A DNA stretch of 61,697 bases, filler included, from Dugesia japonica (lineage: Eukaryota): NCBI GenBank assembly GCA_001938525.1. It is 5 parts of 5 records of this genome, joined end to end, with 100 filler letters (N's around TTAATTAATTAA, not from the genome) between each part and the next. Parts side by side here need not be neighbours in the genome. Positions count along the whole stretch, not along the records: positions 23,231 to 34,185 come from MQRL01629706.1; 4 more parts are not named here. One strand, written 5' to 3'. The notes beneath the pieces were generated by a model, which ran no database searches, was not told the origin of the DNA, and saw only the letters and a list, made by a program, of their open reading frames with translations. Positions 1-61,697 of this stretch are shown here, one piece after another. A program made the position numbers and the translations under genes. Each line of letters begins with the position of its first letter. Positions within the stretch are counted from its first letter, which is position 1.

Positions 1-59
1 AAGTTATCATTATTGAAACATCTAATGAAGTCTTTATAATTTAACTTGTGTTTATCATT

Positions 60-412
60 CTTTGTGTTTATCACTGAGAATCAATGGAACAAACCTAGCT
101 GCAAGATTTATTTTTCTTAATTAACCATGTCTTTGCTGATTTTTATAGTCTCAGCGATCTTTCTGACGCTCAATCGATGATCTGTTACAATAAGTTTCTT
201 CACCTTTTCAATCATGACCTTGCTGAAACTGTTCTCCCAGATCTCGATTCGTCTTTTGCGTTGGTTCTTCTGTCCTTAAAATTCCTAAACCATCTGCAAA
301 TATTTGCATTATCTCCATATACTTTGTGCAGCATTTATTTTTTCAAAACCGAAAGCAAAATTTAATGTTGCATTTCTGTTCAATATTGTTAGATTTTAAA
401 AATTTGGCCATT
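60..412 (-). pseudogene. mariner transposase N-terminal remnant (irritans-like)
   Basis: Minus-strand translation across frameshifts gives MAKFLKSNNIEQKCNIKFCF..MLHKVYGDNA..CRWFRNFKDRRTNAKDESRSGR..IEKVKKLIVTDHRLSVRKIAETIKIS..LAARFVP. This is the paired-like HTH region and the WVP-like motif of mariners. Confidence 0.8.
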
Positions 413-664
413 TCATTATTGCAATTTGAAAGTGTCCCGATTTATTTAGGTAATATTAAAACAAATATAAAATATTATTTATTAAAATGATCATGGATTT
501 CAAGTGTGCAATTTTTCAATNNNNNNNNNNNNNNNNNNNNNNNNNNNNNNNNNNNNNNNNNNNNNNNNNNNNNNNNNNNNNNNNNNNNNNNNNNNNNNNN
601 NNNNNNNNNNNNNNNNNNNNNNNNNNNNNNNNNNNNNNNNNNNNNNNNNNNNNNNNNNNNNNNN

Positions 665-715
665 AAAAAAAACAAAAAACCTTTGATTGAAGCTTTTATT
701 TTAAATGAATTCTGA
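665..715 (+). repeat. fragment of the Penelope-type/hammerhead repeat family (end segment)
   Basis: AAAACAAAAA..TTTGATTGAAGCTTTTATTTTAAATGAATTCTG matches the arm of the 34.3-34.5 kb palindrome. Confidence 0.65.
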
Positions 716-719
716 AAAA

Positions 720-1630
720 TGATCAATGGTTATGTCCAACAATTATTCTCGTAATAATTGCAATTGTAAAACAATATCTGGAGATGGTATTTTGGATATC
801 ATCCCCATTTTCAAATTGTTTGTCACATAGAAAGTGTTGTAGTAAACGAAATAAATGGAAATCCGATAGTGTATTGTCTGGCAAATAAGATTGTTGAGGC
901 AGTATCTCCCACCACAATTCATTAATTTTTTCAGGGTTCGTCTTGTGCAGTGCGGTCTTGCATAATCATGTTGCAGAATAACGCATTTTCTGTTGATAAT
1001 AGCTGGACACATTTCAATTATAGATTGATTAACTCGATCTACTTGTTCACAGTAAAGATGTGCACAAACAGTTTTTTCAGGTTTCAGCACTTCAAAATGA
1101 ACGATTTCGAGAATAATTCACCAATACATAAAAGTGTCTTTTTGGAATGTAAGCCTGGCTTAGCAGTACTTTATTGCGATTCATTCGGATTATCATAGAG
1201 AACACATTTTTCATCTTCAGTGATCCGAAAAAAACCTTCTATATTGTGTAATTAAAGCAACATATAGAGTCAGAAAGATCACAATTATTGAATCTGATCT
1301 TAGAAAACCAATTTTGGGATTTAGCAACGTTTAATACACTTGGATAAACCTTACAAATGTTTTTGGTAGCAACTGTTGCATTATGACTCTTGTGAAACTC
1401 AAAAACCACACAATGCCAGTTATGTGCGTCTTTCAGCTTTTGGCTGGTCATTTCACCTGAAATCTTAAAACAAAATTTAAGATTTAATTATTTACAAGTA
1501 AACAAGTAAAAAAGTCCCTTTAACCTTAAAATGTATTTTGCACGACTTCAATGTACACAATGAGCTGATAAAAATGGTAAACAAATATTACCATGCGCAG
1601 AAAGAACATTACTTTTTGGTTCCTCTAATA
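720..1630 (-). mobile_element. mariner DNA transposon, degenerate (DD34D)
   Basis: ORF pieces MTSQK..EFHKSHNATVATKNICKVY, ITEDEKCVLYDN, ILQHDYARPH and WEILPQQSYLPD..SDFHLFRLLQHFL. A mariner-type terminus TA-TTAGAGGAACCAAAAAGTAATG lies at ~1607-1630 on the minus strand. Confidence 0.88.
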
Positions 1631-1801
1631 TAAAAGACATTAATATTTTCTATTTTCTTTAGTATTAATTTATACAAAGATTTGTCGCTCACATTTCTTA
1701 GTATTTTCTAACATTATTTTATTTTCCAACCAAAAAGTAGATAACAGATTAATTTTGTTAATTAACTTTAATAAAACTAAAAAATAAGAAAATTGTCTTA
1801 C

Positions 1802-2447
1802 TCCAAAACCACTTTGAAAAGTAAAAAAGGGCGAAACAAATTTTGGTTGGTAATTGAGATTTATTTTTGGAAAATTTTGGAGAATTGAATTTTTACGATG
1901 GGGTAAAGAAATGGGATTATTTCTCAATGATAACTGATTTTTAAAATGATTGAATAGGTTCTGTTCAAAGTTTTTGATTTTCTGTGAATTTTTCACATTC
2001 TTCATCATTTGACATGGTCGTAAACCGTCATTATTTACCAATCTTAAATCGCCGCCACTTTCAACTAATATTTGTAAAAGTTTCAAATTATCAAAATAAG
2101 CAGCTGCATGTAGAGCAGTATTGCCTTCATTGTTTTGTCTGAAATTGTATATTAACCAACTAAAATAAAGAAATAAAGCATCATCTAACATGTTCGGATC
2201 GGCACCAATGCTCAATAAATGAATCACCATTTCAAATTCACAGAAATAAGCAGCAACAAATATTAAGGATTCTCCATATTTGTTTTGTTGATTGATATCT
2301 TACATAACAATAAAGAAAGAAATAAAATTATTAAAAATCAAATGATTTACTTAGGATTCTATTATCAAAATAGAGATAGTTTTTCACTGGGTTCTCCTTT
2401 TTATATCCCAAATATTGTAGAAATTCATCTCCTCTACAAACAACCAT
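1802..2447 (-). CDS. ankyrin-repeat protein, TEX14-like N-terminus; exons 2447-2351, 2298-2190, 2138-1802; gene probably continues 3'
   Basis: GT..AG introns of 52 nt (2350-2299) and 51 nt (2189-2139) give the clean spliced frame MVVCRGDEF..NINQQNKYGESLIFVAAYFCEFEMVIHLLSIGADPNIQNNEGNTALHAAAYFDNLKLLQILVESGGDLRLVNNDG..FQSGFG, followed by a GTAAGA donor at 1801. The GGDLRL and GFG motifs recall TEX14. Confidence 0.75.
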
Positions 2448-5276
2448 TTTATAATTTAAATTGATTAATCTGTATAATTTTTAATTAATGAAAACCAATG
2501 ATTTAAACATTATATTTAATTATTCCCTAATTTTCATTAATATTATAAGTATTTAAATAAATTTAATTACTTTTCGGATTCTGTGTACATAATTAACTAC
2601 ATGTTTTTAAATGAGACAAATTTTATTTTTTTGGGTTTTAATAAACTCAACTTAATATTAGTTAGTTTTTAATGATTCTGTGATATTGTTTATATATATG
2701 GTTTTACTTGATAAACGTTTTTAATATAAAAAATTGCAATTTCTTCGATAACTGCTTACAATGATTCAACTTATTTAATTTCTAATTTCAGAGAATATAC
2801 AACTCGATTTCATTTGAAAAACCAATAAAATGCATCAACAAATAAAAGGTTATTTAGATGATTTTCAGTCTTTAAACTACCAATAGAAATGCTTTATCTA
2901 TACTTAATTCCTATTGGTCATAAATCAGCGTTTTACTTTTAATTAGTATGAGAAGGTTTGGTATCAAATGCATAATATTTTTATAACTTTATTTTCTATA
3001 AAAATTTTCAGTAAGCCTCATATAACATAATTTATAAATATTCTGTATTTTAATTAAACATTTCATTTAAATTTAACCAATCTAAATTTATCTAATATGT
3101 ATTTATTCACAATTTCATTTATTCGAATGATTTCATATCAATTGAAGTTATCTGTTGTCACTTTGATAAACATTTAACCTACGATATTCATTTTCTTTGA
3201 TTTTCTTAGTATGATATATTTTTCGTTTCAATTGGATAATTCGATAAATTTATTTTCATTTCGATTAATTAATTTTCTTTCTCATTGTATTAATTCTCTT
3301 TTATGCCTTTTTCCTATAAATTTTGATATTTTTCATATCTGTTTTTCTCGTTCAATGGTTTATTAATGTGAACATTTTCAGCTTTCAATAAAATGTAGTT
3401 AGATTATATGTGTACATTACTATTTACCTTACTATCTGTTTTTCATATACAATTAGTTTTATATGTTTATTTTTGTTTGAGCATAATATTTGTAATAAGC
3501 AGTTAAAGGTAATATGTGAGTGTTAACCTAGAAATCCTCACACAATGATAATATAACACTAATAATTCATTCTTACCATTTCTATTTGTCATTTCGTTAT
3601 TTGTTATTTCCTAATAATTTCTTTTTTTATTTATGTTAGTAAAACAGAAAAAAATTATAAGAAACCAATATAAAAATATACAATAATTTTTTTAAAAATA
3701 TTTTATTAATTTTTTTTAAGTATAATTCTAAAAATTTCTATTAATAACAGCAATTTTCTTGAAAGTTTGAGTTGTCTTAAATTGTAATTGCTTTTCGTTG
3801 ATTAGCTTACGTGTTGTGTATACCCTGGCACTTCATATATAGGCATCATTTTACCCATAGTTATATATTAATTAAGGAAATTATATGTTAATTAAGGAAA
3901 GTAATATTTCATTTTTCTTGAAAATTTTGTTTGATATTCATTAATTAAGATTTAGACTAAGCTCAAAAAAACATTTCAAAAATTTTGAGACAAATTGCTT
4001 ACTCTTCTATAATAGATTTTATTAATAATAAAAACGTAAAATGCAATATTATTACTTATTATATAAATGAACAAAAGAATAAATGAGTTTTTTAATATTT
4101 ATTGTTTAAAAAGCATAATCACTAAGTGAAAATGATTAATTAAACAGTCACAAGAAGTCACAAAATAAATAAGGAGTTAATTATTATATTTTCATACCTG
4201 CTTCTTGGTTTGATTGATAGTTAATTCAATTATCTACTTCCTTGTTTGACAAAGTTTAAAATAAAAAGATGTAAAGCTTTTGTTGAATTGTGTACAAAAT
4301 GTTTGTATTTATGTATTGTTTGTTTTTAAATGATGATTTCTTAATGGATGTTTAATAGTGATTTGAAAACATGATTTCCGTGGTCATGAAAACTCGATAT
4401 TGAGTAAGATTTTTTTTCTTTTGTTTTTTTGTTGCTAAAATTATAGAAATTCATTGTGATTTAACTTTTTTCTTGCTTGATCTTATTTCTTTAAAATTAA
4501 TATTCTCACAAACCTCATTTNTTTATTTTTATAGTACTCGTAGAACTCGATTGTTTTGTAAATATTTCAACTTCTCTAGAAAAGAAAATATTCCTTGCAG
4601 TAATTGTTTATTGTCATTCTCTATTTTGAAAAAAAATTTGAACGAAAATTCAGAGAAATAATTTTTTAGATCTCCAACTGTAATTTATAAATAAATTTAA
4701 TATTAAAATATTAAAAATATTATCGATTTAATGATGACTAACTAAAATAACTAAAATAAAATTATGAAAAAATTTATTAAAATAAAAATATATAATTCAC
4801 TTTGCCTGTCTAATTCTAAATTGATTCTGAAAAAAATGATATTCCTAATATTACTGTAAACAATAGTATAAGTTTACTCTGGGGATCACTCTTTAACTGT
4901 TTACTAAAATACAGGATATATTAAAAATCACTTCTTAAACTTTACTAGAATTTAATTTTAAAAAACTTAGCTGAGAAGCTATTAAAAACATAATCTTAAA
5001 GTCAATTTAGTTTCACTTGAATAATTTCTCTCTATTATCTAAGTAATATTACAAATAATTGTTTTCATTTGACGAAAATGGGAAAATCTTTAAATTTCGA
5101 GTTTTTCATTGTTTTAAAATTGACTAATGTTAATGTGTAGTGTTAATGTTTTTAGTAATGAGTTTAAAATTAAAAATTATTTGGAGAAATAAATTCGTTA
5201 AATTCTCGAAAATTTCTTTTTGAAGAAATTAACGATAAAATAATAAATTTCCATTTTTTTATTGGTTTGTTTAAAT

Positions 5277-5596
5277 CAGTGTTGTCCAAACCGTGTACCG
5301 TGGTAAGTGACAAGGTGTGCCGCGAAATTTTTCAAATAAAGTCGAAAATATCCTGTTTTTTTGACAACTTAATTAAAGGAAGTTGAATAAGGGATATTTT
5401 GACGGTTGTTTAAATTTTNNNNNNNNNNNNNNNNNNNNNNNNNNNNNNNNNNNNNNNNNNNNNNNNNNAATAATATTTTAAACCTTTAATAAAAGTGCAA
5501 TAAGAAATTACAATTGAAGCAAAAAATTAGTGAGCCGTGAAAATTTTTTTAATTCAGACAAATGTGCCGTGGCTCAAAAAAGTTTGGACAACACTG
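5277..5596. mobile_element. hAT (Buster-type) MITE with intact ends
   Basis: 15-bp perfect TIR CAGTGTTGTCCAAAC/GTTTGGACAACACTG, 8-bp TSD GTTTAAAT (5269-5276 and 5597-5604), and subterminal TGCCG(C/T)G motifs. Confidence 0.92.
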
Positions 5597-6039
5597 GTTT
5601 AAATAGTTAATTTTCATAACGTTTCCGATAGGTAGTGAGGATTTGTAAATACTTTTCTACTTGTTTCTGATTTTCCGATAAATCGATCAAAATAAGCTAC
5701 AATTCTCGCTCAAATAAATTGAAATAACGATCAAGTTTATCAATTAATATGATTAATAAAATAAATATAATAAAACAATTAATTATGAGAACCACTGTAA
5801 GCTTTTATTATGCTTTCATAAAAATAATTGTGAAAATTTAAAGTTTCTTATTATTATTATTTCCCTCTTCTTTCCATAAGTAACTGTTTGTAAGTATTTT
5901 CATAAAATTTTTAATTTAACAGTAATAGACTCATTGATAATACAAAAACATTTTCACTCTGTCATATCTTCAAAAAGTCCCGTATTAAAGAAAAGAAATT
6001 ATTATTTATTTAAACATCATTAAATATTACTTAAAAAAT

Positions 6040-8009
6040 AATTTAATATGTATTTTTCCGGCTTTCATTGCTGCCAAGTCTCTTTTTCAATACTCAATAA
6101 TGCTGAACCATTTAAACGATTTTGATCCATGGATGAAGTTTGCTGAACGATCGCTCTTATGTTGTTATTAATAATTGTAATGGAATTCTTGAATTTGGAA
6201 AAGATCTTCGTCATACACCATGATAAGTTGTATCAGTTCAATTTGAGGTGAAGGTATATTTTTGCTTTAATATTGAAAGATCATTTTGCAGTATTCACTT
6301 TTATTATATAATTCTATTCCAATTACATCAGTATCATAAAAGGAATCCTAATTAAAGCAATTTTCTTCAATTTTTCCCGTATCATAAGAAAATAATTTTG
6401 TTATTTAAAGCAAAAAGCGAAATACTTTGTCAATTTCTTGATGTTGAATAATGTGATTCTCAATTTTATATAATAATATATTCAATCGCATATTTAATTA
6501 CTCTTTCGATTTTATCAGTAACTGTTAAACTACTATCATGTTTTTCACTTGACCTGATTTTCTTTTTCTTAATTCTTGTTTTTCAATTTTAGAATCAAAT
6601 TCATCACACTTTATTTTAGAATTTTCAATTGCTTCCTGGCAAATAATTTCACGATTTTTACGTAGATATGCAAATAATTCATTGAAGTCCAAAGAAGCTT
6701 CCTTAAAATTTATTTTAAGGTCTTGAAATTGTTTCTTTAAAATTGAATGCCAGAAGTTTAATAGCAAAAGAATTGAAAATTAAAATATTTATTTAATAAA
6801 TTTTGAGCGCCCGATATATAAATTCTTTAATACCCNNNNNNNNNNNNNNNNNNNNGTTGAAAATTGCCTTTATTGTATAATTTCTAACACTTCGTCTTGT
6901 TCTTGATCCACTTTTTACTGAAATTATTTCATCCATTCCATTTCGAATTGTAAGTCTGCGTTTGGCTTCTTTCCAACTTGTAAACGAAAAACAATAGTTC
7001 GCGCTATTTTCATGTTTATGAATCCGTTCAAAATGCAACCAATTTGAAGAANNNNNNNNNNNNNNNNNNNNNNNNNNNNNNNNNNNNNNNNNNNNNNNNN
7101 NNNNNNNNNNNNNNNNNNNNNNNNNNNNNNNNNNNAATTTTTTGATGGAGAATAACTTCATCAGGAGCAACAAACGTCATCCTTGATGAAACCAATGTGC
7201 TCTTAAAGAGAGACCACTTGTAGATGGAAAACAATCTTTATACTGGGAGTCTTTGCCACCGTGTTTTATCAGCTCTGACCGAAGTTGTTCAGTGATTTGT
7301 GGCCCTTCATTTTGATCAAATTTTAAATATCCGATATCATTTAGCATTACTATCTGAGTAAATTATTTGTATTTATTATGGAATCGTCCAAATGAAAATT
7401 CGTATGTCCTTGGTCTGCATTATCAATGAAGGGGTTAAATTTACCACTTTGAGATTCCTCAATAGGCAAAATATTTTTTTTCATCTTCAATTTGTTTCTT
7501 TTTGATAAATTTGATCATAATTTTGCTTGATTTTGCTGCTTCTTTTCGCAATTTTTTACTTTTCTCTATTTTGTGCACCACTTAATTTATTATTTTCTCC
7601 CATTTTCTAAAATTTTATTTATTATTTTTCAAAAGTAAAATGTTTAATACTAATAAATTTTACTGAAATAATGATGATTTAAAAATTTTGTGAGATGTTA
7701 TTTAATAGTACTTTTTAAACCATCCCTTTCTTATCCTTTAAAATTAATGCACACATCTAATAATAGTGATGAATATTAACAAACGTTTTTATCAAAACCA
7801 AATCAATCAACAACAAAAACTAAGAAGGCAAAGGTGACAATTGCTATATCGATTTAAAAATCAAAATTTAATAAAAACGTTACATATTTTCGTATTATAT
7901 ATGGGATGAAAATTCGATAAATATTTTATTTTGAAATCGAATTTTGGAGACTCCTGACTGCAATACCCTGGGATTCTGCTCCACTTGATNCACCCTTGTT
8001 TCACTTCTG
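6040..8009 (-). mobile_element. hAT transposon remnant (ZMYM1-like transposase pseudogene)
   Basis: Fragments WLHFERIHKHENSANY..SWKEAKRRL, RTRRSVRN, LLNFWHSILK..LFAYLRKNRE, and a C-terminal MDQNRLNGSALLSIE dimerisation-like motif. A GC-rich CAG-starting terminus lies near 8009. Confidence 0.75.
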
Positions 8010-8340
8010 TTTCAGTAATCAGATATTTATAAAAGGGGATCTGTTTTTCTAAACAAAATCCAATAATACATTAAATTTCGTTTTTATTCAGTTACAATTT
8101 TTTTTAAAATACAGACACAATGCAAATGTTTAAAATACCCGTAATTACTAATAAATATTTATATTTACTTTTATAATTATTTGAAAATTTTATCTATTTT
8201 CTGAAGATTTTTCGTCTTCCTTTAGGAAAAATCTGTTTGAACCAAGAAAAAAAAAGAAAGATTTATTATAATTTATTCACAAAAATTCCCAGAATATGTC
8301 GACATTTGTTTAATAAAAAGTTTTTTTGTCATTTATTCGA

Positions 8341-8899
8341 TTATTTATTAGTTAATTTAAAATAGTTTTCAACAAAATCTTTGAGTTTCAAATGAGAAGG
8401 CAATTTATCTGTTTCCAATCTATCTTGAAGATAAAATCCACTTAAACAAATCAGTTTATTATTATTATAAAATATCGTATTTTTTAATTCAACAACATTC
8501 GTTTCCTCGAATCGTTTGAAAATCAAATCGAATGAATCGACTGGTTCATGAATTGGTTCGTTATTTGATAACGATTTCAAATTAAACATTTGAACGAATT
8601 TTGTGTCGTCTACAAATATTTTTAGATTCAACGGAAGTACGATGTCAAATTTAACAAAAACACAACTAATTCCCACAACTTCTCTAGTTTCATTTAAATA
8701 AGTCTGCCAAATAAATACGACTTTTGGTTCCTTTATACATTCGACATATGTATGTAGAGGTTCTTTGTCTAGAACTTCCAAGTAAATCCAGTTGGATTTA
8801 CAAAGGGGACACGATAATCCAGTTCCGTAAATACCAGCTAATAAAATACAATCATAGTGAAACATATGTATACAAAGGTTTGGTTTAACGGCAGTACCA
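8341..8899 (-). CDS. RING-finger-containing protein, 5' end lost in gap
   Basis: The frame stays open upstream of the listed Met to the N-gap: GTAVKPNL-C-I-H-M-F-H-Y-D-C-I..S-C-P-L-C-K, the second half of a RING-H2-type motif. About 150 aa follow without stop or intron. Confidence 0.6.
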
Positions 8900-11800
8900 N
8901 NNNNNNNNNNNNNNNNNNNNNNNNNNNNNNNNNNNNNNNTTTTTTTTAATTAATTATTATTTATTGAATAATGAATCATTTTTATTTATAGTTGTTATCT
9001 GGCATCATCATTCTAAAAATTAGATAACAGAACTGATTTCCTTAAAAAAAATAAGGAATCTTAAATCTGCAAAGAATAATTAGGGAAAATTTTAGTTGGA
9101 TTTATTTTCTTCAAAGGTTAAATTATAAAAACTTTGTTTATTTAGCAATTCTTATAAATAATAATAATATTACTAAACTCTTCATTTTTTTAATAGTAAG
9201 GTTCTCAATTTAATATAACTAACGCCATCATTTCGGCCTGTTTAATTATTTCTATTTAAAAATTTTATATAAATAAAAAAAGTAAGTTGCAACTATGCTG
9301 TTATTGATTTTGAGCTGTTCAATGTGTTATTAATAAGTCCAAATCAGATTTCTAAAATTTATTTTCTAAAAATATGACATCATCGGCTTTTATATATTAT
9401 CTTAGAAACCATCAATCTGGTAAAAATGATAACGTAATAGTATGGCACTGAAACAACTAAATCAACATACTTTATTATTAGGGCAACCCAACACAACTTA
9501 TTGAAACTTTTATGCAAAAATTTAACAAGCTTAATTTTGATTATTTTATTTGTTGTGTTTTAATTTTACCCATATGACATATAATTGAAACTCAATCGCC
9601 AGAAACCTAGCAAAATACGGGAAACAATATTAAAAAGAGTTTATGGAGTCTATAAATGGGAGTCTATATTGCATTCTATGCAATAAAAATGCAATAAACT
9701 TTTATATTTGCAACTTTAAAATTTTTTGGAACTTTTAACCAAAACTAATTGCAAATTTTGCGTTGTTCTATTTATTATACACACATGCAATCAAACATAA
9801 TTTATTTACACTAACAATGAAATATTGAGAAATCATCTCACAGTGTAAAAAAATGTTTTTAGAACGAATGTTATATTTATTTTTAACAAATTTATTTTAA
9901 AAAAGATTTATTTTTATACAACCTTTTATGCCACAGTAAATCAATCGTATGACTTGTCTTAAAAATTAACTGAACTATTAATTATTTAATTCCAGAAACA
10001 AATTATTATTATTTAGCTACTTTTAATTATTAATAATATAATATTACGAAGTATTCTAGTTTATTTATACTGTTAAAGAAAAAGAAAATATTTATAATAA
10101 TACAACATAAATATTTGAACATTATAATACATAAGTAGAAACCAACATTTTTAATATAAATCATTATTGAATGATCTATTACTTGGAAAATAATTTTTCA
10201 GCATTGAAAATGTTTCTAATAAAACTTTTATGTTGTTCAACAGTTTTGCAGTAAATAGTATCGGTTGATGATATCTCATTTCTTGCAGATGATCATTAAT
10301 TTTTTCTCAATATTTTTTCAAATAACGTATTAATAACGTATCTGCATTAATCATTTTTGAAATTGATATTTAGTAATACGATTGCTAAATTGAATATTTT
10401 GTTTATTTCGATTTTTCAAACCAATTTTTAACGATGTCATAGTCACTTTTAATTACTATTAAATTCTTTGCTGTTACTTTAGCTTTTGATATAGACAAAT
10501 TATTCTTCTAGAGTTTCGAGTATATTTTTAACATGTTGGAAGTTATCAGCAAAATTGTTATTGAATGAGACTATAAAATATTTTTCACATGCAAATTGTA
10601 TATCATATAATATTAAGAACACTTTTAGTATGTTTTAATGACAAGGATCTCTCCGGGTACTAGATCAACTTTGTATTAATTTTGATCGATAATAACAATT
10701 AATCTCAATTTCATTTACTATTTCATATTCATTGAAACATTACTTTATAATTTATATCGTTATTTATATTTTTGATCAGTGTAAAATTCCGCGTCGAATG
10801 ATGAGTAACTTGATAAAATCAAAAATTTTACTTAATTTATGCAAAAATTGCATAAAAATCTTTTAATTTGAATAAGAAATTTAATTTCCATCAACTTAAA
10901 CAAAAAATTATAAAAACAAGTCAATTTAAAAAAATCTTTTACAAGAAATCATTTATTTTATTTGTTGAGGAAAGCTAATTAAAAAATTTTTATTTAAAAA
11001 ATCACATACACAAACAAACACACCTACAAAGTAATGGCAATTCAATAACTCCGGCTGCTCAAACCAGACAATTCAAACCAATTCAGAATAAATCAAAATA
11101 CCCAAATCAATCATCTATCTGACTTTTTATTTGACTCTCTATTATTTTGAGCTGACCTAATATTTTAATGGAATTTGATCTTTTAATATGTACAAATGTT
11201 AATTTACTTTTATTTTATTTTTATGAGTATGTACAAATTTGATTTTTAATTTTTAAATTGTAATAATTAATTTTTATTATAGTTACGCAGAATTTTTGAT
11301 AAACAATAATTGAATGTCATTATCGATTTCATTGTTTTGTACGGATTTTTCAAAAAACAATTATTGAAAATGTTAAAACTACTAATGTAAATAATTATGT
11401 TTAAATAATCACGGAACATTTTTATAATAATTACTGTATCTTATGGAAAATTTTATGATTTTATATATTTTATCATTTTATTTATGCATGAACATTCTCA
11501 TAGCCACTAGTATAAATAGTGGATTTTAGTTCAGTGTAATNNNNNNNNNNNNNNNNNNNNNNNNNNNNNNNNNNNNNNNNNNNNNNNNNNNNNNNNNNNN
11601 NNNNNNNNNNNNNNNNNNNNNNNNNNNNNNNNNNNNNNNNNNNNNNNNNNNNNNNNNNNNNNNNNNNNNNNNNNNNNNNNNNNNNNNNNNNNNNNNNNNN
11701 NNNNNNNNNNNNNNNNNNNNNNNNNNNNNNNNNNNNNNNNNNNNNNNNNNNNNNNNNNNNNNNNNNNNNNNNNNNNNNNNNNNNCGGACCCAAGAAGGGC

Positions 11801-13377
11801 ATAGTCAAGTTAGAGAGAAGAATTATGAAAACCAAAATGGGATTAGAAAGTCAAAACTTGTATAAGGGATGTAAGAACTGGAACTACAGCAGGGGATAAC
11901 GAGGAATTAAAGCGAACCAACGAAGTAAAGAAGCGGTAATTTGAACAACGAAAATAATAAACGATGGACAAGAAACTAAATCATTGACTGAAAAAAGGGA
12001 AATAATGAAAAAGAAAAATCAAGATTGGTAATTAAAACCAACGGAATAACCAAAATCGCGACAAGAAACAATTCAGAAAGAAGTAAACCAAAGAAGAAAA
12101 NNNNNNNNNNNNNNNNNNNNNNNNNNNNNNNNNNNNNNNNNNNNTTAATTAATTAANNNNNNNNNNNNNNNNNNNNNNNNNNNNNNNNNNNNNNNNNNNN
12201 AAAAATTAACAAATTACATGAATTTCTTACTATTGATCTTCAACTCTTAATTACCCTAAAAATTACTATTTAAAACTAACACTGTTTTTATATCTTTTAT
12301 GGAATATTCAAACAACAAAAATTTTCACTTGTCATATATTCCTCACAAATGGGATTACAAGAAATCATTTGATTGAATCAAGAATACAATTCATAAAAAT
12401 TACAAGCAAAGTAAGATAAGAACTAATAGTTCAATCCAATTGTTTAGTGAAAGAGTGAAATTTAAATTAATAATAACCAAGTTATATTAGACAAACCAAA
12501 TTTTCTTAATTATTTTACAAAAATTACTTAAAATAAAATGTAGTTATTAAAATTTTTCAAAAGAGAAGTTGGAGAAAACAAACTAATTGTATACAAACAA
12601 GATTTAGGGCTTTATATAGCAAGTAAAAATAGTATATAAACAAATGAAAATTCCAATTTGGTTGTTGCTTTTCAGTGGTAGTAATTATTGAGAAACAGTA
12701 TAAGTGATGTTTAGAAATCTGCAGCAGAATTGTCAACGGTATAGATACTTGAACCTTGTTCAAGTTTTTGTATGAACTCTGAAAAAGTGGTTCGTAGATT
12801 ATGCATATCTGGGAAACTTTTTAATTTTTGGTTTAATATTTGGTATAATAATTTAAAATAATAATAATTATAATAATTTGGTATTATATTATATTGTATT
12901 AAAATTTATTCGAGAAATATTTTAAAAATTATTTCAAATATTTTTATTGAAAAAAAATACATTAGAGATTTTTAAAATAGAAAACATTTTTTAAATGAAA
13001 TTTGATTTAAATAATTATTATATATTATATTATGTAAAATTTTAAAAGTATATAATTTTTTTAAAAGGTAATTGAATTAATTTGAAAATCATTTTCAAAA
13101 ATTATGAAAAATAATTGAAATGTATATATTTAGAAAAAGAAGTTTATGTATTTTTAAAAAAAAAGAAAATCGATATATTTAAAATTAGTTTTTAATTTCT
13201 TAGATTATTTGTTTAAATACTATGGATTATCTTAGCATCTTTTTAACTTTAATCAAACACTTGTAATAATAAGTAAAACTTTTGGAAAATTGTGAATTTT
13301 TAAATTTAACTAATAAACTCAATTGCCAATTACTTTGTGTTTTAACCATTCAGTAAACAAAAAAAACATAAGTAATA

Positions 13378-14770
13378 GGGTACTCATGGTACCGGGGTAA
13401 CACAAGGACGGATCACGGGGCGAACAAACCCCAAAATTGGATCTAGAAAAGGATATTTAATGATAAAGAATGACTACTCACATGAATATTATGATGGCAG
13501 TATTGTTGGGGTGAAACTCAAGGAGAAGAATTACTGAAAAACCTAGGAAACCCCAAATAAATGGAATATGTTTTAATAAGGGATAATAAAATTAGGACTA
13601 ATAGAAAATATAATTTTAATTAATTGTGCCAGAAAATAATTCAAAGGAGCTGAAATTAAGGAAAATTAATGAAGATATTTATTAAGAAATAAAATTTAAA
13701 GAAGGACCAATTATAGAAAAATTATTTTAGAAAAATAAATAATTAAAATGAAATGGAATAAATCGCATTAGTAAAAATAATTAATAAGTTAATTAAAAAA
13801 GATAAAAAACAAAGGCCAATTAGTGAAAAGAAAGAAAAAGCAAATAACTTTGCTCAGAATAATCGGAAAATATCGGGACAAAAACAATGATTAGAATTCG
13901 GAAATGGAGTACGATTTTGCTAATTTCAAAAATGAGAAACCTTCAAGAAAACCAGGGAAAAGATTTGAAGAATAGGCTAATAAGGAACCAGAAAAAAATA
14001 CTTAGAACAAGGCATTAAAAATCAGGTGGTTTTGCTGAAAATACTCACTAATAAGGAACAAAGAACATGACAGAAAATTTACAAATTAAAAACAAATCAA
14101 AAAGCAAAGAAAGAATTTTAAAATAGGTCTCCAATCAGAAGGAAGTCGGGTTGCAAAAATAATGCTATAAAAAACCCACTAAATTTAGATTTTTTATCAA
14201 TTTTTAGTCAAGTTATCTGAGCGTAATTGAGACAGAAATTTCCGCCTTAGAAAAAAATATAACCACTACTAATTTATTTCTTGTAAATGAAATTAAATGT
14301 TTAGACTCGTTTATCGCAAAAATCAAATCATTAGGAAATTATAAGTTGTGTTTAAAAAAAATGTCCATTGCTAATACCACGACCAAAGTAGCATTCTTGA
14401 ACCAATATATTGCGGATCTAGAAGCTAGACTCAACATCCTGGTTATCAACCAATGGGATGCCCAGGATGACGAAGCTGCTTTCGATTTTAATAACGAATC
14501 TGTGGACCAACAATAGATGAAAATTTTAATGTAGAATAAATGTATTAACATAACCACTCTTGTCATATTGTCTTTTATATAGTTAAAATAAGATAGATAA
14601 AAAACCAGAATAAAATGAATGCGAGCATGCACTCAAAATACGTGTTACGAGTCACCGGTTCCATTCCAAAAATCTAGCACAGGAACCTAGATCAAATGCT
14701 TAGTTGGGTTTTACTGGGCGAACGATCCCCAGTCATAAATCAAAATCACCAATCCAGATAGAACCCTAAC
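13378..14770 (+). repeat. unclassified dispersed element (GC-richer ends, decayed coiled-coil coding core)
   Basis: 14620-14765 is homologous to the reverse complement of 33705-33845 (GAGTCA..GG(T/C)TCCATTCC.AA.ATCT.G..AGAT.AAAT.CTT..GGTTTTA.T.GGC.AAC). A plus-strand peptide reads VAFLNQYIADLEARLNILV. Confidence 0.45.
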
Positions 14771-15009
14771 AGTATGATAAAGTAAAGACGAAATGATTGA
14801 AAACAATTTTGTATCTAATAATCAAAATGAAATGAGAAAAATAATAGAAAAAATATTAAATACTAAAAAAGATAAATTAAATAAATTTTACAATAAAAAT
14901 TAACATCAAATCGAAATTTTTTAAATAAATTAATTTAAAGCATTACGAATAATTTTTAAGAGGTATAATAATTTATTTATTATAAATATCTATGAATATT
15001 TTATTTTTT

Positions 15010-18000
15010 TAGAAATGAAACGATCAGTGCAACACTGTGTTATTATGGGCATACAAAAAGGAATGTCCAAAAAATTCTCATGTGAAATGTTGTACATGAT
15101 ACAAGAAAGGGCATTTAAGTAGAAATTGCCCAGACAAGAATACACCAAAATGTTTTGGGTGTGGTAAGATTGGTCATATCAAAAGAATATGCACAGAAAT
15201 TGCATTTGGTAGATGTGAAAGACCAGGTCACAGAGCAGAAAAATGTTATTTGAACATTAATAAACATAGATTAGAAGAAAGAAAATACAATTGTAAAAGC
15301 GGACAACAAACAAAAGATTAGAGTCGGACAAAAGCAATTCATATCATTCGAGAAGAGGATGATGAAGAAAAAGAAGATATATTTTCTGGGAGCATAATAG
15401 CAAATGAATATCAAATAAGAAAATACCCAAAAAGCAGGGCTTCATCAGTAGAAGAGTTGGTCGGAGCCATTCATTAAACGAGATACCGTTTGAATATCCT
15501 AAAGAGACCGAGAAATGAGATGAGACGAGTAAAGTGGGAGAAAAGGTTAACAGATTCTTAAAAAGAGAAAGTTTCAATGATGCAAAGTTAACAAAGCAGA
15601 AATGATAGGAATAATTGAAGAGAAATTGAATGTAGAAATTTTGTATGATAAAATGGAAGGGATACCGAGCATTTCAATGATTATCAAGGGATAACAGTTT
15701 GATTGTTTGTTGGATACAGGAGCAAGAATAAATGTAATGAGCATGAAAGGATTTAATAGATTCGGAGAAACAATGTTAAAGAAAAGCGAGGAAAGATTGC
15801 ATTGCGCAAATAAAAGTTCATTGGAATGGATTAGAAAGATACGTGCCGAAGTTGCAGTTTCAGAGGTGTGCAAGGAAATACTATTTATAATAGTAGAGAA
15901 ATTAATACCAGATCTAAATGGTGGAGTGGAATTTCAAAATACCTTTAGGTATCATCTGCAAAAAAAGTGCAGGGTAGACATCAATAATCATCGAGAAAAA
16001 TTTATTTGCAACATCGAGGCAAAATTTGAAAGACAAATACAGACGGGTGAACAATTGAGACATGCAATGGAAATTCTAGAAATTAACAAAGATTGTAGAT
16101 TGACTGCGATTATTCAGAATAATGAAGATGTATTTATGGCGGATAAATGGGACATTAGATGTACACACTTAACAAAGCATCAGATAATCACTAAAGAAGG
16201 TCCAATCAACATAAAACCGTATCGTCAACCAATGAATCTAGAGGAAAAGATTAAAGAGGCCATCAAGAATTTGTATGATAATGGTATCATTTGAAAGTGT
16301 AATTTGCAATGGAATACACCATTAATCTGGGTTTGGAAAATGGAAAAAAGGATATACGATTATGCTTAGACTTTAGACAGCTCAATGCAATAACAGAAAG
16401 ACAACAGTTTCCTATGCGGACGAAATGCTAGATGCTTTGGAAGGTATGCAGTATTTTAGCTCAATAGACTCGGGAAATACATTTTACCAAATAGAACTCA
16501 GTGAAAATTCTCATGAAAAGACGACTTTTTCGACCAAACAATGACAATTTTGTTTCAATAGAATGCCTTTTTAAATTACAGCAGCACCAGGTACGTTCTA
16601 GGAAATGATTAATAAAGTAATCAGAAAAATAAAAGGAGTTATGGTTTATCTAGATGATATTCTCATATAGGAGCAACACTATGAAATAATCAATAGAATA
16701 TTAACAGAAATTAAGAATGCTGGTCTAAGAGTTAATCCGAAGAAATGCCAATTCATGCGAAAGAGATCAAAGTTTTGGGACACGTTATCAGTAAAGAAGG
16801 TGTCAAAACAGATCCAACTCAAATAGAAGCAATTAAGAACTTTGGTGAACCAAAATGCGTTAAGAAAATGAGAAACCTTTTAGGAATTTGCAACTACTAT
16901 CGCAACGTTATTAAAGATTATTCGAGAAAAAGCTAGATAGTTGGAACAACTGTGTAGTGGGCCAAGTAACAAGAAAGTTGAATGGGCGAATAAATTAGAA
17001 GAAGTTTTTAATGGAATGAAAGAAACACTAATGATGCCTCCAATATTATGTTTTCCAGATATAAATAGAGGGTTTAATTTGGAAACAGATGCGAGTTTTG
17101 ATACGATTGGAGCAGTAGTATCTCAAAAGAACAACAATAAACAAGAAAGAGTAATTGCACATGGGTCACACGCAATGACGAGCCATGAGAAAGGATATTG
17201 TACGACACGGAAAGAATTGCTCCTAATTTACTACTTTTGTATTCATTTCCAACATTACTTATATGGAAAGAGATTTATCCTCAGAACAGATCATAAAGCC
17301 ATCACTTTTATGCTAAATACCAACATGCCAATTACATCACAGTTTCAAACCTAGATTAATTATTTAAGCAGTTTAGATATAAAATTGGAATATATAAAAG
17401 GATCGCTTCATACAAATGTGGATATGTTATCAAGCAGTAAATGCGATACATGTGCACAATGTCTAATGTCACACGAGGATCCCAAAAGTAGAAAATTAAA
17501 AACAAGGATGTTAAATACAGTAGATATTCATTAAGAACAAGGCAACTTTGGTGAGAATAATGAAGGAACATGGATCCCTGATGATAAAATAGAAGAAGTT
17601 ATAATGAGGGTACACTATCTTTTGTGTCATACTAAAGCAGAAAAGATAGCAGCGTATATGAAGCATAAATATAACGCGAAATGTTTTGTGGATCAAAGTA
17701 AAAGATGTTTTCCAAAGCTGTATAACATTCCAGAAAACTAAAGTGTTGACAACAAAAACGAAGAAAGAAATAAAAAAGATGCAGCCAGCAAAAATGTTTG
17801 AACTATTATTTATAGATGTGTTTGTACCATTGACGGAGACAAAAGGTCGGAAAAAATATGTTCTCGGTATAATAGACCAATGCAGTAAGTATATAGCATT
17901 AATAGCAATGACAAAACAAGATGAAGATACCATACGAAAAGTAATATTGGACAAGTAAATATTAAAGTTCGGTTGTCCGAGAGAAATCCGAGTTGATTGT

Positions 18001-18520
18001 GGAAGAGCATTTGAGTCTAAATCAATTAAAGATTTCGCAGCTGAACATGGAATTACTCTCAAGTTTTCGAGTTTATATCATCATAACACAGATAGGCAAA
18101 TCGAGAGGCAATTTAAAAATATGCAGGATATGATTATTGCAACGCTTACAGAAAGGAAAACTTCTGATTGGGGGGATGTATTGCCAGGGATAGAATTTAC
18201 CTTAAATGCTACAAAACAGAAAACTATCGGGAATAGCCCTGCTGAAATCATATTTGGGAAGAGAAAAAGCAGTGAAAAATGGAATGAAACCAATAATCAA
18301 AGAGTGCATAAAGAACAAGAGGAAGAAATATTAACCAAAAAACAATTCGACATCGGTGATGAGGTCTTAGTGAAAGCTGAAACAATAACCAAGGTCCTTA
18401 TAAAGTGCCGTATAAGATCAAGAGGAAGATTCATGACAGACGTTACATCCTGGAAGATACAAACCGAAAAAGTCACGAAAGAAACATAGTGAAGATCAAA
18501 AGATTTCTTGAAAGAGGGAT
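15010..18520 (+). mobile_element. Ty3/Gypsy LTR retrotransposon internal region, degenerate (gag-PR-RT-RH-IN)
   Basis: CCHC knuckles (CFGCGKIGHIKRIC), protease LLDTGA, RT VYLDDIL, RNase H LETDAS..TRKELL..RTDHKA, integrase IIDQCSKY..IRVDCG..IEFTLNAT, and a purine tract AAAGAGGGA before the LTR. Many stops and frameshifts. Confidence 0.95.
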
Positions 18521-18780
18521 GTGAGTATGTATTAAAAAAGTTCAAATTTTTGTGTGGTTGGTGATCGTTTTTCTTGAAATCTTTTTTGAAAAAGATTTAA
18601 ATTGAAATGAAAAATTAAATGACGAATAAGTAATTGTTTTAAATTCTGAAATTAAGTTTTAATAAATAAATTGAAAATTTAATATAAAATCTGATTTAAA
18701 AAATCAAATTTTTTTAAATAGATTTTAAAAAATCTTAGGAAGCGATCACCAATTTAAAACAGGAATTTAATTTGTTTAAA
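18520..18780 (+). repeat. 3' LTR of Gypsy element (3' boundary uncertain)
   Basis: Starts TGTGAGTATGT directly after the polypurine tract. The same start occurs at 41003 and 41971. Confidence 0.65.
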
Positions 18781-18789
18781 AAAACAATT

Positions 18790-20203
18790 AGTGTTGTGAT
18801 AGTTTTTATTTTAATAATTTTATGGAGTTGAATTCTGATGTTAATGATTCGACGAGCTTTCCAAATTCACCTAACACCCTGATTTTACAATTTTTCAAAA
18901 AACAAAATCAAGATAGCATTACAGAATCAGAAAATATAAAAGCAGTAAAAGCGATTTTGTTTGAAGAAACATTTTCTTTCCAACTATCACTGTCTCCATA
19001 GAACATAATATTCGTTTCAGAGGAAATCTCAAAATGGGCTAAATATTTGACCATTAGTTTAGCTAAATTTGATTTTCTAATTTTATTGCATTGCCAAGTT
19101 TCCATTCTTCACTTATTTTTACCTTTGAGTAAAATGTTTCAAAAAATTTCCAATCATTTAATACGTACTAGAAATTCACACAATAATTTACTTGATACTT
19201 TAAAAAACGAGAGAAAATTGTAATTCCTTGTTTTATACAAATTTTGAAATTGTTACAATTATAACTAAATCACTTAATATAGAAATCGAAGTTACAAGAC
19301 AAATGAAACGGCAATTGAACAGAAATATTATTCATGATTTTGTGCCGGAAGATTTTTACAGAAAGAGTGTATATATTCCTAGGCTAGATAACATTATTGC
19401 AGATAAAATGAATATGTTTTTAGAGAAATTAATCAATTTTGTTGATTTAAATATTTTAATAAGAAATAACTTAATAAATACTGACGAAACTTTTCTGAAA
19501 ACAAAAATCAATCAGATATCTAATCACTTGGTCGAAATCTTAGGTAAAGATAAAGTAAATTTAAGTTATCAACTAAATAGTGACATTTTATTATTGAAGT
19601 AATTCATTCAATTCGAAACTTGTCAACTTTAGAAGAAACGCTTTTTTATCTTGACGAGAATATTTATCCAATAATATTTTCAATGTTATCTATCAATTTT
19701 GTGTTACCTGTTAAAGTGGCTTCAGAGGAAAGAAGTTGGTCATGCTTGAAAAGAATAAAAACCTACTTTAAAAATAAAGTAGGTAAAGATAGATTGTTAG
19801 GTTTAACGTTATTAAATATTTATAGAGATAAAGATGTTAAAATTGATGATGTAATACATTTATTAGCCAATATCGGAAAAAGGAGGCTAGACTTAAAAAT
19901 AAAATTAAAGTTTATTTAATTTAAACCAAGAAAATTTATCTTTAGTTTTGATTACAATAGTATGTCGGTAAATTTATTGTTATATACGTATATTATGGGT
20001 GTAATATTTTTGTTCAGTGTTGCAAGGTAATGGTTTGTAACTGCTATTATAAGTGTTATGTGTATAAGTCTAATATTTATTAAGAATTTAAGTGTTTCAT
20101 GTAAATAAAAATTTTTGATGAATTAATTAATTTTTTTATTAAAATAAAAATTTTGTTATAATTTATTTATATCGCCTCCATAAAAATTCTTGAATCGTCA
20201 CTG
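18790..20203 (+). mobile_element. hAT transposon 3' part (ZMYM1/THAP12-like transposase pseudogene)
   Basis: PEDFYRKSVYIPRLDNII and YPIIFSML..LPVKVASEERSWSCLKRIKTYFKNKVGKDRLLGLTLLNIYRD (hAT C-terminal dimerisation domain). Terminus ..TTGAATCGTCACTG at 20203. Confidence 0.88.
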
Positions 20204-20299
20204 GTAACATAAGTATTTTATATTATAAACTGATATTAATTTCTAAAAAAAAGAATCCGAACTATTTTCTTTTACGAAATTACAATTTAATAAACTATA

Positions 20300-22845
20300 G
20301 TTAGAGTTAATTTCAGTTTAAATATTTATTATACCAAAGAAATTATAATAAATTCCATATTTTCGTCATATACTTTAGCACTCCTAGATCTCGATTGAGT
20401 ATCTAGAGTGCTATGTTTTCCTTTGGCTAGCCAACTGCAAACATATATTTTGGAATCAAATAAAGTGAGTTGAGGACTTACAAGTTTTATAAATAGCAAA
20501 TTCGAGAAATTTCTTGTCAATAAAGACTAATGTGTTGGTGTAACTATTAAATTAATAGCTGAAAATCCTCGCTCACATTATGTACTTGAAATCGCTATTG
20601 TAGATATTGCTGTAAAAGGTTAATTTAAATTTGTACGAATTTCACTGCCAGTCGTATTTATGAATGTTCAAAAATCTATCATTGCAGTTTATTGATTTAT
20701 TATAAATCTGTGTAACATCAAACAGACCTTTTCTTCGCCGTGCCGTAGGCCACATTTTTAAATTTTAGTCTACATACTCGAATTAAGGTACAATACTTTA
20801 AACTCTGCCAGTAATTTTTCAAATTATCATAGTGTCAATTACAAACATTCTTGAACGAAGGTTATTGGTCAAACTCCTATAAAATTGACCACAATATATT
20901 ATAACTTCTGTTTTATTTCCAGTTACAAGCTCAACACCACGAATACTATTCTTTTTCACTGCGGCTGTTGCTTCAAAATAATACTTTCTACCATTGATTC
21001 AAAAATTCGAGCTTGTAAACATATTTCCTAGTGATCTGTAATTACTGTACATTTTCGTTTTTCCAGTTTTAAAGATAAATGCGATAGCTCTATCATGACA
21101 TCATAAATAAGTCCATGATTCTGTAAAGCAATTGATGTTATTTTCAAAGCTAATCAATGAAACTTAGCTTTTCCGTATTCGTCTCTTCTGGTATCTTTTG
21201 AAGCTTCAGAAAAATGCCTAAATAGAGCAGGATAATCTATTCAAAGAGCTTTTACGGTTCTTGAAGAGGATGAAACTCAACAAACGTCTAAAATTCGTCC
21301 AAATGTCAACATAACTTGATCAACTGATTTCGAACATACTTTTAGTTCTTATTGGTACTTATGGATAGAATGAAATGACGTACGTATTTTATCAAAAATT
21401 GTTCTAAGATAATTGACACCAATAATTTCTTTCATTGTATCACCAACACATAATTTTAGTTGGTGGTTCAAACAATGTCAAATTATAAGATTAGGGTACT
21501 TCCCCAGAAACAATTTAGCAACTCATGATTTACTTCCCAGCATAAATGCAGAACTATCGCAAGTTAAGGAAACAAGACACTCTTGTAAAATAGCTTCAGT
21601 TAGTCCAAGGATATTTAATTTGATGAAGTGAAGTTTATTCATCTAAACTTATTCCAAGTTTGGGCTTTCTATAACCTATTCTCTTTAAAAGAGTTCTTTG
21701 CATTTGTTCAGAAATGTGCATTAAAACATTTGCGCTAGTAAAATTTGAGTGTAAAGCCTTTCCCACATCAACGCCATTGAGAATTCGTACATCAACCTCG
21801 AACCCATTTGATCGATGGTTTAACTTGGCTTGTTTATAAGCCATACGAAACATTCGTTCTGTAACACCGAATTTGTTTATGCATATCTGCTAAAACACCT
21901 GCCATTATATTTTTTATCCCGCGTGGAAATATCAAAATAGTTTTTAAAGTCTTTGGATGATAATTGTTCCGTCACAAATTTGGTTTCAACCACATTCACT
22001 TCACCAGTTCCACTTGCCTCTTCATATACAATATTTATTTCAATTTTAGGATTTTCCTTTGTTCTTTTAGTATGACCAAAATATTCCAAAAAATTGTTTT
22101 TTTGAGATATTTTTGTAAGTTTTCATTAATTTTTCAAATAGGAAAAATTAGTCATACAACCTTTTCTACATACATTTTGTATGTCGAACAAATAATGAAA
22201 TTGGTTTCCAATACGACGGACATAAGAAACAGAAAATGCAAAGAATTCAAAATATACACTACAAATAAAATACTTAAATTACACAAATATAGGAAATATA
22301 AAAAAATATAAGAAATACTATAAAATATTAAATAAATTAAGAAATATAAAATATTAATAAAAGAAATACTATGAAAAACTACAAATATAAAATATTTACG
22401 AAACAGCGGAAACCTGAAAATATATAAGAAACTGTAAAATACTCAAAATAAAAGAAGACAATTTTTAATTACTAGTAAAATTTTATATAATACAAAATAA
22501 CAATAATTCTCTATTAAAAAAATCTAAATCACTAAACGCAAGCTGACTGATATCGACAAAAACCAAAATCATAGTGACAATATGAATTGGTTTCTATAAT
22601 ATTTTTGAAACATATAACCTACAATGTGAATTAATTTGAATTTCTTTTATAAAATATTCAAATTGCAAAAAATAATATGTACAAAATACAATTTTTTAAA
22701 TAACCAAAAAAATTATATTTTATTTTTTCGTTGATAGGAAGGGAATGGAAATAGGAATTAAAAAACAAAACTTAATAAGAAAATATTTCACGTAATGTTT
22801 TTAAAAAAGAACCGGAAACGTTGTTCCGGGCGAAATTAAGCGTAA
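20300..22845 (-). mobile_element. hAT transposon remnant (KIAA1586-like transposase)
   Basis: VTERMFRMAYKQAKLNHRS..LNGVDVGKALHSNFTS..LGISLDE, CDSSAFMLG..WHCLNHQLKL, and C-terminal ISST*CERGFS. A CCGG-containing terminus lies near 22810-22842. Confidence 0.8.
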
Positions 22846-23230
22846 TTATAAGTCATATATTTTATACATAAAAATAAAATTCAAATGGTAAATTATATTT
22901 TATTATGTTCAATAATTATTTGAAGCTAACCTAATTTGCTAATTAGTTCTATTTGAAACTTTGTGGAAGGCATGGTGCATGAAATTTATATAAAAACTTT
23001 AATTTTCTGATTAGACATTTCAATAAGTAAATAGTACAATTTATTTTTTGGTGATTGTTAGGTTAAGATACAACACCAATCTATTATAAATATTTATTAG
23101 ATATCAAAATATATTTTGAATCACTTCTGANNNNNNNNNNNNNNNNNNNNNNNNNNNNNNNNNNNNNNNNNNNNTTAATTAATTAANNNNNNNNNNNNNN
23201 NNNNNNNNNNNNNNNNNNNNNNNNNNNNNN

Positions 23231-25618
<2,388 letters not shown>

Positions 25619-25779
25619 CTATAAGACATGGTTACTATGTAATAAAACATCCATAATCCTTAAAATACATGGTTGCTATGTAAATAATACAAGGTAACTA
25701 TGCAAATAATATACTCATAAACCCTATACACTCATAAAAATACTTTCTTGTAAGTAGTTATATATGGAAAGGTTCCATG

Positions 25780-26480
25780 AATTTATGATTTTTTTTTGGA
25801 AAAAGTTCTATGTTTTTTATCATTTTATTCTAAGAAATGTTCTTAACTAATATGTTTTTTATAGAATAAATTGCATGAGTAATATGTTTTTATTAAATAT
25901 TGCATCACTAATGATATTTTTTATTTGAAATTGCATCACTAAAGAGAATTTTTATTTAGAATTGCATCGCTAATGAGAACGTTTATTAAAACTTGCATCG
26001 CTAATGAGAAATTTTTAAAAAATTGCAACACTAATGAAACTTTTTATTAAAAATTGCATCGCTAATGATTTTTTTAATGAGAGTTTTTATTGAAAATTAC
26101 ATGATTAATGTTTTTTATAGAAAAATAATATGACTTATATGTTGTTTATAGAAACTTGTCACTATTAATATGCTTTTTTAAAGAAAATTGTCACTAGTAA
26201 TATGTTTTATTTTTAAAAATTGCATCACTAATGAGATTTCTTCTTAAAAATTGCAACGTTAATATGTCTTTTACGGAAAATTATCACTACATATATGTTT
26301 TTTATAGAAAGAGTGCAATGAGAATTTTATTAAAAATTGCATGACTAATATGTTTTTATGAAAAAAGTTCTGTTTTTTCTAATTTTATGATTTTTTTAGA
26401 AATTGAATGACTAATATGTTTTTTATAGAAAATCATCTAGCTAATACGTTTTTTTTGAAAAAGTTCTATGTTTTTATTAT
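25780..26480. repeat. degenerate tandem repeat, ~30-35 bp unit (AAAATTGCATCACTAATGAGA..TTTTTATT)
   Basis: The motif TTGCA(T/A)C(A/G)CTAAT recurs many times at about 30-35 nt spacing. Confidence 0.85.
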
Positions 26481-26599
26481 CATGTAAATATCACAAAGAC
26501 TCCCCTCTTTGGTTATATTTTAATGGTTATATTTTATCATCTAAATATCACAGAGACTCCCCTCTTTTGGGAAAACATTTTCCACACAAATTATGTCAT

Positions 26600-27830
26600 C
26601 AGATTAATTTTATCGGTGAAATTTAATTAATTGGTATAGAATTTTCTTGTGTATTTAGTTGGGAAAACTTTTAAGGCTTTTACTGGTAATGTGTTGTTTA
26701 ATTTTTCCTGTGTATTTAGTTGGGAATTTATTCGGTGAAGTGGAATGAGGTCAGTTTTTGATTGGTTTAGGTGAATTTGGTCTGAATGTTTCTCGGCGAG
26801 CTCGAATGTGGTCAATTTTTGACTGTTTTTTGATGAAATTGGTCTAATTTATTCTCGAAATTGGTAATTTTTGGGTAAATTGGTTACATTTATCCTCGGA
26901 AATTGTCAATTTGGGCAAACTTGGTCGGTTTTAAGTTATTTTTGAGCGATTTGGTTAGGAATTTACTAGGTGAGGTCAATTTTTTATTGGTTTTAAGTTG
27001 GTTTTTGTTCAAAGTTTCTTGGGTGAGGTTGAATAAGGTAAATTTTTGGTTAGTTCAGGTGAATTTCGTCCCATATTTCCTCGGGATTGCTAGGTTTGGA
27101 TAATTTCTGGGTAATTTGGTTCAATATTTCCTCCGGATTGGTCATTTTGGATAATTTTGAGATGAATTCATTCAATTATGTTCCTCGGATTTGGTTAATT
27201 TCAGTCAGTTTTGGAGGATTTTGGTGAATGTTTCCTCAGGTTTGGTTAGCTTAGATAATGTTTGGGGTGATTTGGTCAATTATTTACTTAGTTTATGTTA
27301 TTTTTGGTTAATTATTTACTCAGTTTAGTCAAAGTTTGGTGATTATCTATTCGGAAATGGTTAGTTTGAGTAATTTTTGTACAATCTTAGTCAGTTAATT
27401 ACTCAGATCGGTCAGTTTTGGATGATTTAGTAAAATATTTTTTCGGGAATGGTTAACTTGGTTAATTTTTGGAAGATTTAGTATTTTATTTACTCGGTTT
27501 AGGTAATATTGGTCAATTATTTACTTGTATGGACAAACTTGGTTAATTATTTGTTCACAAGGGTTAGGTGAATTCGGTCAATTATTTACTTGATAATGGT
27601 TAAGTTTGTTAATTTCTGAGTGATTCGGTCAGTTATTTACTCACAGCGGTCAGATTTTGGTTGACAGTACTCAGAGGTTTGTTGACAGTGCTCAGAATTT
27701 GGTTTTCAGGGCACAGAGATTGGATGGTTATGGTCAATAATTTATTCACAAGTCTAATTTTTCGATGATTTGGGGTAATAATTTTCTTTGTAAGGGTAAT
27801 TTCGTCAATTATTTTATTTAAATTAGTTAA
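26600..27830. repeat. degenerate G/T-skewed satellite (TTTGGTCAAT / TTTCCTCGG motifs)
   Basis: Recurring TTGGT(C/T)AAT and TT(C/A)CTCGG motifs. The same family lies at 59905-60540. Confidence 0.8.
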
Positions 27831-29791
27831 TCTTATATGATAAAAATACAATTCATTCCCGAGTACATTACAAAATAGTTGACCTTAATTAATAAATTGT
27901 TAATAAATTTATGTTTTAGAAAAAGTTTAATGTTGATTGAAAATTTCATTAATGAAGTTGATTATAATTAATTAGAACAATTATTGCTTATTTTTAGCAT
28001 ATTCAGCAAGTTTTCAATGATTTTAGTTGAATAATTTTCTCAATGAGATCAAATCGGATCAGTTTTCAGTCAATTACGGCCTATCTTTTAAGGAATTTCC
28101 TAATAATCATCTATTTACTAAAGAATTTCATTGGTCAAATTTAAATTTTTAACAATTAATTAGTCACTCCCATTGATTTTTAACATTTATAGTTATAAGA
28201 TGATAAATAAATTAATTAATAAATTATAAATTATTCTCATACATTGAATTTCATAATAGTTTGTTTCCTTTCCAAATCATTACATAACCTCATCTGGTTA
28301 GTACAGTCGAGCAATTATTCCGACTGTTTACATCCAGTCTCAAATTGTTAACGCTCAAGACCGTTAGTTTCCAATCGAGTATGTTCATATATGAACTTAT
28401 CGATCAGCTTGCATAGTTTTAACAATGCTTAGCTCGATTACGGTATGCACATCTCCGGTAGCAATGATTCCAACCGTTCACGTCCAGTCATGAATGCATA
28501 CTGCTACAATTGTTTAAAAACAATCAGTCATCATCGTCAATAATTGACTAGACACGGATCCGCAAAATGACATAGAATTCCAACTCACTATTATCAATTC
28601 CAATGTATATATAATATTTAATTAAAATATAAATAAGGACAATAATAATAATCGAATAATAATAGTAAATTCATAATAAATTTAAAAAGGAAAAGTTCAT
28701 CAATAATAATCAAATAATAATGATAAATGGTTAATTGTGATAAGAAATGTGCAATAACAATATTAAAGAAAAGTCTAAATCTAATATCGAAATTATAATT
28801 CTAACAGTAATTCATATTCATAAAAAATCTTATTTCAAATTTTCATTAAAAGTCTAATTCTTATTTCAAAATTATAATTCTGAAATTAATTCATATTTCT
28901 AAAATCTTATTTCAAAAAGTAAAATTTCCGTAAATGATAAACTATTTAAATAATTTTCAAAATTAAATATGTCGATTAATTTCAATTTTATTTAGTTAAA
29001 AATAGTACTACAAATAATTATTTGATTAATAATAATTAAAAGAATAAAAATCAAGCATTTTAAATTAAATAACGTAACAATTTAATAATAAATTAAAATA
29101 ATAAAATTAATAAAGTTCTAACAATGATAATAATAATTAATTAAATTATTATTATCATTGTATTAATTAAAATAATAATAAATAAACTTACCTCATCATT
29201 ATGGTTCTTAAATCCATACTCTTCATTTTAAATTTAATTTTCTTTAAAGTTCATAATCTTCATAATTTATTTTTCCTCTCCATCATCATCATTGTTTATT
29301 AATATTATCATAATCTTCATAATTTTCTAAANNNNNNNNNNNNNNNNNNNNNNNNNNNNNNNNNNNNNNNNNNNNNNNNNNNNNNNNNNNNNNNNNNNNN
29401 NNNNNNNNNNNNNNNNNNNNNNNNNNNNNNNNNNNNNNNNNNNNNNNNNNNNNNNNNNNNNNNNNNNNNNNNNNNNNNNNNNNNNNNNNNNNNNNNNNNN
29501 NNNNNNNNNNNNNNNNNNNNNNNNNNNNNNNNNNNNNNNNNNNNNNNNNNNNTTGGTTAAAATTAATTATAAAGAGGAAAATACTTATAATTTACAGTTT
29601 CAAAATTAAATAAGAATTAAATAGGTTTATGTTGATTCTAAATTTTCATTGATTGAATAAAATTTTATTGAAAATTTAATTAATTAATTAATTTCAAAGG
29701 TAAATATTAAGTTCATGAATAATTTATTAGAATTTTAATGAATGAAAGAATAAATGTATATGACAAGATGATGATTAATTGGTGAATTATT

Positions 29792-29990
29792 AGTTGACTA
29801 TATGAAATAAGCGATGAACAGATTAAACCATTAACTAAACATTAGAAATATATTTTTAAAGGAATTTTCTATATTAAGGTGAAAATATGTAAATAATTAA
29901 CCGGTTAATAGTTCTAAAGTATATATTAAGTGCATATTATAAAGTTGACTATATGAAATAAGCGATGAACAGATTAAACCATTAACTAAA
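29792..29990 (+). repeat. 48-bp perfect direct repeat pair
   Basis: AGTTGACTATATGAAATAAGCGATGAACAGATTAAACCATTAACTAAA at ~29792-29839 and ~29943-29990. Confidence 0.9.
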
Positions 29991-30259
29991 TATTCAATAG
30001 GTATATGGTGTTAGTAACGGGTATTGTGTATGTTTAGATATTCTAACCTATAATACTAACAGTTGACACCAATTTTTAACAAGTAATTTCATGAATGTAT
30101 TAGTGGGTCATGAAACTTGTTAGTATTAGAATCAATAATTTTCATGTTTTCCTTTTCATTGAGTAATATAACAATGTTATGTAAGTTGTATTCAAATTGC
30201 ACTATTCTCACATTTGTAATGTGCACAAACTTTGTATGTAATGCAACAAATTATTCATC

Positions 30260-30600
30260 CATCTTGCATACTTCATGTAAATTTCATAAAATTTTTTAAT
30301 ACTTCTATACAATTTCATAAAATATTTTGTTACTTCTATGCAATTTTATAAAATAATTTGTGACTACTTTGCAATTTCATAAACCTTTTGTCGACTACCG
30401 TGTAATTTCATAAAATATTTGCAGACTTCTGTGCAATAATTGAATTATTTCCCTATTCTTTTACATGAGACTTTGAAATATTTATCGACTACTGTGCAAT
30501 TTCAGATTATTTTTATCGACTACTATGCACTTTCATAAAATATTTATCGACTACTATAAAATTTCAGATAATGTATATTGACTACTATAACATTTCAGTT
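30260..30600. repeat. ~30-bp tandem minisatellite (TCGACTACTGTGCAATTTCATAAAATATT)
   Basis: About ten degenerate copies are visible. Confidence 0.85.
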
Positions 30601-32589
30601 TAAATCTCACGAGTTTTAGAAAATTTGATCCTTTTCACTCTCGTCTTTACAGATCTTTTTTCTAACTTAAAGCAAAGAAACTTACAGAGAATAAAGTGAA
30701 ACCTAATTTGAATAACAAATAATTTAAAAAGTATTACTTGCTTGCCCTATGTTGATCGAACTGTTGAAAAGATCAATAAATCCTAATGTTATGTTTTGAA
30801 TGTATCAAATTTAATTGTCTTATATTCAATGATAAAACCGATAGTTTCATTATAAAACCAATATTTTCTTGTTAAAACCAGTATTTTCATGATAAACCCC
30901 ATGTTTTCCATTAAACACATATTTCCCATTAAACCTATATTTTTAATGTTGAGATCAATAATTTTAATGATCAGATTCGTATTTACCATGTTGAACTATT
31001 ATTCGTTAACAATGTATCTGAGTATAAGGTATTTAAAAAGAAATAAACCCATAAATACCCAAGAGCAAGCAGGGAACCAAAGAGCTCGCAAAGAAGCACA
31101 ATGATAATCAGATGATTAAAATATAATGAAATAGTTTTATTATTTCATATAAAATGCATATCATACTAGGTCTCAGTCAGTCTTATTGTCTTCTTTTATT
31201 AATATATAAAACTATTTAAAGATTATTGAAGTGAGGTCTATGAATATGTTAAAATATGTTAAATATAGCTAAATAGAGGCAAATCAGGAAAATATAGAGT
31301 AAATGATCGAGAAATGACTAAAGTATGAGAAATGGTAAGAAAATTAGTCAAAATTGACAAAAATAAGCATATTAAATGACTATGTAAATAATAAATGTAG
31401 TATAATTATTGACTAGATTTACTCTATTAAATATTTTCTATGTCCAAACTCGTATTTTCTAACNGTAATATTTCGAATTATCTCTTTACCTTCAGAATTT
31501 CTCAATTTAAAACTATTATTATTTATTTCATTTATAATTTTATCCGGTCCTCCATATCTATTATTTTGTTTATCTCTTATGTCTATTGCGATTTTTTTTA
31601 TTTTGATTTTTTTTTATACAATAAAAGAAATTGTAATTTAGTTAAATCTGAAACGTGTGCATAATTATTATAAAATGTTATATATATTTAAACTTCAACA
31701 AATTTGAAAATTGCAACTAAGATAAATTAAATTATTTAATACTGAATTTAATTTTACGACTTACGTTATTAGAATTATTTTTATTAATTTTGTTTCTTAG
31801 AATATCAAGCGATCATTGAAATTTCGATTGTGTAATTATTATGAATGAAGAAAAGTGAATTGAACTTTAATTTTTCAATATAAATACATAATGTCTTATT
31901 TTCTATTTCAAACAAAGCCACCACTTGGATAAATTAATGNNNNNNNNNNNATCTGTGTGCACAAACACACTTGCAGGCTTGTGATTGGTCTTTATTAGTT
32001 TTCGTATGCACAAACACAATGAGTATGTAGAATGCAGAAACATTCGATTGATTATGTTCAGAAACCCTACATATTGTATGTGACTTTAAATGTTAACCAT
32101 TTTTTATAATTCTTTTTCAAAATCGTACTTGTAATGTGCTTCTGACTTCAAGTCAACAAAGCTATTTTCCGATATTACAGTTGGAGTTATTCGATGTATT
32201 AAAAAGAAATAAATTAGTGAATTTAAAAATATGAATGCTTGGAACAGTTAAAAACCGTAACAAAATATGCATTATTGGATTTTTCAAAAGATTTCTTATC
32301 AGAAAGAAAATTCAGAAATGTAATGGCTTTCAAACATTTACATAATGATCTTCAGTATAACTCTTGTCATTATGACGAATCATTATAATGGAGATAAATA
32401 AACATAATCGAAAATTTTGTCGATTGAATAAAAGATATTTCTTGCAGTTGATTTTTATAGATTTTTGTATAAATTAACTTTATTGGAAATAAATGCAAAA
32501 TTACAGGAAAACATTGTTAATGAACAAAAAAAGAATCCGAAATAAGTAAAATATTTTATTCGATGTTTTTATACAAATACAATTAATAT

Positions 32590-33680
32590 TTGTTCTTGTA
32601 AACTGTTTGTATAGCAAAAGTTTTGCTACAAAGGCAGATATTACACTTTTAGTCTTGATTAAATGTGTCACCTTGTAGTTTCAAATTAGTCTCGTTAAAT
32701 CTGGCAAATAAATCAGTCATATAAGCGATGTAATTTTTTGAGATAATTAAATTATGCCGAAAATTATTGACTTTACTCTCCAGGAATTCCAACACTGAAT
32801 CAAAGAGCGAATAGAAGCGATCCAAACATGCACTTTTAGATAACCAATGTACTTCTGTGTTAAGTAGTTAACGATTATAGTCATCATAATTTTCCAAACA
32901 AAGTTGAACAAATAATCTCTTATTTAAGGCATTTCTTTTGATTTTATTAACTGATCTAATGACATAATGTAGTGATTTATGCAAACGTTCACTAAGGTAT
33001 TTTGCGACCAAATGATGTCGATGAATGACACAATGTACCAATAATACATTCGATATAGCTTGTTTTTATATAAAGAACAATACGTATTAATACGCCGAGA
33101 TATACATAACCATTTTCAGACNAAGAACCCCATNAAATGGGCATCGTAGATCGGATGTCTCAAGGATATCAACTAGCAGGAATCGGAATCTGCTAGCTGA
33201 TTTGGAGTGTCCCTTTGACAATCTAATGATGAAACTCTTCTAAAGCAGAGAATTTGAAAGGTCCTATCGAAAACACTATGAACAACCGAGACATCAAATA
33301 CGAAGTGGTGGACTTCCTTTTGCCATGGAAATGCGTAAGGTTATCACTAACCAAACCCCAGCCATGCTCACATTATAAGTACTAACGAGGCCTAGTGCTG
33401 CTTAACTTCCGAGATCCGGTGTACCCAACCTAGTATGAGGGTCAATGAATGCCAGAAAGCCTCGGTTTCGTTTTACCATTGCTGGAGCACCATCAGAAGC
33501 AACAGAGATGATATTAATCAAGGGTATAACTTTTACATCGAAAAATCCTTTTAATTCAGTATTTAACGTTTCACCTTTCGTATCAGTTTCCAAACCTTTA
33601 GCAAATAACAATTCTTGGGAAATTTTTCTTCTTTTACAAATCTCACATAAATTAAAAGTAAAGCTTCGTTTCCTGTATAG
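32590..33680 (-). pseudogene. Buster-type hAT transposase remnant, split by an insertion at ~33069-33443
   Basis: LFAKGLETDTKGE..ASDGAPAMVKRNRGFLAFI stops at 33444 and resumes below 33068 as KQAISNVLLVHCVIHRHHLVAK..LLNTEVHWLSK..IAYMTDLF. Confidence 0.9.
33069..33443 (-). mobile_element. 5S rRNA-derived SINE-like retroposon (SINE3-type)
   Basis: The minus strand begins GACCCTCATACTAGGTTGGGTACACCGGATCTCGGAAGTTAAGCAGCACTAGGCCTCGTTAGTACTTATAATGTGAGCATGGCTGGG, recognisably 5S rRNA with box A and intermediate-element/box C region. About 290 bp of unrelated body follow, and the unit interrupts a transposase frame. Confidence 0.75.
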
Positions 33681-33699
33681 AAAATCCAGATGTTTTTAA

Positions 33700-34100
33700 G
33701 TAATTGGTGGGGTTTTATCTAGGTGAGTAGACAAATCTAGAGTAGTTAGCCTAATAAAACCTCTTGAAGAATTTAATCTGGTGTCCCCAAAAATCCAGAT
33801 CTTCGGAATGGAGCCATTGACTCGGAATCCGAGTACAGACTCGCACTCCTTTGGTTTGGGTTCGTTTTTCATATTACTCGCTTGATTTACAAATCATACT
33901 TATTACTTATCAGTCATAATTTTATTAGACTTCAACTTATAACTCGTTTATTAGATTTCATTTTATTAATTGGTGAAGTCCTAATTAATTAAAATCTTTT
34001 CGTATTGACGGCTAAACATATTTAACTGAGTTTTCTTAATTACTGCTCTTAGGTTAAAAATCAATACCCTATGTTTTTTCAGTTATAAGGAATAGAAGAA
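33700..34100 (-). repeat. unclassified dispersed element, homologous to 14620-14765
   Basis: Shared motifs with the 14.6-14.8 kb segment in opposite orientation. Confidence 0.5.
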
Positions 34101-34291
34101 TTCAACAAGTGAAAAATATATTCTAAATTTTACTGTTACTGGTACATAAATTTAACAATTATAATAAGCAAACAACTAACGTGACNNNNNNNNNNNNNNN
34201 NNNNNNNNNNNNNNNNNNNNNNNNNNNNNTTAATTAATTAANNNNNNNNNNNNNNNNNNNNNNNNNNNNNNNNNNNNNNNNNNNNTACAGA

Positions 34292-34508
34292 ATTCATTTA
34301 AAATAAAAGCTTCGATCAAAATTTTGGTTTTTTTTAGTATTTGATAACCATTTGATATTTGGACTTATTCTTTTTCAGAAATCGACTTTTTATTTTAAAA
34401 TTAAAATAAAAAATCAATTCCTGAAGAAGACTAAGTCGAAATATCTAATTGTTATCAAATACCAAAAAAAAAACAAAAATTTTGATCGAAGCTTTTATTT
34501 TAAATGAA
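34292..34508. repeat. ~215-bp fold-back (inverted pseudo-LTR pair, Penelope-type)
   Basis: The left arm TTCATTTAAAATAAAAGCTTCGATCAAAATTTT.. is the reverse complement of the right arm ..AAAATTTTGATCGAAGCTTTTATTTTAAATGAA. Centre near 34400 with almost no loop. Confidence 0.9.
34415..34451 (+). ncRNA. minimal type-I hammerhead ribozyme motif
   Basis: CAATT-C-CTGAAGA-A-GAC(TAA)GTC-GAAA-TATC-T-AATTG: core CUGAnGA, helix II, GAAA, vestigial helix III and helix I CAATT/AATTG. Confidence 0.65.
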
Positions 34509-36289
34509 ACAATAATATTGTTATTATAATACTTCATGATAATATTAAAAATAATTATAATAATTAATCATAAATTTTGTAATTAAACAAATGACTAAAA
34601 ATAAATAATATGTATAAATAATATGATTAAAAATATTAATTATAAAATACTATTGAAAGTAATAATTAATTTAATATCTAAAATTAATCGAGATAATAAC
34701 TAAAACAACTACTAAAATCTTCATCATTATTTCATTTATTATTATATGAATTCCACTTTTAATTATTATGTCTAAATACAACATTATACTAAAATTAAAT
34801 TAGGAAAAAAATTGTTTTCATAAGTTCTATCTTCATTTGCAGCAATATCTTCTTATTCAACTTTATCATTTATGCATTACAATGCGATAAATTTAACACC
34901 TAATTTTATATGCCGTTTTAAACTCTTAATTTAAATCTTTTTCACCAAAATTTTAAAAATTCTAAAATTAAAAATAATTACTATTGTTTAGATATTTAAT
35001 ACAATTTTAAAAACTCTTTTAAAGCTATGAAAAATTATATTTATACGAAATATGCTACTTATTGTTACAAATATATTACATTAATTCATTCATATTTATT
35101 GTAAACTATTAAAAATGTTTATTTGATAAAAATAATAAGCCATTCAAATTACTTGTAATTTTAGAATAAACATAAGCAATATCTAAAACTGAAAATCTTG
35201 ATATTGAATAATTTATGAACATATTGTAAGAGATGTTGTTGCTTTTAATATTACTAACTGAAACAATGCTAGCAATAATTCAAAATTGTTCTATAATTTT
35301 GTTATTTTATTTTAATGTTGTCGTATAATTTTGTAATTTTATTAATGAAACATGGTTGACCATAAATAAACATTTGTTAATTTTTAATTTATGTTACATC
35401 ATCGGAAAATCTTTGCATTGATATTTAATTCAACTTTAATCTATAACAAAAACTATTAATGTGATTTAATTTAACTATTATTTCATTATATCCTAACTTT
35501 AATTTGTATAACAAAATATCATTACTTTTATTTATAAATATGTTAATTAAACAATACACTTGAGGAGCAACCTGATTTTAATACATTCCACTGCAATACA
35601 CTCGACACAATTAATCATTCAGACATTTAGATTCTAAGCCGACACCTAAAATGCTAAGTCATTATATGAAAGTGGAAACTCATCAAATTATAAAATAACT
35701 GAAACATTAAAATTACATTACATCACTCTAAATTGTAATTCACTACTATAAAATTATAATTTATCATATAAAAATCAAAACAAATCTATAAATATTAATA
35801 GTCAACACATGAAAATTCAAAGTTAATACGCTGAAATTTTAATTCATCACACTAAAAATTAAATAGAAGTCAAATAATGCTTTCAAAGATTTTCTAAAAG
35901 TCAATAAAATGTTTCAAACAATAAACAGAAGTCACCAAAAGTTTTCAAACTTTTTACAAATCAATAATAATAATAAATTAAATTTGTTTTATTGTATTAA
36001 AAAATATGGCTAACAAATAATTATGATTATAAATTTATATATTAAATATTTTAATTTAACTATTTTAAAGTAAAATAACTGTTATAACGTTCTAGAACAT
36101 TCTATTGTGTAATGACATAAAATATCAATGTAAATCCATTGCTTAATTGATAGTGTATAAACAAGATGGACACATATTTCATAATTTTAATAAAATTCAA
36201 TTTTTAAGTAAGTATTTTATTAAATAATTATAAAATATATATTGTTATATACAAGATTTTCCACACAACTTTTAAAATTCGAAATAATT

Positions 36290-36900
36290 CATTTTCATTT
36301 TGTGGATGTCTGTTTGCCACTTGTTTATACAGAAATATTCATAAGTTTTCAGAAAGATTTAAATCTAGACTTTGAAATGGCAAGTCCAAGCTTTTAATAT
36401 TTTTCCATTATAAAAATTTTTGAAAGTTTTTCGCTTTGTGTTTCGGATCGTTGTCATGCTGGTTAATATTATTATCATCTGAGAGCAATATGTCTGCTGA
36501 ATGTGCAATTTATCCAATTATTATTTGACGATTTTGTTCTTTGACCATTGTTCCTTTTAAACTGCAAAAGGTTTCCAACATCATGTGAGACAAATAATAA
36601 TGAGAATAGTTGAAGAAATTTGTGAAAATATATGTGGTTCAAGGAGAAAATGGAAAACAATTTCTGTTAACTAAATATAAAAATAGAAAATTTGAAATAG
36701 CACAAAAATAACTTAGAAAAACTTTAAGTCAATCGCATTATTTTTCATTATAAGTAAACAAAGAAATTTTACATATTTTAATCAAAGGAAACCCAATAAT
36801 ATTCAATAGTAAACGTATTCCAAATGAATTAATATGCGATTGAACTGAGAAAAGAAAAATATTCTTTTGCTTTTCTCATATTTTCGTAATTCTAATTCGA
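36290..36900 (-). pseudogene. Tc1 transposase remnant (DD34E)
   Basis: QHDNDPKHKAK..KSLDLPFQSLDLNLSENL corresponds to the QQDNDPKH..WPSQSPDLNPIENL motifs. Confidence 0.8.
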
Positions 36901-37294
36901 TTATTCTAATCTTTAATTATTTTGTTTCCGAAATAGAATTACGATAATTGAAAAATTTCCCAAAACTTCACCTAGGAATTTATCGATCTACAGTGTTTTC
37001 AATTAAAATTTTGATTAACTTAAATTTAGTATACAATAAATACATTAATCATAAAATTTCATAAAAATTTTGTAATTTAATTTCAGAAAAAAAATATTTA
37101 AATACTTGAATTTATGAACTCTAATTACACATAATTATGAATTTATTTTTTATTGTAAATTATATTTTGTTTAACAGCGGCATTTTTATTATTGGAAAAT
37201 AATATTTATTTGAAATCAATTTTTTGTGCTCTATAATATCTCAGTTTTTTTTATATGTTTCTTAGTTTTATTTAAATTTTAAAACCTTTAGAAA

Positions 37295-37410
37295 TGTTGA
37301 TAAAAAACAACATTTAAGACATCTATTTTGATTCGTTTTTAATCCAGGTTTAAAAGTTGAAGAAATGGTCCAAGATATTTGTGCTGTGTACGGAGACGGT
37401 GCAAAGGACT
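37295..37410 (+). pseudogene. mariner transposase N-terminal fragment
   Basis: KQHLRHLF*FVFNPGLKVEEMVQDICAVYGDGA. Confidence 0.75.
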
Positions 37411-37649
37411 GAAGTATTGAATCTTTTCTATTCTCTGTCGAATTAAATGACGTCTATTATCTTAAACAATGCGGATGATAAAAAAGTGGCTTAACAAATT
37501 CTTCTCGACAAGGCCTAGTGAGTTAATTGCGTAATGGATGGAAAGAGTGGAGTAAGTTAAAAATAATGACAAAAGTTACATTATTGATTAACTTGTTATA
37601 TTTGTAAAATGAATTGTTTCAAGTAAAGATTTTAAATTATTAAAACAAA

Positions 37650-38100
37650 TTGTAATTTTTTATAGATTTGATATAACGCATTATTATGAATTTCGTTAAT
37701 TTCTTTAAAAAAGTGACTTTCATCACTACCGAGTTTCAAGAATAACACTAACATTTAAAATCAATTTAAACAAANAGTCGAATAAATTTCATTTAGTACA
37801 ATACTTAGAGAAACAAGGTTTGTTGATAATAATTTCGCAGACGCATGATAAGAAAGGATTTTGCAATTTATCCAGGAATTATTATTTCTGATATATTTTT
37901 AATATGGATCAAATAAACTATTTCTTTTGCGCACTACCAAAAGAAAATACACTTGCCATCTGTAAATCTTTAAAATCATAGTAGAATTGTTTAGTTATTT
38001 ATGGATCTTTGGCCAAATGCGCATAACTTCTGCAGCTTCGTGGTATAGTTTAAACTTTTACAGCTTTGCATTTTTTCCATCTTTGAATTTGTCAATAAAA
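37650..38100 (+). pseudogene. pogo/Tigger transposase remnant
   Basis: LPSFKNNTNI (end of CENP-B-like HTH) and YIFNMDQINYFFCALPK..CKSLK, resembling IFNMDETGLFFRALP..CKGGK. Confidence 0.55.
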
Positions 38101-38242
38101 ATGAGTGCTTATCAATTAATATATAAAAAAAGACTTTATTTATAAAATTCATTATTTAAATAGACCAACAAAACTTTGAAAAAATATAAAGAATTTTGTA
38201 ACAAAAATATATTATCGTTTCAATCTATTAAAAAGTCATCAT

Positions 38243-38276
38243 ATTCCTGAAGAAGACAAGTGTCGAAAATTTGAAT
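38243..38276 (+). ncRNA. second minimal hammerhead ribozyme motif
   Basis: ATTC-CTGAAGA-A-GAC(AAGT)GTC-GAAA-ATTT-GAAT, followed by AATAAA and TTTGATATAAGCTTTT, similar to the tail after the 34.4 kb motif. Confidence 0.65.
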
Positions 38277-38945
38277 TCCAATAAATATACATATTATTTT
38301 GATATAAGCTTTTTCTTTTTTTTAATTAAAAAACAACTAAAAAAATATCATTTAGACTTTATGTTAAAGGTAAATAAACGATATAATTTCTTACCAACTT
38401 AATTATTAATAATCATTTAACTTAATATTATACAGTTATTATCTAAAATAATTTCCTATTTTTATATGTGAATTTGTCTGTAACGCTTTAGTTAAACCAG
38501 ATATTCGAAAAATCAATAATTTCTATTAAAATTTTTCATTTAATTTTATTTCAATTTAAATTAAGTAATACTTTTATACAAAAATGCAATAAAAGTTTGG
38601 GATCAAATTATAAAAAATATTAAAGTGTAACAATAAAATTGTTTCAAATTGAACAAAGCAAAGATGTAAAAAGAAACTGTACCTTCAAAAATCCACATAA
38701 TTTTTTAGTAAAAAAACGTTAGTATTTGTTAAAAAATTATAGAACTCGGAATTTAGTTAATGATTTCATTGAAAGTATATTGAATATTAAAGTGATTTCT
38801 CAAATAATCTACAAGGAAGTATTTTAAATGATAATCCTCCATTCACGAAAAATGAAATTAATGAATTATTGAATTAAATTTAAATTTTTACCGTTTTTTT
38901 AATTTTTAAAGTTTAGTATATTTTTCACAGATCACTAAAGAATTT

Positions 38946-39990
38946 TTAGACTATTACAATAGTTATATAAATGGTTTGATCTTCCTGAGATAAGAAGAAA
39001 ATGAATTTCCATCCCATTTCAAATTTCTCATCAACTATCATTTCTTTAATTTCATAAATTCTATACGTTTTGTTATTATACTTTGTTATAATGTTTGATA
39101 CGATTAACCGATCAATATTTCGTCGGTTGTAATCCATCATGACTGAATTATTATTTAGTAATATGAGTCTTAAGTATGTCTAAATCTAATATGTGGTGAT
39201 AATTTTATATGCGGTTTCCAAAGAGGCCATTAAGATTATTTGGGTTGGCCACCCATGAATTAGATGTGATGCAACTGATGAATTGTTTAATTGTTTTTGC
39301 TTTTGATCTTGCAATTAACAATAAATTTTTTTCTAAAGAAAATTAACTATTTAATATTTGTTAACGTTGAGTAAATTATTTTAGATTTTAATCAAATCTC
39401 ACTTATCATTCATAACTGAACTTATGCTGAATCTGAAGTGAGATTGAAAAAATAAGCATCTGCTTTCTGTTATAAAACCATTTTCTCGAGAGATTTATGC
39501 ATATTTTATGATATTTAATTGGTTATAATTGGATATATTTTGATCAATATAAATAATTTCCCCTTTATGGTCATTAACTACTGGCTTAATTGTTAATATC
39601 AATTAGAATTTTAATTAAAATTGTAGATTAATTAAAGCAAGTACAGTATTTTCACATAAATAACGCGTGGATTATGTATTCTGTGTATTAAAAGAATACA
39701 TGGATATTGTTGAACGTTTATCTATTATATAAAAGGGTGAAGATCTGCTAAATGCTTATTATCTAAACATATTTTTTATATTATGAAACATTTGCATAAT
39801 AAAGCACAAAATCCACGATAAAGTAAAGATTTGCATTATCAATTGAAAACACAGTTTTTATATTTCTTTGATATTGGAATTGAATCTGATTGTATCAATA
39901 AACGATTAACTTATTTATTTGTTTGTGATATAGTTCAAGTTCTTGAAATGATATAGCGGCTTAGTTTGAATAACATCTAGTGCAACAATG
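38946..39990 (-). pseudogene. PIWI-family Argonaute pseudogene fragment (N, L1 and start of PAZ)
   Basis: IVSNIITKYNNKTYRIYEIKEMIVDEKFEMG (PAZ 'YNNKTYR' motif) is preceded in the expected order by ILTIKPV..YNQLNII, MHKSLEKM and ILMASLETAYKII. Stops and frameshifts are present; no MID/PIWI domain is seen. Confidence 0.75.
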
Positions 39991-41002
39991 TTGCGGTTAG
40001 CTTCTACGGTACCCCAAATTTAATTATTACTCTATTATTACGCAAGATTTTAATTTGTGTATTAACTTTATCTTATTATTCATGCTATATTGTATAATAA
40101 TTATACATCGTATCATAATAGATTTTGATTCGTCCTTAGAAATTTCTACTTTTAAAGAAAACGCAAAGCTTCAGAATCACTGAGTTAGCTATTAAAATGA
40201 AAAGAATTGACATTTCAAATACGTTCAGTAATTGTTGGTTGCTTCCTTTTTGCTGGATTACCCACCAAAATTATAAGAAAATTTATTTCTCTAAATTTTT
40301 CAGACGCTACTGGAAGAAGTTTTTTTAAACAATTTTTTAACAATCTACAAAAAAACTAAAATTTAATTTATTAATAAAATAATAATTCAAAATCAATTTA
40401 ATTAAGAAAATTTTAAATATAAATTTACTGATATAGATAAATTCATATTAAACTGTAATTTAAAAAGATAAAAAATTGTATTTAATAAAATTTTAAAAAA
40501 GAAAAATTTCCTTTTAAAAAAAAATTATTCGAANNNNNNNNNNNNNNNNNNNNNNNNNNNNNNNNNNNNNAAATTTGTTTTCACTTTGTTTTTACATTTA
40601 AATTAAAAAATAATTCATTGTCTTATAATTCATTTACTGAAATAATCAATGAGATGGAAGATTTTTGTTAAATAATTTATCGATTTCATTAGTTTTTCGT
40701 TCATGCAAAAAAAATTTGTAGAACCTACATATGGAAAGATGTTTGCAAAATCTGAGAATATTAATGATGGTTAGAAATATTCGACTGATTTAATGCTGCA
40801 ACAATTCTGAGCACGTCTGAAAATTCGATGTCTTTTGTTATAATGAAAAGAAATCAAATGAAAATCATTAAATGTTATTGATAATAAAAGATTTTTCTCT
40901 ATTTTCTATTCAATAAAATTTTGATGAAAAGAAATACTTAGCGATTTAAATTGAAACTGAAAACTATAAAAAAAAAGAACCAAAATATCATCAAATCATC
41001 TA

Positions 41003-41171
41003 TGTGAGCATGTTTTAAAAAGCGGATTGAAATTTTTGTGATTTGGTTGGAAATTTTTTTTAAAATCTCTTTACAAAAATGAAATGGATAAGAAATAAAA
41101 TTATTAAAAATGCGACAAAGAAATATAAAATCTTTAGAGAAAAATTAAGAATTAGTTTAAATATATACACA
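41003..41171 (+). repeat. solo LTR remnant related to the 18520 LTR
   Basis: TGTGAGCATGTTTTAAAAAGCGGATTGAAATTTTTGTG..TGGTTGG start; possible ..ATACACA end. Confidence 0.6.
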
Positions 41172-41970
41172 ATACATATACAGGATCATCCATTAAAGAC
41201 GTACCCTTAGAAGGAGGGGAGGAGGGATCTCCACAAATGGAACACGTATTAGAAAAAAAATATGAATATGAAAAAATATAAATGGAACACGTATGGAAAG
41301 AGATCCATTTTAGGGACAGGGGGATTCAAAAAGTGCTAATTATGTAACATAATGTATTGTAGACTAATAATAATAGACTAATAATTAAAATATTAAATGA
41401 CTATTTATTGTAAAATGTCAATAATGTTTTAGGTAGAAAATTTAATTTCAAATATTAAATTAAGAAAAAGATTTCTAACTAAACAGAGTTTTAATTTGTT
41501 TGAATAAACAAATAATGCTGTTCATTGTTTTTCTTTTGTGAATAAATATATTTTATGGAATCAACTTATGACTTCAATTCTTCGATGAGTAATTCAAACT
41601 CATTTAACAACCTATTCAATAAATTTTATTGATTATAATTATTTATAATCACCATTATAATTGCGTCGATATGCTATATTTCTATTTCTTAATGCTAATC
41701 TATGAAATTTTTCATTATTGTAAAAAATACAGCAAAATTTAATTCTATTTATAAAATATTGTTTCTCATAATCAGCCTATATTTTTGAACAAACCTTTTC
41801 GGAAAGTAATAAAATACTTTTAATGAACAATTTAATTTTAAATCTTTCTTCAATCCACAACAACGATCAATAATTTTTGACACACGTGAGAGTCTTGATC
41901 TTCACACAAAAAGTAATAGAAATGTACTAAATGTACAATCTATTATAAATATAAAAAATTGAATTGATTT

Positions 41971-42058
41971 TGTGAGTATGTTTTGAAAAGCGAGTTGAAA
42001 TTTTTGTGTGGTTGGAGATTATTTTTCATAAAAACATTTTATTCAAAACATACTCACA
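41971..42058 (+). mobile_element. 88-bp miniature solo LTR with TSD
   Basis: TGTGAGTATGTTTTGAA..TTCAAAACATACTCACA (17-bp perfect inverted ends, TG..CA), flanked by 5-bp TSD GATTT. The first ~50 bp match the Gypsy 3' LTR at 18520. Confidence 0.88.
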
Positions 42059-43671
42059 GATTTGGTTTTTATATATATTTATACCGATAGAAAAAATGAT
42101 TTATATCTAATATTATTATACATATATTGTGATTGTTTTCCAACTTCATATCTTATTCATGAAGCACAGAATTAAATATCTGAAAAGTCATCTACGAATT
42201 TCCTGAATATATGTAATTTACAAGTTCTTCAATATTAAAACCAAGAAAACGTCGAGATTTCTTAACATTTCCCATCTCCGGTGGCTTTATCTTTAAGATC
42301 CAAGCCATATTTAGACAGAATAAAACAGAAAATCAATCCTATAGCTATTTAAACGCACTATGAGATTATTTCAGAAAAGATAAAGTTGAAATAGGGATGT
42401 CTATGTTAATAAGCAGAAAACTTATATTTGAGTGCAAAAGTAAAAATAATGAGGTATTTTCATGAATTTCACCGCCACGTCCTGACTGTTAAGCTTGTAG
42501 ATAGCAAGTTGAGTATAATCTTAGTATAAGATGTTTTAAAAAAAATAAGACGTTTTTAAATAAATAACATGTTTAAATAAAAAAATAAATTTTAAATTAA
42601 GTAAACTTAAATTATTTCAGAGAAATTTCATTTTGTGACATGTTTTTTTGACCAGAAAAAGATAGTAAGTATTTTGTATTCTCAAAGACAATTTACATCC
42701 AAGGAGAGTTGAGGCATGGCAAACAGAAATCGTTTTACGATAAGACGAATTACACGTCCAAATAAAACCCTCTAATTTGGTTTAGGATTTTAACAATTTT
42801 ATATACTTATTGCAGGTTAAACATTGCATTTTATTTTTTAATAGCCCAAAGCTATCACACCACTTCAAAATTTCCAATTTGCACGCAGAAAAAACAAAGA
42901 ATTGAATATTTAAATATTTTTGTTAGTTAAATCGTAACTAATAAAATTCAGAATTTACACGAATTGTTCAAAACTTGATTACATATTTTTGAAATTGTAA
43001 ATAAGTACCAGGTGTCAAAAAATATGCAAATATATATCTTTATTTTTATTTATTTAAATATATTAATAAATATATTATAAATATATAATTATTAATAACT
43101 TTGAATTATTATTTTATACATTTCAAAATAATTTTTAAAAATTTTCTATTAATAACCGAATCCATTTATTATAAAAAAAATACCAATTTAAATTTAAAAA
43201 TTTCCAATAAAATAATGAGAAACAAAAAAATAGCTTTTTGTACAGTTTTAATAATTAAATTATTAAATAAAACTGACAGTTTTTCGAAAAAAAAAATCAT
43301 TTTTTCCAATTTCAAAAATAATTAATCGTAAAATGATTATAGGAAATATTTTTTTTAATTAAATTTAAGCTATCAAATATTTGTTAAATTTTTTTAACTT
43401 CACAAAAATGGATCAATTGTAATAATTTGTTTAGGAAACATTAGAAATATCGAAATTGATTGTATCTCTGAATTTTTAAACATTTTTTCCTGAAAATCAT
43501 TCAAAAATTTGACAATAAATTATCTCGGGAATCCATTTTTATGTCTTAAAATTATTGTTTTATTTCTGCTATAATTTTGATCTTAAAATTTATAACAGGT
43601 TCAAATCAAAGAAAATATTTATTTAAAAATTTTATAAACTTTATATTATGTTTAATTGGTTTTTATTATTT

Positions 43672-43673
<2 letters not shown>

Positions 43674-43736
<63 letters not shown>

Positions 43737-43872
43737 NNNNNNNNNNNNNNNNNNNNNNNNNNNNNNNNNNNNNNNNNNNNNNNNNNNNNNNNNNNNNNNN
43801 NNNNNNNNNNNNNNNNNNNNNNNNNNNNNNNNNNNNNNNNNNNNNNNNNNNNNNNNNNNNNNNNNNNNNNNN

Positions 43873-43924
<52 letters not shown>

Positions 43925-43940
43925 TAATAATAATAATAAT
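43674..43940. repeat. (AAT)n microsatellite containing a gap
   Basis: Directly visible. Confidence 0.97.
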
Positions 43941-44158
43941 TGTGAGATATACTGTCTTTTAATTGTTTGAGTTTTGTGAATTAATAAATTTTAATTTAGT
44001 ATTAGTGTTTGTTGAAATAATATTGAAGTTTGTGCGAAATATTGAAAAGTTTATAATCGGAAAGAAAGAAGCATATAAATATATCGCTGTATTAGAAATA
44101 AATGTTATCAGAAAAAGTGAATCTTATTCAGAAGGGTCTGTATGCTCAAATGCTAACA
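43941..44158 (+). repeat. 5' LTR of second Gypsy element, followed by primer-binding site
   Basis: TGTGAG..CTAACA, then TGGTAGC at 44162 (initiator tRNA-Met-type PBS) and the gag ATG at 44200. Confidence 0.8.
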
Positions 44159-44199
44159 TAGTGGTAGCGGTGAACACAGATTCAATAACATATTGATTA

Positions 44200-47100
44200 A
44201 TGCCGGAGATTTTTTGTAAACAGGATTATGTTGAAAAGTTCATTCGTAAATGTGAGATGTACTTTGAAGTGAAAGGTAAATTGAGTTAAAAAGATCAGGA
44301 AACGGTAGTCACCTGTCTATTTGATGAAGAACTATTGACTAAATATGTTGAAACATTTGGGAAAATAGAAGGTTTCCAAGGACAATTAAAACGGGCATTT
44401 AGTAAAGAAAGATATGTCATTAGAGACATAAAAGGCATGATAGATTACAGGAGAGGTGACGAGGATATCGATAATTATATCAAGAAAGTATAAGATTTCG
44501 TGGAAAAACTCTTTGCAAATAAGAAATTCACAAAAACGAAGTTGACAGCTAGGTTGCTGGTACAATGTGTAGGAAATAAAAGGTTAGAAAAAGAAGTAAT
44601 TTTACGTAAGATACAAAAAGTTGAGGAAATCAAAGAGACTTTGAAACTTTTTGATAAAGTGAGAAATAATGAGGACACAGATAATATTATCAGTTTTGCA
44701 GCAGCTGTGAAAAGAGATAGAGATAGAAAAGAGACAAATTTAGGTCCTAAAACAAGGCGATCCGAAATACAAAATTTTGAAACACGACAAAGGGCATTAC
44801 CAAAATTTGGAAACGAACAACTGGATAGGCGTATTAATTGGAAAACGACGTTGGTGTGTTAAAATTTCAATAAAGTTGGTCACATGAGATGGGAATTCCC
44901 CTTTAATTCAAAAATCAAGTGTTGGACATGTGAACGAGTTAGTCATACTAGCTGAAGATGCCCAAAAAAACAATCAATTCAGTGGTTTCAATGCGGATAG
45001 GAAGGCCATATCAGTAGAGAAAGTCAAGGAATGAACAATAAAAGGAACAGTTATGAAAGATATGAAACAGGAAATGGCAATTATTATCCTGAAAAAGGAA
45101 CAAGAAGGGTAGATAATTATAACGAGGAAAGTTATAATAGATATGAACAGTTGAATGTAATAGATGAGGAGATGAACCAGGGAGACAAAGAGGAAATCGG
45201 AAGTATTGAAGGAAATATCAGACTCCCAAAGGTGAGGGCTCAGATAGCAGAAGAGTTAGTCAGAGCCATATACTAAAAGATAGTTCTCTCGTATATACTC
45301 AAGGAATTGAGCACTGGGAGAATGTAGAGAAGATTAGAGAGAAAGTTCTCAGGTTTTTATGTAGAATGTCATTCAAGGAGGAGGCAGGCATAGGAACAGT
45401 AATGATGGTAGAAGCAGATTGCAAAGTGAAAATTGAATATAATAAATTTCAGGAAAGACCCAGTGTGAATGTACAAGTTGATGGGAAACCGATGGACTAT
45501 TTATTGGATACGAGAGCTGGAATAAATGTAATTAACGCGGAAAGTTGGAGGAAGTTGGTGAGTAAACAATTAAAGGAATGCGAGATAAAATTGTGGTGTG
45601 CAAATAACAGCACGTTAAAATAAATGGGAAAAGTAAGATTGAATGTACATGTTAGCAACAAGAAAGAACAAATTGTTTTCACTTTGGCAAAACAACTGGT
45701 TCCAGAAATGATTAGGGGTATGAAATTTCTGGATATTTTCGGATTTTGCTTAAAAAAAGTGAAGAAGAGAGAAGTGAGTTCAAAGGGAAAGAGTATATTT
45801 GTAATATGGAGGCAAAGTTTGGAAAACAAATTGATATGTGTGAATGTTAGGATATGTCAAAGGGTGCCAAAGATTGGGGAGATGACAAGCGGTTGATTGA
45901 AATAATTAGATTGAGGGGATATGTTTTTATGCCAAATAAATGGGATGTTGGCAAGATACCTTAAATTAATTATACAATCAATACGAAAAGGGGTCCTATT
46001 AGTGTAAAACCATACCGATAACCGATGAATTTTGAGGATAAAATAGATGAAGCAATTAGAAATATTTTCGAAAACGATATCATTAGGAGATGATATTTGC
46101 CATGGAATACTCCCATAGTGTACGTGTGAAAAAAGACAAAATCAATATTAGGTTATATTTGGACTTTAAAATATTGAACGAAATTACAGAGAGACAGGCA
46201 TTTCCTATGCTAAATGTGGAAGAAATGTTGGACACTTTGAATAAGACAATTTATTTTAGCTCAATAGACCTCGAAAATGCATATTATCAGGTGGAGTTGG
46301 ATAAACAGTTGCAGGAGAAAACCGCATTTTCCACTAAGCAAGGACTATATTGTTTCAAGAGAATGCCGTTTTGGATAGCTGCAGCCTTAGAAACATTTCA
46401 GGAGATGATGAATGAAGTAATCAAGGGAATTTGTGTAGCAATGGTATATTTGGACGATATTTTGATTTTTTCAAAATCAAAGAAAGAGCATTATCAGGTT
46501 ATTGGCCAAGTGTTGGATAGGATTTTAGCAGCAGGTTTGAGGATCACTCTAGACAAATGTACATTTATAAAGAAGAAAATTTTTTTTTGGGTCATATAAT
46601 TCAGCAAAGAGGTAATTAAAACAGACTCAATAAAAGTAGAGGCCATTAAATCCTTTAGAGAACCTAAGTGCGTAAAAAAATGCAGTTTTTTAGGAATATG
46701 TAATTATTATAGAAAATGCATTAAGGACTACGAAACTAAGGCAAGGAAGCTTGAAAAACTTTGTAGGGGACTTAGTAATAAGAAAATTAGTATGGTAATC
46801 TGAACGGACAGAGATTTTCAATGAATTGAAGACGGCACTAACATTTACTCCAATTTTAGGACTTCCAAATTTGAAAAGAGAGTTCATTCTGTATACTGAA
46901 GTGAGCTTCAACACAATTGAAGCAGTATTATTACAATTGGATAAAAATGGGAAAGAAAAGGTAATTGTGACTGGATCCCATGCAATGACGTCTCATGAAT
47001 GAGGATCTAGGAAAGAATTGTATACTATTTTTGCTCAGATTTTAAGCACTACTTGTACGGAAGACGTTTAACAATGAGAACAGATCATAAAGCGATTACT

Positions 47101-48030
47101 TTTATGTTAAAAACTAAGAAACCAGTGACGAGTCAATTTCAAACATGGATCAATTTTCTTAGCAGCTTAGATATTAACCTAGAATACAGAAAGGGTAAAT
47201 TACATGAAAGCGCTGATGCTTTGAGCAGACTAGTGTGTGATAGATGTACACAATGTCAAACGGAGCATGAAGAAGCAAAGATTGAGAAATCAAGAACTAG
47301 GCTTATTCAGCGGAACGATCTTTTAGGAATTAAAGTGGATGACAAAAATACAAGTAAATTAGTAAGAAAAGGTACAAACATGTGGTTAACTAGAGGCAAA
47401 AGAGACGAACAAATCGAGAAAATCCATAGATTTTTGTGTCACGCAAGTGTCAAAAGAACAACAGATTATATTTTTACACGTTATGAAGGACATTTCTTGA
47501 AGGATGAGGTAAGAGAATTAGTTCAAACATGAAGTGGTGTCAAAGGTCGTAGACAAATATAGAGAAGATTAAAGAAAAGACAATCTAATCGGAAGACTAT
47601 GAACCATTTGAAGTGATTTTTGTAGATGTTTGTGGACTGTGGAATTAAAAACAAGAGCGGAATAAATACATTCTAAGAATAATTGATCCAAATACCAAAT
47701 ATATTAGACTGATAGCATTGACAAAACAAGATGAAATAACAATTAGAACGAATCTATGGAAGAAATGAATCTTAAAACTTGGATATCCTAGGGAGTTTAT
47801 TGTGGTAGAGTGTTTGAATATAAGAAGATGAGAAAGTGGGCTAAAAAGTTGAAGATTGGTTCGCTATGGGCAGGTCCATTCTACCACAGCACTAACGAAC
47901 AAATCAAACTTCAATTCCGGACCATAAGGGATGGGTTGAATGCAACGATGCAGGATAGAGGGACATCAGATTGACTTGAGATTTACCGGAAATTGAATTT
48001 GCACTTAACGCGACTAAACAAAAAACAAAA
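44200..48030 (+). mobile_element. Ty3/Gypsy gag-pol, degenerate
   Basis: gag with decayed CCHC knuckles, protease LLDTRA, RT FSSIDLENAYYQ..VYLDDIL, RNase H RTDHKA..HESADALSR, integrase ending IEFALNATKQK. Confidence 0.95.
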
Positions 48031-50043
48031 CAAATGAAATGCTGAACAAGTTAGATTTAGCCAAATATTTCAGTTCAATAGATTTAGGAAATGCATACTA
48101 TCAGGTAGAGCTCGAAGAAGAATCTCATAAAAAACGGCGTTTTTAACAAAGCTTGGTTAATATTGTTTTAAAAGAATGTCACCAGGGACATTTCAGGAGA
48201 TGATGCTAGAAGTGGTAGGCGGAGCTTTGGTTTATCTTGATGACATCCTGATATTTACGAACAATAAACATTAACCCTATAAAGTCATTGAAAAGGTATT
48301 GATAGAAATAATGAAGGCTGGTCTAAGAATTAATACAGAAAGGTGTCAATTTCTGAAAAGCAAAATCAAAGTTTTGGACATTTAATTAGCAAGGATTGTG
48401 TCAGAACTGTTCCGTCTAAAATAAAAGCAATAAGAACATTTGGCAAACCTAACTATGTGAAGAAGATACGAAATTTCTTAAGAATACTTAATTATTACAA
48501 GACGTTTAGAGAAACATATGCAAAAAATTCAAGAAGTAGTTGTGTAGCGGAACAAGCAACAAGAAATTAGAATGGAAAGATAAAATAAACGACACTTTTG
48601 AGGGTCTGAAGAAATGTGTAATGACGGCACCAATATTGTGTTTTCCAGAAAAAACAGAGAATTTAAATTAGATACATATGTCAGTTTTGATACAATTTGA
48701 GCAGTATTGTCACAGAGAGATAAGTAAAGAAGAGGAAGAGTTGTTGCTTATGGATCACACTCAATTACGAGTCATGAAAAGGGATATTGCATAACACGAA
48801 ATGAATTATTGGCTGTTTATTATTTCTGCATGCACATCAAACACTATTTGTATGACAGAATATTTACTAATAGAACAGATTAATTATCTAAGTAGTGTAG
48901 ACATCTATTTGAAATATAGAAAAGAAGTTCAACATGGTAATGCAGATACATTATCTAGACCAAGATGTGAGGTATGTGTACAATGGCAAATGTCACATAA
49001 AGATGCTAAGAAAGGGAAGATTAAAACGAGAATACTTAACATAATTGAAAAGGAAAAACAAAGAGCAATTAAACATTTCTAAGGAAACAGATTTAATCAA
49101 GAAAATTAAAGTTTCGGACGACAAATTACATGAGACAATAGAAGAAATACACAAATTATTATATCATGCAAGAGCTAAAACGGTGTACGAATATATGAGA
49201 AACAAATACATTGCAAAGACCTTGTAGAGCCAAATACAGAAGATAGTTCGTAGTTGTAAAATCTGTCAGAAGAACAAAGTAGTGACGACAACAAAAAAAG
49301 AAAAGGCAAAGTGATTAGAAACTACAAATTTGTTTAAAGTCATATTCACAGATATATAAGGGACAATGCAGGAAACAAGTGGACGGAAAAAATACATTCT
49401 TGTAATAATCGACCAGTAAAGTAAATAGCTGGTTCTTATATCATTGTCTAGACTATACAAAAAGCTATTTTTGAAAAGTGAATATTGAGATTTAAATGTT
49501 CGAGAGAAATAAGGATAGATTGAAGAACATCTTTTGAATCCAGAGTTATGAGAGAGTTTGCACATAAGCTAGATATTAAACTTTGATTTCGAGTCCATAT
49601 CATCATAGTGTAAACGGAAAAGTTGACGGAAAGTTCAGTACAATCCGAGATTTGATTATTGCAACATTTCACTTAAAGACAACAGATTGGGCAAATCTTT
49701 TACCTGAAATAGAATTTACAATTGACACAGAAAAACAAAAGACAACTGGGAAGAGTCTAGTTGAGATCGTATTTGGAAAGAAAAATGGTATGAGTTAGGC
49801 GTTTCAGATAGAACTAAGGAAAATATTTCAAAAAAGTATACTAATAGAGAATTCGAAGTGGGTGATTTTGTACTCATCAAAACAGAAACAAGAAATAAAG
49901 GTCAAAACAGATTTAAAGGACCTAATCTAATAATTGAGAAAATTCATGAAAGGCGGTATGTAGTACAATTAGAAAATGTACAGCGACTGGAAAGATTTGT
50001 GGAAAAACGTAAGTTTCTTAAAAAAGGAGATATAAAGAAATAA
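48031..50043 (+). mobile_element. third Gypsy pol copy (RT to IN), 5'-truncated, fused to the previous copy
   Basis: Restarts at NEMLNKLDLAKYFSSIDLGNAYYQ, then VYLDDIL, HGNADTLSR, SPYHHSVNGKV and RFKGP; purine tract AAAAAAGGAGA near 50020. Confidence 0.92.
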
Positions 50044-50219
50044 TTGTTATTTAATAATTTTAGCGATAATGAAAGTGATCAAATTTCATTTTAATATGTA
50101 ATCAGTTCTATTTCAAGTATAATTGTCTCATTATGCATGTGTTGTAATAGTGAAATAAATGATGTCTAAAAAATTAATTAAAATTTGCAAAATGAATTAC
50201 CAGTCGAAGATTTACCTAA

Positions 50220-50368
50220 CAATTATAATTAAAATAATAATATTAATAATAATAATTATAAGAATTATAATAATTATAATCATTGTAATAATACTAATAA
50301 TATTAATAATAATAATAATAATAATTATAATAATTATAATAATTATAATAATTATAATAATTATAATA
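50220..50368. repeat. (AAT)n/(ATAATT)n microsatellite
   Basis: Directly visible. Confidence 0.95.
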
Positions 50369-50834
50369 NNNNNNNNNNNNNNNNNNNNNNNNNNNNNNNN
50401 NNNNNNNNNNNNTTAATTAATTAANNNNNNNNNNNNNNNNNNNNNNNNNNNNNNNNNNNNNNNNNNNNTATTCATTCTGCATTACTGATTTTTACTGATG
50501 ACTGTAAGTCCAGGTGCCACTCTTGGAGTATTTCGTTTCAAAATTCTTCGTTGAGTGGAGGGGGAAGTTTTCCTCATCATCATATTCGTATGAGTCTTCT
50601 TCATTAAGCAAGATATTGTCTTCTTCTGAATCTTCATCACAAATAAGTTCTTCACTATCAACCTCCAAATCGGCTAAACTATCTAAAGCTTCGCTTATTT
50701 GCTTATCACAAAGAGATTTACGAGATATAACTGGGGTGTTATTATCTGAAAAATCAAAAACATCAAAAATTTCAGCAATAAATAATTTTTACGACAATAT
50801 TTCACATCAACACATGCTCCCGAAATTTAACCTG

Positions 50835-53020
50835 TAGTTTAGGAATTATTGCAAAATTTCATACTCTAGGATAGTTTTTTTTACCACACTTCAGGTCTAG
50901 GAAAGTTAACAAAGTTCTTAAACAGAAAGATATCCCGAACTAATGGAAAAGATTCCACACCATTCTTATTCTCAAACCTGGAAAGGAAGATGATTCTCAC
51001 ATTGTTTCTTCGTGGATACCAATTGCTGTTCTAGACACTTCCTACAGAATCTTTGCTATTATAATGAACTATCGTTTCCTTCAATGGATAAAGAATAGTT
51101 GCCTTCTCTTAGTTACTCAGAATGCTGTCAATGTCTCCGATGGCTGCTCACAACACAAAGCTACTATCCAAATGATCTAGGAAAAAGCTGACAGAAAAAA
51201 GACAAATTTCAATCTGACTTGGTTAGATTTTGCTGATGCTGTTGGAAGTCTTCCTCATAAGTTACTTTGGAATACTTTGAGAAAAATGGGCATTCACTGT
51301 GATACTATACACAGAGATCTTTATACTTATGTATATACTAGCTACAGCTGTCTTGATATTAACAGTGAGGAAATCGCAATTAGTAAAACAAGGTTGTCCT
51401 ACGTCAATGACTCTGTTCATCCTTACTATTGATTTCATGATCAAGGATACTGCTACAAATTTGCCTTTTATAAATTCTGGTTTCAATACAGCCATCGTTG
51501 CATATGCAGATGATCTCGTGCTTATGACAAATAACCAACGGAAAAGTGTTGCCATGATTAATCATATAGTTGGTCTCTCTAAGATTTGTCAACTTAAATT
51601 CAGACCCATCAAATGTGGCTACTTCACTTCTAATCGGCAATTCATCTCTAATAAAATTTAAATTTATGGAGAAAAACTTCCTATCATTAATGAGGAGAAC
51701 CTCTACAATTACTTAAATGTACCTTTTGGTGAAAAGAAAAAGTGCAACCTAGAGAAAATTATCTTGAAGGCCATTGAGGATTACACCAACATTGCAGTTT
51801 CAGATCTCTATTCTACTCAGAAAATTCAAGCTTACAAAATTTTCATTAATTCGAGGGTCATCTATTCAATGAGGAATAGAAATGTTCTCTGTATGAAGCT
51901 CAAAAATCTTCATCATAAACCTGTTAATGGCTCTACTGGTCAACCTGGCTATGACCAAATTAAAGAAATCATTGAGGGCCCTAATACTAGTCATAACAAT
52001 GCTTTCGTGTACGTCCCTAATCTCCTTACGTTTTATTGGCTTGGCTGATTATAATCATCAAATAAAAATCATTTTCAATACTGACTCCAAATCAAAGATT
52101 TGCAAGGCTCTCCACAAAGAGATTAGTTTTACTTAACATCAGCATTGGTGCAAACTTTCTACTCAAGGTCTCATCACAAATACAATTGCTGCTTCTGACT
52201 ATAGTAGTAAATTTATGAAAAAAATCAATGTCGCAGAAAAGGATTTCTTGTTCATTGTTAGAGCAAAAAACAACCTTCCTCGAACCAACTACAATCCTTA
52301 CAGGCTCGAAATGAATATACTTACTCATTGCAGACAGTGTGGTACTCATGCAGAGACACAAACGCACATCTTTAATCACTGTCCGGCCATGAAAACCATA
52401 AGCACAACAAAAACAACAGAATTCTGAAGATGACGGCCTCAATATTCAGGAAATGGGACTTTGACGTACAGTATGATTGCCCACCGCAAGGCCTTGAAAC
52501 CAAGTTGAGACCAAATCTGGTTATTACTAGCAATAGGAATAACAAGATTCACATTTTGGACGTCAAAGTACTCTATGATTCTATTGAAGGCTTCAATAAA
52601 ACGTTAGAATAGACAACAAAATCAAATATGAGCAAGTTCAAAAGGATCTTGGGGCCAAGTAACACAAAGAGGTTACACTTTATGCAATAGTTCTTGGTAC
52701 TCTGGAATTATAGGATCCAGCTAATCAAAAAGCTCTCAAAGTAATTGGACTCAACAACAAATAAATTAAGCAAATCTTACAGGCTCTTATAGAAAAAGTC
52801 ATCAAAGCCGGTAATCGTATTTTTCTAAATCATATGATCAACGAAGCCAGGTACAATACAATTGATTGTACTCCTCTTCCATGATGTTTGAGCTAAGTTT
52901 GTTAGAACTTCACTGTTAAAAAAAGTTAAACTTCTTAAAGGAAATAATAAAGGTCATGGACTCGTCCATATCTACTCTAACTTAATTCATGGACTAGTCA
53001 TCCTGTTGTATTGATAAATG
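50835..53020 (+). mobile_element. non-LTR retrotransposon with restriction-like endonuclease (NeSL/R5/R2-type), 5'-truncated and degenerate
   Basis: RT motifs TILILKPG..WIPIAV, WLDFADAVGSLPH, VKQGCP and AYADDLVL; CCHC CRQCGTHAETQTHIFNHC; endonuclease LRPNLVI..ILDVKV; stop at 52882-52884. Confidence 0.92.
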
Positions 53021-54093
53021 AAGCTTTTTTTATTTTTAATAATTATTAATTAATCATAAACCTCTCTTAGAATTAGTTATTTTGATAATTCATGTAAGAT
53101 TTAAGAATAAAAACTTTATTTTTACCAAACTTATTGTTCACAATGCAGAAAATACAATAGCAAATTCATGAGTGAGTAGTTTGTGTCGTTCTATCAATAA
53201 GCAGTGGTTCGATAGGGATTGGTCATTGCAAGGTCAAATTGTCTGTTACTGGCTTAATCTCCTTCTCGTGGAGTACACTGATTATTTCGGTAAACGTTTC
53301 CAGCTGGGCTTTCTAAGACTTTTCCTGTGCATAAGAGGCTTCGGTTTTAAGTCGGTGTTCACGACATTTGTTTTATACCTTTTAACTTTGGCGTTGGCGG
53401 TGGCAAAATAGGCCTCCCATTTTCGTTTGGCCAGGCGATACAAATCACAGGACATTTTTATGTTCTCACTACTGTGCCGCACCTTCTTAGTGGAAGCAAA
53501 GGGATCGATTGCGCGGACAACTCACTGAACATCAATAAAAGAATTATTATTATAAAACATAAAAAGACGATGACGAATTAACAACATTATCCTAACGACA
53601 TCTTATAGCAAAATCAGTTAAGGTACCAGTTTAACCTATTAATTGCAAAACAAATATTACTCTTAACACAGGTTAGAACGATGAAGATTTATTAAGTTAG
53701 CACATAAAAAGCATGAAAGTTAGTTATTGGAGTTTTTAATGCTCCATAAATGGTGATTTATTATTTACTCAGGAGTGGAAGATGGAGGTATCGGTGAGAG
53801 GTTACTTTCAGGGCCTATCCAATCGTGATAGACCTGTTTCCCTACCGCGTCGCATTGCCTCTCGAATTTTGTGGTCTCTGGAGGCAGATTAGATCGATCT
53901 ACTAAATCCCCAACGTCTCGATTGTAAGGGTTGCTAAATCGTTTAAATACCATGCGGCTGGTGGGATTCCTTAGTTAAATTAGAATTTTCTGTGCGTATT
54001 GAATTTTTTTTCGTGAAAAATGAGAGTAAACTGTCTAAAACTTGGCGGGTTGTATACCATCTTTCAGACAATCGGAATTCTTCATCATTTGTC

Positions 54094-55040
54094 AGTAGTA
54101 GGATAGTAGCGTACTGGATCACCTCCCCCCCACCGTTGATGTAATCGGTCTATTACATAAGTAATCCAGTATTGCTCTAATGTAAATAGGCGACGGCACA
54201 CATTTGTGTGCGTTACACAATGTAATTAATTTCGTCGCAAAATTATTACATATTTTATTTTTTATTTTTCATGTGTATTTAATTGGGAAATTTTTTATGG
54301 GCTTTTTAAGCAGTAGAATTTTTTCAGGTTTTTTAAGCAGCAATATTTTTTCTGTGTATTTAGTTGGTAAAAATTTTTTATGGGATTTTTTTATACGAAT
54401 CCGGGCAAATTTTCATGTTGTTTAAATAATATGAAAATTTAAAATTTTTTAAATAAAATCATTTTGGGAGTCTGGGTGAAAATTCTAAATTTTTGAAAAA
54501 ATATGTTCTATATCTCAGATTTCAAAGATTTTTATACCAAACTACTGAGAATTTTACGGCAATCATTTTTCCCAAATAAAACGTTTTTGAAAAAACTTTA
54601 TTCTCAAATATGTCAACAAATTGTCTATTCGAATATTAACATATATTCGAAATATGTTAACCTAAAATGGTCAAAGTTAATACTCGATAAAATAAATATG
54701 TTTTGTGGTGAAAAAATCTCAAAATTCAGTGCTCAAAAGTTAGTGCTCAATTTTCTCTGCGTACATAACTCGTATGGTTTCGAATTTGATATTATTTTAC
54801 TCAGGAGGAAAAAGTGACTGTACAAAGTTAAAATATCGCCTCGGCAAAAATGCTTCATAATGAATATGTACAGCCGTCCTCCGTGATTTGGTAACAATTT
54901 TCTAAAAGATCAAAAGTGACTCAATATTTATTGAAATTGATACTTTTTGACAGAACATTTTACTGTGAGTACGAATAACACGATTAAAAATCAACAAACT
55001 TTATACATAAAAATTTATATAGAAAAAACAAGTACTTTGT
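54094..55040 (+). repeat. putative Polinton left terminal inverted repeat
   Basis: Starts AGTAGTAGGATAGTAGCGTACTGGATCA. 54390-55040 recurs in direct orientation at 60600-61210, and 54765-55037 recurs inverted at 58625-58857. Confidence 0.6.
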
Positions 55041-55845
55041 TAATAATAAGAAAAATAAATATTAATTATAAACTAAATTACTTTAATTTTTAATAAATTA
55101 ATTAATTATTTAAATAAGTTCAAAAAGAATGTTCTGGAATCAATTGTTTTACTGTATCAACAACATTTAATTATACATACATCATTTAAAACCTATATAA
55201 ACCGAATCTTTTATTTATTTATCAATGTTTCAAAATGACATCAATGACATTGACTAAAGATAATGGGTGAAAAGCCAACCAATTACTATAAATATGAATT
55301 GGTTAACTCTAGGAAAACAATTATGTACACATTTCAAGTACTTTTATAATTATTATTTAATTTATTAAAACTTTTATTTAAGATCCGGTAAAACTAAAAC
55401 AGTGCTTGTAGGATCCATTGATTTCAAACATAAGTGCTAATGATCTAAAAACTTTGAATGAATTGTTTGCTAGAGTCAGCAGCATATATGAAAATAGAAA
55501 AATCAGTATTAATAAAATCAAAGGACGAAGTTCAAAATGAAAAGGCAATAATTACTGTTGAATTATTTGGTTACAAAAGTCTTGAAGATTTTGTCAAACC
55601 TCTTTGGAAAATTACATCCATTAAATCTTTATTGAATAAATATTATTATCAAATACTTTGACTTATCATTTTGTAACTTTTTATTTTACTTTTTTATAGA
55701 TCAAAACAAGTTTTAAAGAGTAAAGTTTATTTAATTCAATCCCATGTTATTCAATGTTTGTTTTGATTGTTTTGTATGACATTTGACAACTGAAATTATA
55801 AAATTAAAATAGATTATTAAGATTACTTAAAGTATTTGGATCTCT

Positions 55846-56975
55846 TTACATTTTGCATGGGTTTTGCTGTCTTATTGCAATTGCTAACGCTTTTAGTTTT
55901 ATATTCATTTGAGTTTGATTTATTGATTCAGGGTTTGAATAACTTAAATCATCATTGAATTCTTTGATTAATGATTCTTTTTTGTTCTCATAAAACTCAT
56001 TTGCAACCGTTGAAAATTTGAGATTTTGATATTTTACTAAATTTTCGATTAGAAAGTTCATGTTTTCTAATGAATCTGGATTAAATTTCAGTTTATCTAT
56101 TAATTCTAATCTTCTGAGTATTACCAGGAATTGAATTTGAATAAGGGCTTGTAGACCATTTTGCAACGTTTCTTCTAATTTATGACGATAAAGTATAATT
56201 TTATTGTTCGATATTTCTTCCATTGCATCGATAAATGGTTCAAGAGAGAATAAATTTGATAGGTTATTGGCAACATCAACTTTACATTTGTTGAGATAAT
56301 CTTCATAATTCAACGATAAAAAACTTTTAGTCTCCGAAATAATTTTTAGAATAATAGTTCTTCCATGCCATTTCATAAAAGATATGAATTCATCATCATT
56401 TTCAATAACAANATCTTGATTACATTTTTCTATTTCTTTCAACATTTCCTTCTGTTTTTAGACAAGCTTACATCATTAATTTTTAAAAATTTAACAATTC
56501 CCGCAAATAGTTAATTTAAAGAGCGGTATTTAAATTATTAATTAATTTAATTAATTCTTTTAATATTTCATTAACAATTAATTGATAATAAAATGTTTTT
56601 ATTCTAACTAGTACAATCTTTCCACTTGAAAAAGAATTGACACATATTGGATCATATTTTGAAATTCTTAATCTTGGTAATATTTCTGGTTCATATACAC
56701 ACTTGATTACTTTAAATAATTCATACAAATTTATCACAGTCCTTAAATTATGAACTATAGTAAGTGATTGTAATTGAATATTCTGGATATTATACTTTAA
56801 ATACTTTGGTCATATTGGTTTCTTGCACCCCAATGATTTTACAACTTCCTGATTGAAAGAAAACAATAGTATACTTATCTGTTTTCTATACAAATTAAAC
56901 TGGTTTTCCAAATGGAAATCTCATTTTTCTGGTCACTTCTTTATCAACTTTTCCTCTAATATTAATATTTGCAAT
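55846..56975 (-). pseudogene. decayed ORF of unknown function inside the Polinton-like region
   Basis: 199-aa and 73-aa co-oriented ORF pieces plus upstream fragments, divergent from the ATPase and lying between the inverted repeats. Confidence 0.45.
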
Positions 56976-57068
56976 GATTATTTATGAATAATTAGTTTTT
57001 AAAGGGGTATTTATATTTGTATAAACAATTTTTATTCAATTGATACGTTTAAACAAGCATAAATTATA

Positions 57069-57362
57069 ATGGAACTAAGAAATGATGCTGTATATCAAAT
57101 TTTTGGGCCTAGTGCTAGTGGAAAAACCTTGTTTGTTTGTAAATTATTGAAATCAAACTTATTCAAATCGAAATTTAATAAAATAAATTGGTATAGAGGT
57201 GCAGATGAGGAGCATGGAATGATTCAATCAGCATTTTGCGATATAAAAATGACCATAATTAATGGATTTGATGACAACTGGAGCAAGAGATTGAAAACAG
57301 GTTATGTGATTGTTGTTGATGATATATACCAAAAAGCTAATAAGCAAAAGGATCTAAGTTGA
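57069..57362 (+). pseudogene. Polinton/Maverick A32-like packaging ATPase, truncated
   Basis: Walker A GPSASGKT and Walker B VIVVDD; the sequence switches to PolB at ~57350. Confidence 0.85.
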
Positions 57363-58250
57363 AAAAGTTGTTGCTAACACATTATCCTAAGAATAATTAT
57401 GTTGTTCATTGGAGATTGTTGCAAATAGACTTACAGTTGGGTGTTAAAATAAATAAACTTCATAGAACTGTTTAGTATTCTCAAGACAACATCTTTAAGA
57501 AATATATTGATGATAATACCGATTAAGAATAATACCCGAATCTTAGAATTTGTAATTCGGCTAAAAGGCTTGTAACTTATACGTCAAAACCAGTGTTTAG
57601 GAAATCCATTAAGATAGATGATGATTTGATTGCTGTGTTGTTGGATAAGGAAATCATTTGTTTGGATAGACCTAGTTACATTGTTCAAACAGTTCTTGAT
57701 CTTTCTAAATTAAGGGTGCATCAATTACAGTACATCGAACTTGAGAATATATAGAAAGCAAGAGAATTGTAAGATCAATATTGTTGCTGGTGATACCGAT
57801 AGCTTCTTCCTTGAAGTTAAAGATATCAAATTAGATACATTGTTAGGCTTAATGGTTCGTGATAATCTGCTTGATACTTCAAATTATCCTAAAACACATT
57901 CTCTTTATAATGATAAATTGAGTTCGGCTGTAAGAAAGTTTAAAGATAAAAATAAGGGTAATATGTATAAGGAATGGGTGTTCTAAAGACCTAAGTGTTA
58001 CAGGATTTTTAGCGATAAAGAGTCTTTGAAAGCTAAAGGTGTAACACTAAAAGATAGTGACATTCACCATAAGTCATATCTTGATTGTTACAACAACAAT
58101 CAAAAGGTTTCAGTAGAAAAATTTAGGATAGGTACTAAAAATCATCAGTTTTTTAGTTTCAACGATTCCAAGATAGCACTAACTAACACTGACGACAAAA
58201 GAGTATGGATAGAAAAGAAACAAAGTCTTCCATAAGGGCATTGTAGTATT
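57355..58250 (+). pseudogene. protein-primed family B DNA polymerase, C-terminal part
   Basis: NYVVHWRLLQ..LG, FKKYIDDNT, LDRPSYI.QTVLDLSK, GDTDSF, DTSNYP, KAKGV and DDKRVW. Confidence 0.92.
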
Positions 58251-58624
58251 CCGACCAATAATAATGAAAAAACAATTATTGTAAAGGTAATAATTTTATT
58301 TGTTAATTGAAATTAATTAATTTTTTATTATTTAGTAATTCAACTCATTCGTTCAAATAGTTCAAGCAGATTATCAGACACCAGATTTAATTGAAATAAA
58401 TTTTAGTTTGAAAATATGTTTGTTTTTACTAAATTTATTTTATGTAAATCATTGTTGTTATTATCATGTGAGTTACCTATACTAAGTACTTGTTTTATCA
58501 AATTAAATTATTAAAGCTAAGGTTGTTATTTTTGTAACCATGTTTTTCTAACTTAAAATAAAATAGATACTTCAAATTCGAGTTACTCTTTCCAAAGTTC
58601 ATAATTTCCTCACATACTCTAAAA

Positions 58625-58857
58625 AAAGTACTTGTTTTTTCTATATAACTGTATGAAATTTGTTAAATTTTAACTTAGTTATTCGTACTCGATAAATTTT
58701 GAGGTACTTTTGATATTTTCAAAAAATATTACCAAATCCGGGTGGACGGCTGTACATATTCCTTAGGAAAGATATTTCCCGAGACGATATTTTAACTTTG
58801 TACAGTCACTTTTTCCTCCTGAGTAAAATAATACCAAATTCGAAACCATACGAGTTT
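58625..58857 (-). repeat. inverted copy of the Polinton-associated repeat
   Basis: Reverse complement of 54765-55037 (..GGCTGTACATATT..GTACAGTCACTTTTTCCTCCTGAGTAAAAT..CGAAACCATACGAGTT). Confidence 0.88.
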
Positions 58858-58859
58858 AT

Positions 58860-59249
58860 ATAAGTAAAGGCCACAAATATATAGAATGGATCTTCTTGAG
58901 ACCGAAATGTTATAGTCTCCTAAGTGAACAAGTTTCGAGGAAGGCTAAAGTTATTAATTTAAAAACCACTGGTCTCACTCATCAATCATATATTTAATGT
59001 TATGAAGAAGATAAATCAGTTTTAGTAGATCAATTTATGATAGCATTAAAAGAACATCAATTATATAGTATAAAATGTAGGAAAATGGCTTTATCAAACA
59101 AAGATGATAAAAGAGTATGGACTGACAAAAATTTAAGTTATCCATACGGATATTACAAATTATCCAAAAATCCTTTTTCTGAAATTGATGAAGACAATAG
59201 TTGCAGTTTAAACACAAAAGAAAATTCAGAAAAACAGATATTTTATTAA
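58860..59249 (+). pseudogene. second pPolB C-terminal fragment from a divergent copy
   Basis: EWIFLRPKCYSL..RKAKV..KMALSNKDDKRVW..YPYGY. Confidence 0.88.
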
Positions 59250-59474
59250 ATACATCTTGTTTTTCAAAGTTGATTTATTTTCTTAATTATTTTTTTTTAT
59301 GTATAGTTATATAAATTTTAACTTTTATTTAATTCGTGAATATTAAAAATATTCTCAAGAACAGTTAATATTAAGTATTTGTTTCTCTAATTTAATTTTA
59401 AATGTCTAATAAATTAAGTTAAAATAAAATCAATGAACCCCTTTTTCACCCAACTAAATGCATTAGAAAAAACC

Positions 59475-59898
59475 CCAACTAAATGCAATGTTCCAGTGCT
59501 ACACTATCTACCTACTATTATCTTTACATAAAAATGTATAGTAGGTAGATACTTCAACTCTGGAACAGTGCATTTAGTTGGTGTTTTTAAAACAACCAAA
59601 AAAGGTTGAAGACCAAAAGATTGAAGAACAAGACCCCCCCTTGCCCAGAAAAATGCAATGTTCCAGTGCTACACTATCTATCTACTATTATCTTTACATA
59701 AAAATGTATAGTAGGTAGATACTTCAACTCTAGAACAGTGCATTTAGTTGGTGTTTTTAAAACCACCAAAAAATTGAAGAACAAAATTTTGAACACAAAA
59801 AATTTGAACACAAAAAATTGAAGAACAAAAATTGAAGAACAAGACCCCCCCTTGCCCAGACCAATGCAAGTGTTCCAGCGCTGAAGTATCCACGTACT
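59475..59898. repeat. array of hairpin-forming units made of AGTAG-type termini (first two hairpins 170 bp apart)
   Basis: CCAACTAAATGCA.TGTTCCAG..TATCTACCTACT-[23-bp spacer]-AGTAGGTAGATA..CTGGAACA.TGCATTTAGTTGG at 59475-59581, repeated at ~59651-59751, with a third half-copy ending at 59898. Confidence 0.88.
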
Positions 59899-59904
59899 AG
59901 TATT

Positions 59905-60540
59905 TTTGGTTGGTTCAGGTGAATTTAGTCAAATATTTTCTCAGGACTGGAAAAATTTGGGTAATTTGTGTACGATTTGGTCAATTTTTGGTTGGTTCAG
60001 GTTAATTTTGTCGAATATTTCTTTGGATTTGATCAATTTTGGCAAACTTGGTCGGTTTTAGGTAATTTTATGGTGATTTGATTGAATATTTCCTCAGGAT
60101 TGGTCAACTTTGGTAATTTTTTGATTTGTTTTAGGTGATTTTTGTCCTAACTTTCCTCGGTGAGGTCAAATAAGGTCAATTTTTAATTGATTCAGATGAA
60201 TTGGGTCCAATATTTTCTCATGCTTGCTCGGTTTGGGTAATTTTTTGATGAATTGGTCGAATTATTTCTCGGGATTGGTAATTTTTGTGGAGAATTGGTC
60301 GAAGATTTCCTCGGGAATAGAAAATTTTGGTAATTTTTAGGTTAATTTGGTAAATTATTTTCTCAGGAATGGTTAATTTGGGTCGGTTTAGGTAATATTG
60401 CTCGAATTTTTCTGACATTAGTCTGTTTTCGTCGATTTTGGACGATTTGGACAATTATTTCCTCACAAGGGTAAATTTTAGGAGAATTTGAATAATAATT
60501 TTCTCAGTCTGGCCAGTTTCGATTGAATTTTAAGGAAATT
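59905..60540. repeat. degenerate G/T-skewed satellite, same family as 26600-27830
   Basis: Shared motifs, including GGCAAACTTGGTCGGTTTTA at both ~26914 and ~60041. Confidence 0.85.
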
Positions 60541-60599
60541 CATGAGAAAAGTTAAATTTATTGAAATTTTCAAGTTTCTTAAAATTTTTTTTATGGGAA

Positions 60600-61210
60600 T
60601 TTTTTATGGAATCCGGGCAATCCATTCATGTTGTTAAAATAATATGAAAATTTAAAATTAAAATAAAACAGTCTAAATCTTTGAGAAAATATGTTCTATA
60701 TCTCAGATTTCAAAGATNTTTATACCAAACTGATGAGAATTTTACGGTGATTATTTTACAAAAATAAAAATCTTTCAAAAAAATATTTCTTCTTAAATAA
60801 GTTAAGAAAGTATAAATTCGATAGAGAAAGTTTCGCTGATTCCAAATATGTTAACCTAAAATAGCCAAATTTAATACTCGATGAAATAAATGGGGTTTTG
60901 TGATGAAAAAAATTTTTAGACTCAATTTTCTCTGTGTACATAACTCGGATAGTTTCAAATTTGGTATCATTTTACTATGGAAAAAAAGTGACTGTATAAA
61001 TTTAAAATATAGTATCGGGAAAAATGTTTCTTAACGAATATGTACAGCCGCCCTCCCGGATTTGGTGAAATCTTTTGAAATTATCAAAAGTACCTCAAAA
61101 TTTATCGAAATTGATATTATTGGATGGGAAATTTTACGGTAAATACAAATAACATGGTTAAAAGTCACCAAACCTTATAGATAAAAAGTTATATTGAAAA
61201 AACAAGTATT
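60600..61210 (+). repeat. direct copy of the 54390-55040 repeat
   Basis: GAATCCGGGCAA..ATATGTTCTATATCTCAGATTTCAAAGAT..TGTACAGCCG..AAAACAAGTA. Confidence 0.9.
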
Positions 61211-61334
61211 TAATATGGAAATCCGCGAGGAACATATAAAAATAGGATGATAATTTATTTGATTCTATCTATTTTCGGGTGTTTTTGACTATTTTAGGTG
61301 ATAATTTACTCTTCATTGGTCTTTAATCATCAAT

Positions 61335-61500
61335 GTTCTGTCAACTATGCTCTGCTTACTAGATTTCAGTTATCTGTGCTCTGCCCACTAGATTTCAATA
61401 CTCTGTGCTCTGTCCGCTAGATTTTAATCCTCTGGGATCTGACCAGATTTCTGTTATAAATGCTTTGTCCACTAGATTTCAGTTATCAGTGCTCTGCTTA
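61335..61500. repeat. ~29-bp minisatellite (CTAGATTTCAGTTATCTGTGCTCTGCCCA)
   Basis: About five degenerate copies are visible. Confidence 0.8.
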
Positions 61501-61697
61501 ATGCGCATTGATTTTTAGTTATCAATGATTTTTTCACTCTTTGCAGGTCTTTACTCTTCACTAGTGATAAATGTACTGTTTAATTATTATTTAATTATTT
61601 ATCCCGTTCTATATTTTTACTGTTAATTTGAAATTAAAATATTTCCGTGTATTTTTAATAAATTGTTCTATTTTTTATCGTAAAAATCTAATTAAAA

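What the first reader, a model, noticed from the sequence alone, without database searches (positions are those of the whole stretch)
33069..33443. 5S rRNA-headed SINE-like element caught inside a hAT transposase
Seen: a ~375-bp insert breaks the Buster transposase between GFLAFI and KQAIS. Its minus-strand 5' end is 5S rRNA-like (CATAC..TACACCGGATCTCGGAAGTTAAGCAG..GGCCTCGTTAGTACTT..GGCTGGG) and lacks the short stretch that precedes GATCTCGGAAG in 5S. It then passes into an unrelated body containing the hairpin CTAGCAG-GAATCGGAAT-CTGCTAG. Known: 5S-derived SINE3 families use the internal Pol III type-1 promoter and are much rarer than tRNA-derived SINEs. Inference: a SINE3 family in a probable flatworm, possibly uncatalogued. 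The partner LINE is unknown and no clear TSD is visible.
Basis: partly seen in the sequence, partly recalled or inferred. Interest (0 to 1): 0.75.

Follow-up and report, generated by a model that had tools for sequence, protein, structure and literature searches.

The report
5S-headed SINE-like insert in hAT
A 378-base insert that starts with a decayed copy of 5S ribosomal RNA sits inside a dead hAT transposase gene and looks like a single copy of a 5S-derived SINE, a known but uncommon kind of retroposon; whether it belongs to a repeated family could not be tested.

Summary
Rfam's 5S model matches window 33345-33446 (minus) end to end at 33 bits. That is below the curated cut-off of 38; E is 0.0011 for the piece and 4e-5 for the insert. 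Eleven model positions (loop C) are missing. The best-kept stretch lies around box A. The insert is 33066-33443 (378 nt). A related hAT fragment from a public assembly (P0006, 79% identical) runs straight across the site, so the insertion is real. The body matches no Rfam family and holds a 12-bp-stem hairpin. There is no T-run after the 5S part. The insert has no terminal inverted repeats, no LTR-type ends, no A-tail and no target-site duplication.

A head at the extreme 5' end followed by an unrelated body fits a retroposed Pol III transcript of a 5S-derived SINE (SINE3 type). Family status is untested. No second copy lies in the 10.9-kb piece, and none turned up in any collection I could reach. 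The host genome is not in those collections, so these blanks say nothing about copy number. The flatworm assignment is unverified. Verdict: a plausible new member of a known kind, of modest interest.

The parts
33066..33443 (-). Whole insert (378 nt): the SINE-like element, read 5'->3' on the minus strand. Bounds are uncertain by up to about 3 nt at each end.
   Evidence: The hAT frame is open on both sides. Relative P0006 is continuous across the site. G+C is 41% against 30-36% in the flanks.
33345..33446 (-). 5S rRNA-like head. The model match runs 3 nt into the hAT codon ATT, so the element itself probably begins at 33443. Loop C (11 model positions) is absent and helix IV is shortened. Model positions 45-58 match 14 of 14.
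   Evidence: cmscan RF00001: 33 bits, gathering score 38, E 0.0011 and 4.3e-5. The fold gives a three-way junction but is no more stable than shuffles (z = +0.4).
33066..33344 (-). Body and 3' tail, unrelated to 5S. No A-tail and no simple-repeat tail. Two single N at 33122 and 33134 were left as they stand.
   Evidence: No Rfam family, no tRNA, no copy elsewhere in the piece.
33168..33201 (-). Hairpin in the body: 12-nt arms, 92% complementary, 10-nt loop.
33270..33273 (-). The only run of 4 or more T on the element strand, about 174 nt from its 5' end. It could act as an internal Pol III stop signal in this copy.
32652..33893 (-). Remnant of a hAT (Buster-like) transposase gene that hosts the insert. 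It is broken by one nested insertion, at least two in-frame stops and at least one apparent frameshift. The C-terminal dimerisation region is not found downstream.
   Evidence: Frames. tblastn of relatives P0002, P0004, P0005, P0006 and of copy 1. Precomputed Pfam PF27073 and PF27046 on relatives.

Best explanation
The insert is one retroposed copy of a small Pol III transcript whose gene was already a degenerate derivative of 5S rRNA fused to an unrelated body. That is a 5S-derived SINE of the SINE3 type.

Inferred mechanism: the internal type-1 promoter in the head (box A, intermediate element, box C) drives transcription from the first base of the element. No T-run follows the 5S part, so the polymerase reads on into the body. 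The 3' part of the RNA, perhaps including the hairpin, is recognised by the reverse transcriptase of a partner LINE and copied into a nicked target. Here the target was inside a dead hAT copy.

Shown: it is a true insertion. It begins within 0-3 nt of 5S position 1. The head is 5S-like but cannot be a working 5S rRNA. The body is not 5S.

Inferred only: Pol III transcription, LINE dependence and the existence of a family.
For: (1) The 5S model matches end to end and is the only Rfam hit in the piece.

(2) The start of the model match coincides within 3 nt with the insertion boundary, which was fixed independently from the hAT frame and from relative P0006. This is expected for an RNA-mediated copy that starts at the Pol III start site.

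(3) No run of 4 or more T follows the 5S-like 3' end. The first lies about 72 nt further on. A 5S gene with its spacer would not look like this.

(4) Conservation in the head is uneven. Model positions 45-58 match 14/14 and 74-80 match 7/7. Positions 1-32 match 18/32 and 99-120 match 6/22. Loop C is deleted (my count on the alignment). Published 5S SINEs show the same bias towards the promoter (PMC3272025, PMC10886601).

(5) The hAT flanks carry only 1 stop in 221 codons. Neutral change since they lost constraint is therefore at most about 10-13% (95% bound). The head has 6 broken pairs, an 11-nt and a 4-nt loss. It was therefore probably already degenerate when it inserted.

(6) No TIRs, no internal direct repeats and no TG..CA ends.

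(7) A described 5S SINE copy (HaSE3.1) also lacks a detectable TSD (PMC3272025).
Against: Only one copy is known. None was found in the rest of the piece or in any collection.

The 5S score is below Rfam's gathering score. The box C region beyond model position 80 matches the consensus poorly. A T4 run sits inside the body.

There is no TSD, no A-rich or simple-repeat tail, and no LINE to compare the tail with.

The argument from differential decay is soft, because the host's own 5S sequence is unknown.
Confidence: 0.55

Rival explanations
1. A one-off chimeric retrocopy. A LINE reverse transcriptase switched template from some other RNA to 5S rRNA, or to a transcript of a 5S pseudogene. This gave a single 5S-plus-other insertion that never founded a family.
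For: Only one copy is known. The head covers the whole 5S model from position 1, as small-RNA parts of such chimeras do. Template switching to 5S rRNA is the proposed origin of composite 5S SINEs (PMC4824008, PMC3272025).
Against: The head is too degenerate for a copy of working 5S rRNA, given how little the surrounding hAT frame has decayed. There is no poly(A) end and no TSD.
Confidence: 0.22
2. A solo LTR or fragment of a non-autonomous LTR retrotransposon that carries a 5S promoter in its LTR (Cassandra / Ajax type, 'TRIMp3'), or another transposon that captured a 5S fragment.
For: Such elements exist in animals, for example Ajax in nemerteans at 421-434 bp (PMC10886601). The size of the insert is compatible with an LTR.
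Against: There are no TG..CA termini with a 4-6-bp duplication in either orientation (my reading of the junctions printed). There is no internal direct repeat and there are no TIRs. The 5S part is at the extreme end and spans the whole 5S, whereas Ajax keeps only the promoter region inside its LTR (PMC10886601).
Confidence: 0.08
3. A dispersed piece of the 5S rDNA array (an orphon): a 5S pseudogene plus its spacer, moved at the DNA level.
For: There is 5S similarity followed by non-5S sequence. There is no TSD.
Against: The insert starts at 5S position 1-4 rather than at an arbitrary point of the repeat unit. No terminator T-run follows the 5S part. The head lacks loop C.
Confidence: 0.07
4. 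Chance resemblance to 5S in an unrelated insertion.
For: The score is below the gathering threshold. The fold is no more stable than shuffled sequence.
Against: E is 0.0011 for the piece and 4.3e-5 for the insert. The match is end to end, with a 14/14 run in the box A region. It begins at the independently defined junction.
Confidence: 0.03

Closest known systems
SINE3: 5S rRNA-derived SINEs. Examples are zebrafish SINE3, HaSE3 and other lepidopteran SINE3 families, SINE3-1_TC of Tribolium, MEG and Ped-1 of mammals, 5S-Sauria, and AfuSINE3 of Aspergillus.
   Same: A 5S-like head at the 5' end, with the best conservation in the promoter part. An unrelated body. Length within the SINE range. Inserted into other repeats. 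One described copy also lacks a TSD (PMC3272025, PMC10886601, PMC10946416, PMC5063351).
   Different: Only one copy is known here. Loop C is deleted from the head. There is no recognisable LINE-type, A-rich or simple-repeat tail. I could not compare its sequence with any catalogued SINE3, because Repbase, Dfam and SINEBase are not on hand.
Ajax / Cassandra (TRIMp3): non-autonomous LTR retrotransposons with a 5S promoter in the LTR.
   Same: A short non-coding mobile element that carries 5S-derived sequence. Ajax occurs in spiralian animals (PMC10886601).
   Different: No paired LTRs, no TG..CA ends and no 4-6-bp TSD. Here the 5S part spans the whole 5S and sits at the extreme end.
Chimeric retrogenes made by LINE template switching (small RNA plus mRNA).
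   Same: A small-RNA sequence starting at its +1 joined to unrelated sequence.
   Different: Those carry a near-intact small RNA, a poly(A) end and TSDs. None of the three is seen here.

Membership tests
SINE3 (5S-derived SINE) | 5' head homologous to 5S rRNA, starting at or near 5S position 1 | tested here: met
   RF00001 model positions 1-120 at 33345-33446 (minus), E 0.0011 / 4.3e-5, though 33 bits is below the gathering score of 38. The start lies within 3 nt of the insertion boundary.
SINE3 (5S-derived SINE) | Internal type-1 Pol III promoter (box A, IE, box C) kept | tested here: inconclusive
   Model positions 45-58 match 14/14, 67-72 match 4/6 and 74-80 match 7/7. From position 81 onward the match is poor and shortened (my count). 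The host 5S is not available for comparison. No expression data.
SINE3 (5S-derived SINE) | Body unrelated to 5S and to the 5S rDNA spacer, with read-through from the head (no terminator after the head) | tested here: inconclusive
   No T-run after the head, and the first T4 is about 72 nt downstream. The body matches no Rfam family. The host's spacer is not available.
SINE3 (5S-derived SINE) | 3' tail shared with a partner LINE, or an A-rich / simple-repeat tail | tested here: inconclusive
   No A-rich or simple-repeat tail. No LINE in the piece and no LINE library, so a LINE-derived tail cannot be judged.
SINE3 (5S-derived SINE) | Many dispersed copies sharing head, body and 5' start | not testable with these tools
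   No second copy in the piece. None in the protein or contig collections. Seven window ORFs are absent from the protein collection, so the host genome is not represented.
SINE3 (5S-derived SINE) | Target-site duplication | tested here: not met
   No shared word of 6 nt or more at the junctions. TSDs are variable or absent for some described copies (PMC3272025), so this is not disqualifying.
SINE3 (5S-derived SINE) | True insertion (an empty site exists) | tested here: met
   Relative P0006 is continuous across the site at the protein level. Its DNA was not retrievable.
Functional 5S rRNA gene | Complete 5S structure scoring above Rfam's threshold, followed by a T-run terminator | tested here: not met
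   33 bits, below 38. Loop C is absent and 6 pairs are broken. No T-run after the 3' end.
TRIMp3 (Cassandra / Ajax) LTR | TG..CA termini, a 4-6-bp TSD, and the 5S promoter internal to an LTR | tested here: not met
   Junction sequences. No internal repeats. The 5S part is at the extreme end.
MITE / non-autonomous DNA transposon | Terminal inverted repeats and a fixed-length TSD | tested here: not met
   No inverted repeat joins the two ends. No TSD.

The most novel reading that the evidence does not exclude
The insert is a member of a still-uncatalogued 5S-derived SINE family in an animal lineage where none has been described. If the host is a flatworm, this would be the first SINE3 of Platyhelminthes. 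Its head has shed loop C of 5S while keeping the box A core. Its body hairpin serves as the handle for a partner LINE's reverse transcriptase.
Probability: 0.3. Interest if true: 0.45.

Novelty: new member of a known kind. Interest (0 to 1): 0.3.

Why it matters
5S-derived SINEs are rare beside tRNA-derived ones. They made up 2.3% of SINEBase's first release and are known from fish, mammals, reptiles, insects and a fungus (PMC10946416, PMC5063351). Each new lineage shows again that the type-1 Pol III promoter can be recruited independently by retroposons, and it gives a marker for that lineage.

A head lacking loop C would also show which parts of 5S such an element can do without.

For annotation, the practical point is that this locus is not a 5S gene and should not be counted as one.

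The gain is incremental. The class and its mechanism are already understood.

Tried and rejected
Searches for further copies all found nothing.
- Word-index protein search with the longest open stretch of the body, 33176-33340 minus.
- Full HMMER search of 1.84 billion representatives with the same stretch. It gave two hits, both translated tandem repeats scoring by summed weak stretches, so not relatives.
- Back-translated pattern scans of metagenome, prokaryote-genome and viral contigs.
- Exact DNA patterns across the loop-C deletion and for the hairpin (one search failed on a busy machine).

An exact look-up of 7 window ORFs showed that the host genome is not in the protein collection. These blanks therefore carry no weight on copy number.

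DNA of the empty-site relative could not be fetched because the sample file is too large. The empty site is shown at the protein level only.

Pfam on the short hAT pieces gave nothing. The family assignment rests on precomputed Pfam domains of relatives and on a marginal Dimer_Tnp_hAT hit on P0003.

Host identification failed. Accessions of the related contigs appear in no held paper.

Rejected on tests: intron, because there are no GT..AG ends and there are stops in frame. Also rejected: MITE, solo LTR and a working 5S gene (see the membership tests).

The bacterial promoter/terminator scan is irrelevant to a eukaryotic Pol III element.

Slip to disclose: while reasoning about the deletion I briefly recalled short stretches of 5S rRNA from memory. 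None of it went into a tool call or a conclusion.

Full report
**What is there**

On the minus strand the piece carries the remnant of a hAT transposase gene. One frame is open from 33695 to 33444, ending ...GFLAFI. The same frame is open again from 33065 (KQAISN...) to 32652, with one stop between. Between the two lie 378 nt, at 33066-33443.

Rfam's covariance-model scan of the whole piece (10,955 bases, both strands, 4227 families) returns a single match with E below 1. It is 5S_rRNA (RF00001) at 33345-33446 on the minus strand, covering model positions 1-120. The score is 33 bits against a gathering score of 38, and E is 0.0011. On the insert alone E is 4.3e-5.

The alignment lacks model positions 33-43 (the tip of helix III with loop C). 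It has 10 nt where the model has 14 at the tip of helix IV, and it marks 6 non-standard pairs.
- the 5S likeness;
- the missing short stretch;
- the break in the transposase;
- the hairpin, which is in fact longer, with 12-nt arms at 33168-33179 and 33190-33201, 92% complementary, and a 10-nt loop;
- the absence of a target-site duplication.

**It is a true insertion**

A word-index protein search with the upstream hAT piece found one relative, P0006. It is 74 aa, 79% identical, and comes from ENA assembly ERZ27256860. Its precomputed Pfam domain is PF27073, FAM200-ZBED5 RNase-like.

Its residues 1-56 align to 33611-33444. The next residues, KQAIPN, correspond to the window's KQAISN at 33065 onward. 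The relative runs through the site with nothing lost or gained. This places the insert at 33066-33443, give or take about 3 nt.

The second, more distant hAT copy in the piece (23562-25391, plus strand) also reads gaplessly across the homologous site. The DNA of P0006's contig could not be retrieved, so the junction is fixed at the codon level only.

The insert has 41% G+C, against 30-36% in the hAT flanks and about 25% over much of the piece.

**Anatomy of the insert**

The 5S-like head begins within 0-3 nt of the insertion boundary. The model match extends 3 nt into the hAT codon ATT.

Counting identities to the Rfam consensus in the alignment gives:

| Model positions | Match |
|---|---|
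| 1-32 | 18/32 |
| 33-43 | absent |
| 45-58 | 14/14 |
| 67-72 | 4/6 |
| 74-80 | 7/7 |
| 81-98 | poor and shortened |
| 99-120 | 6/22 |

By established knowledge of the type-1 Pol III promoter, box A lies at about +50-64, the intermediate element at +67-72 and box C at +80-97. Box A is therefore intact, the intermediate element is partly kept, and box C is uncertain.

Folded alone, the head gives a three-way junction but is no more stable than shuffled sequence (z = +0.4). It cannot be a working 5S rRNA.

No run of T follows the 5S-like 3' end. The only T4 on this strand lies about 174 nt from the 5' end.

The remaining 279 nt match no Rfam family and no tRNA. They fold somewhat better than shuffles (z = -1.7), mostly because of the hairpin.

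The ends share no inverted repeat, and there is no internal direct repeat. Neither orientation offers TG..CA ends with a 4-6-bp duplication (junctions). The 3' end is neither A-rich nor a simple repeat. The insert is not an intron, since it lacks GT..AG ends and has stops in the hAT frame.

**Best explanation**

The architecture consists of a small-RNA head starting at its own +1, loss of the terminator, an unrelated body, and insertion into another repeat. This is the architecture of a SINE, here of the 5S-derived SINE3 type.

The uneven conservation of the head, best around the promoter, is what the literature reports for HaSE3, other lepidopteran SINE3 families and Ajax (PMC3272025, PMC10886601).

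A further, softer argument comes from decay. The flanking hAT frame has only 1 stop in 221 codons. From the stop-mutability of those codons, this bounds neutral change since loss of constraint at about 10-13% (95%), with a point estimate of a few percent. The head carries two deletions and at least 6 broken pairs. It was therefore probably already degenerate when it inserted. The source would then have been a 5S-derived element or pseudogene, not the ribosomal 5S RNA.

Pol III transcription, dependence on a LINE and any role for the hairpin are inferred, not shown.

**What could not be shown**

The defining property of a SINE is a dispersed family. I found no second copy in the piece. The following searches also found none:
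- the word-index protein search with the body's longest open stretch;
- a full HMMER search of 1.84 billion representatives, whose two hits are translated tandem repeats and spurious;
- pattern scans of metagenome, prokaryote-genome and viral contigs.

None of seven window ORFs is in the protein collection. The collections hold no eukaryote genome DNA that can be searched by nucleotide sequence. These blanks therefore say nothing about copy number. No LINE is present in the piece to compare tails. Repbase, Dfam and SINEBase are not available.

**Rivals**

- A one-off chimeric retrocopy from template switching remains the main rival, at about 0.2. It explains the single copy. It fits poorly with the degenerate head and with the lack of poly(A) and TSD.
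- A solo LTR of a Cassandra/Ajax-like element, a DNA-level 5S orphon and chance similarity each fail specific tests. These are the termini and TSD, the start at 5S +1 together with the missing terminator, and the E-value together with the coincidence with the junction.

**Host**

The flatworm guess is untested. The hAT copy at 23562-25391 is 86% identical in DNA to a Logan contig of run ERR13948508. It is 74% identical to a contig from a termite-gut metagenome. The source of P0001 and P0006 is ENA ERZ27256860. None of these names the organism, and no held paper cites the accessions. hAT elements also move between lineages, so they are weak taxonomic evidence.

**Comparison with what is known, and novelty**

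5S-derived SINEs are established in fish, mammals, reptiles, insects and a fungus (PMC10946416, PMC3272025, PMC5063351, PMC10886601). In the held library I found no report for flatworms. This is an absence in one library, not proof.

If a family is confirmed, this is a new member of a known kind. The mechanism would be ordinary. The loss of loop C from the head would be a minor point of interest.

The hAT pieces were searched apart, and the insert was not cut out. The two N in the tail were left as they are.

For the broken hAT gene I give counts only: one nested insertion, at least two in-frame stops, at least one apparent frameshift, and loss of the C-terminal region.

While reasoning I briefly recalled short stretches of 5S rRNA from memory.

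Noticed in passing
window 23562-25391 (+): A second, diverged hAT/Buster-like transposase remnant, interrupted by assembly gap 24194-24295. It has a hAT dimerisation-type C-terminal motif in ORF 25188-25391. It is 86% identical in DNA to Logan contig L001 (ERR13948508) and 74% identical to a termite-gut metagenome contig (L003).
   Followed up: partly
window 25846-26365 and 30268-30588: Two arrays of 31-bp tandem repeats (about 17 and about 10 units, 65-81% matches). Similarity between the two arrays is weak and partly inverted. They might be subterminal repeats of a larger element or a satellite.
   Followed up: partly
window 26700-27850: G/T-rich degenerate repeats of 41-51 bp with a strong strand asymmetry (GC skew about +0.4, AT skew about -0.3).
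   Followed up: no
window 28731-29730: An extremely A+T-rich stretch (G+C 9-15%) around assembly gap 29332-29552.
   Followed up: no
window 29792-29843 and 29943-29994: A 52-nt direct repeat, 98% identical, 151 nt apart.
   Followed up: no
P0006 (ENA ERZ27256860) against window 32995-33027: Just downstream of the insertion site, the empty-site relative of the hAT continues in a different frame from the window's copy. Both are decayed copies of one hAT family.
   Followed up: partly
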